Positions 1 through 64,000 of a stretch of DNA of 64,000 nt are shown here, in pieces. The DNA lies in the IMG/VR virus record IMGVR_UViG_3300025875_000001, positions 32,001 to 96,000 of that record; one strand, 5' to 3'. Origin of the DNA: a virus. The position numbers and the translations under genes are program-made. Within the stretch, counting starts at the first letter, position 1. Each line of letters starts with the position of its first letter. Below the pieces are notes generated by a model, which did no database searches, had not been told where the DNA came from, and saw only the letters and a program-made list of their open reading frames with translations.

Positions 1-54
1 ACCTTCCGCGTAATACAGTAGCGATCATCGTCATTCTGGCGCTAGTTATACATG

Positions 55-957
55 TCATACTATCAAAAGGAATGGACGCTTATATTGATTCAATATTAAA
101 TCTGCACGCGCATTTCCAGTTCCTTCCCATGCCTGTTCGCTATACTGCAATGTCCAATCAGATGACTTTATAATTTCCAGATATCTATCTCTATAAGCCG
201 ACTGATTACATGAATAATCGTTAACTAATAATCTTGCGGCCTCTTCTACGTCCATCGGTACAGACTCCCAGCCCCATAAGCCATCTATGGTGTATGGGCG
301 CCCCTCAGTAAATACAGACTTATACCAGGCAGGAACTCTTATGGGTCCATTTGTGTGATAAGACCACAGGTCTTCTGGCGGCGCTTCTTTTATCTCCAAC
401 CACTCTGGCGCTAAAGTTTCAACATACCAACCGTCACCTGTAACGTTATATCTAATCGAAGTAATAGGAACTCCTGAAACTGAGATTGCTTTATAAGCTA
501 CCAATCTTTTTGGAAGTTGTAGTCTTTCTGTATCTTTACCCATTATTCCATAGGCCGCACGCTCTAGTCCAAAACTTTGTCCTGTTACAGTCTCAATTAT
601 TACCCTAACAGATCTTTCCACCCGGCGCGCTTGCTCTAGTGTAGCACCATTACCTATTATCTCAGCAGTATCCAGTAGTGATAATACAGGAGTAACCACA
701 TTAATGTTATATCTGTTTTGAAATACTTCTCCATCTACAGTGCTATTGATAAGGACTACTACCGCTCCATCATAACGAACTGCTTTATATGGAATATTGA
801 CTGCTACCTGTTTAATAAAACCATTTTCATCTAAATCCTCAAAGATTTGATCTTCACCAATTTTATCAACACCGCGATAAACACTGACTACCGCTCTAGT
901 AGATTCTGGTGGTAGCTTAAATACAATATCTTCTGGCTGCTCTCTATATATCTCCAT
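55..957 (-). CDS. Putative head-to-tail adaptor/connector protein
   Basis: 300 aa; C-terminal VPMDVEEAARLLVNDY helix typical of gp6/gp15-type adaptors; lies downstream of capsid genes; TATAAT 6 nt before ATG. Confidence 0.65.
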   Translation of the reverse strand: MEIYREQPEDIVFKLPPESTRAVVSVYRGVDKIGEDQIFEDLDENGFIKQVAVNIPYKAVRYDGAVVVLINSTVDGEVFQNRYNINVVTPVLSLLDTAEIIGNGATLEQARRVERSVRVIIETVTGQSFGLERAAYGIMGKDTERLQLPKRLVAYKAISVSGVPITSIRYNVTGDGWYVETLAPEWLEIKEAPPEDLWSYHTNGPIRVPAWYKSVFTEGRPYTIDGLWGWESVPMDVEEAARLLVNDYSCNQSAYRDRYLEIIKSSDWTLQYSEQAWEGTGNARADLILNQYKRPFLLIV

Positions 958-1003
958 ACTACTATTATATGTCTCCTAAGTTATTTTTCAACTATAAATA
1001 TTA

Positions 1004-3304
1004 TCAAGGACGAACCCACTTCAATGAAATACTGGTACGCACGTGCCTTCCTGCACCTGTATCTATAATAGCGGCGGCACTACAAAACGCCCATATCGCT
1101 AACGTCTGACCTACTGCAAATCTTTTCGTTAAAGACAAATTAAAATCACAAGTAATAGCATTTACTGGATTTTGAGTAGAAGATGCAAATGTATTAGCAT
1201 TACCACCTGCACCTATATCATCAGATATATAAAAAATACCTACACCGCCAGCCGGAATACCAAATCTTGCATTTGCAGTAATTTCCCAAAGTCCGGCCCT
1301 GTTAAGAGTGAATAAATCTGAGTTAGCATTAGGAGTAACGTCAGCAGTTGTATATTCAGATGTTTTTAATGGAACCCTCAAACCATTTCCACCGGCTGCA
1401 ATATTAAGAGTGGACAAAGCAGTGACTACATATCTAGCATCTCCACCAATGTTTGGATTTACATTCAGCCAAGCTGATCCATCGTATACCATCAAGGCAC
1501 CGTTTAGATTATAATGATCACCTCTTCTAAGACCAGTAGACGGTAATACCGATCCTGCTCCTAAATCTCTTGTGGTATATGCTAATGCTGGAACGGTGGG
1601 TGCAGTAGGGGTTCCTCCCAAGTCCCCGGCCAATTGAATAGTACCTACTGATGTTGTACTTGCTACAGGTGGAGCATAGTTACCGGCTTTTGCTGTAGTA
1701 GCTGTAGTTCCAATTGCTAAATTAGAAGTGCCTGCGCCAATTGCCGATCTTGCTGTTGCTGCGTCAGCGGCAAGCAAAACACTCCTACCAACAGGAGTAG
1801 AGTTTGATATATCTGTTGCAGTATGGGTGTGAATAGAAGACGCCTTAGCATCTAACAAAGGCTTTAATCCTGCGGGGTGAACGGCGCGAGTTGTATCCGT
1901 TCCTGTCGCAGTTTCAGCAGCTGTAGCCATTTCTACACGACCTGACACTGTCTCACTAGCAACATTCATAAATATCGTATTGCTAGCACCCCATGTAAAA
2001 CCTGCATTATCCAATGCGACTGGAACCCACGCATTCGTAGAATCGTCCCAACCCAGGAGACGATCAGCATCAGGATCAACAAACGCTGGAACTCGCGTAG
2101 AAATTTGACTATCTACATAATCCTTACGTGTCAATTCATGGGGAGCGGTTGGACCGCCCTGCTCCGCAAAAAGTCGGGCGGCTCCGAAACGGGCACCACT
2201 ATCTCTACGAGCAATAGAGTTTGCCTCTAATGGATTGGACGTACCAATATTGTCTACATAATCTTTGCGAGTAACATTATTGGGTGCCGTAGGAGCTAGA
2301 GAAACCTCCATACCAACAACATGAGCATATCCGTTAACATCTCTTCTAACAATTTTATCTGGATTCGGTTCGGGAGTTGCACTAAATATTAAATCTTCGA
2401 CAGGAGCCCAAGAGCCAAACTTTTGAACCAAACCAGTAGGAAGCTCGTTTAACCCTGGCTGGTTTGGTTCACTATAAACTATAGAAGAATTGTTTTTACT
2501 TATAGCAATTTCTGTAATATGAATTCTAGAATAACTAACAACATTACGAACCCACATTTCTACTATAGTAGGGCCATCGGTAGAAACAACAACAAAAGCA
2601 ATATAACTTAAATCAAATGAATCTGTATCTGATGACAGACCAGACACCGTTAAAAACAAATATGGTAAATTACCATAAGGTTCTTGCTGCTTAGCGCGTA
2701 TACCAATCAATGCCCGCATAAGATCTGATGATCCATGATCACTGGTCTGTAGGAGAATTGTACCATTAATATCTGAAAATTGAGATAACAAACTTATTGT
2801 CCCAATTTTATACCAATCTCCAATATTGTCATCAGTTGTATTATTAGTAGATGTAGAAGGTTGTAAACGAGTTACTTTTACATCTCCATTGGAACCAGGA
2901 GCTACACCATTTACAGTATCAACTGCCCCTATTGCTCTAGGCAAACCTAAATTTAATGTTTGATTTGGTGATGTGCCTGTAATTGAAGCTGTTGCACTCG
3001 CCCCCGCCGCTAATGTAGCCACAGTACCTATGGTCAAATTGTTAGGCGGTCCTGTTAAACCAGTATTACCTCTAGGGATGGTTAAGTTCAATACTTGATT
3101 TGGTGATGTACCTGTAATATTGGCGGTTGCAGAAGATCCAGCAACAACAGTAGATACAGTACCTATAGTTAAACTATTACCCGGCCCTGGTATACCTTGC
3201 TCACCCTGAATTCCAGTAGCCAGACTTATCTCTATTGGATTTATGTTTTCAACTACTATTACCGGCTCTACGGTAGGATCAACTATCTCTATAATATCTG
3301 CCAT
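1004..3304 (-). CDS. Fiber-like virion protein (short collagen-like N-terminus, shaft repeats, C-terminal beta-sandwich tip)
   Basis: 766 aa, Gly/Ala/Thr-rich, GIQGEQGIPGPG triplets, VTRKDYVD repeats; shaft and tip paralogous to 18302-19639 and 17571-18302. Confidence 0.7.
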   Translation of the reverse strand: MADIIEIVDPTVEPVIVVENINPIEISLATGIQGEQGIPGPGNSLTIGTVSTVVAGSSATANITGTSPNQVLNLTIPRGNTGLTGPPNNLTIGTVATLAAGASATASITGTSPNQTLNLGLPRAIGAVDTVNGVAPGSNGDVKVTRLQPSTSTNNTTDDNIGDWYKIGTISLLSQFSDINGTILLQTSDHGSSDLMRALIGIRAKQQEPYGNLPYLFLTVSGLSSDTDSFDLSYIAFVVVSTDGPTIVEMWVRNVVSYSRIHITEIAISKNNSSIVYSEPNQPGLNELPTGLVQKFGSWAPVEDLIFSATPEPNPDKIVRRDVNGYAHVVGMEVSLAPTAPNNVTRKDYVDNIGTSNPLEANSIARRDSGARFGAARLFAEQGGPTAPHELTRKDYVDSQISTRVPAFVDPDADRLLGWDDSTNAWVPVALDNAGFTWGASNTIFMNVASETVSGRVEMATAAETATGTDTTRAVHPAGLKPLLDAKASSIHTHTATDISNSTPVGRSVLLAADAATARSAIGAGTSNLAIGTTATTAKAGNYAPPVASTTSVGTIQLAGDLGGTPTAPTVPALAYTTRDLGAGSVLPSTGLRRGDHYNLNGALMVYDGSAWLNVNPNIGGDARYVVTALSTLNIAAGGNGLRVPLKTSEYTTADVTPNANSDLFTLNRAGLWEITANARFGIPAGGVGIFYISDDIGAGGNANTFASSTQNPVNAITCDFNLSLTKRFAVGQTLAIWAFCSAAAIIDTGAGRHVRTSISLKWVRP

Positions 3305-3308
3305 CTAT

Positions 3309-3773
3309 TTATGCCCACAAAGTAGAAGATTTGTCTACTGTTATTGTTCCTTTCAATATCTTATTTTGTTTGTTAGTTGTTTTGTTTCTCATCATTACAT
3401 CATAATAAAATTCAAATGTTCCGGCCTGCATTTGCGTATATACAGCACCACTAGGTGGTAATGTTAACGAACGTGGAACATTAATAATAATGTTACCATT
3501 TGAAGATAACACAGCTTCATTGTCTCCCGCGCCCGTTGCATCTGCTGGCCTATTAACATCATCAGGGCTTGCCTCTGCATCATTAGGTATATCTTCACTA
3601 TTAAATGTCCACACCCTTACACCATCAACATTTTCTTTTCTAATGTCCATGCGGATAGCATAACTACTAAGATCAACAGGAGCTGCATCACTAGCGCTTG
3701 CACCTGTTTTATATACTAAGTTTATTGTTAGATCAGCGCCCTGATCCCATGTGTAATTATATTCCGCCGCCAT
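3309..3773 (-). CDS. Virion structural protein (beta-sandwich adaptor type)
   Basis: 154 aa; DQGADLTINLVYK...PVDLSSYAIRMDIR...ILKGTITV pattern seen in phage fiber-attachment proteins. Confidence 0.5.
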   Translation of the reverse strand: MAAEYNYTWDQGADLTINLVYKTGASASDAAPVDLSSYAIRMDIRKENVDGVRVWTFNSEDIPNDAEASPDDVNRPADATGAGDNEAVLSSNGNIIINVPRSLTLPPSGAVYTQMQAGTFEFYYDVMMRNKTTNKQNKILKGTITVDKSSTLWA

Positions 3774-3775
3774 TT

Positions 3776-4213
3776 TTAGCTGTAAAACTCCTTAACCTCA
3801 TTTTGTGTAGCTGACCTAAAGCCACCCATATTAATAAGTGTCTGCTCATCATCAGCATTAACTAACTGATATGGATGATCGCGCGTAAACTTATATAGGC
3901 TCCTTCCTTTATGCTCAAAACTAAAGTTTCTACGCTCCATCTTAATAAGGACTACGTCACCTTCATCTTCCTCCGGCGCTGCTGCTGGCTCATCGGTAAT
4001 GATAACCTCTTTCTCTTCCTCACCTTCAACAATCAATTCATGATTCTTATCGAGATTTCGAATCTTTCTCTCTTCTTCGTACAAATCCCAAGTAACGCCA
4101 TCTTCGACTAGCAAAGCAACTCTATCCTGGTTATTTCCTGCTTCTTCTACTCCATCAACGCCAAACCATTCGCCCGCGTCAATCAATTGAAATTTCTTTA
4201 ATTTATCTAACAT
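3776..4213 (-). CDS. Hypothetical acidic protein in head module
   Basis: 145 aa ORF with GGAGG SD, tightly packed. Confidence 0.7.
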   Translation of the reverse strand: MLDKLKKFQLIDAGEWFGVDGVEEAGNNQDRVALLVEDGVTWDLYEEERKIRNLDKNHELIVEGEEEKEVIITDEPAAAPEEDEGDVVLIKMERRNFSFEHKGRSLYKFTRDHPYQLVNADDEQTLINMGGFRSATQNEVKEFYS

Positions 4214-4275
4214 CAGTCCTCCTTTTGACTTCTTAGATCATTCTAACACGGTAACTATTCTATACAAAATAAGAA

Positions 4276-4298
4276 AAACCGGGCCGAAGCCCGGTTCT
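4276..4298 (-). terminator. Intrinsic terminator after major capsid gene
   Basis: AACCGGGC-CGAA-GCCCGGTT hairpin followed by a T-rich run on the minus strand. Confidence 0.7.
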
Positions 4299-4316
4299 CT
4301 TATTGTCTTTTTTCAA

Positions 4317-5321
4317 TTACGCTGCTAGGCGATTGTTTGTTACAACAACCATAGCGTCTGTGTTTTCAATACCAACACCAATTCTGGTGAATACGGTAAA
4401 CTCAATTGAGTCCTTCTTTGGCTTGAACTCACGGAACACCTGAATGTCTCTCTTAACACCAAGGATCAAGTTCTTTGGATCAGTTAGCCATACGTCACCG
4501 TGGTTACCTGTGGCTCCTGAGTAAGTACCTGTCCTGCTCTCATTGAATAGTGGAACCTCTTGTAGAGTCTGTCCCATAATTCTAGGTGCCAACCAACCCG
4601 CTCCACCCTCTGCAACTACGTTGCCGATAGAACCTGCTGCTTGACCCTGACCACTTAGATATTCGTCTGTGGTCAATGAGTAAGCGTAATCCTGTGCAAG
4701 ACCTGCACCTGTGTAGAACCTCAAAGAGCCTCTACGCTGCAAGAATTTACGAGGAATAGACTTTAGCGCACGATTAGCTGTTTCACGAGTAAGACCTGTA
4801 CCACCTGCATCAACAATGTGGGCTGCACCATCTGTAGTACCACTAACGGCTAGCTTACGCCATCCATCAAATGCTACCAATAATGGGTCTGCACTAGCCA
4901 CGTCACCGTTGATCGCTAAATCTTCAATGTCGTTACCAGCCTGCTCAGCCATTAGTTGCGCAACGTGATCTTCAAAGCCTTCCTGCTCGATGTTGTCCTC
5001 TAAAGACTCTGTTGAAAGCTCCCAGTCTAGACGTAGCTTGTATGTACGCAAGCTAATCTTGCTGAATGTAACACCCTGGTTTTCACCAGTGTCAACAGCT
5101 TCGGTAGCTGGTCTCATCAAACGCTCACCAACACCCATTCTGTCCAATTCCATAGAGTCAGCACGCATCCTTTCGGTACGAACCTGCTTTACAAGAACGG
5201 TCTTATCGAACATGTAATCGATGAAGCGGTTTGACTGATCTGGCTTTAATAAACCAGAGCCAGGAGGCGCTCCAATTTCTGTAGAAACAATAACCTTGCT
5301 TAATAATGTTTCGTTGCTCAT
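4317..5321 (-). CDS. Major capsid protein (HK97-fold)
   Basis: 334 aa after protease and portal; GLLKPDQSNRFID, LRLDWELSTESLEDNIE motifs typical of large-siphovirus MCPs; strong GAGGTG SD. Confidence 0.9.
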   Translation of the reverse strand: MSNETLLSKVIVSTEIGAPPGSGLLKPDQSNRFIDYMFDKTVLVKQVRTERMRADSMELDRMGVGERLMRPATEAVDTGENQGVTFSKISLRTYKLRLDWELSTESLEDNIEQEGFEDHVAQLMAEQAGNDIEDLAINGDVASADPLLVAFDGWRKLAVSGTTDGAAHIVDAGGTGLTRETANRALKSIPRKFLQRRGSLRFYTGAGLAQDYAYSLTTDEYLSGQGQAAGSIGNVVAEGGAGWLAPRIMGQTLQEVPLFNESRTGTYSGATGNHGDVWLTDPKNLILGVKRDIQVFREFKPKKDSIEFTVFTRIGVGIENTDAMVVVTNNRLAA

Positions 5322-5382
5322 AATTCTGTTTTGTCACCTCTTTTTCTAAAGTTTTATTTTTATTAAATTATATAGACTAAGT

Positions 5383-6693
5383 TCAGTCTGCTACTGAGAA
5401 AAATACTCCTTCGAAAACACGAGAACCTTCGCTCTTTGTTTTCCTCTTTTCGAACGTTTCGTCTGACCCGCCAAGATCAGCCGACTTCTTAACAGCGCTT
5501 CCTAGTTCTAGGGCGTTTACTGTTCCCAGCACTTTGTTTAGCCCCTCTTCGAAACCGCTAAGCTTATTTGCGTGGTCATCTAGAGAATTCTTGAATTCTG
5601 CAAACTTAGACTCAAACTCTTCATTCACCTTGTTCAATCTATTCTCTAGCGCCTCAATTTGTTCAGCACTTTGCTTAGTGCCGCTTTCTACAGCCTTAGT
5701 AATGTCTTCCTTTAGCTGATCTAAAGCCTTGTTTAAATCTGTGTCTTCCTTAACCTGTTGGTCACCGGCTACTGATGCACGTTCTGCATTTTCGTCTACT
5801 ACAACGGCTTCTGAATCACCAACTACAACCTTACCATTCTCATCCGTTGTGGTTCCCTTTGCATTATTTACACTTACTTCTTCTGGCATTGTTTCCTGTA
5901 CACCTCCCTCGTTTTGTGAAGCTTGATACTTCTTAACGACTTCGGCTACTTGTTCTTCCCTGCCTCCGTCAATATTTTCAAACCAGCCCGCGTTTTGCAT
6001 TTTGTTTTGGCATAAAGAACATTGTTCAACATTATTCTCGGAGTCAACAGCAATTGGATCATGTCCATTATCGCAATAAAATACATTAGTTATTTTTGTA
6101 TCTGCAATAATGCCAACCATCTCATCCTCGCCGGTCTCTTCGTTCTTTTGAATAGTGAACAGTTTTTGAATGCTTTCAAAATTCGCCATTTGGTTTGCTG
6201 GACTGTCAACTAATGACAACTCAGTAAGTTTATATGATTTAATAAATCTAACGGTCTTGCCGCCCGCACCATCTTTGCTCTTTACAAACTTAGACTCTGT
6301 GTCGGTTGCGGCACCGCCAATACTAAATCCTTGAAGTGTTCCATCTAAAACCATCTTCCATACATTCTCAGCACCTTCTGAAATATAAGCCTCTACATAA
6401 ATTCCCTGATATCTTTCACCAGAATTTACATCTGTGAACTCCTGCTCACGAAAACTCATTAGCTTTCCTACTGGAATTGGTTGATGCATAAGACGCAAGT
6501 TGCCACGGCTCATAAAAGCTTCAAAAGCTTGCTTACTGGCCTCGGCCGTAATAATGTCACCCTGAGTGTCAACTGAATCTAAAGTGGCCCAACCCGAAAC
6601 AGTTCTTTTAGCCTTATTAACTTTTTCGATTGGCATACTAAGATGAATATCATTTTCACCCACTATGTCAAAATGTGCCTTTGCTATCTCCAT
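5383..6693 (-). CDS. Prohead protease fused to coiled-coil scaffold
   Basis: VSGWAT-DSVDTQGD, LMHQ, GFSIGG, ELSLVDSPAN = HK97-type (S78) protease motifs; acidic coiled-coil C-terminus. Confidence 0.9.
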   Translation of the reverse strand: MEIAKAHFDIVGENDIHLSMPIEKVNKAKRTVSGWATLDSVDTQGDIITAEASKQAFEAFMSRGNLRLMHQPIPVGKLMSFREQEFTDVNSGERYQGIYVEAYISEGAENVWKMVLDGTLQGFSIGGAATDTESKFVKSKDGAGGKTVRFIKSYKLTELSLVDSPANQMANFESIQKLFTIQKNEETGEDEMVGIIADTKITNVFYCDNGHDPIAVDSENNVEQCSLCQNKMQNAGWFENIDGGREEQVAEVVKKYQASQNEGGVQETMPEEVSVNNAKGTTTDENGKVVVGDSEAVVVDENAERASVAGDQQVKEDTDLNKALDQLKEDITKAVESGTKQSAEQIEALENRLNKVNEEFESKFAEFKNSLDDHANKLSGFEEGLNKVLGTVNALELGSAVKKSADLGGSDETFEKRKTKSEGSRVFEGVFFSVAD

Positions 6694-6818
6694 GTTGATT
6701 ACTATAAGCTACGTTTAATTATAAAGCAAAATTGTAACAACAATTTATATCTTAGCTCTTCTATAATCATTAGTAGACCTATTCCCCTTGCTTGCATTAC
6801 ACTTGGTGCAAACCTTGG

Positions 6819-8474
6819 TCAAGACTGAGCCCTTCCGGCTCCCTGGGTGTTGCGACCCTCTGAATTACTATCAGTACCATTTGCACTTCTGTCTGCGTCT
6901 CTAGTACGGCTTTGTGTAGCCGTGGCCTTTTGTTGAGCCGCCGCCTTCGCCTGAGCATTAGCAGCAGTCTTAGCGTTAGCAGCTTCTTCTGCGGCCTGCT
7001 CTTCACCATCCAAAGCACCGCCCATTGTGGCAGGCTTATCTCCGTCTGGAAGAGCTTCCCATCCCCAACGGTTACGAACTTCATTAGGTCTAATTGCGCC
7101 CCAACGCAAGTAACGCTCATCGATCTTAGACTGAGTATCTTCATCACTCAGGCTCATTTCTTTCAACTTTATTTTAACGGCGTCTGTCTTTTCGCTAATA
7201 ATGGAGTTCAACCTCTTTTCTAACATTCCTTGTAGTGGACGACATACTTGTTCAGCAAATGTCTTATCTGCATCCCGAGCAACCGCAAGACTAACTCCTT
7301 CTGCCAAACCTACTTTTGAAATAGGTACACGATGAGCCATTAGGATTTCTCCTAGATTAGCTTTACGATAATTATTAAAACTAGAATCTTGGGTACCTGC
7401 CTCAATAGCATCCATTTTGAATTCAGTCTTAGACTTATCACTATCCGGCGGAAGTGGAACAATTACTGTACGGTGATTTTTACCTTTTAATCCACCTTGA
7501 AACAAATCAAACAAAGCATTCTCAGATTTACGACTAAGCTGTGCTCCCTTAATAGTTATTACATACCTTGGCACAGCTTTATTTTCAAAATAATCTAGGT
7601 TAAACCTAGAACTAAATTCGTTACCGGCAATTGCTTGTGCAGCAGCCATAATACCTGGCACACCATAATATCCGTTTGTTGGACTATACTTTTTAATATG
7701 AATTATTTCATTAGGGTTTTGATCACTACTAATTGGATTGAAGTCTTCGTCATCCCCGAAATTTTTGAAAAAGACTACGTTCTTTCCGATCATTTGAACA
7801 TAGCCGTCTCTCTTTTGACGAACTCTCATAGATACTGATGGAATGTGACCAATATAACGAATTTCTCCACTTACTGTCCTACCTATTTCCATATAACCAT
7901 TACCCGTAGTTTCATAATCTGTCCAGACCTTAATTAGGGTTTCTGTAAACAAATCTTCTTTATTACAACTATCAAGCCATTCATACATAGCGTCTTTAAT
8001 GCGGCCCACTTTATCTCGGAGACTTTCTTTCTTTTCTCCCTCTAGACCACTCATTTTTGATCTTGTTTTAGCTGTTTCCACAAAGTCATACCCTAAAGCA
8101 ACTATATTGGTTACTTTAGCATCTACTGCTGCTAGGTGAATTGGAGACAATTCATAAAGCTTGGCTAAATAGTCTAAGTTATATGGAGGATAAGCTAAAC
8201 CCATAAGACTATATGCAGAAGTTTCTTGATTTGCTTCCAACCTTTTAGAAGCTGCGCCGCCTTCGCCTTCAAATGCTTTACTTAGGCGTGTTTTCTTACG
8301 AGCTAGAGATGGTGACAATCCACTAAGCTTTTTTAATTCTTCGCCGGACACGTCAAAAGAATCTGCGTTATGATCTATAACTGCTTCCCTAGCACCACCT
8401 AGCTTTACATCAACCTGCTGTAACTCGGTTGGGTCGTCAATAGCTACCGAAGCTATACGCCTATCTTCTGCCAT
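6819..8474 (-). CDS. Portal protein
   Basis: 551 aa; DYETTGNGYMEI, IIHIKKYSPTNGYYGVP, FENKAVPRYVI, AHRVP, PNEVR portal motifs. Confidence 0.92.
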   Translation of the reverse strand: MAEDRRIASVAIDDPTELQQVDVKLGGAREAVIDHNADSFDVSGEELKKLSGLSPSLARKKTRLSKAFEGEGGAASKRLEANQETSAYSLMGLAYPPYNLDYLAKLYELSPIHLAAVDAKVTNIVALGYDFVETAKTRSKMSGLEGEKKESLRDKVGRIKDAMYEWLDSCNKEDLFTETLIKVWTDYETTGNGYMEIGRTVSGEIRYIGHIPSVSMRVRQKRDGYVQMIGKNVVFFKNFGDDEDFNPISSDQNPNEIIHIKKYSPTNGYYGVPGIMAAAQAIAGNEFSSRFNLDYFENKAVPRYVITIKGAQLSRKSENALFDLFQGGLKGKNHRTVIVPLPPDSDKSKTEFKMDAIEAGTQDSSFNNYRKANLGEILMAHRVPISKVGLAEGVSLAVARDADKTFAEQVCRPLQGMLEKRLNSIISEKTDAVKIKLKEMSLSDEDTQSKIDERYLRWGAIRPNEVRNRWGWEALPDGDKPATMGGALDGEEQAAEEAANAKTAANAQAKAAAQQKATATQSRTRDADRSANGTDSNSEGRNTQGAGRAQS

Positions 8475-8787
8475 TTGCTCTTAGCTTTTCCTCTTCCTTC
8501 ATAGCTTCTAAATCTAATGGGTCTGGAACTAAACCAAACTTTAATCTTAACAGTTGCTCTTGATACTCTTCATCACTAACTGGTCTCACACCCGGCCTAA
8601 ATTCTGGCCTACCACCTTCAAAACATCCATAGTGTTTAGCGGCCTTAGCTAAAGCGGCGATCTTTTCTAAGTCACCCTTCATAGAATGAATAAGCATATA
8701 GCCATCACCATCTCCTGCATAACCACCTTCTTCTGTACGCCAAAGATAAACTCCATAATTTGGTTCATCTATTATTTTCATTGCCAT
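8461..8787 (-). CDS. Hypothetical protein upstream of portal
   Basis: ORF overlaps portal start; likely start ATG at 8787, 6 nt after a TACATT -10. Confidence 0.7.
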   Translation of the reverse strand: MAMKIIDEPNYGVYLWRTEEGGYAGDGDGYMLIHSMKGDLEKIAALAKAAKHYGCFEGGRPEFRPGVRPVSDEEYQEQLLRLKFGLVPDPLDLEAMKEEEKLRANGRR

Positions 8788-8846
8788 AATAGCAATGTAC
8801 AATATAATGACTATTAACGCAAATAACGTACAAACAATTGCACATT

Positions 8847-10427
8847 TTAGGCGTTTGACCAGCTATAAGAGTACAAGTCCCAAGCATTTACTAACTCAGT
8901 TACGCCAACTGTTGCATTATCTTCTATAATATATTTTCTGCCACCTGTATAAGCCCTATATATTCTTTCTACCTGATCACTTCCTATATCATTAGCATAC
9001 AAATTTACACTACCTATTTGACCTATTAAATCATTAGAGCCTGAACCTACAGAGGCAGAACCTACAAAAATTTGAGCATTCGTACCAGATCCAAACAATC
9101 CTGTAACATGTACCCATTCACCACTCTCAATAGAATGGTCAACTCCTAATTTACCATTTATATAAACAACATTACCGTTTGTTTCTAATGCACCATAACG
9201 GACACGCAAGTATTCACCTGTTGTTGTCGAATATATATATGTATTTTTTAGATCATCTAATCTAAACCACATATCTATACCATAAACAAGGGATTGACGA
9301 GCAGCTTGAACTTCCGAATTTATTTCTATACGACCATTATTCATTCGAGCCCCGCGCAATTCATTATATTCTATTTGATCAGTAACTTTTTCGCATGTAA
9401 CTATATCACCGACAAGAGTAGCATCTCTAATTAAAAGCTCGTTATTATATTCAGAAGTAGTATATAAAACAACCTCTAACTTATTTACAGTAGCCGGACC
9501 ATTAAAAATTATTCTAAAGTCTATATTATATCCAGGTATACCATTATTTACACCCGGTATAGTTTTAAGCTTTTCACAACGAGTCCATGTTTGTCCATTG
9601 TCTAGACTAGATTCAACAACAAAATCGCCAATGCCATACCAATTAATCTTAGATCTTTTAACTTTTTCTGTAAAAGGTACAGGAACGATACCTTGCCACA
9701 TTCCGCCAACAGTTCCAGTAATTGAATCTGTAATAGATACTTCTTTATAAATTCCATTAGTCCACGACTCATCAACCCCCCAAATTTTTTTTATTTCCAC
9801 TGCATCTGGTTGATCTTCAAAGTTATAAATTAATGCACCTAGGTCAGAAAGATTGGCGGTTATTGATGGTATGTCTCTACCCATACGATAATGTTTATTA
9901 ACTACATTAGCTACTAGGGGAGCATCATAAAAAGCAATTCCATCTATTGCAACCCTACCTGAACCCGCGCCAGCTACAAAATTCGACTCATCTAGCAAAA
10001 AAATGCCAGGCTCTATAGATATTTGATCATATAGTCTACCGTTAATATACAATGATATTGCATCTACACTATACTCTGCCACCACATGCAGACATTTTCT
10101 TTCATCATAATCATATTTTATCGTATATGATCCTGTTGACAACTTTACTGTAAATTCTATACCTTTGTCCCAATAAATACCACCGTTGCCCCCGGCCAAA
10201 ATTGAAACTTTTTGTGAAGTATAAGGTAGGCACCAAGCTTCTAATGAGGTTATTTGATCACTTTTTTCTACAGAGAATGCATTTGACACAAAAGTTTTTT
10301 CTACGCCATTGCCTACTATAATAGAATTTTTATTGCCAGCAATAATAGGCGCAACATTTTTAGCTGCATCATCGGAAAAATCTGTAGAAAATATAGGCGA
10401 ATCTACTCTAAGTTGATCTATATACAT
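8847..10427 (-). CDS. LamG/concanavalin-A-like domain minor virion protein
   Basis: SLEAW, LHVVAEYS...LYING, IDGIAFY and EWVHV...IGSVNLY LamG-like strands at both ends. Confidence 0.7.
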   Translation of the reverse strand: MYIDQLRVDSPIFSTDFSDDAAKNVAPIIAGNKNSIIVGNGVEKTFVSNAFSVEKSDQITSLEAWCLPYTSQKVSILAGGNGGIYWDKGIEFTVKLSTGSYTIKYDYDERKCLHVVAEYSVDAISLYINGRLYDQISIEPGIFLLDESNFVAGAGSGRVAIDGIAFYDAPLVANVVNKHYRMGRDIPSITANLSDLGALIYNFEDQPDAVEIKKIWGVDESWTNGIYKEVSITDSITGTVGGMWQGIVPVPFTEKVKRSKINWYGIGDFVVESSLDNGQTWTRCEKLKTIPGVNNGIPGYNIDFRIIFNGPATVNKLEVVLYTTSEYNNELLIRDATLVGDIVTCEKVTDQIEYNELRGARMNNGRIEINSEVQAARQSLVYGIDMWFRLDDLKNTYIYSTTTGEYLRVRYGALETNGNVVYINGKLGVDHSIESGEWVHVTGLFGSGTNAQIFVGSASVGSGSNDLIGQIGSVNLYANDIGSDQVERIYRAYTGGRKYIIEDNATVGVTELVNAWDLYSYSWSNA

Positions 10428-10456
10428 ATTTTTATTCTACTGCTATACCTTAGAAA

Positions 10457-10515
10457 TGCAAGAACCCCAGCCTGTAAGTGATTACTAAAATCACCTGTAA
10501 GCCGGGGTCTTGCTG
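10457..10515 (-). terminator. Hairpin terminator downstream of endolysin, overlapping next promoter
   Basis: GCAAGA(A)CCCC...GGGGTCTTGC inverted repeat. Confidence 0.5.
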
Positions 10516-10644
10516 TAACTATCTCATCCTAAGGTAGACCAATTCGCACGAATTGACCCAACAACTATCAGTCTGTCCATCGGCCCACAAGCCGTGCAGT
10601 CCCCGAAGGTTGTATGTTTATTTTAACCTAAGAATAAAATTATG

Positions 10645-12201
10645 TCAATCTTCTATCTTCCACCCACCGTCACTATCTACATAAATTGTAGATTTTTCAA
10701 ACTTCTGTGACCAGCTTCCATCTTCATGCTGCTTTGGCTCTTCCAAAGGATATCCTGTATATCTGCTGCGAGAATAATCTCCAAATGACCATACGTCAAA
10801 TGCTGGTCCCCAACTAGCTACCGCCAAATTAGTTCTAGGATGCCAATTGATTGCACCTCTTTCAAAGTTAACAAATGCTCCCCCGGCAGAATCAGCAAGG
10901 TCGTTTGTAGTAGGCCATCCTAAAGGACTACGAGGACCACCTAAAGCTACATATTTGTCAAGAATTCCCCCGACAAGATAATAACCTTTATCCTTACCAT
11001 CATTTTTATAAAAAATGGTTCCTCCTGTAAACCTTTGTGACCAACCAAGGATATCAGCTCCGTCTGTTACAGGAACTTCATCCTCTACAGGCCAGCCCAA
11101 GAATCCCTGCTCATAACCATGAGAAGCCCAAGCCTTTCCAATACCACCACGAACCACATAAGCCTGAGGTGTGCCAGCCTGATAATAAAGAGAACCGTTT
11201 TCGAACCCTTGCATCCATCCACCTTTTACCGCAAGCTCATCGCGCACCGGAAATCCCAAAATACTTTTTTCTACACCTAATTTTTCATAACGAGTAGCCA
11301 ATGCTCCCTGTACGGCAAATGAACCAGTTTTTGCAGTACCAAGTGCCATTCCTCTTTCAAACCTAGAAATTCTTCCTCTACCATCACCAGTTGGGTGCTC
11401 ATCTGTTACTGGATAACCCATTGCTGAATTTTCATATCCAACTCTCTTATAAGCATCTAAAATTCCACCTTGAACAGCATAAGCTTCTGGCAGACCGGCC
11501 TTCGCCCAAATAGAAATACCCGGACCGAATCCCTGTGTCCAACCATCTTTGAGCTTAATTTCAGCTGCTGATGCTTTGTCTACAATATTTAACTTGGTAG
11601 CCTTAGCATTTATCGATCCATATACAGGATAGGATATCTTAGCAGGTACCACAAGATCTGGACCTTTCAAAAGACTAGATACTTTAGCTTTCAGTGCTCC
11701 ATAATCCATACCTGATGTATCGACCTTACGTCCCCTAGGAAGTGCATAATCTGCGTGGCGAGGCATCCAATTAATGTCTCTACCTGTCTCTTGCAATATA
11801 GATGCACATAACTTTGCGTATGAATCTAATTGAGCTGCTGACCAACTTGCAACAGATCCATCACTTTCTGCTTCAATCCCGGCAAAATGACCATTTCCAT
11901 CAGTTACACCATTCCAATTACCTGCACCAGAATGCCAAGAAACTTTTTCGTTAATGCAATATATGGTTCCTGAACGTCCCAAACCATACATACACAAACT
12001 ATTCTTCAAATCAGAACGACCATCACGAACAACTCTTAAAGTTGGATAGTCTCCTGCTGCTGATCTAGAACTACCAGTGTGGTGCAACATAGGGCCATAG
12101 ATGACTCCCATTTGCCCCTGGTTATGTCCAGACCACGCTTCTACTACTGGGTAGCCAGTTCGTCTAGCTACTTTTAATACAATCTCTCTTGACCAACCCA
12201 C
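10645..12201 (-). CDS. Endolysin: N-acetylmuramoyl-L-alanine amidase plus LGFP repeats
   Basis: MLHHTG...WHSG...GIEAE...RHADY amidase_2 motifs; repeated LGFPV/LGWPV/MGYPV-xDE units; GTG start. Confidence 0.9.
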   Translation of the reverse strand: MGWSREIVLKVARRTGYPVVEAWSGHNQGQMGVIYGPMLHHTGSSRSAAGDYPTLRVVRDGRSDLKNSLCMYGLGRSGTIYCINEKVSWHSGAGNWNGVTDGNGHFAGIEAESDGSVASWSAAQLDSYAKLCASILQETGRDINWMPRHADYALPRGRKVDTSGMDYGALKAKVSSLLKGPDLVVPAKISYPVYGSINAKATKLNIVDKASAAEIKLKDGWTQGFGPGISIWAKAGLPEAYAVQGGILDAYKRVGYENSAMGYPVTDEHPTGDGRGRISRFERGMALGTAKTGSFAVQGALATRYEKLGVEKSILGFPVRDELAVKGGWMQGFENGSLYYQAGTPQAYVVRGGIGKAWASHGYEQGFLGWPVEDEVPVTDGADILGWSQRFTGGTIFYKNDGKDKGYYLVGGILDKYVALGGPRSPLGWPTTNDLADSAGGAFVNFERGAINWHPRTNLAVASWGPAFDVWSFGDYSRSRYTGYPLEEPKQHEDGSWSQKFEKSTIYVDSDGGWKIED

Positions 12202-12369
12202 TTACTCCACCACCTTAGTATTTTCTCTAAGCCAATCGTCGTCTACATAATCTTGCTCGCTAAACTCCGATGCTTTCCAATCTTTCTTGTCACCATCTGC
12301 AACTAAATGCTGTGGCGCCTCAACTTCTTCTGTTTTAAATTTACTTTTTAACTTATCTACAAGTCCCAT
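12202..12369 (-). CDS. Small acidic protein (55 aa) abutting endolysin start
   Basis: Read manually: AAGGAG SD, MGLVDKLKSKF...KVVE, TAA immediately followed by the endolysin GTG. Confidence 0.7.
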   Translation of the reverse strand: MGLVDKLKSKFKTEEVEAPQHLVADGDKKDWKASEFSEQDYVDDDWLRENTKVVE

Positions 12370-12471
12370 TATCGTCTCCTTATTTTTCTACTACTCTTTC
12401 ATAATACGACTCCAATGTTTACAACGCAAAAAGCCGGGCAAGGATTCCTCCCTACCCGGCAATTCGCTAAT

Positions 12472-15447
12472 TTAATTCGCTGATCCAACTATCTCGCAAG
12501 CTGAGGAAGTACACGCAAGCGTTTGACTTCCTGTTGTATTATCCTCTGCTTCGAACAGACTCAACATATTCCAGTCAATTTCTTTTGGCATATCGGCTTG
12601 AAACTGATTATATCCAGACTCATCGGTATCCTGATATGGTGCTTGCTGATAAGTATGCTCAGAATATGGTAGGAAACTAATACCACCAACATGCTCCCAA
12701 TTCTTGTACACCCAATTAGCGACTTCAATCCATTCATTTTCACGAACATTAATAGTTACACTTGGGTTGTGCTCAGTCCAATTGAGTTTGTACGTCTTCC
12801 AAAATTCTAGATGATCGATGGCACTCAACTGCAACCTAGTTACAGCGCCTTCTGGTGCCTTCTGAGGAAAATAGAACACTGTCGTGCCTTCTGGGTTCAT
12901 AACGTCTGGCTCATTTGGTACACCCTGAAACTTCATAAATTCAGTTAGTGGGTCCTTGTTGTCCTGACGGACCGACCTGATGTAGTAATCATTGTGCCAA
13001 GGGTGCATACCTGAACTTGTTGCTGTTAGCTGACTTACTGTTCCACTTGGCTTTACAGTTGTAATTGCAGCACTACAGTTGATTCCCATAGCGTCTGCAA
13101 TTACCATATTGGCAGTTATAGCTGTAAGACGCATTATATTCAATGCTTTAGCTAATTCATCCGTGCCTTCACGGCCACTCATCAACTTATTACCAAATTG
13201 ACCTGTCAAACTAACGCCAAGCAGACGCTCTTCTTCGCAATTATCTTTCCAGATCTTACGCAAGTACCTAAAATTTGTAAAGCTTGATTGAATTGTTCCT
13301 AAAATTGAAGCAACATTGACCTTATTAGACAATGAAGTAATATCATCGTCTTCTTCTATGATAACTTCTGTTAAGTTACAGAATTGGTATGGACGTAGCT
13401 TAATCTCACCACAATTGTGTGTATAGATTCCATTGGCATCAAATGCGTTTACGTCTGGAACGATAGCATCATATACATCTTCTATACCCTCTGGCTCTAT
13501 AGAAAGCACCTCAGCCTCAAATTTAGATTTATACATAGACCTAGTTCCAGATAGCATATCCGCAAGCTTCTTAGCCTTAGCAGAATCAACAAATCCAATT
13601 TTGTTCGCAAATACACCAATTGACTCTCTAGAAATGATCACCTCTGACAATGCCTGACAATAATATGGAGACATTTCCCTATTTGAATCTGGCAACATTT
13701 TAACTCCGGCATCTCTACGAGCATAAATTTTACCAAGGATTCCCAATCTACCCAGCATTCGCTGTACGCCGCCCAAATTATCTAGCGAAATGCTAGTAAG
13801 CCGGACAGACCGTCCTTTAATACGATCGCCTTGAACACTGCCATCGGCATCAAAGTAACCCCTAAGAAACCCGTGATAAAAATCGCTAGAAGCAGACTCT
13901 ATTTCCTTAGTTACTCGCTTGTTATCAAGTAAACCGAATTGACGTGCCCACTCGGTTACAGTACGAGATGAAAGCCTCCACTTTTTCTCTTCACCTACCT
14001 GAGTTTGCAACTTGAACTCAGCATCATCAACAACAGATTCTACCTTGTGCTTGATATCTAGCCCATTTTCCCAAACGTCAATCAAGGCGCGAGAACCAGA
14101 AACACAGCCATCGCCTACAAGCAAACCAAGAACATACCCTTGATTCTCTGTACCAGGTCCACCCCAAGTGGCTCCATTATTATTGGATAATACTAAACTA
14201 TCACCCGGCAAAATATCTGACAGACTCTTCCAACCATCGGTAGTCATAAATCGGTGATCTTGCGTAGCCCTAACGGTGTGGCCAAATCTTGTATTGATCC
14301 TAAATACCTGCTTGGTGCCTGTCTTAAAAAAGCCCGTTGAATCGTTCAACTTACCATTAAGCATAAGCTTAGTCTCTACGTTAAGAATGTCAGATATTTG
14401 CCTAGGCCCATCTTCTGTAATTACCCAAGTCTCTCCGGTAAGGCATGGATTCAACCCGGCAATTTTGCTAGTGTCTCTACGTGGTGCATTCTTGTTGCTT
14501 TTCAAATCTGCCATGTTGACAATTCCACGCTCACCGGACTTAGACTCATAAAGGCTGGTCCACTCACGCAAGAATTCACCAATGCTCGGCTTTGCGTAAT
14601 ATGTTGCAGAGTTATTGGCAAGTCTGCGGTGACCGTAATCTTCCCACCACGCTCCACTCTTTGCCTTTGCCATATCAAAGCTATCTAAATCACTCATTGA
14701 AATAAGAGCTGAGCGCCTTACTCCACCTACTACAACGACATCACCAATTTTACACATAATATCGTGTACTTCGATATCTGTTAACTGGCGACCGGCGGCT
14801 TGCACAAAGATCTTGATCGTAAAATCAAACAAATCAATAAGTGGTTGTGGTCCCGATGACCTACCGCCAAATGTCTTTAGCCTTGCTCCGGCTGGCCTTA
14901 GCTGCGTCGGGTCGATTACTGGAATCTGACCATTGACCAAGTGATTAATCAATTGCCTGTAAGCCTTGGCCCAACCTTCTTTTGAGTCACCCACTACTAC
15001 AACATCTTTAACCTGCCTGAAAGCATTAGGCATTACTGGTAGCTGACAAACATACTTTGTCTCTACGCTAAATCCAAGACCGGTTCCATTCATTAGGATA
15101 TATAAAGCTTCATCAAAAGATCTTAATGAGTCTACTGGCATAAAACTACAGTTATACCCGGCGACATTGCTGCGCTCCAAAGCTGGACCGGCTGTCATAA
15201 GTGCTCTCATACTTGGCATAACCTTATGCTGCAAGATCATATCTGCGGCCTCTGTCCAGAAGTCATTACTAATTGCACCAGGATAATTCTTGTCCATATG
15301 ATCTGCCATAAAATCGATATAACGATTTACAGTCTCAGACCACGTCTCTCTTCTATTTTCTTCTTCTAACCATCTTGCATATCTAGACTTCGCAATGAAG
15401 CCTCTATAGGGATCTGTAATTGATCCCTGTTCGTCTATAAACGACAA
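12472..15447 (-). CDS. nrdJ: Class II (B12-dependent) ribonucleotide reductase containing an intein
   Basis: YNCSF, GTGLGFS, GGVRRSALI, NP|C-GE, KPSGTVSQL and C-terminal CTSSAC redox pair; no small-subunit gene nearby. Confidence 0.92.
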   Translation of the reverse strand: MSFIDEQGSITDPYRGFIAKSRYARWLEEENRRETWSETVNRYIDFMADHMDKNYPGAISNDFWTEAADMILQHKVMPSMRALMTAGPALERSNVAGYNCSFMPVDSLRSFDEALYILMNGTGLGFSVETKYVCQLPVMPNAFRQVKDVVVVGDSKEGWAKAYRQLINHLVNGQIPVIDPTQLRPAGARLKTFGGRSSGPQPLIDLFDFTIKIFVQAAGRQLTDIEVHDIMCKIGDVVVVGGVRRSALISMSDLDSFDMAKAKSGAWWEDYGHRRLANNSATYYAKPSIGEFLREWTSLYESKSGERGIVNMADLKSNKNAPRRDTSKIAGLNPCLTGETWVITEDGPRQISDILNVETKLMLNGKLNDSTGFFKTGTKQVFRINTRFGHTVRATQDHRFMTTDGWKSLSDILPGDSLVLSNNNGATWGGPGTENQGYVLGLLVGDGCVSGSRALIDVWENGLDIKHKVESVVDDAEFKLQTQVGEEKKWRLSSRTVTEWARQFGLLDNKRVTKEIESASSDFYHGFLRGYFDADGSVQGDRIKGRSVRLTSISLDNLGGVQRMLGRLGILGKIYARRDAGVKMLPDSNREMSPYYCQALSEVIISRESIGVFANKIGFVDSAKAKKLADMLSGTRSMYKSKFEAEVLSIEPEGIEDVYDAIVPDVNAFDANGIYTHNCGEIKLRPYQFCNLTEVIIEEDDDITSLSNKVNVASILGTIQSSFTNFRYLRKIWKDNCEEERLLGVSLTGQFGNKLMSGREGTDELAKALNIMRLTAITANMVIADAMGINCSAAITTVKPSGTVSQLTATSSGMHPWHNDYYIRSVRQDNKDPLTEFMKFQGVPNEPDVMNPEGTTVFYFPQKAPEGAVTRLQLSAIDHLEFWKTYKLNWTEHNPSVTINVRENEWIEVANWVYKNWEHVGGISFLPYSEHTYQQAPYQDTDESGYNQFQADMPKEIDWNMLSLFEAEDNTTGSQTLACTSSACEIVGSAN
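13414..14445 (-). mobile_element. Intein with LAGLIDADG homing endonuclease (344 aa) in RNR active site
   Basis: Begins CLTGETWV, ends GIYTHN followed by +1 Cys; LGLLVGDG and FLRGYFDADG motifs; removal restores LNPCGEI. Confidence 0.93.
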
Positions 15448-15520
15448 TTATTTAACCACCTTCTAAAGAATTTTGTTCCTCTAGTATAACCCCAAATTGG
15501 TTATAACTTGCCCAATAAAA

Positions 15521-16477
15521 TTATTTTTCTAACTTTTTTATTACAGGCTCAAACGCATCGGACACTAGCTTAGTCCAATCATACGCTTTAACAAGAGAAG
15601 GTACCGAATCATATGCTTTACTAGCAACATTATCAAAATGTAACACAGAGTAACGATATGCAGCCTCTAAACTAGATATATCCGGCTCAAACATATGTCC
15701 CGGATGCATATTAGGCCACGGAGAGTCAACTAATTTTGAGCTTAAGCGTAGTGGAGGTTGTAAAAACTTTTTATACGGTGCCCAAGCTGAGGTACAAATC
15801 ACAGGCATTCCACTAGCCATCGCTTCTAATGGTATAAAACCAAAACCCTCTCCATAACTTGGATAAACCAACACATCATGATTCCTTACAATATCAGCCA
15901 GCTCCGAATCAACAACATCTCTTTTATCCAATATTATATTATTGTATGCAGTATTAACTGCAACATAATTATATGCTTTAATGGTTAAGCTAACTTCTTC
16001 CCCGCTGCCGAATACATTTCTAAATGCTTCAATCGCCATTGCTCCACCTTTTCGTGGCGCCGGTTCTCCTATATGTAAGAATTTAACTTTGTCTCCGGCC
16101 AATCTGCGTCTTGGACGCCAAAGATCTGCATCAATTCCATGCTGTAAAACTTTAGCTTCTATTCCCGTAGCATCATTGATCCAACGAGCCATAAGAGGAC
16201 TAGTCGTCCACAACTCATCAACGCTTTTCATATACGGCAACCATTTCGGCGGGACAACACTGGACTCCCATGGTGTATATCCTATTTTATAAGAATCTTT
16301 ACTAGACCATATCCAATTAGAGGGATGAGCCCAATTGATTTCTACCGACGCTGTTGGATCACGAAATGGCACATCATGACCTAAATCTTGAAGCGCTCTT
16401 GTTAATCTGTATCCTGCATTTCCAAACCCAGTTGATCTAATCATAGAATCTTCTGGCATTGATAAGCTTATTTTCAT
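15521..16477 (-). CDS. Glycosyltransferase, GT-B/GT4-like
   Basis: RKGG, DVLVYPSYGEGFGFIPLEAMASGMPVI signature. Confidence 0.9.
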   Translation of the reverse strand: MKISLSMPEDSMIRSTGFGNAGYRLTRALQDLGHDVPFRDPTASVEINWAHPSNWIWSSKDSYKIGYTPWESSVVPPKWLPYMKSVDELWTTSPLMARWINDATGIEAKVLQHGIDADLWRPRRRLAGDKVKFLHIGEPAPRKGGAMAIEAFRNVFGSGEEVSLTIKAYNYVAVNTAYNNIILDKRDVVDSELADIVRNHDVLVYPSYGEGFGFIPLEAMASGMPVICTSAWAPYKKFLQPPLRLSSKLVDSPWPNMHPGHMFEPDISSLEAAYRYSVLHFDNVASKAYDSVPSLVKAYDWTKLVSDAFEPVIKKLEK

Positions 16478-16494
16478 AAGCTTAGTCTACCATA

Positions 16495-17574
16495 TTAAGC
16501 ACCAAAAATATCAACATGAAAGCGAGCAAATGTTAATTGCTGGTCCCCTTTTTCATAAAAACAACCCACTGAACCATCTGGCATCATAATCATTGTTGAA
16601 TATGCTGCTAGGCCAGGTTCTATTACTATAGAATAAGGCCATGTAGAACCATTATTTACACTTAAGTAAACGGTAAGATTTCTTCTTAAATTGACATCAT
16701 TACAATTTGAATGTAATAACCAAGAAGATTTTGAATTACCATTAACAGGATCGACCCGTATAACATCTCCATTACATTTAGGGTCTGGTAAAGAAGAATT
16801 GACTGTAGACCACGGACCAGCAATACTAGAGGCTCTACTAAATTTTCTAACTCCACTTGAATCTAGTGGCCGTCCGGTATCAAAAAGGCTTTGATCGTTA
16901 AGCTGAATTACTTTATGTTCGTCAATTCCTGATCCTAAAACTGATGCAACACGACTCCATGTAACACCGTGATCGTTACTAATAACGTAGCCAGCATATT
17001 GACCACTACCATCCTTCCAACAATAAGGAATCAACAACGAACCATTAGATAACTGTACACCTTTACCACCGCTAGCAAACACTCCGGTCATAGTATTGTT
17101 TTTAATGCTAGCAATCAAATCCTCACCCGCGCTCCACGTAACGCCATGGTCATCGCTATATTTTACATATGGATGCAATGTATTAGTAGAACCAACAGAA
17201 TTTCCATATCCACTATTCGGCCATCCTATACCGACAGGAGAGTAAGCATAATGACAAAATAACCTTCCGTTTACTCCAACACTAGGATCGTAAATCAGGC
17301 ATGGATCACCCATACCAATACTCCCAGCCTGTGTACCATCGCCGCCATGCAAAGCAACAATCTTTCTGGGCTCCCAAGAATAACCATAGTTTGTAGACCT
17401 CCTACAAACTATATCAACGTTATTAGGAATGTCTGCCGGACTTATATTTCTTGAATCATAGCAAGTAACAAGAGTACCATTATTTGTAATTGCTAATGCA
17501 GGTATTCTAAATAGTGATGCAGGCAAACCGGTCCAGTCTACCGTTGAATAAATAATTGGAGTTGAAGTTGTCAT
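16495..17574 (-). CDS. Exo-sialidase/neuraminidase (GH33-like, Asp-box beta-propeller)
   Basis: FRIP motif, four Asp boxes (STNYGYSW, SDDHGVTW, SNDHGVTW, SVNNGSTW), AAYST catalytic-Tyr region. Confidence 0.85.
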   Translation of the reverse strand: MTTSTPIIYSTVDWTGLPASLFRIPALAITNNGTLVTCYDSRNISPADIPNNVDIVCRRSTNYGYSWEPRKIVALHGGDGTQAGSIGMGDPCLIYDPSVGVNGRLFCHYAYSPVGIGWPNSGYGNSVGSTNTLHPYVKYSDDHGVTWSAGEDLIASIKNNTMTGVFASGGKGVQLSNGSLLIPYCWKDGSGQYAGYVISNDHGVTWSRVASVLGSGIDEHKVIQLNDQSLFDTGRPLDSSGVRKFSRASSIAGPWSTVNSSLPDPKCNGDVIRVDPVNGNSKSSWLLHSNCNDVNLRRNLTVYLSVNNGSTWPYSIVIEPGLAAYSTMIMMPDGSVGCFYEKGDQQLTFARFHVDIFGA

Positions 17575-18302
17575 GGCCTAACCCAACTTAAAGCTATGCT
17601 AGTACGCTGATTTCTAGCACTAAAAGTATCTATGTTAGTCGCAGCACTAGCATAAGCCCATAATGCAATTTCCTGGCCAACAGCAAAACGTTTTTCTATA
17701 GATAAGTTTACATCCCAAGCAACTGCTGCTGCTGGGCTCATCGTTTGAGCCGCAAAAATATTACCTACTCCTGATGCTCCGACACTATCGGATAAATAAC
17801 AAATGCCTACACCGGCTGCTGGCACTGCATATCTTGCATTGGCAACTATTCTCCAAAGACCGGCACGATTTAAAGTAAAAAGATTTAATGCAGCATTAGG
17901 CGTAACGTCAGGACTGGTATATTCAGACCTAGTTAAAGGGACTCTAAGACCATTTCCACCCGCCGCAATATTGATAGTACCACCCGCGGCAACGATATAT
18001 CTAGCGTCGCCCCCAACATTAGGGTTAATGCTTACCCAGGCCGCACCATCATACTGCATTAAAGCTCCGTTGAGATTATAAACATCTCCACGTCGAAGAT
18101 TTGTCAATGGCAACGTTCCACCTGCGCCCAAATCACGACCGAACAAAGTAGTACGCTCATCAATAGCAGAAGAAAGGTTACTTATAGTTGAAGCTAACTG
18201 ACTACCAACATGATTGCTACGTTGTATTGAAAAACTTTTAACCGCATTAACTTCTCGCGCAACTCGACTAGCTAAATCAAGAACATTACCGCTTAAAGAC
18301 AT
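17571..18302 (-). CDS. Fiber tip/receptor-binding-like protein
   Basis: C-terminal ~190 aa clearly paralogous to the C-terminus of 1004-3304; N-terminus like that of 18302-19639. Confidence 0.65.
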   Translation of the reverse strand: MSLSGNVLDLASRVAREVNAVKSFSIQRSNHVGSQLASTISNLSSAIDERTTLFGRDLGAGGTLPLTNLRRGDVYNLNGALMQYDGAAWVSINPNVGGDARYIVAAGGTINIAAGGNGLRVPLTRSEYTSPDVTPNAALNLFTLNRAGLWRIVANARYAVPAAGVGICYLSDSVGASGVGNIFAAQTMSPAAAVAWDVNLSIEKRFAVGQEIALWAYASAATNIDTFSARNQRTSIALSWVRP

Positions 18303-19639
18303 TAAATCAGTCCGGCCTCAAACACAGCAACAAAGTTTGTATTGGTATCTCCAACATCAGCAGTGTTTGCTTTAGTAGCTAATGCTGATGTAACGGCTGC
18401 GGCGTCTGCTGCTGTTCCAGCAGCCGTACCTAGTATAAGATTAGAACTACCCGTGCCCGCGCCAATTGCTGTCCTCGCCGCTGACGCGTCCAATGCCGTT
18501 AATACAGACCTACCTGTAGCAGTAGCATCACTTATCTGTGCTGCTATATGACTATGACTAATTTGCGCTTTTGTATCTGCTACAGCTTTAAGTCCCGCCG
18601 GGGTGACAGCACGCGCAGTATCTGTTCCAGTAGTTGCCTCTGCTGTAGTTGCTAACTCTACCAATCCGGAAACGGTATCGGTTGCTGTAGGTGGAGTGTA
18701 ATTACCGGCTTTTGCCGTTGTTGACGTACTACCAATAACTAGACTGGAAGTACCTGCACCTATCGCTGTGCGAGCTGCTGTAGCATCCACAGCCGTTAAT
18801 ACTAATCGACCTACAGCAGTTGAATCAGAAATATTGTCAGCAGCGTGAGTGTGAGATGTTGGAGCCTTTGTATCGGCTACAGTTTTTAGGCCCGCAGGGG
18901 TAACCGCACGGACAGTGTCGATACCAGTTGTAGCTTCTGCTGTAGTAGCAAGCTCTACTACACCAGATACTGTTTCTGTTGCAGTTGGAGGTGTATAGTC
19001 CCCTGCTTTAGCTGTAGAAGAAGTAGTACCTAAAACAAGATTTGATGTACCTGCACCAATTGCACTACGAGCCGCTGGTGCATCGATTGCTGTAAGAACG
19101 GATCTACCCGTAACAGTTGAATCGCTAATATTCGCAGCAATTGGTTGGTAATTACCAGCTTTTGCTGTGGTGGCAGTAGTACCAATTGTTAAATTAGAGG
19201 TTCCAGCCGCAATATTATTTCTAGCCTGAGCTTGCTCTGTACTAGTTAATGTTTGTGCTGCATCGAATCTAACTCTATTTCCTAGTGCTGTAGTAATAGT
19301 AGTAGCAAAATTTGGATCATTGTTAAGCGCAGCAGAAAGTTCATTCAATGTGTCTAACGCAGCAGGAGATGAAGCTACAATAGCCGCTGCTGCCGCTTGA
19401 ATTTCAGATTGTGTTTTACTAGATGACCAAGCGGTACTTGTTGAAGTATCTGTATCACTAATTCCAGAAGAATTCGCTACAGCAGCAGCAATTTCATTTA
19501 TAGCAGCAACCAATGAAGACTTCTGTGTGGTTGTAAGTGCAGTAAGGCCAGGAGCATTACCATTAATCATGGTACGCAAGGCTTTAGACTCAGTAGCTAC
19601 TCTAGTAGCTAAGTCAATAACATTAGTTGCTAGAGACAT
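18302..19639 (-). CDS. Fiber shaft protein with ~99-aa tandem repeats
   Basis: ALDTLNELSAALNNDPNFATTI tail-fiber motif; repeats of ISDST..GRSVLTA.DA.AAR.AIGAGTS...TAKAGNY.PP. Confidence 0.75.
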   Translation of the reverse strand: MSLATNVIDLATRVATESKALRTMINGNAPGLTALTTTQKSSLVAAINEIAAAVANSSGISDTDTSTSTAWSSSKTQSEIQAAAAAIVASSPAALDTLNELSAALNNDPNFATTITTALGNRVRFDAAQTLTSTEQAQARNNIAAGTSNLTIGTTATTAKAGNYQPIAANISDSTVTGRSVLTAIDAPAARSAIGAGTSNLVLGTTSSTAKAGDYTPPTATETVSGVVELATTAEATTGIDTVRAVTPAGLKTVADTKAPTSHTHAADNISDSTAVGRLVLTAVDATAARTAIGAGTSSLVIGSTSTTAKAGNYTPPTATDTVSGLVELATTAEATTGTDTARAVTPAGLKAVADTKAQISHSHIAAQISDATATGRSVLTALDASAARTAIGAGTGSSNLILGTAAGTAADAAAVTSALATKANTADVGDTNTNFVAVFEAGLI

Positions 19640-19643
19640 TTAA

Positions 19644-20273
19644 TTATATCAGTCCATTCTCAAATAGTATTTTTAATGAAGGTAAATCATCATATGCAGT
19701 ATGTGGAGTATCATCTTGAATATGTACTGTTAAGTCTTCTTGAATTAATTCATGTAATAGTAAAGCACTTGGGCCTTCCCCCGCTACGTACTCATTTTTT
19801 GTTACATATATATTATCAAGATTCACTCTTCCCTGAGATTGATCATTCTGTACAATAAGACTAAGGTTTTGGTCAAAATTAGATTCCGTCAACACCGTCG
19901 ATGGAATAAAACCTTGCCTTAACTGCCCATTTTCATCTAAAATATCTTCTTTATTAGACTCATTATCAATATAGTCTATTAATCCAGATATCGGAAATAT
20001 GATGTTATTATTTGTAAAATAGCCATCCAATACTAAATTTTTACGAACAGCTTTAATTCTAAAATAACAATCTTTCAGAACATCTACCTCACTTGCACTT
20101 AAACTCAATATGATCGATTTTTCTGTATAATCTACAATTCCCAGATCTATAGATTGCAAGTTTTCTAATTTATCTCCTATTTCTAAGATTAAGTTATACT
20201 CAGATAAATCTATCCTCACAGGAATTATAGTCCTTAATGGTCTATGAGCGAATGTTGTAATTGAATATGACAC
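19644..20273 (-). CDS. Hypothetical virion-associated protein
   Basis: GGAGG SD, GTG start; C-terminal HIQDDTPHTAYDD...LFENGLI resembles the end of the next gene (VFEAGLI). Confidence 0.6.
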   Translation of the reverse strand: MSYSITTFAHRPLRTIIPVRIDLSEYNLILEIGDKLENLQSIDLGIVDYTEKSIILSLSASEVDVLKDCYFRIKAVRKNLVLDGYFTNNNIIFPISGLIDYIDNESNKEDILDENGQLRQGFIPSTVLTESNFDQNLSLIVQNDQSQGRVNLDNIYVTKNEYVAGEGPSALLLHELIQEDLTVHIQDDTPHTAYDDLPSLKILFENGLI

Positions 20274-20337
20274 AATCTACCTCCATTGAATAATATTAGT
20301 GTATGATCGATAATAACGCAAACATCTACACGCCGAT

Positions 20338-20367
20338 TTGACAGATGACTCCTAGATAGTGTAAGAT
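20338..20367 (+). promoter_or_regulatory. SigA-type promoter firing into the non-coding region
   Basis: TTGACA (20338-43), 18 nt, TAAGAT (20362-67). Confidence 0.75.
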
Positions 20368-20373
20368 AATAAG

Positions 20374-29140: not shown

Positions 29141-29454
29141 TTCATGATGAGTTAGTGGAGAGGGCAGTTTAACGACATGCCCTAGGTCGTCTTGCTCAGT
29201 ACAGATTAGCGATAGCGTCTCCTATCCAGAATAGCATTGCGAATGCGATTGGAAGAAAGAACAACCAAGCTAGTGCCTTGACCAGTGTAAATAGGTGAGC
29301 GTTCCTCACTTCACCCGGCCCTTCCCTGCTGGATGCCTGTCCATGCATGCCTGCCTAGCCCTCTCAGCCGTCGTGTGCTGGCCTCCCATGGTGTGTCCGG
29401 TAGTGGGTGCCGGGATGATGAGTGTGAGCGCTCCTAGGGGCGTATGGCGGGTAG

Positions 29455-29682
29455 TCACAGCAGACCAAGCCATTCTGCCTCATACTCATCGATTGCTTCG
29501 CGCATGCCTTCCTCGGTGCGCGCGATGGTGGGCACGTCCGTGGCGTAGTCCCACACGTTAATGCAATCGAACGTTCGCCCCGTGCATTCGACGTCCTCCT
29601 GCCCGTGGATATCGATGTATGCGCCACCGTGCCACACATAGGTGGCGTATTCGGTTGTGATGTAGAGAGTTTCCATTGTCAT
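29455..29682 (-). CDS. Hypothetical early protein
   Basis: AGGAG SD before ATG 29682. Confidence 0.65.
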   Translation of the reverse strand: MTMETLYITTEYATYVWHGGAYIDIHGQEDVECTGRTFDCINVWDYATDVPTIARTEEGMREAIDEYEAEWLGLL

Positions 29683-29710
29683 ACTCCTATAGCTAGTGGG
29701 GGGGGGTGGG

Positions 29711-29860
29711 TTAGTGAACGGTGACGCGCGAACCGTGACACTCACAGTGACAACCCACTAGGCGTGTCTGCCACCGAACACCATTCCATGACGTTATGGC
29801 GGTCACAGCGTCACATTCATTGTGCCTGCCCTCTTTGCACGCTTTGACATCCATTGTCAT
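29711..29860 (-). CDS. Small Cys/His-rich protein (49 aa)
   Basis: Read manually: CKEGRHNEC...CHCECH; AAGGA SD. Confidence 0.65.
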   Translation of the reverse strand: MTMDVKACKEGRHNECDAVTAITSWNGVRWQTRLVGCHCECHGSRVTVH

Positions 29861-29896
29861 ATCCTTTGTTTGTATATATCGGTATGGGTGGGTTAG

Positions 29897-30358
29897 TTAG
29901 TCCAGGTCGTCGCTGTCACAGTCGCAGACATCGGCGGCACAGACAGGGAATGCCCTACTGCCGATATTGTAATCAGCGGTGCGCGGGTACTTAGTGAGAA
30001 AGTTTGCCTCTCCCTCATAGCGTGCAAATGCGGAAGTGATGACAGCGTGGGGATAGGTACGCATAACCTCCCGCATCACCCGGCCGTATGCGTGCCAGCA
30101 TGCCCACGGTCCCCGCCGACCTGATGCACTACGTCGGGCGCCCTCACCCTTGCTGCTCACAGCAATGATCCGACCCCGGAATCCGTATCCGTTAGCGGTA
30201 CTCACGTAGCCGCTACCGTCCTGGTGCACGGTCCGAGTGATCTTGCCAATTGGTCCGGCGTCCGGGTGCACGATCACATTGCCGCCGTATTCTGCGCTCA
30301 CCTTCTCAACAATTGCCCGGACAGTGGAGAACTCGACACCCTTGCCACGAACGTACAT
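29897..30358 (-). CDS. Hypothetical early protein
   Basis: 153 aa, AGGAGG SD. Confidence 0.75.
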   Translation of the reverse strand: MYVRGKGVEFSTVRAIVEKVSAEYGGNVIVHPDAGPIGKITRTVHQDGSGYVSTANGYGFRGRIIAVSSKGEGARRSASGRRGPWACWHAYGRVMREVMRTYPHAVITSAFARYEGEANFLTKYPRTADYNIGSRAFPVCAADVCDCDSDDLD

Positions 30359-30397
30359 TTAAAGCCTCCTGCTAGTGTATGTATTGGATATGTCAGT

Positions 30398-30461
30398 TGA
30401 CAATCCATGACTTCCCCTAACAAAGCCTAGCGGCCACATTAGGGGAAATCAAAGCGTGTCA
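30398..30461 (-). other. Conserved post-stop hairpin, copy A (putative RNA processing site)
   Basis: TGACA-CGCTT-TGATTTCCCCTAA...TTAGGGGAAGTCA-TGGAT-TGTCA. Confidence 0.6.
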
Positions 30462-30782
30462 AACACTCATACGCCGAATGCGGGTTGCGGTCTTTCGGTA
30501 TGCCGCCCGCGCCTCTCTCAGCGTGTCGAACGTCTGCCAGTCTGCCCGTGTTCGCCCGCCATCTTCCGTTTCTACCCATCGGGGATAACGTCCGCTGTCA
30601 TCGAAGGTCTCCCCCGGAATGCGGGTGTGAACGTGCCAGCATCCATCATGCCGCATCATAACGGCAGGACTGTCACCGCCGTAATAATCGCTCGATCCGT
30701 CGGCGGGCGTTGACTCCAGATATCCGCATCCGAGCGCATATGCTGACAGTTCGCCCGTCTTAATCGTCATGTCAGTGTTCAT
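30459..30782 (-). CDS. Hypothetical early protein
   Basis: AGGAGG SD before ATG 30782. Confidence 0.7.
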   Translation of the reverse strand: MNTDMTIKTGELSAYALGCGYLESTPADGSSDYYGGDSPAVMMRHDGCWHVHTRIPGETFDDSGRYPRWVETEDGGRTRADWQTFDTLREARAAYRKTATRIRRMSV

Positions 30783-30818
30783 GTCTTTCCTCCTGCTATT
30801 TGTGTCGGATATGTCGTC

Positions 30819-30872
30819 TGACATTCCATGAAAGCTAGCTAGGTTTAATTAGCTAGCTTTCAAAGCGTGTCA
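30819..30872 (-). other. Conserved post-stop hairpin, copy B
   Basis: TGACA-CGCTT-TGAAAGCTAGCTA...TAGCTAGCTTTCA-TGGAA-TGTCA. Confidence 0.6.
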
Positions 30873-31094
30873 GTCGCAGAGGACGTCGGGGTGACAAGAC
30901 GTGTGGTCTCCGGAGTCGTGACGCTCCAAAATGGCAGCGCCATAGGGGTCTCCGATATCGCCGTGGCCCTGGCAGTAATCGATTATCTGCCCACATGCCG
31001 GGCAGGATGAAACGAATTCGATTTCGTCGCCGTCCCACGTAAGGTCATCGGCAGGCCAGTCGGCAGAAACCGAATAGTCATCAAAGTAGGTCAC
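30870..31094 (-). CDS. Small acidic Cys/His protein
   Basis: CPACGQIIDYCQGH...HTSCH. Confidence 0.65.
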   Translation of the reverse strand: MTYFDDYSVSADWPADDLTWDGDEIEFVSSCPACGQIIDYCQGHGDIGDPYGAAILERHDSGDHTSCHPDVLCD

Positions 31095-31249
31095 AGTGTT
31101 TCTCCATCCGTGAAAGTGATCGGGTACTCGACCCAGCCGTTGTGGTCGAACGTCTTGTGGGAGAAGTGCAGGGCGATGGCGTAGGAAATGACCATTAGCG
31201 CCAGGGCGACGGAGACGATGAGCGTCCAGTCAATCTTTCGGCCCACCAT
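31091..31249 (-). CDS. Small membrane protein
   Basis: One TM segment; likely start ATG 31249 within ORF 31091-31381. Confidence 0.55.
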   Translation of the reverse strand: MVGRKIDWTLIVSVALALMVISYAIALHFSHKTFDHNGWVEYPITFTDGETL

Positions 31250-31394
31250 CTCTCCCGTGCCAAACGTTGCGCGCTTGCTGCGATCTACTGTCGTTGCTGT
31301 ACATCGGTTGACTCCTATTGCTAGTTGGATTGCACGGTCACCATGGCACATAGGGCAATAATTGTTAATCCTATGTGCCATGGAAACTAGGCAG

Positions 31395-31694
31395 TCACCA
31401 CCAGGTGCGGATCAAATTGTCGATGGTCGGATCGAGGTTGAGTGTGTAATCGGACACCACCTCATCGGGGGCATTGCCGAGCACGAAGAACACCCAGCCC
31501 GCACCATTCCCGCCGGGCAGCGTCACATGTAGGTGCGCCATATCCACGGCCATGATTGCTTCGACCGCTGCCGTTTCCGTGGAAACCTTGGTTTCCTCCT
31601 CACCATCGTTGACGGAGTAGAGCACGTGCCCGGACTTGCGCAGTGCCCGGATGACCTGCCGGATGCCAGCAGAGTCGGTAGTGGGTGCAGTCAT
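31395..31694 (-). CDS. Hypothetical early protein
   Basis: AGGAG SD before ATG 31694; FVLGN.PDEVVSDY motif. Confidence 0.7.
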   Translation of the reverse strand: MTAPTTDSAGIRQVIRALRKSGHVLYSVNDGEEETKVSTETAAVEAIMAVDMAHLHVTLPGGNGAGWVFFVLGNAPDEVVSDYTLNLDPTIDNLIRTWW

Positions 31695-31704
31695 TGTCTT
31701 TCTC

Positions 31705-31803
31705 CTATCGGTTAGCGGTCGGTCGGTTGGCGATGTCTGCTGCGATGCGCTGTGAGGGGCACCCACACGTTGCCCGGTGATGCTTGGGACAGTTGACGGG
31801 CAT
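31705..31803 (-). CDS. Small peptide (32 aa)
   Basis: Read manually: MPVNCPKHHRATCGCP...; AAAGG SD. Confidence 0.4.
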   Translation of the reverse strand: MPVNCPKHHRATCGCPSQRIAADIANRPTANR

Positions 31804-31825
31804 TGTCTTTACCTTTCGTCGTGTC

Positions 31826-31877
31826 TAACTTTCCATGAAAGCCACTAACGTTAATTAGTGACAATCAAAGCTAGTCA
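31826..31877 (-). other. Conserved post-stop hairpin, copy C
   Basis: TGACT-AGCTT-TGA..GTCACTAA...TTAGTGGC..TCA-TGGAA-AGTTA with G-U pairs. Confidence 0.55.
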
Positions 31878-32162
31878 GAATAGACCATCATTCCATTCCG
31901 ACTCTGTGAGCCGCAGCCAGCGGGACGATTCGCCGTTGTTGAGATTGGTCAATCTGACCCATACCCACCCGGCGTCGAAAGCTTTATCCACCTCCACCAA
32001 CGTGCCTGTCTTGCCCCAGATCGTCACGACGCATCCGATTGCCATTGCTTCACCGGGGGTGAGTGTGTTTGCTTCCACGTAAGCGTTGACCAGTGCGACC
32101 CTTTCATCTGGTCCCATTGCGGGAGAGAATCCGGGGAGCGTGCGAATGTCAGGAACGATCAT
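31875..32162 (-). CDS. Hypothetical early protein
   Basis: AGGAG SD. Confidence 0.7.
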   Translation of the reverse strand: MIVPDIRTLPGFSPAMGPDERVALVNAYVEANTLTPGEAMAIGCVVTIWGKTGTLVEVDKAFDAGWVWVRLTNLNNGESSRWLRLTESEWNDGLF

Positions 32163-32194
32163 TGTCTCTCTCCTATTGCTAGTAGTTGTTTGCG

Positions 32195-32244
32195 TGGCAC
32201 TAGCGGGGATCGAACCCGCACCGTGGACCTTTCCACCTAGTGCC
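32195..32244 (-). ncRNA. 50-nt tRNA-like element (acceptor stem, one hairpin, T-arm)
   Basis: GGCACTA/TAGTGCC 7-bp stem, GTGGA-AAGG-TCCAC hairpin, GCGGG-TTCGATC-CCCGC T-arm, discriminator A. Confidence 0.65.
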
Positions 32245-32459
32245 TACTTGCCCGAGTGAGCCTTAGCGCTTGTCCGCTCACAGTGTCTGACTTTGCACTC
32301 CCGTAGGTGCCTGCACTGATCTTCGCTAGGAGGCTAGCTACTCACTCGGTCTTGCCACGCTGTGTAGTTGTGAAGGTTCGGTGTTGCTGTGCTGGGATCA
32401 GTAAAGCGTAAATCTCGGCGTGTCGCTAGGTTTCCCATATGGAGTATCTGCCAAATCCA

Positions 32460-32864
32460 CAAGATCAAATTAGCAGCATGTGCCAACGGCTGTATCAAGA
32501 TCATCTAGGTTGGGCCGGGTGTCCATACCTTCTTCTTAACGTCACAGCTTTAATAGATAGTTGTATGTACCAAACAATTAGATGCTTGCACTAACCAACT
32601 ATTTTCCAAGATCATTTCAGACCAAGATCGTTGATCTTGAATAGATGGCCGGGTGTTTGATCTTGTTACGATGGTTATTAAAATCTACATGGCTCTTTAC
32701 GATAGTAGTATAAAACTACATGACTTATAAATACTTCTAATAAATTAAAGGATTATTGACAGCCCGCGCTTTTGGGGCTGTGCTTTGCTTGTATAGATTG
32801 TCAATAGAAACACAAATAACCCGCAATTCTTACAAAAACTTTACTATCTAAGTAAATGATCTTG
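32460..32864. repeat. Cluster of seven CAAGATC/GATCTTG heptamers in an AT-rich non-coding region
   Basis: 32460, 32496, 32607, 32623 (CAAGATC); 32633, 32659, 32858 (GATCTTG). Confidence 0.75.
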
Positions 32865-33235
32865 TAAATCTGGCGGGGCGGTGTTAGTTAAGTATAATTA
32901 ATAGAGAAGTCCCATATCCGACTTACAAATTCTGAATTTACAGTGATAGCGCGGGGGTCTTACATTAATTATTAGATTCATTATTTAGTATTTCTACCAT
33001 AAGATATCTCTTAACTAATATGATTATAGGGTGTTTATAGTTATTGTGCAAAATATGGTAGGAATTTGACTTTTTATGGGGTGTTTTGTATGATATTTAT
33101 GTGTTTTTGTAGTAAATTTGCTATATTTTGTCTTTATTTTGCTTATTCCAATACACATAAAAATTGCTAATATATCAAATTTCCCCAGCCGCTGTTTTAA
33201 TTTAAAGACATTCACCCAAAACTCTCAATACAACC

Positions 33236-33661
33236 CTATCTATAGCTCTGTATTAGCTTATAATCATATGTCATACTATATAGACTACCTGTTGTATTAT
33301 CTTCAATCACTCCCGGCACTTTTAGGTTATGTCTTATAGCTACTGCTAGTCTATGATGACCATTGATTAATATATAATCATCCTGCCACCCGGCGCATTT
33401 GATAACCCAGCGTCTATGGTAGCTAATCAGCACCGGCGTTTTAATGCCACGACTTATAAGATCATTTATAAAACCTTGCCCGCACTCTGCATAAGCCTCA
33501 TCCAACCTAGCCTCAAACCATACCCGCCATCGCCCTGTAGTGGCGTGTGAGGCTCTAGGACTATACTTTGGGTAATCTCCTGAGTCTGTAAGCATCTGGA
33601 TTAGTTCTAGGGCATCTGACAGGATCGTTCGCACACCCGGCGCTTGCGTGTGTGTGGTCAT
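33236..33661 (-). CDS. ParB/Srx-like N-terminal domain protein
   Basis: GIKTPVLI...LINGHHRLAVA; likely start ATG 33661. Confidence 0.6.
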   Translation of the reverse strand: MTTHTQAPGVRTILSDALELIQMLTDSGDYPKYSPRASHATTGRWRVWFEARLDEAYAECGQGFINDLISRGIKTPVLISYHRRWVIKCAGWQDDYILINGHHRLAVAIRHNLKVPGVIEDNTTGSLYSMTYDYKLIQSYR

Positions 33662-33745
33662 ACCAAAAATCCATTCGTTTGCAATTGCTACCAAAAATTC
33701 AAATCCTACCAAGAATTGGTTTCATTTTTGATTTCTACCAAAAAT

Positions 33746-33925
33746 TCAAACTCCTAATACAATGAGTACAATTACATACCCAACCAAAGTTGCAGCACCG
33801 ATGTTAATCGCTGAGATGAAATAGAGGATAGCCCTATTGTGGATAAGAGCCAAGCCAAGTGTATGTCCGGCCATTCCAGCATTAAAGAGCATGATAATGA
33901 TTAGAATTCCTACCCAAAATTCCAT
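33746..33925 (-). CDS. Small two-TM membrane protein (59 aa)
   Basis: Read manually; AAGGA SD. Confidence 0.6.
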   Translation of the reverse strand: MEFWVGILIIIMLFNAGMAGHTLGLALIHNRAILYFISAINIGAATLVGYVIVLIVLGV

Positions 33926-34056
33926 TTGACTATCCTTACATTAGGAAGTACATGACTACGATAATCCAGACTAGACCACCAATAACACTACCAATCACTG
34001 CCGCCCGGCCAAATTCAATAGACTCCTTGTAATCCCGGCCCTTTTAATCTTATTCA

Positions 34057-34281
34057 TTAAATTAGGTCTCCGAATCCATAGTTACGCAGGTCATCCTCAA
34101 TGTCCCACGCCTCCATATCCCGCTCAAATGCCCTCTCAGGCTCACCAGCACGCATGCATGCCTTAGCCTGCTCCAAGAGGCCGCGACGGTACTCAGCCAG
34201 CTTGACAGCCTGTGTGCGGGTGGGACCTTCGATGGCCTGCGTAGACCGGCGGGTGGCGTTGCCTGCAATGATGATGTCCAT
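34057..34281 (-). CDS. Hypothetical early protein (leaderless)
   Basis: Promoter -10 lies 6 nt before ATG. Confidence 0.75.
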   Translation of the reverse strand: MDIIIAGNATRRSTQAIEGPTRTQAVKLAEYRRGLLEQAKACMRAGEPERAFERDMEAWDIEDDLRNYGFGDLI

Positions 34282-34287
34282 AGCTAG

Positions 34288-34316
34288 AACCTAATGCCTC
34301 TCAGACAGGTTGTCAA
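34288..34316 (-). promoter_or_regulatory. SigA-type promoter
   Basis: TTGACA-17-TAGGTT-6-ATG. Confidence 0.85.
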
Positions 34317-34321
34317 TGGTT

Positions 34322-34513
34322 TCAGCGAAAAAGTCGTGCGTTGTGCTTTTCGCACTTACGGCAGTTGGCCCACAGCACCCGACCATTATACTCAACACCA
34401 GCCTCACTCAAAACAGCCTTGACAGGCTTGGAACAAACGGTGGCCTGCCCATCGGTGGAGTAGTGGAGCATCTGTCCGGTAGGAGTGTTGACGACCAGCA
34501 CCTTGTTTGCCAT
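34322..34513 (-). CDS. Small Zn-binding early protein (leaderless)
   Basis: H...C...CRKC; promoter directly upstream. Confidence 0.75.
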   Translation of the reverse strand: MANKVLVVNTPTGQMLHYSTDGQATVCSKPVKAVLSEAGVEYNGRVLWANCRKCEKHNARLFR

Positions 34514-34519
34514 GACTAA

Positions 34520-34548
34520 AACCTAGTGCCTCTCCGTCTGCCTGTCAA
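34520..34548 (-). promoter_or_regulatory. SigA-type promoter, near-duplicate of 34288-34316
   Basis: TTGACA-17-TAGGTT-6-ATG, shared GAGGCA in spacer. Confidence 0.85.
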
Positions 34549-34913
34549 GCCTCTGGCGCAACTTCCTCAATATTACTCACAGTAACCATGCGCCTACCCA
34601 AATAACAGTCAAGGCCAGCGGCATTATTCTGCCATACATCGCTCTCGGGATACTCCTTATCAGATTCTGTATACCACTCTGCCTCATCTTCAAACCCGCG
34701 TTCTATGCAAGCATATTCATAATAGAAATACTCTGTGTCAAAATCATGAATAAGCGTTGTGACAATGGCATAGGCGCTATCGGGATTGTGTTGTAGATAG
34801 TCTAAGTCAGCCTGTGCCTTAGCCTTATCCAAATAGCTTCTAAATGGATAGGGCCTAAGAGCCGATCCACCGTCAAAATTTAGAATTTGTCGGGTAATCA
34901 CAAATGCGTTCAT
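34545..34913 (-). CDS. Hypothetical protein
   Basis: 122 aa. Confidence 0.65.
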   Translation of the reverse strand: MNAFVITRQILNFDGGSALRPYPFRSYLDKAKAQADLDYLQHNPDSAYAIVTTLIHDFDTEYFYYEYACIERGFEDEAEWYTESDKEYPESDVWQNNAAGLDCYLGRRMVTVSNIEEVAPEA

Positions 34914-34990
34914 TAAATATCACTTCTCACTTCTTTTTCTCCGCATCCTTCACAATAACGAATTTGGCCGGATACAGGTTTCGTCATCCA

Positions 34991-35305
34991 TTAGAGCATC
35001 CCCGACATAAGCAAGTCAAGCTTATAATTGATGTTATCAATCATCTCTCGGCGCTCTGGCGTCTCATCTTCATGGTAGCAATTGACATACCAAACTTCAC
35101 CATAACTACCGTCCCCGCGCCTACCAGTATTACGCCAAAACTTCCCGCCAAATCCAAGATTACCCATAAAACGGTATTCGCTGCAATGGCGATTGGTCTG
35201 TGTCCACACAAAATCCTCTCGTCCACTCTCACGCGCACCAGCAAAATCAACCAGCACATCATAAATGGCATGTGCCTGCTCAGCGGTCAAAGTATTATCA
35301 CTCAT
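34991..35305 (-). CDS. Hypothetical protein
   Basis: GAGGGAG SD before ATG 35305; EYRFMGNLGFGGKFW motif. Confidence 0.7.
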   Translation of the reverse strand: MSDNTLTAEQAHAIYDVLVDFAGARESGREDFVWTQTNRHCSEYRFMGNLGFGGKFWRNTGRRGDGSYGEVWYVNCYHEDETPERREMIDNINYKLDLLMSGML

Positions 35306-35373
35306 TATTGTCTCCCTCTCAGTTGATTGCATGGGCATGAAATTGTGTCTAGGTAAATAATCACCGGCTACGC

Positions 35374-35496
35374 CTAGCACTGAGAAATGATTCCCATCGG
35401 CTTTGCGAAACGCCTGTCGTCCTGCCTGCCGCTGTAGGCCAGGGTCGGCTCGGTCGGCTGCCACTTGATCGGCTTGTGTGCGTCGGTGTGTGCCAT
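35374..35496 (-). CDS. Small protein (40 aa, leaderless)
   Basis: TTGACA(35526-31)-17-TTAACT-6-ATG. Confidence 0.55.
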   Translation of the reverse strand: MAHTDAHKPIKWQPTEPTLAYSGRQDDRRFAKPMGIISQC

Positions 35497-35527
35497 GACT
35501 AGAGTTAAGCAGCTAGGTGGCCGGATG

Positions 35528-35758
35528 TCAAGATGTAATTTTATGCGTATGTCCGCATGAGCATTCGAACCAAATAGACGCCTTAGTCTCATAGAGCAAC
35601 TTATTCAGATCATGCTTATGGCCGGACTTTAGAGTGTCGTCGTCTCGCTTACGCTTTGACTTAATGCCGGGAAAATATCCCTTATTAGGAGTGGCGCAAT
35701 ACTTGCAACGCATACCACCAATAAAGCCGCTATTGCCACACCAGCCACAGCGGGGCAT
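35528..35758 (-). CDS. Small Zn-finger protein
   Basis: CGWC...CKYC...H...CSCGH. Confidence 0.65.
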   Translation of the reverse strand: MPRCGWCGNSGFIGGMRCKYCATPNKGYFPGIKSKRKRDDDTLKSGHKHDLNKLLYETKASIWFECSCGHTHKITS

Positions 35759-36081
35759 TAGACTCCCCCAAACTTTTCCTTTAGCCGCAGATACTCGATA
35801 TATTCAGGATCGTGCTTAGGAAGATCACGGCCATCTACCCAACCGTAACGCCATTCGCCTAAAATGCCGCGACCGGACCGATGATAGCCATAAACCAATT
35901 CTTCCTTAGGGTTTATGACATTGAGATGGACAGAGGTGATTTCACCATCACCCACTCCCATAACACCCTTGCCTTTAACAGCATCACAAGCCTCTTGCTC
36001 ATCCTCATAATAACCAATAATTTTCATAGGCCCCCGGCCTTCGGTCAGATCGCTATTGACCTTTGCAATATAAATACGCAT
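35758..36081 (-). CDS. Hypothetical protein
   Basis: DLTEGRG motif, packed. Confidence 0.7.
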   Translation of the reverse strand: MRIYIAKVNSDLTEGRGPMKIIGYYEDEQEACDAVKGKGVMGVGDGEITSVHLNVINPKEELVYGYHRSGRGILGEWRYGWVDGRDLPKHDPEYIEYLRLKEKFGGV

Positions 36082-36084
36082 TAC

Positions 36085-36195
36085 TTACCCCTTAGGCTTA
36101 ATAGCAGTACGGATCTTGCCGTCGAATGCTTGCATTTCCTTAGCTTGGCGGTCTTGCATTTTCTCATATCGCCGGTCAATCTTGGATTTAGCCAT
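36085..36195 (-). CDS. Small basic protein
   Basis: GGAG SD before ATG 36195. Confidence 0.5.
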   Translation of the reverse strand: MAKSKIDRRYEKMQDRQAKEMQAFDGKIRTAIKPKG

Positions 36196-36363
36196 CAAAG
36201 TCTCCAAAAATGTTGTCAAGTGTAGGCTTAGTGACCTGCTCATAAAAGTAAATGCGAGTCTCATCTTCGGTCCAGCCATTAGCAATACGCTTTTTCATCC
36301 ATTCGCGCTGGACGTCACGGTAATGCTTATTGAGACCATGATTGCCGGGGAACAGATTAGTCA

Positions 36364-36807
36364 TTACTTATACTCCGGTGGGTTGACGGGATTGTCAATA
36401 GTTCCATTCAGAATGTTGTAGACAAGTGCGCCAAGCCTTCCGTTGCCGTCCTTCATCGGGTGAATCCACATAAGCTCACGGTAGAATTCAGGCGGTGTCA
36501 TATCGTACACTCTAAGCTGAGTAAACAGATAATCTAGCGCACCGCCAATCAAATCAGCGTCAACAGCACTGCCACCACCCATGAACACCGCCGGGCCGGT
36601 GCGGAAACGGCCATTGGGATTGGCAACAGGGTCAATCACGCGCGCTAACTGCTGAATCTTACCAACAGTTAGCGGCGCACCAATCTTTGCCCGAATGGCA
36701 GCGGCTTCCCAGGCATTTTCCATGCCATCGAAATCCTCAATGGTGGTTGCGTGCTGTAACTCACATTGCCGGTAGCACCATGCCTTGACCTGCTCTGTCA
36801 TCGTCAT
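36364..36807 (-). CDS. Fic domain protein
   Basis: IHPMKDGNGR variant of HPFxDGNGR. Confidence 0.85.
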   Translation of the reverse strand: MTMTEQVKAWCYRQCELQHATTIEDFDGMENAWEAAAIRAKIGAPLTVGKIQQLARVIDPVANPNGRFRTGPAVFMGGGSAVDADLIGGALDYLFTQLRVYDMTPPEFYRELMWIHPMKDGNGRLGALVYNILNGTIDNPVNPPEYK

Positions 36808-36813
36808 AGCTCT

Positions 36814-36859
36814 ATTAAAGCCTCCCTAGGCTGAGTTGTCAAGCATTAATTACAAGATC
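36814..36859 (-). promoter_or_regulatory. Promoter with upstream GATCTTG box
   Basis: GATCTTG-10-TTGACA-17-TTTAAT-6-ATG. Confidence 0.75.
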
Positions 36860-37375
36860 GTTTGGACTGCATTCGGAACAGTGTTCCACATGACTACCGA
36901 GAGTAACCTTAGCTTGCTGATATTTCTTCCTCATTTCCACTAGCTCAGCCTTCGCCCGCTCAAATCGCCGAGCCTAGATGATATTTATAGGAATTGACAG
37001 ATGCCACCTTTCGCTTTAGGTCAATATGATGCCAATCAACGGTGGCCTTGATCTGTCGATAATTACACATATGGGTTGGTCCCCTTAATTTCTACCGGCT
37101 TAATGTAGACCATCTCCCTATCAATTGCCCGGTCGTCGTAATGCATATTCATATATGCAGTCGCTTCTACGTGAGTAAAAAAGAGCTTATCTAGCTCTTC
37201 TCCAATATCATCCCAAACGAATACGCCATAAACTGTCATTCTTCGTCATCCTCAATTTCGTCATATGCCTCATCAAGCAGCGCATTGTGCCGCTCGTCCT
37301 GCCAATCACAATAATTATTCCATTCCTCATCGCTGGCATATTCCGGGTCTACCGGCGGGTGATAGCGAACACTCA

Positions 37376-37570
37376 TCAATCATCAACTCCAAAAGAAAAA
37401 CAATCATTGTGACAAATTCCATTAAGCTTCCATGCATGATATTCTCGTCCATGCCAGACACAGGTAGGTAGGTCGCATAAAATGCAGTCACCAATGATCT
37501 TGACATCATCGTCAAAGTCATCCTCAACACAGATTGCACAGTGCTTATGAGCTGTCGCGGTGTTTGGCAT
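37376..37570 (-). CDS. Small Cys/His-rich protein
   Basis: CAIC...CILC...C..H; promoter directly upstream. Confidence 0.6.
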   Translation of the reverse strand: MPNTATAHKHCAICVEDDFDDDVKIIGDCILCDLPTCVWHGREYHAWKLNGICHNDCFSFGVDD

Positions 37571-37576
37571 GGTTAG

Positions 37577-37623
37577 AGTCTCCTATCTGTGCCCGGCGAT
37601 TGTCAAGAGGTTGGATCAAGATT
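37577..37623 (-). promoter_or_regulatory. Promoter with upstream AATCTTG box
   Basis: AATCTTG-10-TTGACA-18-GAGACT-6-ATG. Confidence 0.65.
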
Positions 37624-37825
37624 GTTTAGGCCACCTAGAGCACTCACTTTCCCTTGCGGGCGCGCATCCAACCAGCCCAATGCGTTGCTCTAGGTTGTTA
37701 CGTGGCTGTCCACGCCGCTTAGATGCGTTCTAAGCGCCTATCAGGTCTCCGGCGGTGTCCAGGCTAGCCACATGACGTTTGCGCCCATCCAGGCGGGATC
37801 AAATTGAAAAAGCCACATACAAAAC

Positions 37826-38083
37826 TCACTCAGCATCGTAAACCTCCACGTTAGCCTCAATCCAATCAGCAATTTCAGTAAATGTCTTACCCTCACGATC
37901 GTTCATGGAAATGCACCTATAAACTAGATCAGCAACATCATCCTCATTATAAGAAGGAATATCGCGGTAAACACCAAACCATTCCCACACCTTTGTTGAC
38001 GGAGAAGTCATTTCGCCATCATATTCATAGTCATAGTAACCATATTTAGTTCGCTTGATCGAAATATCCAAACCATTTTGCAT
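37826..38083 (-). CDS. Hypothetical protein
   Basis: MNDREGKTFTEIADWIE motif; GAGG SD. Confidence 0.7.
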   Translation of the reverse strand: MQNGLDISIKRTKYGYYDYEYDGEMTSPSTKVWEWFGVYRDIPSYNEDDVADLVYRCISMNDREGKTFTEIADWIEANVEVYDAE

Positions 38084-38215
38084 TGCTACCTCACAGCCAA
38101 CTCCGAGGCAGCAAAATGTATCATTACCGTTAAGGTGTTCAATTCTCAGCGCCCCCGACCTTGCTCAAAATTGCCGGATCTAAGGGCATTTAGCCAAAGA
38201 TTTAGCCTATCTCGC

Positions 38216-38467
38216 CTAAGACGTAGTGCCATTGATTTGCTCCAATGCTTTTTGGATTAATGGTAGTGGATTGTTACTGATATAGGGGTGAGTGATCAAC
38301 CCCTCAAAAACTAAAGGAGTCATATCATCTACGGTTTTACCAAAATATTTTAGTTTGTAAGTACACATCTCATTTTCTGCGGGCTTATGATTGACTGGGT
38401 CTACTCTAACTAATTCAATTTCGCCAATCTTAAATGCATTGACCATAATTGGAAACCATAGAGCCAT
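38216..38467 (-). CDS. Hypothetical protein
   Basis: Packed ORF. Confidence 0.55.
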   Translation of the reverse strand: MALWFPIMVNAFKIGEIELVRVDPVNHKPAENEMCTYKLKYFGKTVDDMTPLVFEGLITHPYISNNPLPLIQKALEQINGTTS

Positions 38468-38652
38468 TAAATACTCCCATCTTCCTTACAGTTAATAGCA
38501 ATGTACTTACGGATAATACTATCGTCCAAATCTTCGCGGGTATATGCATTAATGATCGCATCCGCCCGAATCGCCGGGTAAACACCGGTTAATACCGTAA
38601 ACCTGCCGGTTGACTCCATAAAGCCAATTCGACAATACACACCAGCAGCCAT
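38467..38652 (-). CDS. Hypothetical protein
   Basis: GGAGG SD. Confidence 0.6.
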   Translation of the reverse strand: MAAGVYCRIGFMESTGRFTVLTGVYPAIRADAIINAYTREDLDDSIIRKYIAINCKEDGSI

Positions 38653-38655
38653 TAT

Positions 38656-38811
38656 TTAATCCTCCTGCGTAGGGAATGCGGCAGACCAAATAACCTCATA
38701 CTGCTCATTAAATGCACCGTCAAACACATCGTGTCCAAGGGCACCGGTAACGTCAAGCCAATCCCAGCGGGGGAGGGTAATAGTCACAAGCTCATCCATA
38801 TCACGCATCGT
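38656..38811 (-). CDS. Small acidic protein
   Basis: GGGAGGG SD before ATG in ORF 38656-38850; exact start uncertain. Confidence 0.5.
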   Translation of the reverse strand, partial: TMRDMDELVTITLPRWDWLDVTGALGHDVFDGAFNEQYEVIWSAAFPTQED

Positions 38812-38962
38812 CGCCCTCCCGGCGGATCTCAAAGCTGGTAACGGTACCATTCTTCATGTAGTAGTCCATACTGTCAATTGCATCAAGCACGTCACCCCAA
38901 CTTTCATGGGTGGTAAGCTCGATGGCCTGATTGGGACGCTCAACAGAGAGCACGTAATACAT
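38801..38962 (-). CDS. Small protein
   Basis: GGAGG SD before ATG 38962. Confidence 0.6.
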   Translation of the reverse strand: MYYVLSVERPNQAIELTTHESWGDVLDAIDSMDYYMKNGTVTSFEIRREGDDA

Positions 38963-38963
38963 T

Positions 38964-39119
38964 TCAGTCCTCCCACTGTCCACGCTGAGCCATGCTACGG
39001 TAGCTAGCTCGGCTATATGCCTCATTGCGCGGGCGCCGGGGACCGTCATAAGCCTCACCCTTGATGACCTTAGGCTTGCGAGTCTTAACAGACTGCGGAC
39101 GGGCTGCGATCTTAGCCAT
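38964..39119 (-). CDS. Small basic protein (51 aa)
   Basis: Read manually: MAKIAARPQSVKTRKPK...; AGGA SD. Confidence 0.6.
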   Translation of the reverse strand: MAKIAARPQSVKTRKPKVIKGEAYDGPRRPRNEAYSRASYRSMAQRGQWED

Positions 39120-39136
39120 TGTGATTTGATTTCCTA

Positions 39137-39301
39137 TCAGGAGTTGGGACGGTAGTTGATGGGCATAATGTGAACGATATAGCGAGCCTCATCAATGGCC
39201 CACTTATATGCGTCAAGCTCAGTGTCGAAAGGGCCAACCAATTCCGGTTCACCACTTCCCATAGGGTCGATGTCGGTATCGGCCACCAGTACTGCGAACA
39301 T
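39137..39301 (-). CDS. Small protein (54 aa)
   Basis: Read manually: MFAVLVAD...VGPFDTELDAYKWA; AAGGA SD. Confidence 0.6.
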   Translation of the reverse strand: MFAVLVADTDIDPMGSGEPELVGPFDTELDAYKWAIDEARYIVHIMPINYRPNS

Positions 39302-39403
39302 TTTAATTCCTTTGTTTTGGAGAGACTGTCTGTCCCTCTCAGCTCTAGGGTAGTCTATGACGACCTACCAGCGCAATAGCCTGGCCCTAGATTTTCAAGA
39401 TTT

Positions 39404-40123
39404 TTAACCGATTGCCTTGCGACCACCGGTGATCTTGGTGCTACCGATGTCTGCCCGCTCACCAGCACTGACACCCGAGTGGTATCCGATGCCATCAGAC
39501 AGACGCGCACCAGCGGCCTTGTGAGTCTTGGGGTAGAGACCCCTAAAGTGCCGCTCAACCGCCTCAGATCGCTCCACAACGGCCAGGCCGGTACCGGGAG
39601 TGCTAACCTCTGCCTCTGCGACCTTAGAGCGCCGCTGAGCACGTAGACGACTGCCAACCTCATTGGCAAAGCCAAGGATGAAAGCCTGCTTAAACGCCCG
39701 ACCGTGAATCTCCTTATTGCGCTTAGCCTCTCGGTCCATATCGGTAGCAACCTGCATTTGCAGAGAGGCATAGAGAACTTCGATGGAATCCAAATCAGAC
39801 TCCCAACCAATGAAGGTACCGGAAATGGTAGACCATCCACCACGATCGTTACGGTTGATAATCATGTCGGCACCGAAAGCCTTGACGATGTTATACATAA
39901 GCTGAGCCTTAGCCTTTGCGTAACCCTCAACCTTAAACTGCCGGGCAATGACCTTATCCGTGCTGGCCTTGCCATCGTGCTGCAACATCGCCTCATCAAT
40001 GGCGTACTGCATCATAAGGTCGGTGGCCTTAGCAGTGAAGGCATCTGCCTCTGCCTGAAACTCACTGCTCTCAGCCTTTGCAAGCAGCGCGCGGACCCTG
40101 GCAAGCATCTTTTCGTCTGTCAC
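39404..40123 (-). CDS. DUF2786 domain protein
   Basis: RVRALLAKAES..FQAEADAFTAKATDLMMQYAID; GYHSG..AGERAD end. Confidence 0.85.
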   Translation of the reverse strand: MTDEKMLARVRALLAKAESSEFQAEADAFTAKATDLMMQYAIDEAMLQHDGKASTDKVIARQFKVEGYAKAKAQLMYNIVKAFGADMIINRNDRGGWSTISGTFIGWESDLDSIEVLYASLQMQVATDMDREAKRNKEIHGRAFKQAFILGFANEVGSRLRAQRRSKVAEAEVSTPGTGLAVVERSEAVERHFRGLYPKTHKAAGARLSDGIGYHSGVSAGERADIGSTKITGGRKAIG

Positions 40124-40170
40124 GGTAGACCTTTCGGTTTGGGCGGGTTTTCGTTTCCCGCTCTGGAATT

Positions 40171-40216
40171 AAGGTATCAGGTGGTCAAGGGCCGGTCAAT
40201 AGGTTAGACCAAGATT
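40171..40216 (-). promoter_or_regulatory. Promoter with upstream AATCTTG box
   Basis: AATCTTG-10-TTGACC-17-TACCTT. Confidence 0.7.
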
Positions 40217-40347
40217 TTTAGAGCTTATCTGCTAGCTCTCGCAAGCGATCGGCTAGCTCCCCATCCTTTGTGTTAGTGCCGTTGTCAAGGCTGGAAGCAC
40301 CACAAAACAGTGCCCAACGCAGACCTTCGATTTCGTTATCGTCAATT

Positions 40348-40515
40348 TCAATTGTTGCCATTACGCTTGCTCCAATCCCTAGCAGTCTGAGAGATGCCCC
40401 ATGAGATTTCGTGATAGCGGGCAGTCCTAGTCTTACTGGTAACCACCTTGCCCCCGCGCCGGGTGATAGTGCCTGCCACAGCGACTCGCTTTGTCTCTGT
40501 CTCTGTCATGCCCAT
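40348..40515 (-). CDS. Small basic protein
   Basis: 3' part of ORF 40348-40599; start uncertain. Confidence 0.45.
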   Translation of the reverse strand: MGMTETETKRVAVAGTITRRGGKVVTSKTRTARYHEISWGISQTARDWSKRNGNN

Positions 40516-41320
40516 AACGATACTCAGCAATTGGGGGCTGTCAATAGGTCTAGCAAAGGTTTGTGAGCCTGTCTGCCGACCTATCGGCCACCCGGCCATA
40601 CCGGCATACGTCAGGGGTTACGTCACACCATCAATTGTCATGTGGTTGCTACATACAACTACTCTGAGTAATTGCCGGGTTGTCAATAAATGCCAAAAGC
40701 CCGACCACCTTATGCAGCCGGAGGGGGCGGGCTAAATGGTACTGCAATGAAATGGCCTTGCCTTTGGTAATGCAATGTAAATGCCTTGCAATAGACCTGC
40801 AATAATAATGCAAAATTAAGGGCGCGTTTGTCTTTTATACACAGGCAAGAGGGCTTTAGGGACAAATCCCTTTCACCATTGCTCGCGGCCCAATAGGGAA
40901 GCTAGTCGCGCCTCTTATAGCATAGGCTAAACCTATAGCATATCCCTAAGTATTTAGTTAGTGATAATGGTCTTGTATAATCCATGCCTTCCCCATTATC
41001 TGTGTCGGGGTAATACGTGGCAAGCCCCGACATTTGTTTATGCCCGCCCGGTTAATTCCGGTCCGCAAAGCTTATCGGCTTTGTATGCTTTATCCTCATC
41101 GGATACTTACATCAGCGGGAAGTTTATAGCAGATTTCCCTTTGCGTGCACACTCCGGGCATTAACACTAATGCGCCTGCTAGACATTAGCGGTGGGGTTT
41201 TGTGAGAAAATTGACCGGCGCTCTCAGTCGACGTATCACTATCTCTTTTGTTGCCCACATTGACCGATAGTTACGGATAACACCGGCCAGTTTTGTTGCA
41301 ACAGACATTTCTGTCAGTGC

Positions 41321-41392
41321 GCGACGCAGTGGGATTCGAACCCACATTCCGATCCATAAGCGGTCGGTCTTACCTATTAGATGATTGCGCCG
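41321..41392 (-). tRNA. Atypical tRNA; anticodon ambiguous (TTA by stem geometry, TAT by U33/R37 rule)
   Basis: CGGCGCA/TGCGTCG acceptor, D-loop TAATAGGTAA, GTGGG-TTCGAAT-CCCAC T-arm, imperfect anticodon stem CCGACC/GATCGG. Confidence 0.55.
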
Positions 41393-41432
41393 ACCAGCAC
41401 CCGACTAATGGCCTATCAGTCGTCACTGGCCC

Positions 41433-41471
41433 GGTGCCCCCGACAGGAGTCGAACCTGTCCGCTCAGGGGC
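41433..41471 (-). ncRNA. tRNA minihelix (acceptor stem plus T-arm only)
   Basis: GCCCCTG-AGCGG-ACAGG-TTCGACT-CCTGT-CGGGGGC-A-CC. Confidence 0.6.
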
Positions 41472-41588
41472 AATAGGCGTTAACCGGTATACCTATTGTC
41501 ACCCTTTGCGTTCCCAATAAATCCATCAGCAGCAGTTGTGATCATCAACTACCTAGGATCATCAGAGGCTTGGATCATTTAGTTATGC

Positions 41589-41657
41589 GCGGGTCGCTAG
41601 GAATCGAACCTAGATACATCGTGGCTTGATTAAGCTTTACCATTAAGCTACGACCCT
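41589..41657 (-). tRNA. Degenerate tRNA (possible Gly-GCC-like pseudo-tRNA)
   Basis: Good D-arm GCTT-AATGGTA-AAGC and T-arm CTAGG-TTCGATT-CCTAG; anticodon stem only 3 bp around AAGCCAC. Confidence 0.45.
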
Positions 41658-41960
41658 GATTGCTTTAGATTAGAGCATTACTAACCACCCCATTAGTAGT
41701 AGTTAACTCTAGGGTCAGTACATGTATTCTCGACAATGATATGGTCAACCTACCATTGCCGCCGGGATTTTCTGGGAGGCGCGCCCGGTTGCCTAGCATA
41801 GACCGTACCGCTATGCCTTAGTTTGTTGCTGTGATAATGGCTATCCGTGACGATCTTCACCATTATCAATGGGCGTCCGACTATGCTCCGGGGTATCAAC
41901 CATTGCGCAATTATTGCGGTAGTCGAAATTGCCAGGAGATTCAGGACCCATTTGGAGCTA

Positions 41961-42362
41961 TCAGGCAGAGACGGTCTCGCTAGCACCCGCCGCGCTAGCC
42001 TGCTGAGCAGCCGCCAGAGCGGGCAGGGTGTCCAGCACGTAAGCCTCCAGCACCGGAGCGGTCAGGCGGCCCTTGGTGGGCACAGAGACACCAGCAGCGC
42101 GAGCAGCCTGCCGAACCTCACTCACGATGACCTTGCGGGTGATCGGAGTCTTTCGACCGGAAGCGTTGGTACGCATAGCCTTGACCTCAACTCGCTTAGC
42201 GAGGACGGCAGCCTCCTTGTCGTACTTCTGACCCGGGTTGGCCTTCTCAAAAGCCTCGATGACGTCCGCGCTAAGCTTACCGCGCTGACCGGACTTGACG
42301 AGACCCTGCTCAACAGCCCACTCGCGGACGGTGGCCAGGGAAACCTTCGTGTTCTTTGCCAT
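41961..42362 (-). CDS. Lsr2-like protein with two tandem DNA-binding domains
   Basis: TVREWA...QRGKLSADVIEAF and EVRQAAR.AGVSVPTKGRL...VLEAY; likely start ATG 42362. Confidence 0.8.
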   Translation of the reverse strand: MAKNTKVSLATVREWAVEQGLVKSGQRGKLSADVIEAFEKANPGQKYDKEAAVLAKRVEVKAMRTNASGRKTPITRKVIVSEVRQAARAAGVSVPTKGRLTAPVLEAYVLDTLPALAAAQQASAAGASETVSA

Positions 42363-42423
42363 GTTGATCACTCTCTTTCGGGTTGTGCGGAGAAACATTG
42401 TTGTCTCTCTCGCTCTGGTAACT

Positions 42424-42469
42424 ACATTACATGCCTTGGTACTGCTTGGCAATACCCGGTATCAAGATT
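42424..42469 (-). promoter_or_regulatory. Promoter of Lsr2-like gene with upstream AATCTTG box
   Basis: AATCTTG-10-TTGCCA-17-TAATGT. Confidence 0.7.
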
Positions 42470-42765
42470 TTTTAGAACAGTTTTCGTTGTGCTGTGCAAC
42501 CATACAGTCATTACGCCGCTAGGATGACTCGACCTGTGCACCGGTTTCCGCCGGGAGGGAGATCCCATAAGTCAGTCTAACCTAATTCATTGCGTGACTA
42601 AGGCAATTAAGCCCGCCTAGCGACTGAATGACTGTACGGTTACGCTGTGTAGTTATGGCGGCAGACTATTTGTATCACGGTCTGCCAGCGCGCCTAGGTG
42701 ATTATCCCCACGCCTAGGATGAGGTATTGCTTAGTTGACGAACGAAACTTCCGCGTCAGTTGCCC

Positions 42766-42888
42766 TTAACCCTCTAGCTCAGTAAGAAACTCATCCAGGC
42801 TACTGAACAATTCTTCTCGACCTTCTATGTCACCTTCGTCAACGTAAGGCGAAACGATATCCCAAAGCGCCAGCAGGTTCTTGTTCAT
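42766..42888 (-). CDS. Small acidic protein (40 aa)
   Basis: Read manually; AAGGTGG SD. Confidence 0.55.
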   Translation of the reverse strand: MNKNLLALWDIVSPYVDEGDIEGREELFSSLDEFLTELEG

Positions 42889-43006
42889 GTGTCCACCTTA
42901 GCAGTTGTGTGTGAGTCTGTCTAGCTAAACACCGGGCCCTTTTCCTATGCCGTGGTCGCTAGCGCCTTGGGGCTTTATGCGCTACCCGGTGTCTTTGCTG
43001 AGAACT

Positions 43007-43052
43007 ACTTAACCATAAGTTTGCAGTGAGCACAACCCCTACAATCAAGATC
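43007..43052 (-). promoter_or_regulatory. Promoter with upstream GATCTTG box
   Basis: GATCTTG-10-TTGTGC-17-TTAAGT. Confidence 0.5.
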
Positions 43053-43057
43053 TTTTG

Positions 43058-43357
43058 TCACCAGTAATGTAGGGTACCGGGCGGGGCATAGCGCTTAACC
43101 ATACCCTCTAGCCATTCGCGTCCCACATTATTCATGCTATGAACACGCACCACAGGAGGCCAAGGAATGTCATTCTCGCAAATCCACAGAATCACCCGGC
43201 GGCTAGTGTCATCTCCACCAAGATCGTGGTCGAAAGACACCTCATCAAAAGTATTCTCAGCCAGCATCGAAATAGCCTGGTCGCTGGTGTAAGCCTGCAC
43301 CCAACCCTCAGGAGCCGGGCGGATGTCATCAATCCAAAGCTTCATGGTGCTATCCAA
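43058..43357 (-). CDS. Cyclic-phosphate-processing receiver-like domain protein
   Basis: LWIDDIRPAP, SFDHDLG, VHSMN.VG motifs. Confidence 0.75.
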   Translation of the reverse strand: MDSTMKLWIDDIRPAPEGWVQAYTSDQAISMLAENTFDEVSFDHDLGGDDTSRRVILWICENDIPWPPVVRVHSMNNVGREWLEGMVKRYAPPGTLHYW

Positions 43358-43550
43358 TCATGGATTTTCGATGGTGTCAATAGCTAGCCGATGCTATATC
43401 CTTCTGGATCAACCTCAAACCCATACACGAATCCAAGCCATGATGCAAGATCAAGTGCAAGTTCGGCCGGAGTAATTTGAGGTCTGTAAAGCATACCAAC
43501 TCGCTCAGCAATTAGTGTATTGATTGTCTCTAGTGCTTCAAAATTAACCA

Positions 43551-43751
43551 TTAAACTGCCCCCAAAATCTCAATAGGTCCGGCCATAAGGCGTCGAATAA
43601 TCCGATAATCAGTATGGGGAGGGTGATTGTCCTTCCAATATGCTACAGTTGCATTAGCATTATCTAGGCTCCCCCAGTCATCACCTTGCCAACCAAAAGG
43701 AATCCAACTGTCAGAGCCGTCGCTATACCACTGTGCGGCATACTCATACAT
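43551..43751 (-). CDS. Hypothetical protein
   Basis: AGGAG SD. Confidence 0.6.
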   Translation of the reverse strand: MYEYAAQWYSDGSDSWIPFGWQGDDWGSLDNANATVAYWKDNHPPHTDYRIIRRLMAGPIEILGAV

Positions 43752-43847
43752 TAAATCTCAACTCCTATTATCGAAATAGATTTGACTCAGTCCGCATGAG
43801 GCGATAGAGCCTTCGGAATCGAATACGATGCAGCAGATTCTTAATCA

Positions 43848-44117
43848 TTAAATCTCAACTCCCGCGTTGGTAAGGGTGACATAAGCCATTTCACAAACAC
43901 CTGCCAGATTAGAATTCTTCGCATAACCGCTCGCATGCCACCCGGCCCAAGTGCGACCAAGTGCCAGCATAACATCTGCCATTCGCAACTGAATACCGCT
44001 GTCAACACCAAAGGTACCCTGACTGAATGCATAAGCAAAAGCATCCGGGTCAAAATCCATAGTGTTGAGTGCCTTTCCAATTGCCCGCGCCGCCTGTGCC
44101 TCAGTAGTCAGTGCCAT
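43848..44117 (-). CDS. Hypothetical protein
   Basis: AGGAGG SD. Confidence 0.7.
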   Translation of the reverse strand: MALTTEAQAARAIGKALNTMDFDPDAFAYAFSQGTFGVDSGIQLRMADVMLALGRTWAGWHASGYAKNSNLAGVCEMAYVTLTNAGVEI

Positions 44118-44177
44118 AGATAACGCCTCCTAGATCGGTTGGTAATCCTGCTGTACCCGCCCCCTTAGAAGCTAAAC

Positions 44178-44636
44178 CTAGTCAACACGCTTGCACTTTA
44201 CAGAGCCCGACAGATCGAACACGGCAGGCTCAGAGCAGCGGCAGTTATTCACGCTGTAGCCACAGTTGGCACACGGTGTCTTGCAGTAGACCATTCCGGC
44301 AGGCTCATCAAAGAGAATGTACTGCTGGTCAGTCCAATTGCGCCGGTGCGGGGCATGCTCGTTGGCCTTAGTCGTCTTAGGCTCCTTAGCAGTGTAAGCA
44401 CCACCACTATCAGGATTGTCAAGATCACTAGAAGCCTCGGCCTCTGCCGCCATAGCCGTATTAATGCGCTTAGGCTTAGGGTCCGGCTTATTGTCGTCAT
44501 CAAAAGTCATGCCAGTAGCCCTAGCAGCAGCCAAAGCATCCTTAGCAGCCTGACTAAACCTGCCTCGACTCGGCTTAGCAAGCGGCGGGTTGAGAGAACA
44601 AAGATACTCGCGCTGAGTAGTCATTAAATCATCCAA
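44178..44636 (-). CDS. Protein with Lsr2-like RGR AT-hook N-terminus and C-terminal Cys cluster
   Basis: REYL...LAKPSRGRFS..AK; CKTPCANCGYSVNNCRC. Confidence 0.55.
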   Translation of the reverse strand: MDDLMTTQREYLCSLNPPLAKPSRGRFSQAAKDALAAARATGMTFDDDNKPDPKPKRINTAMAAEAEASSDLDNPDSGGAYTAKEPKTTKANEHAPHRRNWTDQQYILFDEPAGMVYCKTPCANCGYSVNNCRCSEPAVFDLSGSVKCKRVD

Positions 44637-44912
44637 TCTATTACGCTATTGATACCGTTATCGAAATTATTGCGATCATCCATATGCCCAGCACTAGAGC
44701 TGGAACCAAATGATCCTATGATAATCAGTAAGAGTATTGCACCTCCCCAAATTAGGAATACTACCATGTACCAAGGCATTACTTAACCTTTGATACCTTA
44801 ATAGTATATCCGTGAGGTAAAGTACCAATCTCATCAGTTAACTGCAACAGGCTAAGCTCCGCATCACTAATGAAATCTCCATCTTCATTGTAAATCTGAA
44901 TGTAATACCACA

Positions 44913-45287
44913 TTAGTTCCCCCTATATGCATCAGCAGCCATTTCAAGCTGGGTGATCCACTCATCTTCCCGGTCAAGCTGGGCACGCATAGCAAGCTCA
45001 GCCTCATAGACAGGCATTTCAGCAGCCATGCTCACCCACTCATCCTGCACACAAGCCGCGCACGTCCAGACACCAGCCTCCGAGTGATAGTTGTGCCCAT
45101 TGTCATACAGGGCAATCTCAGCGGCCTCATCATAGTCCGGCGCGGTGGCAAGCTCTCGCCCACAGTCTACAGACTCGCAAGTGATCGTGACCATATTCAT
45201 ACCCCTAAGATTAGGGAACCGGCCACATGAACCACACATGCCATATGGATTGTCTTTGTGCGCGTTGCACCATTGGCAGGTCATCAT
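44913..45287 (-). CDS. Zn-finger hypothetical protein (possibly two small genes)
   Basis: Several CxxC pairs. Confidence 0.55.
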   Translation of the reverse strand: MMTCQWCNAHKDNPYGMCGSCGRFPNLRGMNMVTITCESVDCGRELATAPDYDEAAEIALYDNGHNYHSEAGVWTCAACVQDEWVSMAAEMPVYEAELAMRAQLDREDEWITQLEMAADAYRGN

Positions 45288-45390
45288 GTGCTCCCTTCGT
45301 CGTTGTGTGTCTCCAAGTTAAGGCATAGCGCCGGTGCTGTCAAGCGGAAAGTTTCTGGGATCTACGCCTTGACTCCCGGCGCGCACTATG

Positions 45391-45891
45391 CTATCTATGT
45401 AAACCAAGAGCGAAATCGTTAGTTACGTGGCAGCTCCTACACATGGGAGCGTAGTCCATAACGTCACGGCTAAAAAGCCTTCCTGCATGTGGTCCGGTCT
45501 CTTGAACTATGATCCTGCCGGTAGATAATAAACACCAGTCATGGCCTTGACTACTACAATTAATGCATGTATGATCCCTAGCGTTGCCTCGAAGCTTTTT
45601 GATCTTATCATGCATGACGGAATAACCAGGATTACCGACGTTATTAATTTTGCGCGGCATGGTCATATTTCTGCCCATGTTTCTACGTTTTAGATGTAGT
45701 CTACATAGACCGGAGGCTCCCCCAAGATCATCACAGTATTCACATTTTTTCTTGTGGGAGCGTCGAATCTCTTGCTTTTCAGCTTTGGTTGGGTTAGGCT
45801 TGCCCCAGAGCCTAAAGAGCTGGTAATGTCTATTGCAAAATCCTCGGCCAAAATGTTGGTTGGTGCAACCATCTATCTCACATAGTTTCAT
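45391..45891 (-). CDS. HNH-like endonuclease with N-terminal Zn motifs
   Basis: CEIDGC..C.RH twice; Y...H..I...RG.A...C..C...W...D...Y.PMCRSCH; TATAGT 6 nt before ATG. Confidence 0.65.
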   Translation of the reverse strand: MKLCEIDGCTNQHFGRGFCNRHYQLFRLWGKPNPTKAEKQEIRRSHKKKCEYCDDLGGASGLCRLHLKRRNMGRNMTMPRKINNVGNPGYSVMHDKIKKLRGNARDHTCINCSSQGHDWCLLSTGRIIVQETGPHAGRLFSRDVMDYAPMCRSCHVTNDFALGLHR

Positions 45892-46094
45892 AGCACAACT
45901 ATATCATTTTTATTTGATCTTGAACCCTGAAATTTTATAATATATTACGATCCGCCCCAAAAATCTACATGGCCTTTTTAAAAAGATTACGATGGAGTCT
46001 TATATTCACCACAACTATTTTACGATCTGGCCCTGCATTTCGCATAGACTTTGATTACTCAGAGTAACTATATGGGGTGCAGGGCTATTTTTAT

Positions 46095-46334
46095 TTACGT
46101 TAATACAAGTTCGTTATCATATATGTCAAATAGTGTTAGCTGCTGCTCTTGCCAATACAGTTCATTAAGATACTTCAAATCACTAACCAGCATTTCAGCT
46201 AAATCTCCCGGGTCGTTTGAACTCATACTCCACTCTACACGAAAGTCGTCTCTTATATATATGAGTACTGATTTGTACCATGTATTTTCATCATCTATAA
46301 CACTACTGGTGATTTCATAATCAACGGCGTACAT
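46095..46334 (-). CDS. Hypothetical acidic protein
   Basis: Packed ORF. Confidence 0.5.
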   Translation of the reverse strand: MYAVDYEITSSVIDDENTWYKSVLIYIRDDFRVEWSMSSNDPGDLAEMLVSDLKYLNELYWQEQQLTLFDIYDNELVLT

Positions 46335-46509
46335 TATTGCACTCTCTTTCTAACATAATTAGAGACTCATACAGTACCGGCCATTTTGCTTTTAGCTGTC
46401 GCTTTTGTAGTTTATGGTAAACCGGCTCTCTGCCTGCAATAGTCCAAGCATTGTATACGCGCTTGATTGCTGCGTCAACACCTGGATCATTATCAAATCG
46501 GCCGGTCAT
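46321..46509 (-). CDS. Hypothetical protein
   Basis: Overlap with neighbours. Confidence 0.6.
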   Translation of the reverse strand: MTGRFDNDPGVDAAIKRVYNAWTIAGREPVYHKLQKRQLKAKWPVLYESLIMLERECNNVRR

Positions 46510-46763
46510 AGTGGCCTGTAATCTTCTGGTACACTATCCCAGCTAACATTCATAGGTGCTTGAAAACTCCGATCGTCGTTTTTAATTGTAAACAATGGCT
46601 GTACTGTATTAGACCAATGCTCCGGCTCAAAAGTAATTTCAGGGTCAATACCTACAATGCAGCAACCTTGATCACATGCGGTTCTATGAGACTGTAATTC
46701 ATATGCCATCTTATACCTCCACTGGAATTGATTCAGCATTGCTCTTGACTTGCTGACATGCAT
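46506..46763 (-). CDS. Hypothetical protein
   Basis: Start probably internal (GGAGG before MAYELQ). Confidence 0.55.
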   Translation of the reverse strand: MHVSKSRAMLNQFQWRYKMAYELQSHRTACDQGCCIVGIDPEITFEPEHWSNTVQPLFTIKNDDRSFQAPMNVSWDSVPEDYRPL

Positions 46764-46920
46764 CCATTACACGCTGGATCACAGCAAACTTAGGATCATC
46801 GATAAACGAAAGATTACCTGTCTGGTAATCGAATATATCTAGTAGTGCTTCGTTCCATCCGGCTTCAAAAATCTTGTAACGCTGACTGTCTGTTATTTCA
46901 CTGTAAGGATTCATACCCAT
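46711..46920 (-). CDS. Hypothetical protein
   Basis: GGAG SD. Confidence 0.6.
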   Translation of the reverse strand: MGMNPYSEITDSQRYKIFEAGWNEALLDIFDYQTGNLSFIDDPKFAVIQRVMDACQQVKSNAESIPVEV

Positions 46921-47016
46921 ATTATACTCCCGCCCTAATCCTAACTAAAAATATACCAAAAATTCAATTTATACCAAAAATTGATTTCAAATTAGACTTC
47001 CCACCAAAATTGAATT

Positions 47017-47634
47017 CTATTCAAGCTGCTTCCTAGAAACTGAATCTGAAATTTGCTTCATCAATTCTGACTCTTGTTTTTTACCAGCCTCTATGGCAGC
47101 TTCTCTAAAAGACTTAGATGCACTAAAGAATTCTATGTCAACTATACTAGACAATTGTCTGTAAATTTTTTGCTGAGAACTTAATAGATTTTCTAACTCT
47201 TTAAATCTAGGCATGCAATAATCATTACAACCATAACTATAGCCATACCGTTTGTCACAATCATGGTTATAAATTTGTATATAAAACAGTCGGCCATGAT
47301 CTTTCCAGCCGTCTTTTAATTTAGAATAAATTTTGTAAGCATTTACATCTAATTCTTTTTCAGAGGTATTATTGACACCAATTGTAACGATTGTGATCAA
47401 AAAAGGTATCCATAAATAACCAAACAAAGAATATAGACTAACCCCAATTAATGAAACTGGAAGCACAGCTAATATCAAAGCAACAATAACCATTAACCAA
47501 ACATAAAAAGTATATTCAGCACCCCAATGATATTCACGTTCTTTTGATTTTGCTTTAAGTTTATTAAACTTATAAAAAGATGTGCATATCTGCACGACCT
47601 TACCCGCCCCCGGCTTTATTGCAATTGTATTCAC
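47017..47634 (-). CDS. Membrane protein
   Basis: Two TM segments; AAGGAG SD. Confidence 0.7.
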   Translation of the reverse strand: MNTIAIKPGAGKVVQICTSFYKFNKLKAKSKEREYHWGAEYTFYVWLMVIVALILAVLPVSLIGVSLYSLFGYLWIPFLITIVTIGVNNTSEKELDVNAYKIYSKLKDGWKDHGRLFYIQIYNHDCDKRYGYSYGCNDYCMPRFKELENLLSSQQKIYRQLSSIVDIEFFSASKSFREAAIEAGKKQESELMKQISDSVSRKQLE

Positions 47635-47642
47635 AGTACTCC

Positions 47643-47828
47643 TTAAACGTGATAGTATGGGCCATAGCCATCATCAGACCAGCGAGTGCCTAAATGACTA
47701 GCGGCTACCAAAAATGGAATTGCAAATAGACCCCACCAAGAAAACATAGCCAGCAGTATTATTAGCAACATAGCACAGATGCTTATTCTAATCCAAGCAT
47801 CTGCCCATACGTGCTTCAAAAACTTCAT
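47643..47828 (-). CDS. Small membrane protein
   Basis: Two hydrophobic segments. Confidence 0.65.
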   Translation of the reverse strand: MKFLKHVWADAWIRISICAMLLIILLAMFSWWGLFAIPFLVAASHLGTRWSDDGYGPYYHV

Positions 47829-48493
47829 TAAATCTCCTTGCCTTCCGCCACAGCTTTCGCCATGCCTACCATTACTTCAAATGTCCAGCCACTATGCTCG
47901 TCTTTAAACCCGGGCATCTTGGTCTGCTCAGCATAGGGCAAGGACTTCCAACTGTCAATAAAGTCTGACACATAGTACGTGACTTTTGACTCTGCGTAAT
48001 TAAGTAAGGCATTAGCCTGCTCTAAACAGAATAGCTCATAAGATCCAGAATCCAACCAAAAATTCTCAAAACCTGATTCTTCCTCAAATCTATTCAAACG
48101 ATCTTGGAAGGGCTGCCTCAGACTTAGCTTTGTTTCTATCCACTCATCAATGTGTGCGTTGTAATCAGCCTGTCGCTTAGCCTGCAAATCGTCTAGCCAC
48201 TCTTGGCGGTCTGCATCTGCCTGCTCTTTAGTTTTGTAGGAGATATATTCTACGCCGTCTACGAACAATCCCATCACCCGGCCACCCCAACCATTAGAGG
48301 TAGAGTAGACTACTGCAATATCGCCGGGTGAAATAGGAGGCTTATCTGTGTAGTCTACAAACAGACTCAAACTATCTTTCATATGGATACTATCCTCACC
48401 GACAGACTCTACCTCATACAGATTAACATACCAGCCGTCTTTGTTTTTAAACATATGATCGTCCATTCTTTGGCATCTTGTCTTCGTAATCAT
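47828..48493 (-). CDS. Hypothetical protein
   Basis: 221 aa, HSGWTF motif. Confidence 0.7.
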   Translation of the reverse strand: MITKTRCQRMDDHMFKNKDGWYVNLYEVESVGEDSIHMKDSLSLFVDYTDKPPISPGDIAVVYSTSNGWGGRVMGLFVDGVEYISYKTKEQADADRQEWLDDLQAKRQADYNAHIDEWIETKLSLRQPFQDRLNRFEEESGFENFWLDSGSYELFCLEQANALLNYAESKVTYYVSDFIDSWKSLPYAEQTKMPGFKDEHSGWTFEVMVGMAKAVAEGKEI

Positions 48494-49286
48494 TAATCAT
48501 CTGCTGATGATTAAAGTAAATCTTAGTATTTGGGTAATTCTGTTTGATCAGATTCACGCAATTATCAGGTAGTTCTTCATTACGGTAAGATTGCATAGAA
48601 CCTTTCTTATGCTTAGCTGTAGAAATACCCCTAAGAGACTTAATATATCCCACCATTGCTACAATCATTACAATCCCGGCGATTAGCGCTCCTAGTACAA
48701 CATTAGCAGACAACAGGGTGGATAGCAGCATAAAATCCAGTGCTAGAATAGATCCGCTAACAACAGCGCCCCTCCTGTAGTAAGGAATATCTTTAGGCTT
48801 CTTTACTACAGGAACTACATCATCTTCTTTAGCATACTTGGTCGGGAGATAGACTGCCTCGATTACGGCCTTCTCTGCCTTAAACCCAAATTCACCTCGG
48901 TCAACCATACCGTAACCACGAATAATAGCCATAGTGTTACCTTCTACATGCTGGTCATCAGGGTCGTAATAAGCATAGTATCCACAACTACAATTAGGTT
49001 GACGCTTACTATTCAATTGGTGACAATTAAAACTGCACTGAGAGGTATTAACCCCATCGAACCATTTATAGTCAGACATAATTGGTGAATACAACATACC
49101 ATTACGCTTTAGATTAAATGCACGGTGACCATAAATCTCACCAACCGCCCAATCTGTGCCGCCCGAAAATGTACTTTGCATGGTGGTCCCTCCATATAAT
49201 GCTTGTAGTTGAAGTAGTAATCTTCTTTGCTGCTCTAGAATAGCGTCAAAGTGTTTCATATCGTCTTCTAGTGTATCTTTAGGCAT
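48447..49286 (-). CDS. Hypothetical membrane-anchored protein
   Basis: GHRAF...CSCGYYAY...G.G...GFKAEKA domain plus two TM; start uncertain. Confidence 0.65.
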   Translation of the reverse strand: MPKDTLEDDMKHFDAILEQQRRLLLQLQALYGGTTMQSTFSGGTDWAVGEIYGHRAFNLKRNGMLYSPIMSDYKWFDGVNTSQCSFNCHQLNSKRQPNCSCGYYAYYDPDDQHVEGNTMAIIRGYGMVDRGEFGFKAEKAVIEAVYLPTKYAKEDDVVPVVKKPKDIPYYRRGAVVSGSILALDFMLLSTLLSANVVLGALIAGIVMIVAMVGYIKSLRGISTAKHKKGSMQSYRNEELPDNCVNLIKQNYPNTKIYFNHQQMINDYEDKMPKNGRSYV

Positions 49287-49333
49287 AAGTTTAAGGGCAG
49301 ACTATTTAAGCCCGGTCTGCCAGCGGTGTCAGG

Positions 49334-49477
49334 TCACGCTTCTACAAGCTCTTGCTCGTTGACTGTGACGGTCTCTTCTTCTACTGCATTTGTACGAACT
49401 AGATCAGCTTCCTTGATAGCCTCGCCATCAAAAGGCACTAGTTCCACATTCTGAATAACTTCACCAATGTAACCCAT
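49334..49477 (-). CDS. Small acidic protein (47 aa)
   Basis: Read manually; GGAGGTG SD. Confidence 0.65.
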   Translation of the reverse strand: MGYIGEVIQNVELVPFDGEAIKEADLVRTNAVEEETVTVNEQELVEA

Positions 49478-49486
49478 TTTGTGTGT

Positions 49487-49696
49487 TCACCTCCTTGCCG
49501 CTTTATTTTCTATAACGTTTGTAATTATAGCCATGACTTCAAAAACTACCAAGCCAATTGTAACTATAGCCGAACCAATAAATGCTGCATTTAATATGGC
49601 CACAACCATAATCACCGGCCAAAATATAAGCCAAAAGTCCAAGTTAGCTAATGTTGAAGATACGGTTTGTCGCAATTGTAGCCTTTCCCACATCAA
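49487..49696 (-). CDS. Small membrane protein
   Basis: Hydrophobic; start uncertain. Confidence 0.5.
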   Translation of the reverse strand: MMWERLQLRQTVSSTLANLDFWLIFWPVIMVVAILNAAFIGSAIVTIGLVVFEVMAIITNVIENKAARR

Positions 49697-49841
49697 AATA
49701 TGCAGCGGTAAGTGTAGCCTTTACTGCCGACTTGCTAGGCATTGCAGCCTCAACATCGCGGGCGGTTCGATAGACAAAATTAGTTTGAAATTCATTAGGC
49801 TTATCTACACCTAGAACTTCTAGAATGATGTCATCAATCAT
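49644..49841 (-). CDS. Hypothetical protein
   Basis: Packed ORF. Confidence 0.5.
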   Translation of the reverse strand: MIDDIILEVLGVDKPNEFQTNFVYRTARDVEAAMPSKSAVKATLTAAYFDVGKATIATNRIFNIS

Positions 49842-49991
49842 AGCTCAATTACCGCCGTAATCTTTCGGGGGTCAATAAACGGAGCACCTACTGGATCAAC
49901 AAACCTAACGTATATTGAATAAGGGTCAATATAATATTTAACCTCTACGCCAGCAGCCTCTACTCTAGCTACCGTACCATTAAGATGTACC

Positions 49992-50177
49992 TCATACATT
50001 GGCATTTAATCGCTCCCTTATTGGTTGGCTAGTTGTATGCCATCCTTTACAGATTCCACAATAATATGCCCGGCACTCTGTCTTAGGGCGCTTAACATTA
50101 TCTTTACGTTGAACGGTAGCAATAAATAGCTCTGCACCGATCTTATCTCTCCACCGGCGCTTGCTGCACTTGCCCAT
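49992..50177 (-). CDS. Small Zn-binding protein
   Basis: C.KRR...RAYYCGICKGWHTTS; GGAGG SD before MGKC. Confidence 0.65.
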   Translation of the reverse strand: MGKCSKRRWRDKIGAELFIATVQRKDNVKRPKTECRAYYCGICKGWHTTSQPIRERLNANV

Positions 50178-50214
50178 GATGACCTCCAATCGCTATGTCA
50201 CTAGCTTAGTGTAC

Positions 50215-50685
50215 TTACAAGATCAAGTCAAGGGCTGCCATAAGCTGGTCTGCACATGCTGAGGCACCGTCTTCTCTGCCATTTCTATATGCACTGTCTT
50301 CGGGATATAGACCTATTCCTACATTTATATTATACCAATCATTGGCTAGCCCTAGTAACATTTTTCTTAGCTCCGTGTCAGCGGACGGCCGGGCGGCGAG
50401 AGCGTCAAACTCCTCTGCAGTTGGCTCGGCCCCTGCCTGTCGCAGACAGATGCAGGCACAGAGACGGCACCCGCCGTAGCGGCTCAGCTCGTGATTGCGA
50501 GCCGGGTGTCCACAGTCGCACCGATCGAGTCGGGTCCTCCGCTCGTCGGCCTGCTGCGCTTCGGCCGGGGGCTCGGACGGCGCGGCGGGGCGGCGACAGC
50601 CCTCGGCGTAGTAGCACTGGCTCGGCTCGCCGCAGCACAGCACCTCCTCGTCTCCGGGCGGCGGGGAAGTTGAATTATTATCCAT
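50215..50685 (-). CDS. Mosaic hypothetical protein with high-GC Cys-rich core
   Basis: CCGEPSQC, CDCGH...H...GCRLCAC. Confidence 0.6.
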   Translation of the reverse strand: MDNNSTSPPPGDEEVLCCGEPSQCYYAEGCRRPAAPSEPPAEAQQADERRTRLDRCDCGHPARNHELSRYGGCRLCACICLRQAGAEPTAEEFDALAARPSADTELRKMLLGLANDWYNINVGIGLYPEDSAYRNGREDGASACADQLMAALDLIL

Positions 50686-51003
50686 CTAATTCACCACGTC
50701 AACAGGTGAGTCAGTAAGCCACCATTGTCCATGCTCATCGTCAAACACCATCGAATCAGCATACTGTACCCTGGTCGCACCTTCGTGGCCGTGAATACTA
50801 ATTAGTCGCTCAACACTAGCATAAATTGCCGTGCTGGTCTTATCACTTAGCCAGCGCATCACGCAACTGCCGTCAGAAAATTCAACACCTTCTGCAACAA
50901 CGCCGGTGCCAGATACACCGCTTTTGTCTTCTGATCTTACCAGATTAAATAGTCTTACTGTTCTCATTTTTCTCCTTGTGCTTATAAACAACTCTAGTCC
51001 CAC
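50686..51003 (-). CDS. Conserved-looking hypothetical phage protein
   Basis: F.LVR.ED.SGVSGTGVVAEGVEFSDG...RW; start probably at MRTV. Confidence 0.7.
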   Translation of the reverse strand: MGLELFISTRRKMRTVRLFNLVRSEDKSGVSGTGVVAEGVEFSDGSCVMRWLSDKTSTAIYASVERLISIHGHEGATRVQYADSMVFDDEHGQWWLTDSPVDVVN

Positions 51004-51175
51004 GATTATAAATCATTTGCGCTACGCTCCATACAATAATAATCCAGCACAATGTGGCAGCAAGGGGATCAAGCGGAACGTATAGCAGTAGAGCAATGAC
51101 AAAGCCAAGTATAAAGGCGTCGAACCCACCAAATGGAGTCAGCAAGTTCCTTGCAAATGTTTTTATCTTACTCAT
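50945..51175 (-). CDS. Small membrane protein
   Basis: Two TM. Confidence 0.6.
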   Translation of the reverse strand: MSKIKTFARNLLTPFGGFDAFILGFVIALLLYVPLDPLAATLCWIIIVWSVAQMIYNRGTRVVYKHKEKNENSKTI

Positions 51176-51360
51176 AATCTATCCTCATCAATTGTCAATC
51201 CATTACCGCCTTGAATACAAATCCTATCTTCATACTCACCATATACTGTTCCGCCCATATAATTGCACACTACTTCATAATCACTTGGTCCCGCATCTTT
51301 ACCATCTTGATATCCAAGAGCATAGTTTCCAATAAGAATGGCAAAAAATAATACAACCAC
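51172..51360 (-). CDS. Small secreted/membrane protein
   Basis: N-terminal TM, C..MGG...C. Confidence 0.55.
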   Translation of the reverse strand: MVVLFFAILIGNYALGYQDGKDAGPSDYEVVCNYMGGTVYGEYEDRICIQGGNGLTIDEDRL

Positions 51361-51435
51361 AACAATCCTATAGATTAACTCTTGGTTCTCTGAATTAATA
51401 TCACGCCAACGCTTCGTAGTTACTCCTAGTAGTCA

Positions 51436-51464
51436 GGCCGGGAGCAATTAAGTTTGCTCCCGGC
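51436..51464 (-). terminator. Hairpin terminator
   Basis: GCCGGGAGCAA-TTAAGT-TTGCTCCCGGC inverted repeat. Confidence 0.65.
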
Positions 51465-51472
51465 CCTTATGA

Positions 51473-52291
51473 TCAGTTAAATACTCGGGTAATAGATAGC
51501 ACTTTTGCTCCACCTGTTGTTTCTAAAACCTTTTGCAATACCTCATCAGTGTTAAGTTCTACGTCAGACTCTACAAACACTTGACTATCAAACTCGACAA
51601 CATAACGGAATTCAGAAAGATCCTCTTCGTCATATTCGATATTACCAAAATCTAGAGTTCGATCTGAATCAATAGAATCTGCTCCAATGTAAGTAACATT
51701 GTTTTCGAAGTATTCTTCTGCTGCTTCTGCTACTTCATCATCAATAAGCAAATCGTTATCGCCTTCGGTATATTCTACTGGTGCCTGAGCTACAAGATCA
51801 GTGTCATTGTAGAGGCCGATTTCTTCTAGCTCAGGCACAGGCGCAAGATTTACGTGATTGTGATCACCATGGCCTTCCTTTTGATAAAAACTGCTAGGAC
51901 GCATATCAGTGCCATTCCAATTCCATGCATCTGCTGTTCCAGACCATACACGCGGACCAAGGTCAACATCACTATTAGTCTTAACCGATGCATCTTCAAC
52001 TACAAAATCACCGGCGCTATCTTCTACATGTTCGCCATCGCGTAGAACGAATTCAATATCAGTAGCGTCTACGCCATCAAACATGCCTAGAATGCTAGTG
52101 TTATAATAACGGCCAGCAGAAGGTGCGCCTACAAAAGTCTGATAAATGGTCGGCGGAACATTAGCATAACCCGCTCGGCTGCCATTGTGGAACTCAACAT
52201 ATAGCGTCCATTCAATTTCATCATACCAAGCGGTTTTTAGTGCTGAACTAGCAAGGTAAGTACGATCTGTATAAAATACCTGTCGTGCCAT
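51473..52291 (-). CDS. KTSC domain protein with long acidic tail
   Basis: SSAL..AWYD...LYVEFHNG...Y.NVP...Y..F..APSAGRYYN. Confidence 0.8.
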   Translation of the reverse strand: MARQVFYTDRTYLASSALKTAWYDEIEWTLYVEFHNGSRAGYANVPPTIYQTFVGAPSAGRYYNTSILGMFDGVDATDIEFVLRDGEHVEDSAGDFVVEDASVKTNSDVDLGPRVWSGTADAWNWNGTDMRPSSFYQKEGHGDHNHVNLAPVPELEEIGLYNDTDLVAQAPVEYTEGDNDLLIDDEVAEAAEEYFENNVTYIGADSIDSDRTLDFGNIEYDEEDLSEFRYVVEFDSQVFVESDVELNTDEVLQKVLETTGGAKVLSITRVFN

Positions 52292-52346
52292 TTTATCTCC
52301 TAAGTGTGTGTTGGTAGTGCCAGCTTACAGTACGTGCTAATTTAGG

Positions 52347-52631
52347 TCAAGAGTCTCTGTATCCTGAATAACCCCAAATTTCAGGATCGCGTAGTCCATC
52401 AATAATTGAATCTACATATTGACGCTTTAGCTTTAGCATAGTCTCAAAAGGCAGACCGTCAAATGTCTTGGCCTGATGGTTCTCCCACCAATCCCCGGCC
52501 ATATCTTCAATAAGACTGATCTGGGTATGTGTAAATGCATTAAGCATCGGTTCGTACCTTTCGGTTAGTATCGGCAACATAAAGCCAGGCGTCAATATAC
52601 ATTTGCTTTGCAGTACACGAGTCAGTACCAC
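52347..52631 (-). CDS. Hypothetical protein
   Basis: Start uncertain. Confidence 0.5.
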   Translation of the reverse strand: MVLTRVLQSKCILTPGFMLPILTERYEPMLNAFTHTQISLIEDMAGDWWENHQAKTFDGLPFETMLKLKRQYVDSIIDGLRDPEIWGYSGYRDS

Positions 52632-52730
52632 ACCATACTACACCACTATCAGGCTCCCGGCGATCTGGACCTGTGCCCATAACAAGAGTGCCACAACCGC
52701 TACAAATACAAACGTTCATTTTAGCCTCCG

Positions 52731-52958
52731 TTAGAGTGATCCTACGTGGACATACACATCGTAGTGCACGCCGTCTTTCTTGACAAGTAGTCTTCCCATG
52801 ACATTTTCAGACAAGTGTGGCTCAGGCTCCAATTCTTTTTTAAGCCTATCTAGAGCATCTGCTATGTCAGCCTCAGATGGTACTTTGTATCTACCATCTA
52901 TTTTCCAAACATATCCTAAATTATCAAATATTTTCTTTACGTAACTAGTTTCTAACAT
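52731..52958 (-). CDS. Hypothetical protein
   Basis: Packed ORF. Confidence 0.7.
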   Translation of the reverse strand: MLETSYVKKIFDNLGYVWKIDGRYKVPSEADIADALDRLKKELEPEPHLSENVMGRLLVKKDGVHYDVYVHVGSL

Positions 52959-53192
52959 TTACTTAAAATCTTTTCCGTAAGGGTCTTGCATGGGATCTAT
53001 TTTACCACCAGACTGTACGCCTCTAGCTGCTTCTACAAATCCTTGTGGTATACCCTTTTGGTCGGGCGCTCTCACTACCGGCTTTTTCGGTAACTCCCAC
53101 CCGGCAGACTCTACCTCATAGTCAGTCAGCAATGCTAGGACTGCTTGTAGATCCTTCTTATTTTCTGTATTGATTACAATGTGTAACTGCAT
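52959..53192 (-). CDS. Hypothetical protein
   Basis: AAGGTGG SD. Confidence 0.7.
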   Translation of the reverse strand: MQLHIVINTENKKDLQAVLALLTDYEVESAGWELPKKPVVRAPDQKGIPQGFVEAARGVQSGGKIDPMQDPYGKDFK

Positions 53193-53203
53193 ATTAGACC
53201 ACC

Positions 53204-53473
53204 TTAATTATATATTTTGCGCTGTATACAACCCTCACATGGCACCCACGCCATAATAAATGCGGGTTGACCAATGGTTACAGCATCAACGCTTTGTTCT
53301 TCAACCTGCTCATTCATAAAATTTTCAATTTCAGCAACGCTACCAATAATCTTATCTTGAAAGAGCTTTTGAGTAATATCTAGAAAGAAATCAATACCTT
53401 CTTGCGGTTGATCAAAACTATGCTCTCTAAACACCGTGCCTGATGCACTACATGCTACTACATGATAATGCAT
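53204..53473 (-). CDS. Hypothetical protein
   Basis: Packed ORF. Confidence 0.7.
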   Translation of the reverse strand: MHYHVVACSASGTVFREHSFDQPQEGIDFFLDITQKLFQDKIIGSVAEIENFMNEQVEEQSVDAVTIGQPAFIMAWVPCEGCIQRKIYN

Positions 53474-53796
53474 CAGGCTTCACCTATTTCATGAATTATA
53501 CTTTGAGCCTCTTCTGTTTGATCTTTCAGCTTTTGTAAAGCTTGATCTAAATCATTTTTGATGGCCGAGAAATCATCTCGTAGCTTATAATAATTTTCTC
53601 TCAATCTTTCCTTCTCTTTTTCGGCTTCATTAAGTTGCTCTCGTAAATATTTTACTTCATTATGTAATTCTGCACGAAGATCAAACGCAGCCTTATTGGA
53701 TTCAGACTTACGAGTGAACATACCCTTAACAGTTTCAAGAACTACACCTCCCATAAGGGCTGATATAAGCGCTAGTATTGAAGGGTCCAAAGCCAT
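53473..53796 (-). CDS. TM plus coiled-coil protein (possible lysis accessory)
   Basis: N-terminal TM, heptad-rich C-terminus. Confidence 0.65.
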   Translation of the reverse strand: MALDPSILALISALMGGVVLETVKGMFTRKSESNKAAFDLRAELHNEVKYLREQLNEAEKEKERLRENYYKLRDDFSAIKNDLDQALQKLKDQTEEAQSIIHEIGEA

Positions 53797-54183
53797 TTAC
53801 TCAATCACTAGCCTTGCTGCACCTAAGACTATACCCATTGCCAAAATAAATATCCATGTTAATGGCAAGAATCCAATAGTAAATAGTCTTAGCATTGCAG
53901 CAAAAATATAAAGTAGACAAAGAGCAAAAGCGCCTCTTTTGACCCAACTATCTTTATTCTTCCACATACCTATAAACGTAGCAGAAGGAATTCCTATGTA
54001 TAACCACGATAATACCAACTGTTCAATACCACCTGTGAAACCAGAAGCTACTGGCGAGATGCTTGCTGGCATGCTAATAAATACAGGCATAATAAGGTAG
54101 ATGCCAAAAACTAATGCACAGACACCAAATAAACCTATAATCATATAGGCAAATGTTTTTAAATCTAACTTCTCTAATTTCAT
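53797..54183 (-). CDS. Four-TM membrane protein (possible holin-like)
   Basis: Hydrophobic segments; TACAAT 6 nt before ATG. Confidence 0.65.
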   Translation of the reverse strand: MKLEKLDLKTFAYMIIGLFGVCALVFGIYLIMPVFISMPASISPVASGFTGGIEQLVLSWLYIGIPSATFIGMWKNKDSWVKRGAFALCLLYIFAAMLRLFTIGFLPLTWIFILAMGIVLGAARLVIE

Positions 54184-54218
54184 ACTACTATTGTAGCAGC
54201 AATATTATAAAATGCAGG

Positions 54219-54461
54219 CTAAAGGGCTTCTTCTAATTCAATCTTTCTACCAACATATCTATACTCTACAACATATGGTCTCACTTTCTCTAGACCACCC
54301 GGCTGCTGTGCAGTTAATACGATTATATATCGTGGTTCACGCTTAAAAGCTAGGCATTCATTACACATATTTATTGTCATAGATATTTGTAACTTTGATT
54401 TAATCCTCTTTAATTCTTTTTTGGGTTTAGAGCATGAAGAACACTCTATTACTTGTGGCAC
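54219..54461 (-). CDS. Small Zn-binding protein
   Basis: CSSC...CNEC. Confidence 0.7.
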   Translation of the reverse strand: MPQVIECSSCSKPKKELKRIKSKLQISMTINMCNECLAFKREPRYIIVLTAQQPGGLEKVRPYVVEYRYVGRKIELEEAL

Positions 54462-54644
54462 TCAGTTATCCCCCTCCGTTTCATCATCAATATCAACAAG
54501 TATAACATAATCGTCAATGTCAAAATACTCAGTTACTGTATGATATCCTACCGGCTCAATATATTGGATTTTAGCGCCATGAGCCATTTGCTGCATGACG
54601 GCCCCCTCACAATTAAGGCTAGGAATCCAGGCGATAGCAAACAT
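54462..54644 (-). CDS. Hypothetical protein
   Basis: Packed ORF. Confidence 0.6.
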   Translation of the reverse strand: MFAIAWIPSLNCEGAVMQQMAHGAKIQYIEPVGYHTVTEYFDIDDYVILVDIDDETEGDN

Positions 54645-54880
54645 TATACTCGCTCCAATACAATAGGTACGATTTCATTGATAGCACCAAGTGTTTCACT
54701 CAACCATTGAGTAATAATGCCTTGTTGCGCGGGGTTAAAAGTATCCCAATTATCTGCATAAATCCTCATAATAAGATGAGTGCCTCGGTCTAATATATCT
54801 ACAATAAAGTTTTCATAAGGTAGAGGGTGCATACTCATCACTGTTATGACAGACCAATCTAATGCGTTACTCATCGTCAC
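54644..54880 (-). CDS. Hypothetical protein
   Basis: Packed ORF. Confidence 0.65.
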   Translation of the reverse strand: MTMSNALDWSVITVMSMHPLPYENFIVDILDRGTHLIMRIYADNWDTFNPAQQGIITQWLSETLGAINEIVPIVLERV

Positions 54881-55202
54881 CCGCTGTTATTTTATTATAA
54901 AGTGCTCGCTTTACTTCTTCTGTTTTGTGAGCGTTTTTATTCTTGTCGATCTTACCACGGTCTAGATAAAATCCACCCCATACACCAGTTTCTTTATTTT
55001 CGACTCCAAAATTAAAGCACTGTTTGGTGACTGGACAATGCAAACACATCTCATCTGTTGACCTAGCTATATGAAGTTTGGTCTCATACCCTTGGAAGAA
55101 AGGATCACTCTCAGCATTGGGTATATTGGTACCGTTACATAGAGCTAGCTTTTGCCATTCTATGTTCTCTTCATCTAATTGCCATTCATCAGTTATGCTC
55201 AA
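54867..55202 (-). CDS. whiB: WhiB-family Fe-S transcription factor
   Basis: W...ALC...FF...C..CPV..QC...GVWGG. Confidence 0.9.
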   Translation of the reverse strand: MSITDEWQLDEENIEWQKLALCNGTNIPNAESDPFFQGYETKLHIARSTDEMCLHCPVTKQCFNFGVENKETGVWGGFYLDRGKIDKNKNAHKTEEVKRALYNKITAGDDE

Positions 55203-55399
55203 CGAATATTCCAGAGCCCCTTTTCATCCGGCGAGATTCGTGTGCTCATGCCCCACTTGCCATCCCTAAACATACCCTGCGGCTTACTGTATCCCACCTG
55301 AGTTGGCCGGAAGAGCATTAAATCCCATCCGTCCCAATAAGCAAAATGCTTGTTACGCTCTACATATGCATGAACTTGTTTGTAATTAAGAACCTTCAT
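55199..55399 (-). CDS. Hypothetical protein
   Basis: WDGWD...G.F..G.WG motif. Confidence 0.7.
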   Translation of the reverse strand: MKVLNYKQVHAYVERNKHFAYWDGWDLMLFRPTQVGYSKPQGMFRDGKWGMSTRISPDEKGLWNIR

Positions 55400-55541
55400 C
55401 TTTTGTTCCTTTCCAGCTTCCCGACCTCTACCGGCGGGACATGTTGGTGATCTTCACATACTACATAGCCAAATCTTGGCTCTAGTTGATTGTTATTACG
55501 CCTGCCACATACCGAACATGGCCGGGATGTTGGATATCCAT

Positions 55542-55898
55542 TCATCTAGTGACTCCTAATGCAATATCCCACTGCCAGTCTTGCATATCAATAACGTCAT
55601 CAAGATCTTCAATATTCCAATATGCCTGAACATACAGTATATCCTGCTCAAATTCTAAAGTCTGGCACCTACTTTCTACACAATATTCACACTTACGAAA
55701 TCCCTTGTACCCGGCGCGATAGACAATTACTGCGACCCGGCCCTTACCAAAAGGAGCGACTACAGTGTGGTAACCGTACTCATCAGAGCCGGTGAAATTA
55801 ATTCTGAACCATTCGCGTAAACTCTTACATTCTGCGCGGGGAGTAGGTTCCCAATCGTTATAAAACCAAAACCGCTTATTATTAAGTGGAGTAATCAT
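55542..55898 (-). CDS. Hypothetical protein
   Basis: GGAG SD. Confidence 0.6.
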   Translation of the reverse strand: MITPLNNKRFWFYNDWEPTPRAECKSLREWFRINFTGSDEYGYHTVVAPFGKGRVAVIVYRAGYKGFRKCEYCVESRCQTLEFEQDILYVQAYWNIEDLDDVIDMQDWQWDIALGVTR

Positions 55899-56010
55899 AA
55901 CTCTCCGTAACTGTAGTAGTAGTTATATTGAGCCGCAGGAGGCACATCGAAGCCTCATTTCTACTGTACCAAAGTAGCGTAATAACCTCTATACTACTGC
56001 GACATTTATA

Positions 56011-56154
56011 TTATCTAAACCAAACTTGACCGCAACGTTTGCACCAAAACATCTTACGTGCGCCCAAATCAATCAAAGCGCTTTTAATCCAACTATCCTT
56101 GGTGCTTAGGTCGTGATGCATACAATCATACTGTTTCTTACGCATGATCTTCAT
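56011..56154 (-). CDS. Small Zn-binding protein (47 aa, leaderless)
   Basis: Read manually; TTGACA(56185-90)-18-TAAGAT-6-ATG; C.H...CKRC. Confidence 0.65.
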   Translation of the reverse strand: MKIMRKKQYDCMHHDLSTKDSWIKSALIDLGARKMFWCKRCGQVWFR

Positions 56155-56221
56155 CTGTCTATCTTAGCAGAGCGGGGGATAGCTTGTCAATAGACTCACT
56201 ACCCCCCGCCTTAAACTTAAC

Positions 56222-56440
56222 TTAGTCTGCTGTTGGACTACCTTCTAGATTATCTGCATCATCATAAACCTGACCGTTGACTGCTGATACCAAAGTTTCT
56301 GGATCTGCGTACTCACGGCTGTTACGACCGTCAGGATCGTACTGTAGATCACCATTAGCGTCTAGGTAATGGTCACCACGTCTATGCTCCCAATCACGGT
56401 CTCTACGTGAACCAACTTCTTCTGATGCTACATAGTGCAA
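56222..56440 (-). CDS. Hypothetical acidic protein
   Basis: ORF may extend upstream. Confidence 0.5.
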   Translation of the reverse strand: MHYVASEEVGSRRDRDWEHRRGDHYLDANGDLQYDPDGRNSREYADPETLVSAVNGQVYDDADNLEGSPTAD

Positions 56441-56656
56441 TTGCTCATCGTCATATGGATCCCAATAAAGGTTACCATTGGCGTCTGTCTTTAATTCTGC
56501 CCTTGACCAGTCACCTCTTTGTGCTTGTACGTCTCTTGCAAAACGCTCTGCTGGTGATTCTGGGGCCGGTACATTTAGCTCCCAAGCTGCGATTTTAACT
56601 CACCTCCATTGTGGTTATCTACTATAGCGTAGCATAATACAATTTATGGCGCAAAA

Positions 56657-56857
56657 TCAAGTATTTGTGCCCTTAATTGTTACGACATAGCCTGTTTCAT
56701 CAAAAGACTCTGCGTAAGCAAAAGCTCTATTTTTATCGCTAAATAGGCTATTACTCATCAATGGGTTGCCATTGCCAATCAAGATAACACCATAAAGCGG
56801 TGTGTCAATTTCTACTTCATATGGGCCAAGATGGCTACGCTGCTCTATTGCGGTCAA
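56657..56857 (-). CDS. Hypothetical protein
   Basis: Packed ORF. Confidence 0.6.
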   Translation of the reverse strand: MTAIEQRSHLGPYEVEIDTPLYGVILIGNGNPLMSNSLFSDKNRAFAYAESFDETGYVVTIKGTNT

Positions 56858-57039
56858 TCTACATCAGCCAAATCAATTTCAACCCGCTCAAACGGCTCAC
56901 TAAAGTCAAAGTAGTCTGCGATTAGATTGCGTAGCTCGTCCTCTTGCTGATCTGTTAATGCCTCTGCTGCTGTCACACTAATTTCGTAGTAGTACTTCAA
57001 TTTACTACCCCGCCACAGGTGCGAACGCTTGCGATCCAA
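56854..57039 (-). CDS. Hypothetical protein
   Basis: Start likely near 57001. Confidence 0.5.
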   Translation of the reverse strand: MDRKRSHLWRGSKLKYYYEISVTAAEALTDQQEDELRNLIADYFDFSEPFERVEIDLADVD

Positions 57040-57209
57040 CTACCGCCATCTTCGGGGAACCAACTAAATACTACCTCTTCAATATAACCATCTTCTTCTA
57101 GACTATCGCCTAGTTCCTTAACACCATCTAGTGCCTCATTAAGAGTCTTACCAATAACCTGCCAGTGCTCATAAAAACCTTCGGCTAGCTCATAAACTAC
57201 AGCGCTCAT
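56997..57209 (-). CDS. Hypothetical protein
   Basis: GGCAGGA SD. Confidence 0.6.
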   Translation of the reverse strand: MSAVVYELAEGFYEHWQVIGKTLNEALDGVKELGDSLEEDGYIEEVVFSWFPEDGGSWIASVRTCGGVVN

Positions 57210-57370
57210 TTCAGTCCTGCCTTCTCATAGATTTCTTCAACGATACAATCTGGGCAGAGTACAGAGCCTGTTTTAGATGACCGGCCATTATGCTGTGCAT
57301 TGCGACCACTGAGAACCTTATTCTCCCCGCATCGTCCACAGGCTCTGTACTTCTGCTGCATTGTTACTCC

Positions 57371-58294
57371 TTAGTATGTGAACCCATCATTAGGGAACGT
57401 GTAGTAGTCTGGGACATCATCATACTCGTCGTCGTCATCGTCGTCAACATACTCTTCGTTGTAGATTTCCTCAGGCTCGGCATCTTCTGCCTCACCCCAA
57501 CCCGGCGACTCTGGGGCGGTGTCTACATAGTAACCGCTGTAGGGCTGCTCAACAACCTCTAGAACGGTATAGCGGCAAACACGTAGCTTCTGTGCGTCAC
57601 AATCGACAGGCACGCTCACAACGTCTCTAGGGTTGATCTTGACAGTCAGTGTAGCACCCTGTGCAAAATCATTTGCATATTCCCACGTACCAGCATGTAA
57701 ACCATATGAACAACCTTGCTGCGGATCAAACGCTACTTCACTACGTGGCATAGTTACTACTGCACCTTCATAATTAGGAATACCACCAGTAAATACTTCA
57801 CCATCTACAATAGCAGTACCATGACTAATAGACTCAAATTTATCATCCGATAGCTTACGAACACCCTTGTAAGCAACAAAGCAACCGTCTTCTGTAATCG
57901 CAAAATCACGATCATTTAGCCAGCTAAATAGCTGCTCTTGGCTGAACTTACTTGGGTTGTTGGCAACATTCTCAAAGAATAGAACCAATGACTTGAACTT
58001 GTCATCATCTTCGTTAAGGAAGTTGAGGATTTGAGTAGCTAGTGAGTTATTGACTTCTTCATTGTCAAAGTACACCCGGCCATTTGCTACGCTAACACGC
58101 TCAGATAGAGACTCAAACTTCTGCGCTACCTTTGCTTCTAGGTCGAATAGCTCTACTACCGACTCATCATCGGCCAGAGCACCGGCTAGGATTCTTTCAA
58201 AATTTGGATGATCTTGACCGGCCTGTAGCATCTCACCATCGTGAAAAACTGTAAGGCTTGCCTTGCCATCGTTTGCAACTAAGCTATACTTAAT
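57371..58294 (-). CDS. rIIB: RIIB-like protein
   Basis: HPNF, QLFSWL...ITEDGCFVAYKGV, CSYGLHAG, KINPRDVVSVP.D...KLRVCRY; first ATG at 58231, open frame extends to ATT 58294. Confidence 0.85.
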   Translation of the reverse strand: MKYSLVANDGKASLTVFHDGEMLQAGQDHPNFERILAGALADDESVVELFDLEAKVAQKFESLSERVSVANGRVYFDNEEVNNSLATQILNFLNEDDDKFKSLVLFFENVANNPSKFSQEQLFSWLNDRDFAITEDGCFVAYKGVRKLSDDKFESISHGTAIVDGEVFTGGIPNYEGAVVTMPRSEVAFDPQQGCSYGLHAGTWEYANDFAQGATLTVKINPRDVVSVPVDCDAQKLRVCRYTVLEVVEQPYSGYYVDTAPESPGWGEAEDAEPEEIYNEEYVDDDDDDEYDDVPDYYTFPNDGFTY

Positions 58295-58300
58295 TTTAGG

Positions 58301-60328
58301 TCACTTCCTCTTCTTGTATATTTCATTTAGGTAGAAAACTACGTCTTCCATGTATTCTTTATTGTTCTTTGCTCTCCACTCATCAAGGCTAGTGAACAGA
58401 CGATACTTTTTCAAACAATCTAGATTAAAAACACCACGGCTTTCCTTAATGGAAGACAGTTCCAACTCATTAAGGTCTCTGATTGTTTGATTAAACTTAC
58501 GCTTGGAATCTTTCGGCTCCAACGATAGCTCAATGATCTTTTTAAGCTCCGGATCATCTATCTTATCTTTGGGCAACCAATCAATACTAATACCCGCCTG
58601 ATAGGCAGCAGTATGATATTTATCGACATCGCTTACTTCGCTGTCGTATTTAGCTTGCAAAACCGGTACAATATCGCGTATATGCTTTGCTGTAGGGTGT
58701 GACTTGTCAAAGTCTTCCTTCCTACGAGCATACACCTTGACTGCCACTGCGTCAATCTGCTCAACAAGCCTAAACAAAGCATGCTCATTAAGCTTAGGAT
58801 AGTCTCTTGGCTCAAAGTAATAAACTTGCTTACCCGCCGGAACTTCCTTAATTTCAAAGCCAATGCTGTCGGCTGTTGTTCCATTCGCGTATGTGTAGGT
58901 TGTCGCTCTAAGTACATGGAATTCTTTATCCGTCTTAAACGCTGGTGCTGCCGCCTTAGGTTCTCTAGTTGCAGCCAATATATCTTTCCACGTCATGCTT
59001 TTAATATCTGCCAACCAAGGATCTTCTGCAACCTTATTGTCAACAGTAATTATGAATCTGTATGACCCCTTTTTAGCCTTATAGGCATTGATTCTAGACC
59101 TGGCATATGATGTTACTTCCTTCATAGTGAAGTCTGTAACAATAACATACTCTGCCGGACTACCATAATAGTTATTGCTGCCCGGCGGCTTTAGGTTGTA
59201 CCAGTCATATATATTCATTGTCCGTGGCTTAAACTCAAAGTCATACTCCGAAGAATTTACATATTCATATGGACCTATCTTTGTTGGCAGGCTATTTCCT
59301 TTGTACTGCCAGTTTGCTGGAATATCAGAGTGCCCTAGCCTTGTAGCCCATTTTGATGCAGCCTCCAAGGCTTCCTTAATTGTATTAGCAGCTAGTAGAT
59401 CATTGCTAACCTTGTTTGCCATTTCAGCATCATAGCGTGCATAGCAATCTTCTATTGTAGCCTTGGTCTGCTTTGTGTAATGAAGCTGCTCACGCGATGG
59501 AGTAAAGTTAACAGACCCAATAGGCACATCAAATATTAAATGGAACTGTGTGCGAAAGCCAGGAGTGTATTCTGATTCGATAGGGTATGCAATGCCACCC
59601 ATAACAATAATATCTGGTAAGTCTTCATAAGTAGCAGTGCCATAATAGCTTGTGTTTTTGACTTTATTGTCAACAATACGAATACCCGGCGCTAAGAAGT
59701 CAGACTTAACCTGCTCTGGGGCCTTACCATTGATAAGTACGCTACCCTCGGGCCAGTACTTGAAGAAATTATTTACCTTGTCTTCAAACCCATAAAGATT
59801 GTGTCCTAGTGGGATTGAGATTAGTACACCGTTACTCTCTGTAGTTGCAACGGTGTCAATAATTTCCATTGTGGCCCCGCCGGTTTCGGTGCGGGTAACA
59901 GATACATAAGCCTTAATGCCGTCTTTGATAGCAGTGACCATGAATTGATCTGAAATGGTAAGGCCCGACTTAGACCCTAGACCTAGCATACCCGCTTGGG
60001 TATTGCTGTTGCGCTTTGTAGACGCACCATAGGCGCTGTAGATGGTCCTAATGTCATCAATGCTTAGACCTAGACCAAAATCCTGCACCTTAAAATGCGG
60101 GCTAAGTCTGGTAGGAGTTGTAATTTCAATAGGTCTTGTGACCCCGGCCTCTACGTGAGAATCGCGGGCGTTAACTGAATATTCTCTAATTACAGCAAGT
60201 TGTGGATCTGAGTAAAGATCCGACAAAATCTTCATAAGGAAATCTATGCTATTTTCGTCAATACGCATGGCAAGCTTCTCGCCGCCAAGATCACCTTTTG
60301 TTACGATATCTAATACTGGTGCTTGAAT
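58301..60328 (-). CDS. rIIA: RIIA-like protein (N-terminal GHKL ATPase)
   Basis: LYSD...VIREYSVNARDSH, DFGLGLS, GMLGLGSKS; first ATG at 60268, AAGGAG SD favours ATT 60328. Confidence 0.85.
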   Translation of the reverse strand: MQAPVLDIVTKGDLGGEKLAMRIDENSIDFLMKILSDLYSDPQLAVIREYSVNARDSHVEAGVTRPIEITTPTRLSPHFKVQDFGLGLSIDDIRTIYSAYGASTKRNSNTQAGMLGLGSKSGLTISDQFMVTAIKDGIKAYVSVTRTETGGATMEIIDTVATTESNGVLISIPLGHNLYGFEDKVNNFFKYWPEGSVLINGKAPEQVKSDFLAPGIRIVDNKVKNTSYYGTATYEDLPDIIVMGGIAYPIESEYTPGFRTQFHLIFDVPIGSVNFTPSREQLHYTKQTKATIEDCYARYDAEMANKVSNDLLAANTIKEALEAASKWATRLGHSDIPANWQYKGNSLPTKIGPYEYVNSSEYDFEFKPRTMNIYDWYNLKPPGSNNYYGSPAEYVIVTDFTMKEVTSYARSRINAYKAKKGSYRFIITVDNKVAEDPWLADIKSMTWKDILAATREPKAAAPAFKTDKEFHVLRATTYTYANGTTADSIGFEIKEVPAGKQVYYFEPRDYPKLNEHALFRLVEQIDAVAVKVYARRKEDFDKSHPTAKHIRDIVPVLQAKYDSEVSDVDKYHTAAYQAGISIDWLPKDKIDDPELKKIIELSLEPKDSKRKFNQTIRDLNELELSSIKESRGVFNLDCLKKYRLFTSLDEWRAKNNKEYMEDVVFYLNEIYKKRK

Positions 60329-60352
60329 GATTAGCTCCTTTGATAGTAGGGG

Positions 60353-60763
60353 TTAGTTGATGTATTTGTCGTGTTCGTCACGTAGCCTAGCTCTGCGCCT
60401 TTGCTGCTTGGCTGTATTTGCCTTGGTGCATAGCTCGCACCGACAACCGTTAAAGCACATGCTGATAGTACCGTGCTGTCTGATTTCGCGGCCTAAATAG
60501 GCTACTAACTCAACACGCTCTGTCTTTATCTGATGATGATAACGACACAATACCTGACACTTAGCTACTTCTTCCTCTATACGCTCCCATGACCAAGACC
60601 ATATATTGTGAGAAATCTTTTGGGAAGCATCTATGTGATCAAGTTCCAGCTTATCAGTTGAGCCGCATACTATGCAAGACTTATCGGAAAACCATTCTGC
60701 ACGTCTATTAGCAACCCATTTTCTTTGATACTCGCGTTGAGCATCCCTATCTTTATAGGGCAT
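60353..60763 (-). CDS. HNH endonuclease
   Basis: CIVCGS...LELDHID...KCQVLCRYHH; adjacent to tRNA cluster. Confidence 0.85.
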   Translation of the reverse strand: MPYKDRDAQREYQRKWVANRRAEWFSDKSCIVCGSTDKLELDHIDASQKISHNIWSWSWERIEEEVAKCQVLCRYHHQIKTERVELVAYLGREIRQHGTISMCFNGCRCELCTKANTAKQQRRRARLRDEHDKYIN

Positions 60764-60783
60764 ATTAGTAACTTTCTATGAGG

Positions 60784-60868
60784 TGCCAGCGACGAGATTC
60801 GAACTCGCATGCGTCCCCTCTCGGGCGGGGTTTTTAAGACCCCCGGCTCACCTCTGGCCTACGCTGGC
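60784..60868 (-). tRNA. trnL: tRNA-Leu(TAA)
   Basis: GCCAGCG/CGCTGGC acceptor, GGGGT-CTTAAAA-ACCCC anticodon arm, long variable arm. Confidence 0.92.
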
Positions 60869-60910
60869 ATTCACTAGCTACACATCCGCAATATGCGGTG
60901 TTGCTAGCAG

Positions 60911-60996
60911 TGCGTATAACAGGAGTCGAACCTGCAATGGACTAATCCTCGACCCAGATCCTAATTCTGGCGGCTCACCAAATGGCCTATATACGC
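60911..60996 (-). tRNA. trnL: tRNA-Leu(TAG)
   Basis: GCGTATA/TATACGC acceptor, CCAGA-ATTAGGA-TCTGG anticodon arm, long variable arm. Confidence 0.88.
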
Positions 60997-61013
60997 ATTG
61001 TATTGCTATGGCG

Positions 61014-61101
61014 TAGGGTAGGTGGGAGTCGAACCCACAATGCTTTTTAAAGCTGACGCGGATTTTGAATCCGCCGATTCTGCCAATTTATCCACTACCC
61101 C
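61014..61101 (-). tRNA. trnL: tRNA-Leu(CAA)
   Basis: GGGGTAG/CTACCCT acceptor, GCGGA-TTCAAAA-TCCGC anticodon arm, long variable arm. Confidence 0.9.
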
Positions 61102-61148
61102 AGACTGAGCAAACTCGTGAAATTGCCTGCTCAGGTTGTTACATTACT

Positions 61149-61178
61149 ATCTTAACTTACCGGCTCTCATCTTGTCAA
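61149..61178 (-). promoter_or_regulatory. Promoter of tRNA-Leu cluster
   Basis: TTGACA-18-TAAGAT. Confidence 0.8.
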
Positions 61179-61320
61179 GTACCGCCCGCGACAAATCTTC
61201 ATCTTTAAAAACTTTATCGCCTACAGCAATTAGAGCATATAATTTATTTTTATAGTCAGCACTTGCTAATGTTAAAACAAGATTGGCTGCCTTTACTACA
61301 ATAACATCAGTCTTTCTCAT

Positions 61321-61800
61321 TTAATCCTCCGGTACATAAATTACAACATCAGTTCCATAATTAATACCGTCAAATCCAGTTAGCCAACGCATATTAGAAT
61401 GATAGTCTACATACTTAACATGTGCATCATCATTAGTCTCAACGATTTCTACATCATCAGCATCATAAACAACAATATTGTCCATATCGCCTTCATACCA
61501 GTAATATGAATCTTCACTATTCCCATCATCTTGTACTTTTGCTTCTCCATAGAAGGCACTCTCTCCACCTACAGAGAATTCAGAGATTGGGATAGCGTCA
61601 GAATAAGTAGCGGTTTCACCAACCGGGCCTGAAAATGAGCCGGAAATAAGAGTAGCAAGTAAGACACCTACAAATAAAGTCATAAATACTGTAAACACAA
61701 TATCAAGAGCGGGCCTCCCGTAAGTTTTATCTTTTTCCTTGTAATAAACGTAAGTTGGCAGCATAATAAGAGCTGCAATCCAAAGGCCATACCAAATCAT
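61321..61800 (-). CDS. Membrane protein
   Basis: Two N-terminal TM; AAGGA SD. Confidence 0.7.
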   Translation of the reverse strand: MIWYGLWIAALIMLPTYVYYKEKDKTYGRPALDIVFTVFMTLFVGVLLATLISGSFSGPVGETATYSDAIPISEFSVGGESAFYGEAKVQDDGNSEDSYYWYEGDMDNIVVYDADDVEIVETNDDAHVKYVDYHSNMRWLTGFDGINYGTDVVIYVPED

Positions 61801-61824
61801 AATAAATCCTTAGGTTAAATGTGT

Positions 61825-62391
61825 CTAGGTTTTATGAGAAACAATTCTATATATAGACGACTTAGATACTGGAAAAAATAGCGCGATATCTTGTACGCTT
61901 GTTCCTGCTTGGTTTAATTTTAATATTTCTAATACATCATTTTCGGTTAGTTTTGCTTTAGGATTTTTAGAGCCTTTAGGATTTATTCTTCTTTCTTTTG
62001 AGAACATATCAACCATATTATCTTTATGAGTTCCCAAAAATAGATGATGAGGGTTTACACAGCACGGATTATCACAATGGTGACAGATTTCTAGTTCTTT
62101 TGGAATTATTCCAATATAAATACTGTAAGACAGCCTATGTGCTTTTCATTGCTCACCGGCAACATAAGCAAGCCCATACCCGTCTTTATTTTTACTTTTA
62201 TTCCACTCCCAGCAACCGGAAGGAACAACAGTTTTGTTACCTTCAATAAACTTTTCATTTGCTTCATTAAGCGCAGGTTTACCAATTTTCAAGGGATCTT
62301 TATGTTTATACCATCGCATATAATGCTTGCGACAGTACCCTCTGGCCAAAACTAAACCTACACAGTCTTCTATCGTACATTTACTATCCAT
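61825..62391 (-). pseudogene. HNH endonuclease interrupted by an in-frame TGA (62146-62148)
   Basis: Frame continues GEQ*KAHRLSY...ICHHCDNPCCVNPHHLFLGTHKDN into a C-terminal HTH. Confidence 0.85.
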
Positions 62392-62395
62392 GCTG

Positions 62396-62749
62396 CTAAG
62401 TGTAGCATATACTCTTCACACCAGCACGCATTAATGAGATTACACAATTGTCACAGGGACGCGAAAAAGCCGAAGCACCATTGCTAACCCTAGCTATATA
62501 AATTGTACAACCCCTAGGGTTAGCAACTCTACTAAGGGCAGATACCTCTGCATGGACACTAAAGATCGTACCACGTCGATTGCCAGTGTCGCTAGGCACA
62601 AAGGCCGGGTCGTTGCGAAACTTATTAACTCCAACAGCCATCACCCGGCCACCCTTGACAACTACAGCTCCATGCTGCTGCTTACAGTCACTGGACTCAG
62701 CAACACGCAGAGCAAGATCAAGAAAGCTCTTATCGCGCCGGGAAGGCAC
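62396..62749 (-). CDS. Cytidine/dCMP deaminase family protein
   Basis: HGAVV, HAE, RPCDNC Zn motifs. Confidence 0.85.
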   Translation of the reverse strand: MPSRRDKSFLDLALRVAESSDCKQQHGAVVVKGGRVMAVGVNKFRNDPAFVPSDTGNRRGTIFSVHAEVSALSRVANPRGCTIYIARVSNGASAFSRPCDNCVISLMRAGVKSICYT

Positions 62750-62769
62750 TAGAATCTCCTTTAAACATA

Positions 62770-62970
62770 TTAAGCCTCCCTATGAATTTCATCAATTACG
62801 TCACGGACCATCTTAGCTGAGCTTGTCATAGCGCTGCCATTAAAAACCTTTGCAAGCTCTTCGAAATATTCTAGAATACGTAGCCGCTCTGACCAAACGG
62901 GAGCCATCCTTGCAACATAGTCAGCTTCACCCTGAGCGGCTTGCTGAGCAAGATATTGACTAAGCATCAT
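62770..62970 (-). CDS. Hypothetical protein
   Basis: Downstream of TTGACA(63023-28)-17-TAAGCT promoter. Confidence 0.6.
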
Positions 62971-63029
62971 GTTAGTAGCCCTTCGTCGTTGTTACAAGTA
63001 GCTTACATGGCTAGATGGGCGGTGTCAAG

Positions 63030-63051
63030 GGTGGAGATGGCGGGAGTCGAA
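63030..63051 (-). other. Orphan tmRNA-type 3' end (T-loop, T-stem 3' strand, acceptor 3' strand)
   Basis: TTCGACT-CCCGC-CATCTCC-A-CC with no matching 5' T-stem strand. Confidence 0.65.
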
Positions 63052-63081
63052 TCATGCCTCCACATGTGCTATAATAATATT

Positions 63082-63573
63082 ATGGATATCAAAAAATGCT
63101 TTACGTGTAAAGAAGAATATAAACCAACAAGTAGACATAAAAGCTGCCCTAAATGTAGAGAAATAGCGAGAAGACATAAATGCTTAGATTGTGATTTAAT
63201 TGTAGGTTCACAGTCTAAAAGATGCGTTAGTTGCAACAACAAAATACTTACAGATACACAAAGATCTAAACCTCTAGAAGCAAGATCTAGAAGATTAGAT
63301 AATAGAGGGTATATAGTTATTTCAATGCCAGGTAGATCTAATGTTTCAGAACACAGAATTATTATGGAACATCATTTAGGCAGAGAACTGCTTAAAAACG
63401 AAAACGTGCATCACATAAACGGCGTTAAACACGATAATCGAATAGAAAACTTAGAACTATGGGTTGTGAATCAGCCTTGCGGCCAGCGCCCCGACGATTT
63501 GGTTGCCTGGGCTATTGATATACTAACTAAGTATGGACCTGAACACCTACAACAAACATCAATACAAGCTTGA
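63082..63573 (+). CDS. HNH endonuclease, antisense to surrounding genes
   Basis: [12 protein letters not shown]...[18 protein letters not shown]; TGC-TATAAT (63070-75) 6 nt before ATG 63082. Confidence 0.88.
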
Positions 63574-63580
63574 TATCTCT

Positions 63581-63895
63581 TGTAGGTGGGGAGAATCGAA
63601 CTCCCGTCTTGATATCTTCTACAATAAAAATTAATTACAGCCATTCCGTATCCCCGGCGGGTCTTACTGGCAGTGCGGGTGTTACCAACTAGCTTACGCT
63701 AGGACTTGCAAGTATTCTGTTCCAAGGTCCTCGCTACCCGGTAACTTAAAGAGTTACAAATGAATATTCGGCACAAAGTGCTTCATATTCTGCATCAATG
63801 TTGTCTGCATTTATATTTTTGATCTGTTTTAAGTCTCTTATCAAAGACTGGCTGCGTTCTATAGTTTCATATACCAATCGATACCGGTCACCCAC
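63581..63895 (-). ncRNA. ssrA: tmRNA (315 nt); tag ADNIDAEYEALCAEYSFVTL*
   Basis: GTGGGTG/CACCTAC acceptor with G3-U70, discriminator A, GGGAG-TTCGATT-CTCCC T-arm, ACCGGTATCGA after 5' stem, ATAAAT-GCA resume context at 63808. Confidence 0.88.
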
Positions 63896-64000
63896 TTGGC
63901 AGTCCGTTAACGTTTTATGAGATTGGAGCCTCATACGGTCTTTTTATATGGTAGCACGGACCAACACTACCGACCAATTCTATTTACCAGTCATTAATTT

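Follow-up and report, generated by a model that had tools for sequence, protein, structure and literature searches.

A tRNA-like element without an anticodon arm ahead of a gene cassette in an uncultured Streptomyces-phage relative, and its possible role as an RNA-processing signal

What is a tRNA-like fold that cannot present an anticodon doing ahead of a small gene in a phage genome? The question is raised by a 50-nt element in IMG/VR virus record IMGVR_UViG_3300025875_000001, a sequence of 134,813 bp with terminal repeats. Bases 32001-96000 of this record make up the window, that is, the whole 64,000-nt stretch of DNA analysed here, and positions given below are those of the window unless the genome is named. 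The portal protein is ~55% identical to that of cluster BE Streptomyces phages (family Stanwilliamsviridae), and the genome is that of an uncultured relative of these phages. Cluster BE phages are described in PMC5764925 as having genomes of 130 kb with terminal repeats of ~11 kb, at least 40 tRNAs, and a tmRNA. The RNA genes of the phage studied here comprise about 33-35 tRNAs, one tmRNA, and one GOLLD RNA.

The element occupies 32195..32244 on the minus strand, as delimited by its sequence, its fold, an alignment to the Rfam tRNA model, and the expectation from shuffled sequence. Read 5' to 3', it opens with the acceptor strand GGCACTA (32238..32244), in which seven of seven bases form Watson-Crick pairs with the 3' acceptor strand TAGTGCC (32196-32202). 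A single G (32237) follows, and then a hairpin with a 5-bp stem and an AAGG tetraloop (32223..32236) that is evident from the fold. The linker GGT (32220-32222) leads into the T-arm (32203..32219), in which a 5-bp stem, GCGGG/CCCGC, carries the loop TTCGATC; both the sequence and the Rfam alignment support this assignment. The 3' acceptor strand comes next, and the discriminator A (32195) closes the element. The space between the acceptor stem and the T-stem is 18 nt and holds the single 5-bp hairpin with its 4-nt loop. An anticodon arm with a 7-nt anticodon-presenting loop is absent. What is present is the part of a canonical tRNA formed by the stack of a 7-bp acceptor stem and a 5-bp T-stem, the T-loop TTCRANY, and the discriminator base. 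The canonical T-loop is accompanied by G53-C61, G1-C72, and A73, and the T-arm matches GGTTCRANYCC, the motif used in t-element searches.

The fold is unusually regular. All 17 base pairs of the element are Watson-Crick pairs, and there are no wobble pairs. The MFE and centroid structures computed with ViennaRNA are both exactly the tRNA-mimic structure, at -24.9 kcal/mol. The fold has a z-score of -3.78, and none of 200 shuffles is equally stable. The structure persists when the element is folded with 190 nt of context, and a larger structured RNA that takes in the upstream leader is insignificant (z = -1.5). The original prediction of a 7-bp acceptor stem, a canonical T-arm, a discriminator A, and one 5-bp hairpin with a 4-nt loop is thus confirmed by the agreement of the sequence with the MFE fold. 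The Rfam tRNA model (RF00005) spans the element from end to end (model positions 1-71), with the D and anticodon regions collapsed. At 24.7 bits, the match does not reach the gathering score of 29 (its E-value is 0.013 locally and 4.6e-4 genome-wide), and ARAGORN does not call the element, even at a lowered threshold. To gauge chance, the whole 134.8-kb genome was shuffled 200 times with its dinucleotides preserved. A T-arm combined with an acceptor stem of 7 bp within 30 nt arose on average 0.05 times per shuffled genome, and 8 of the 200 shuffles contained any such arrangement. The 50-nt tRNA-like fold is real and far from chance. By class, the element is a t-element-like tRNA mimic and does not have the status of a tRNA.

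The bases that flank the element can be compared with those of the tRNA genes of the phage. The equivalent of position 74 (32194) is C in the element, as it is in 33 of 33 tRNA genes. At position -1, the element has A. A T is found at this position in 28 of the 33 true tRNA genes, and T at -1 is the preference of RNase P.

The single hairpin allows two readings, and both stand. It is either a tightened remnant of a D-arm or a variable-arm-like hairpin. In a plain alignment, it locally resembles the D-arm of tRNA-Arg(CCU) of the phage. If the hairpin is read as a D-arm, a wobble pair has been replaced by G-C, one G-C pair has been gained, and the loop has been shortened from 8 to 4 nt, every one of which is a stabilizing change. 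Class II tRNAs of the phage and its relatives have variable arms of 5 bp with a tetraloop, and the hairpin resembles these as well. Under both readings, the anticodon arm is missing. The element had been described from the outset as lacking both the D-arm and any anticodon loop; the loss of the anticodon arm is upheld, but that of the D-arm is insecure, as the hairpin may be a D-arm that has been remodelled.

The likeness to tRNA-Arg(CCU) extends beyond the hairpin. A covariance model was built from the 50-nt element itself and run on its own genome. The tRNA-Arg(CCU) gene, which lies at genome positions 96508-96580, ~500 bases past the right-hand end of the window, scored 28.7 bits (E ~6e-5), whereas the other tRNAs of the genome reached at most 17.1 bits. 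When the first 17 bases of the element are aligned with the acceptor strand and D-arm of this tRNA, 14 positions agree, with one gap, and the last 29 bases give 23 matches. The 3' trailers of the two also begin with the same four bases. Over the minihelix, the element and tRNA-Arg(CCU) are identical at 25 of 32 positions (z about 2.7), measured against a baseline of 96 tRNAs of the phage and its relatives (mean 17.4, sd 2.8). The runner-up is a class II Glu-type tRNA, with 24 of 32 minihelix positions. The stems of the element and tRNA-Arg(CCU) differ at pairs 2-71, 4-69, and 51-63, and both sides of the pair have changed each time.

A second armless element is found in the window. It is a 39-nt acceptor/T-arm minihelix that resembles Arg tRNAs and lies on the minus strand at 41433..41471. 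When the element model was run with filters off over 28-46 kb, the sole other full-length match was 41435-41471, with 18.7 bits. The nearest tRNAs of the 39-nt minihelix are Arg tRNAs of the phage and of BE phages (24-27 of 32 positions). Three other defective tRNA-like sequences are located at 41321-41657.

The 12 acceptor and T-stem pairs were compared among tRNA-Arg(CCU) and the two armless elements. Pairing holds in all 36 cells of this comparison, with no pair broken; five of the 12 pairs have changed on both sides, and one has changed on one side (U-A to U-G), but tRNA-like sequences that are chosen by their fold pair by construction, and this count does not prove that the armless form is under selection. 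The three-way comparison places the changes at 2-71, 4-69, and 51-63 on the lineage of the 50-nt element. These compensated changes may predate the loss of the arm and come from an ancestor that was a working tRNA. Judged from these alignments, the element probably descends from a tRNA gene of the phage lineage, with tRNA-Arg(CCU) as the nearest relative, and has lost the anticodon arm. The original prediction had also considered that the homologs might be ordinary full tRNAs, with a recent deletion in this genome only. In fact, the nearest relative has the full tRNA structure, yet with 25/32 identical positions it is a diverged paralog and not a near-identical parent.

The genomic position of the element bears on its possible role. 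Two minus-strand ORFs flank the 1.07 kb of non-coding DNA that contains it. On the same strand, 32 nt downstream, a 95-aa ORF (31875..32162, minus strand) begins with an ATG and has a strong ribosome-binding site. This ORF is the first gene of a GC-rich cassette. The GC-rich block covers 29200-32400 (3.2 kb, 56% G+C) and is flanked by DNA of about 30-42% G+C, and the element is found ~150-200 bp inside the right-hand edge of the block. The 32-nt spacer between the element and the ORF (32163..32194, minus strand) is a candidate 5' UTR after 3' processing. It holds the Shine-Dalgarno sequence and a 14-nt translation-start motif (32170-32183, minus strand), which is common to two other cassette genes. 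A consensus scan found neither a sigma-70-like promoter nor a terminator between the element and the 95-aa ORF, and no minus-strand promoter from 32245 to ~32960. In the same type of scan, promoter-like sites are seen at 32968-33052, and therefore a leader of several hundred bases is possible.

The other junctions of the minus-strand cassette (32.2-29.6 kb) are also structured, and a structured RNA element precedes nearly every gene. The 95-aa ORF is followed, at its stop codon, by a hairpin (31826..31877, minus strand) that is a member of a three-copy family, with the second and third copies at 30815-30876 and 30397-30462. All three of these related hairpins start at stop codons and have an internal loop in common. 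A 14-bp hairpin at 31328-31396 also begins at a stop codon, and a more complex fold is present upstream of 29697. The 14-nt translation-start motif occurs before three cassette genes. The structure just upstream of the motif is the tRNA-like element at the first gene; the other two genes have a hairpin or a complex fold in its place. The tRNA-like element fills the "punctuation" slot that is held by conserved hairpins before the later genes of the cassette.

How could a fold of this kind act at such a junction? Bacterial RNase P measures the coaxial acceptor/T helix and the T-loop, and the same unit is accepted by RNase Z and the CCA-adding enzyme. Bacterial RNase P also accepts acceptor/T-arm minihelices. 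The coaxial 12-bp acceptor/T-arm helix with its T-loop, the part that tRNA-maturation enzymes recognize, appears to be what was retained after the loss of the arm. On the basis of the anatomy of the element and these known substrate rules, we tentatively propose, with slightly less than even confidence, that the element, derived from a tRNA, acts in cis as a t-element-like processing signal, which host RNase P and a 3' tRNA-processing nuclease would recognize. A long leader transcript would carry the element. Host RNase P would cut at its 5' end, between 32245 and 32244, a site assigned because of the substrate rules of RNase P. RNase Z or the host 3' tRNA-trimming activity would act at or just past the discriminator, at ~32195/32194. 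The long leader would thereby be shed, and the 95-aa ORF and the genes that follow would keep a short, unstructured 5' UTR of 32 nt with the ribosome-binding site. A small RNA of ~50 nt would be set free, and CCA addition may follow. We infer transcription through the element, both cuts, and the benefit to expression.

Precedents for such a use of tRNA-processing enzymes are available. RNase P is not confined to tRNAs, and its substrates include operon mRNAs as well as the phage RNAs M3 and C4 (PMC11143913). In Arabidopsis mitochondria, the 5' leader of cox1 contains a t-element with a perfect T-arm, and RNase Z cleavage at its end creates the mature 5' end of the mRNA (PMC1920247). The released cox1 leader fragments bear non-encoded C and CA (PMC1920247). 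For the phage element, the placement on the sense strand, 32 nt before an ATG and with no promoter or terminator in between, counts in favour of a processing signal, as do the punctuation slot, the compensated tRNA-Arg ancestry, the second armless element, and the stabilized hairpin. The lack of a between-genome homolog in the collections searched, the A at -1, the moderate strength of the link to tRNA-Arg, and the failure to locate a promoter count against it. Among the functions that the original prediction had offered, an RNase P/RNase Z signal is the best supported, through anatomy and substrate rules, at a level of confidence that falls a little short of one half. The claim that intact stems reflect selection and not decay finds indirect support: the compensated stem pairs, the second armless derivative, and the junction slot suggest it.

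Relatives of the element in other genomes were sought in several ways, and no homolog was found in any collection searched. With megablast and blastn, the region and 44 kb of the window have no nucleotide relatives among 50,697 phage records, and the 61-nt region alone gives generic T-arm matches only (E >= 0.4) in these records. The mini form was not found by exact or degenerate patterns in 2.9 million viral contigs. A pattern that combined the hairpin with the T-loop returned two chance matches in coding DNA and one fragment of a class II tRNA from the viral contigs. Full-length tRNAs with the same acceptor stem do occur in species genomes and viral contigs; they are Cys and Met tRNAs and a few others, from Mollicutes, CPR bacteria, and unrelated phages. 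No actinobacterial tRNA with this acceptor stem occurs among 185,579 species genomes, and no near-identical full-length parent tRNA occurs in these species genomes, the 2.9 million viral contigs, or the 50,697 phage records. An aberrant tRNA-like sequence on an unrelated 53-kb viral contig has the acceptor stem, G8, and an ACG end in common with the element, and the rest of the contig is dissimilar. It was rejected as a relative. The resemblance is probably a coincidence, because the pattern search itself selected for the acceptor stem.

The neighbouring genes were used for the same purpose. The 95-aa ORF has no relative except itself in 5.8 billion proteins. For the next gene, a 99-aa ORF, a protein search gave relatives at 53-71% identity. 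Twenty metagenomic loci with relatives of the 99-aa ORF (33-66% identical to the query) were compared with the cassette. The 20 loci have a G+C content of 48-71%, and the contigs that carry relatives of the 99-aa ORF are mostly > 60% G+C (range 52-71%). None of the 20 loci is syntenic with the rest of the cassette. The Rfam tRNA model detected nothing at E <= 1 on the 11 closest of these loci, and the covariance model of the element gave no credible match on any of the 20. In the BE phage Mildred21, the Rfam tRNA model found no tRNA-like match among the terminal-repeat genes. The matches of this model in Mildred21 and of the element model in five other BE phages were real tRNAs, tmRNA ends, T-arms, and 3' halves of class II tRNA-Leu only, and the element model scored at most 18.8 bits in the five phages. 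The search for homologs with compensatory changes, which the original prediction had recommended, thus yielded none in other genomes, but paralogs within the genome did provide compensated pair changes.

The main alternative is that the element is an unselected relic, which we regard as somewhat less likely than a processing signal. An Arg-type paralog or an imported tRNA would have suffered an internal deletion and stayed otherwise intact, any cuts made by the host would bring no benefit, and the sequence would be destined to decay. The singleton state of the element, with no orthologs found, fits such a relic. Its place at the edge of the 56% G+C block, along with the high-G+C contigs of the 99-aa relatives, fits a recent import from an unsampled high-GC phage, and the A at -1 departs from working tRNA genes. 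A tRNA followed by a small ORF ~30-40 nt downstream is the usual layout in the phage family and needs no special explanation, and the defective tRNA-like sequences at 41321-41657 could mark a tRNA graveyard. However, the 17 pairs are all Watson-Crick despite seven differences from the nearest tRNA over the 32 minihelix positions, and very large collections contain no near-identical full-length parent. The loss of exactly one arm, with the loop cut to a tetraloop and a base pair added, is unlike random loss, and two independent armless derivatives each have a perfect minihelix.

Action in trans is a more doubtful explanation, and we consider it improbable. As a decoy or sponge, the freed, CCA-tailed 50-nt RNA would occupy a host factor that recognizes tRNAs by their acceptor/T-arm end. 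Candidates are SmpB, the CCA-adding enzyme, and a defence-system toxin or nuclease that modifies the acceptor end. The TLD-only tmRNA of DS6A, for which titration of SmpB has been suggested (PMC4131195), offers a precedent, and two armless Arg-type derivatives are present in one genome. The T-arm and 3' end of the element are weakly similar to the 3' end of BE-phage tmRNA (25 of 29 bases), a likeness that is insignificant (E = 2). Heavy investment in tRNA biology is apparent in Mildred21, which is annotated with a tRNA nucleotidyltransferase, an RNA ligase, a polynucleotide kinase, and a Ro protein. Nevertheless, the genome of the phage studied here has no TROVE/Ro protein and no PolyA_pol-type CCA enzyme as a partner, a promoter belonging to the element was not found by consensus scan, and there is no pointer to any particular target. 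An RNA without an anticodon loop cannot decoy anticodon nucleases, and one without G3:U70 or a tmRNA-type D-loop analogue is not a tmRNA tRNA-like domain. A decoy for defences or synthetases, the second function in the original prediction, finds no support: the anticodon loop is missing, neither G3:U70 nor any other anticodon-independent identity set is present, and the consensus scan gave no promoter of its own. Slightly less probable still is a version that involves both armless RNAs. The 50-nt RNA and the 39-nt RNA (41433-41471) would be freed, CCA-tailed, and non-decoding "top halves" of Arg-tRNA that misdirect a host reader of the acceptor/T-arm; candidates are an acceptor-end defence toxin or nuclease, the CCA-adding or quality-control pathway, and a trans-translation factor. 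We give the least credence to a recombination scar or attachment-type site, which seems very improbable. The 3' part of a tRNA would have been the crossover at the acquisition of the cassette, or the core of an attP-like site. tRNA genes are classic sites of integration and mosaic joints, and the element lies close to the right-hand edge of the GC-rich block, ~150-200 bp on its inner side. However, tyrosine and serine recombinases are missing from the genome (it has neither a Phage_integrase nor a Resolvase domain), and no part of the element is repeated at the other end of the block. Moreover, a crossover remnant would retain neither the 5' acceptor strand that pairs with the 3' one nor a flawless additional hairpin. 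An attP-type tRNA 3' fragment was rejected on the absence of an integrase and of an actinobacterial tRNA with this acceptor stem in the 185,579 species genomes.

If the element is a working processing signal, a large actinophage recycles its own tRNA gene as a pure RNA-processing mark. The principle of "tRNA punctuation", known from mitochondria and from plant t-elements, would then apply to phage operons as well, and host tRNA enzymes alone would turn the long, promoter-poor leaders of cassettes into short, translatable messages. If the RNA acts as a decoy in trans, the phage makes dedicated decoys of tRNA ends rather than mere cutting marks. Elements of this type escape tRNA finders and score below the Rfam threshold, and as a result they are left unannotated in phage genomes. 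A general claim of tRNA punctuation exceeds what one singleton case can carry, and the value of this case is that of an instance with a traceable tRNA-Arg ancestry.

In the literature, we found no description of anticodon-less tRNA-like elements that punctuate phage operons, and the nearest known systems differ from the phage element in several respects. In the MALAT1 (mascRNA) and MEN-beta transcripts, a tRNA mimic within a longer RNA is cut by RNase P and RNase Z, and the freed, non-decoding RNA receives a CCA tail. These are eukaryotic nuclear lncRNAs, in which the mimic is a full cloverleaf with an analogue of the anticodon arm and serves the formation of the 3' end of the upstream RNA. 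In the phage, by contrast, the presumed beneficiary is the downstream mRNA. Minihelices are model substrates of RNase P, RNase Z, and the CCA-adding enzyme, and the recognized unit is the 12-bp coaxial helix with the T-loop and the discriminator. The 39-nt element at 41433-41471 is almost exactly such a substrate. The model substrates are synthetic, whereas the phage element is natural, and its 50-nt form has an extra hairpin at the junction. YrlA and other bacterial Y RNAs were also considered as counterparts and rejected, as the genome has no TROVE domain, the acceptor ends are free, and there is no match to an Rfam Y RNA.

Among phage RNAs, the tRNA genes of BE phages, for example those of Mildred21, have the same order of a tRNA and a small ORF 30-40 nt later, with C at position 74. 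Unlike these genes, the element is non-decoding, falls below the Rfam threshold, is missed by ARAGORN, and is located outside the tRNA region, among tiny genes that are richer in GC. The TLD-only tmRNA of mycobacteriophage DS6A (Hudson, Lau and Williams 2014, PMC4131195) is likewise the tRNA-like top half of an actinophage RNA without the decoding part. The DS6A RNA is the tRNA-like domain of a tmRNA, whereas the element has no G3:U70 or tmRNA-type D-loop analogue and has tRNA-Arg as its nearest relative. Pair 3-70 is C-G in the element and G-U in the tmRNA of the phage itself and in that of Patelgo. The element shows no likeness to the 5' segments of the phage and Patelgo tmRNAs, and the Rfam tmRNA model does not match it.

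The closest parallel is found in the t-elements of plant mitochondria, such as that of cox1 (Forner et al. 2007, PMC1920247). t-elements are organellar and are mostly degenerate cloverleaves of ~70-75 nt, whereas the phage element has 50 nt and one arm is cleanly absent. For t-elements, cleavage and CCA-like additions have been mapped; the phage element is known from its sequence and predicted fold. Like the phage element, t-elements combine a tRNA-like fold, a perfect T-arm, and an acceptor-like stem and do not decode. They are embedded in the leader or trailer of an mRNA on the sense strand, and their ends are expected to set the ends of the mRNA through RNase P and RNase Z. The cox1 t-element, in particular, is positioned in a 5' leader, as the phage element would be.

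The cassette of minus-strand genes that the 95-aa ORF opens lies in a GC-rich block (29200-32400), in which G+C reaches approximately 56% over 3.2 kb and which is flanked on both sides by DNA of 30-40% G+C. The 99-aa gene (31395-31694) is the sole cassette gene with relatives. Since its closest relatives are found on contigs that are mostly above 60% G+C (range 52-71%), we suggest that the block was imported from a high-GC actinophage.

The cassette also carries repeated elements, all on the minus strand. A hairpin family is present in three copies (30397-30462, 30815-30876, and 31826-31877), each of which starts at a stop codon. The internal loop and outer stem are conserved among the copies, while the apical stems are wholly different. 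Together with a separate 14-bp hairpin (31328-31396), these structures resemble operon punctuation or sites of protein binding. Upstream of the start codons, three cassette genes share a 14-nt motif that ends in a Shine-Dalgarno sequence (32170-32183, 31312-31325, and 29684-29697). Judged from this shared motif, two of the listed ORFs would begin later than in their longest form, at approximately 31303 instead of 31381 and at approximately 29673 instead of 29745.

The tRNA genes of the phage follow a uniform convention. All 33 genes called by ARAGORN in the whole genome encode C at position 74, and 28 of the 33 have T at position -1, usually preceded by A; the full CCA is encoded by only three of them. 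This uniformity hints at one processing route common to all of the tRNAs. Three class II-like tRNA genes of 85-87 nt, located outside the window (L008:11856-11940, L008:16023-16108, and L009:7646-7732), have long extra arms. Their anticodons are those of Asn (GUU), Lys (UUU), and Glu (UUC), isotypes for which such arms are unusual. The Glu-type tRNA has the same T-arm and T-loop as the 50-nt element. A GOLLD RNA (Rfam RF02032, 179.8 bits) is encoded on the minus strand within the tRNA region of the genome, also outside the window (L008:9552-9950, genome 105451-105849).

Three more defective tRNA-like sequences are found in a mostly non-coding stretch of the minus strand (41321-41657). They are a 69-nt form (41589-41657, 41 bits) with good D and T arms and a collapsed anticodon region, a 39-nt Arg-tRNA-like minihelix of acceptor and T-arm (41433-41471), and a weak 72-nt form (41321-41392, 22 bits) with UUA as its 'anticodon'.

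An unrelated 53-kb viral contig (L093:5687-5764) contains an aberrant 77-nt tRNA-like sequence that is not called by ARAGORN and is followed by another odd, class II-like tRNA. The acceptor stem, the G at position 8, and the ACG end of the 77-nt sequence are identical to those of the 50-nt element, but the T-stem differs. This likeness is probably a coincidence, as the acceptor stem was what the search required of its hits. A 22.6-kb viral contig (L114:2755-2786 and downstream) contains the 3' part of a class II tRNA, after which the T-arm/acceptor segment of this tRNA is repeated in tandem; the repeats look like reiterated att-type fragments.

The cluster BE Streptomyces phages, relatives of the studied phage, carry an annotated Ro (TROVE) RNA-binding protein, tRNA nucleotidyltransferase, RNA ligase, and polynucleotide kinase (Mildred21, 80769-82421 and neighbours). 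The studied phage has no TROVE or PolyA_pol domains. The acceptor stem of its tmRNA also differs from that of BE phages. The order of tRNA-Arg(CCU), a short spacer, and tmRNA is common to the studied phage and the BE phage Patelgo (63580-63895; genome 96508-96580).

Follow-up and report, generated by a model that had tools for sequence, protein, structure and literature searches.

How does a predicted nuclease gene come to lie against the 3' end of an intact tmRNA gene, with a second and strongly different tmRNA 3' end stranded on its far side? This arrangement occurs in the 64,000-nucleotide stretch of DNA analysed here (the window), which comprises bases 32001-96000 of a phage genome in IMG/VR. 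The source record is complete (134,813 bp, with terminal repeats). The genome has 42% G+C and 33 tRNA genes, most of them near the tmRNA locus, and the segment that carries the HNH gene is AT-richer than its flanks (0.32-0.37 versus 0.42-0.47). The rIIA-like protein is about 33% identical to its counterparts in Streptomyces phages of the BE cluster (Stanwilliamsviridae), and the phage is thus a distant relative of that cluster. The complete genome is of the virulent type, and BE-type phages are regarded as virulent (PMC10690885).

The answer developed below is that the locus is a homing cassette of an HNH lineage associated with tmRNA ends, a reading to which we assign a probability of about 0.85. 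How the cassette arrived, and where the second end came from, is less certain and is graded separately. The features of the locus are collected in Table 1.

Anatomy of the locus

Table 1. Features of the tmRNA/HNH locus, in coordinates of the window
Feature	Position	Strand	Basis or remark
Intact tmRNA	63580..63895	-	Rfam RF00023
Resident T-arm, acceptor 3' strand and discriminator A	63581..63605	-	Functional 3' module; cassette tail AAGAG follows directly
Hairpin	63544..63588		Inverted repeat and RNA fold
HNH_3 gene	63082..63573	+	PF13392, phrog_20891
Extended -10 promoter TGCTATAAT plus 6 nt to the ATG	63067..63081	+	Motif kept across cassettes
Orphan tmRNA 3' end, TTCGACT-CCCGC-CATCTCC-A-CC	63030..63051	-	Without 5' T-stem
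10-nt direct repeat CTTGATATCT, copy 1	63569..63578		Overlaps HNH stop codon and hairpin
10-nt direct repeat CTTGATATCT, copy 2	63608..63617		Just 5' of the T-arm, tmRNA sense

The initial annotation of this DNA had described an intact, functional tmRNA, an antisense HNH gene with its own leaderless promoter, an orphan tmRNA end broken at the T-loop and a 10-nt direct repeat. All four elements of this description hold, and the repeat is exact.

The tmRNA gene, 316 nt long, scores 68.9 bits against RF00023, for which the gathering score is 47. It ends with a complete T-arm and acceptor strand, GGGAG-TTCGATT-CTCCC-CACCTAC-A, and does not encode the CCA. The 5' strand of the acceptor, GTGGGTG, pairs with CACCTAC at seven of seven positions, the G3:U70 pair included. 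The encoded tag, ADNIDAEYEALCAEYSFVTL (also written by its part ADNIDAEYEALCAEY...), aligns with the tags of Streptomyces phage BillNye and of the loci L086, L334, L332 and L091, the frame of the resume codon being conserved, and the body of the tmRNA is homologous to those of the same five. ARAGORN does not call the tmRNA of the window, perhaps because of the unusual 5' strand, and the program can thus miss tmRNAs of the cassette-bearing kind.

The HNH gene is convergent with the tmRNA gene and stops 6 bases past the tmRNA end. Its product of 163 amino acids matches PF13392 (HNH_3) with 37.6 bits (cut-off 24.8) and phrog_20891 with an E value of 2.6e-29. It contains N-terminal CxxC zinc ribbons, and the residues H91, N108, H110, H111, N119 and N123 are invariant in an alignment of full-length homologues. 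An AlphaFold model (pLDDT 84) has I-HmuI (1U3E) as its best fold match in the PDB, albeit a weak one (probability 0.95, E 0.13, TM 0.31), and a sequence search of the PDB with the HNH protein gave nothing useful. On this evidence, the gene is predicted to be a free-standing homing endonuclease gene of the I-HmuI-like kind. The three closest proteins (P0002-P0004; 59-61% identity) are encoded on contigs of about 1.1 kb, and homologues in the phages Thibault, Weasels2, Cece and TomSawyer stand in unrelated contexts.

Upstream of the HNH gene, TGCTATAAT at positions 63067-63075 is followed by 6 nt and the ATG. The same motif, at the same spacing, precedes the homologous genes of Streptomyces phage MulchMansion (TGCTACAAT) and of the loci L091 (TGGTATAAT), L171 (again TGCTATAAT) and L092 (TGGTAGAAT), giving the consensus TGnTAYAAT-N6-ATG. 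A scan for two-hexamer promoters does not call this extended -10 site, which was assigned as a promoter solely from its conservation across cassettes. The spacing implies a putatively leaderless HNH mRNA.

At the other end of the HNH gene, the cassette tail AAGAG stands directly after the discriminator base of the tmRNA, in place of the CCA. The same A-AGAG junction is found in L091, L171, L175, L266, L270, L274, L284 and L302, and the conserved right-hand junction of the cassette is therefore directly after the discriminator A. The junction lies within a hairpin that spans the HNH stop codon, with arms of 19 nt each at 63544-63562 and 63570-63588, complementary at 16 of 19 positions and forming 18 pairs in the RNA fold (z = -5.5 in the tmRNA sense). 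In this hairpin, the acceptor 3' strand and the AAGAG trailer pair with the C-terminal codons of the HNH gene, the arm CAC-CTA-CAA-CAA encoding His-Leu-Gln-Gln in the window. The hairpin is kept in seven cassettes with differing acceptors (CACCTAC, CTACTCC, CAACTCC and CAGCTCC), with changes on both sides at 8 of 15 pairs. Its probable role is that of a two-way terminator, which would end both convergent transcripts, or of a processing hairpin. The resident acceptor, CACCTAC, is matched by the hairpin arm within the HNH gene, which links it to the cassette.

The orphan end lies 15 bases upstream of the HNH promoter. On the plus strand it reads GGTGGAGATGGCGGGAGTCGAA, and it is tmRNA-like on the minus strand. 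The bases before it, GGCATGA, give no partner for a T-stem, which places the break at the edge of the T-loop. Its acceptor strand, CATCTCC, would form one U-C mismatch with the present 5' strand GTGGGTG. The exact 22-mer was found in 75 IMG/VR contigs, in 62 of which it is the 3' end of a tmRNA called by ARAGORN; nine of the others have a complete T-arm, three are att-like fragments and one is the end of a tRNA-Ala. A chance match is ruled out by these contigs, and the orphan is a genuine alanine-type and overwhelmingly tmRNA-type 3' end, in agreement with the initial annotation, which had taken it for a tmRNA end and not for that of an unrelated tRNA. The tmRNAs of Samistivirus phages without the HNH gene have the identical sequence as their native end. 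A 66-aa ORF next to the orphan was considered as a part of the cassette and rejected, as it has no similarity to gp183, a small ORF of MulchMansion.

Comparison with sister phages without the HNH gene

Among full-length phage homologues of the HNH protein, gp182 of MulchMansion ranks first, with 40% identity. The layout in MulchMansion is that of the window: an orphan end, TGCTACAAT-N6-ATG, the HNH gene and a convergent intact tmRNA. The deposited start of this HNH gene looks too short.

The phages LilMartin and Angela, the flanks of which are 99.1% identical to those of MulchMansion, do not have the HNH gene, so that a homologous cassette is present or absent at one and the same site in near-identical phages. 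Both LilMartin and Samisti12 (likewise without the HNH gene, and with flanks about 99% identical) have a single tmRNA that ends GCGGG-TTCGACT-CCCGC-CATCTCC-AC. The functional tmRNA end of MulchMansion is GGGGG-TTCGAAT-CCCCC-CATCTCC-AT, which differs from that of LilMartin at four positions, including one compensatory stem pair and a change in the T-loop. The end of the sister type is nevertheless intact in MulchMansion, where it lies beyond the HNH gene, beside the same ribosome-binding site, and is identical to the LilMartin end. This is the pattern of terminus replacement: the functional end is altered, and the displaced end is that of LilMartin. As gp183 is also unique to MulchMansion, the whole block probably came by recombination with an HNH-bearing donor. 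MulchMansion and LilMartin are both cultured, are near-isogenic and differ by the cassette, and thus offer a ready experimental system.

The initial annotation had predicted that relatives without the HNH gene would carry one tmRNA with the orphan-type ending. This is the case in the MulchMansion lineage (LilMartin, Samisti12), whereas no close HNH-less relative of the window phage was found. An exact pattern of the tmRNA body matched only BillNye in IMG/VR; patterns of the tag region gave the family members L086, L332 and L334, none of them close; the 66-aa neighbour protein had no match and the dCMP deaminase a single one, with 33% identity. It should be noted, as a point against the main reading, that the before-and-after comparison is borrowed from another lineage. 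Within the tmRNA family of the window, the HNH-less L332 has GCGGG/CCCGC stems and ACC tails, which makes an orphan-type native end plausible for this family.

Occurrence in other phages and in bacteria

Further loci were retrieved from IMG/VR, metagenomes and GTDB genomes with a profile built from full-length homologues. Homologous HNH genes are convergent with tmRNA 3' ends in at least 14 other loci, in MulchMansion, uncultured phages and bacterial genome bins. An orphan end is present in six of these loci, the atypical L092 counted, which seems to have the distal end only. In L091, which belongs to the same tmRNA family and has an HNH protein 60% identical to that of the window, a 14-nt orphan, CCGA-CTACTCC-ACC, matches the acceptor of L091 itself. 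The orphan of L171 (about 25 nt) has two differences from the resident end, that of L173 is a perfect 25-nt copy of the resident end followed by CCA, and that of L175 is decayed. The orphans of L091, L171 and L173 thus bear the acceptor type of their own tmRNA, as expected for displaced native ends.

The two edges of the orphans behave differently. On the 3' side, they always pass through A-CC(A/C/T) into locus-specific DNA. The 5' edge is ragged: MulchMansion and L173 have it ahead of the T-stem, L171 and L092 within the 5' T-stem, the window at the T-loop and L091 in the 3' T-stem. This raggedness suggests that the end was trimmed before it was captured.

In bacteria, five genome bins of Acidimicrobiia have the HNH gene convergent with the tmRNA and show the A-AGAG junction. 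Four more convergent pairs come from bins of Saccharibacteria and Actinomycetes; in these, the HNH gene comes after an intact CCA and, at least in three bins of the Saccharibacteria type (L253, L272, L285), also after a terminator hairpin. The orphan is absent or unrecognisable in several bacterial loci. In five loci of the CPR type, the HNH gene is downstream of the tmRNA on the same strand. A sister clade of HNH genes abuts the 5' end of tRNA-His (13 CPR loci), and shorter relatives face tRNA-Glu(CTC).

In a tree of 59 full-length proteins, the window, L091 and L171 form a clade (SH-aLRT 98), and the tRNA-His group has a support of 98. A 19-row clade comprises 17 tmRNA-adjacent rows together with L092 and L287, with a support of 88, which is below the threshold of 95. 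The genomic context requires 8 changes on the tree, compared with 28 for shuffled labels. The tree is a quick one with several long branches, and only the clustering by context is reliable.

Taken together, we consider it reasonably probable that the gene of the window belongs to a widespread and as yet undescribed HNH lineage that has specialised in tRNA-like genes and their 3' ends: it would occupy tmRNA in actinophages, in Acidimicrobiia and in Saccharibacteria and other CPR bacteria, and would have sister clades at tRNA-His and tRNA-Glu. Such a lineage would rebuild the ends without an intron or integrase, replace the CCA or trailer, leave an orphan behind and place its own last codons in a hairpin that covaries with the acceptor. 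If this is true, a protein-coding sequence and an RNA-gene sequence are co-constrained.

Proposed mechanism

The anatomy of the locus, its recurrence in the HNH clade and the presence or absence of the cassette, with a displaced end, in near-identical phages were observed directly, and neither an integrase nor an intron is in evidence. From this we infer a course of events in which the site of cleavage, the resistance of the resident allele, the direction of transfer and the identity of the orphan as the phage's own former end are the deduced elements. The cassette would begin with the AAGAG tail that follows the discriminator base, contain the antisense HNH gene and finish with an extended -10 leaderless promoter of its own. 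During a mixed infection, the HNH nuclease would cut or nick an HNH-less tmRNA allele in the T-arm/acceptor region. Repair would then copy the cassette and the donor's functional 3' module, probably along with the greater part or the whole of the 316-nt tmRNA. The end that belonged to the recipient, trimmed into the T-arm, would remain past the promoter as the stranded 22-nt orphan. A complete T-arm and acceptor upstream of the cassette would keep the tmRNA functional, and the CCA would be added after trimming, as for the other CCA-less tRNA genes of the phage. The hairpin of the last HNH codons and the acceptor 3' strand would probably serve to end both convergent transcripts.

This full scenario, with the orphan as the former end of the phage and a complete 316-nt tmRNA allele introduced together with the cassette, corresponds to the view of the initial annotation and is in our view somewhat better than an even bet. 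As CATCTCC does not fit GTGGGTG, a former end in this position requires either co-conversion of the whole gene or later compensation. With the whole tmRNA allele brought in by the cassette, no later substitutions are needed, and the pristine state of the orphan is accounted for.

The initial annotation had pictured a homing endonuclease that invaded the gene at the T-loop. A free-standing cassette at the tmRNA 3' end, with an orphan beyond it and a layout that recurs in the HNH lineage, is indeed what is found, but the junction is located after the discriminator base, and only the ragged 5' edge of the orphan lies in the T-arm. The further proposal that the ssrA gene is used without an integrase is borne out by the complete phage genome, which contains no match to PF00589 or PF00239 as marks of an integrase or resolvase.

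The T-loops give a hint that the resident allele might be resistant to cleavage, as three phage orphans keep TTCGACT and their resident loops are TTCGAAT or TTCGATT. The two copies in L173 are identical over 25 nt, however, and substitutions in the T-arm are thus not required for resistance. Immunity may instead come from changed flanks.

Alternative explanations

One alternative accepts the same homing cassette and concerns only the history of the two ends. The orphan would be a passenger from a donor with the common, Samistivirus-like end TTCGACT-CCCGC-CATCTCC, and the tmRNA of the window, including its T-arm and acceptor, would be native and would never have been replaced. Several observations are in line with such an origin. 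The orphans of the window and of MulchMansion are identical at 21 of 21 bases in spite of very different tmRNAs, the orphan acceptor does not fit the 5' strand of the window tmRNA, and the resident T-arm GGGAG-TTCGATT-CTCCC is native in the HNH-less L334 of the same tmRNA family, so that it could have been inherited vertically instead of being derived from a donor. The link between the acceptor and the hairpin does not weigh against a native acceptor either, as the arm could be retuned by synonymous changes (CAT-CTC and CAC-CTA both encode His-Leu). Nevertheless, the orphans of L091, L171 and L173 have the local acceptor type and not a common imported one, and the DNA after the orphan CC(A) is locus-specific in every case, as would be expected for native DNA. 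In addition, a neutral passenger should have decayed in the time during which the HNH proteins diverged to 40% identity, and the 22-mer is a generic tmRNA end, the identity of which in two phages needs no common descent. We therefore regard the passenger origin as unlikely, although it is to be taken seriously.

Could the orphan be the 3' remnant of a tRNA-Ala from the phage tRNA array, cut short on the arrival of the HNH gene downstream of the tmRNA? The array of 33 tRNA genes is mostly nearby, U70 suits alanine identity, and one of the 75 exact matches is the 3' end of a tRNA-Ala(TGC) (L044). Yet at least 62, and probably 71, of these matches are tmRNA ends, the orphans of homologous cassettes copy the end of their own tmRNA, the phage's own tRNA-Ala has a different end and no tRNA-Ala directly follows the tmRNA in relatives. 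This makes a tRNA origin very improbable.

It is more improbable still that the duplicated ends are of the attL/attR type, or an attP relic, of an integrase-mediated insertion at ssrA to which the HNH gene is a bystander. A second copy of the tmRNA 3' end that starts at the T-loop is a classical mark of integrative elements, and three of the 75 matches look like att fragments. Against this stand the absence of a tyrosine or serine recombinase from the complete genome, the size of the insert (about 0.5 kb, with the HNH gene only), a layout that tracks the HNH phylogeny across phages and bacteria, and the virulent lifestyle ascribed to BE-type phages (PMC10690885).

The least probable explanation, an HNH gene within an intron or trimmed spacer and a mature tmRNA that is joined to the distal end, can recall the group I introns that split tmRNA T-loops (PMC11915505) and the apparent distal-only end of L092, but the HNH/tmRNA region has no Rfam match to a group I intron even at E values up to 10, and it is the proximal end that is complete and pairs 7/7 with the 5' strand, the distal end having no T-stem partner and a mismatched acceptor.

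Comparison with known systems

The homing cassette proposed here has its closest published analogue found in the mORF elements of fungal mitochondria. In Allomyces (atp6) and Glomus (atp6, atp9, cox2, nad3), an endonuclease ORF is accompanied by a foreign terminus for the gene, and the native terminus that it displaces remains identical to the gene of a sister species (PMC3630166). As in these elements, the endonuclease ORF would travel along with a substitute 3' end of the invaded gene, the native end lies displaced on the downstream side, and neither an intron nor an integrase is involved; MulchMansion and LilMartin exhibit the same pattern. Unlike in mORFs, the invaded gene is an RNA gene, that for tmRNA, in phages and bacteria, and the duplicated piece comprises only 14-28 nt. 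The nuclease is of the HNH type, antisense and equipped with its own promoter, whereas the nucleases of mORFs are of the LAGLIDADG or GIY-YIG type and are often in phase with the host gene.

Another free-standing homing endonuclease of a phage is SegB of T4, a GIY-YIG enzyme encoded in the tRNA cluster, the site of which includes a tRNA T-stem-loop and which spreads with flanking markers in mixed infections (PMC2330249). The HNH gene of the window is likewise a predicted free-standing phage homing endonuclease gene, but SegB belongs to another nuclease family and targets tRNA genes, not tmRNA, and no replacement end or orphan has been described for it.

Two other types of mobile element are established at tmRNA genes: group I introns in the T-loop, some with LAGLIDADG genes, in the intron-form tmRNA genes, and integrase-borne genomic islands or prophages at the tmRNA 3' end (PMC11915505). 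The intron-form genes resemble the present locus in that a mobile element exploits the same few bases and keeps the gene usable; the difference is that there is no ribozyme here and that the gene remains functional through a second DNA copy of its end, not through splicing. With the islands, the cassette shares a duplicated tmRNA 3' end and a functional end that is supplied by the element. In the work of K. P. Williams, such islands reportedly duplicate the 3' end from the T-arm onward. Unlike these islands, the cassette has no integrase and is only about 0.5 kb long, and the 5' edges of the orphans vary from the T-stem to the acceptor, so that no att core is defined.

I-HmuI (PDB 1U3E) is an intron-encoded HNH nicking endonuclease of phage SPO1. 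The protein of the window has the HNH_3 catalytic core in common with it, and I-HmuI is the best, though weak, structural match of the model (E 0.13, TM about 0.3). In contrast to I-HmuI, an N-terminal double zinc ribbon replaces the DNA-binding modules, and the gene is free-standing and not intronic.

No description of an HNH cassette that rebuilds a tmRNA end was found in the published literature. The cassette would represent a third way for a selfish element to reside inside a tmRNA gene, in addition to integrase-borne islands and self-splicing introns, one that relies on a nuclease gene by itself, which brings in or preserves a duplicate of the last 20-30 bases of the tmRNA gene. It should be noted that orphan tmRNA ends in phage genomes need not, then, signal att sites or lysogeny. 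Should the enzymes prove as specific as their contexts suggest, they would be naturally occurring nucleases directed against one of the most strongly conserved short sequences of bacteria. The cassette would also extend terminus replacement, known from the protein genes of fungal mitochondria, to phages and bacteria and to the gene of a structured RNA.

Probable co-constraint of the HNH and tmRNA genes

In seven cassettes in which an HNH_3 homing endonuclease gene converges with an intact tmRNA gene, the 3' strand of the tmRNA acceptor is repeated, in inverted orientation, within the final HNH codons, generating a hairpin (see table). Across the cassettes, this hairpin at the HNH gene end covaries with the tmRNA acceptor, which argues that the coding sequence and the RNA gene are co-constrained through the shared structure.

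Hairpins and other features in the window, in the complete 134,813-bp phage genome from which it comes (G000) and in loci with homologous HNH genes or tmRNAs (L numbers)
Feature	Sequence	Coordinates	Strand	Remarks
HNH/acceptor hairpin	window	63544-63588		
HNH/acceptor hairpin	L091	2960-3004		
HNH/acceptor hairpin	L171	979-1021		
HNH/acceptor hairpin	L175	1682-1727		
HNH/acceptor hairpin	L270	2471-2516		
HNH/acceptor hairpin	L274	2150-2198		
HNH/acceptor hairpin	L284	2468-2514		
10-nt direct repeat	window	63569-63578, 63608-63617		exact; palindromic core GATATC
Second HNH_3 gene	window	61825-62391	-	C-terminal resolvase-type HTH; ~640 nt past the orphan tmRNA 3' end
tRNA	window	41589-41657	-	Rfam, 41 bits; not reported by ARAGORN
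tRNA, anticodon CTA	G000, outside window	126098-126170		ARAGORN call, labelled tRNA-Pyl; amber-suppressor type anticodon

At the 5' end of the window tmRNA (63895), the acceptor stem begins G-U-G, with a U2:A71 pair, and this start may be the reason that ARAGORN missed the gene; all five relatives in its family start with GGGG, as do the tmRNAs of Streptomyces phage MulchMansion and its HNH-less sister phage LilMartin. The resident T-arm/acceptor module is flanked by the direct repeat, for which inspection by eye of the other cassettes yielded no clear counterpart.

Variant loci and gene annotation

An atypical arrangement occurs in an uncultured phage (L092 2430-3320). Its HNH gene is accompanied by the promoter TGGTAGAAT and by an orphan end that reads GAG-TTCGACT-CTCCA-CATTTCC-AC, and no resident tmRNA 3' end was seen. 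The tmRNA-like 5' part GGGAATGGACGGTTTCGACGG is found twice in L092, and its tmRNA may be a genuinely split or a degenerate gene.

The coding sequence deposited for MulchMansion gp182 begins at L083 3094. Judged by homology and by the conserved promoter, its true start probably lies near L083 2975, so that the gene would span L083 2975-3465 and gain about 40 N-terminal residues, including the zinc-ribbon cysteines. The second HNH_3 gene of the window contains a single in-frame TGA after codon 81, and is therefore either broken or read through.

HNH relatives at tRNA genes

The HNH family of the cassettes includes a sister clade, found in CPR bacteria, in which the stop codon touches or overlaps the 5' end of tRNA-His(GTG) (GTDB genome contigs L251-L258, L260, L263, L267, L271, L275 and L281); some bins carrying this clade are labelled Gammaproteobacteria. 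Shorter HNH relatives, from Actinomycetota and Acidobacteriota bins, are convergent with a tRNA-Glu(CTC)/tRNA-Gln(CTG) pair (L229, L299, L303, L307, L312, L313, L315, L320, L321, L325, L326, L329 and L330).
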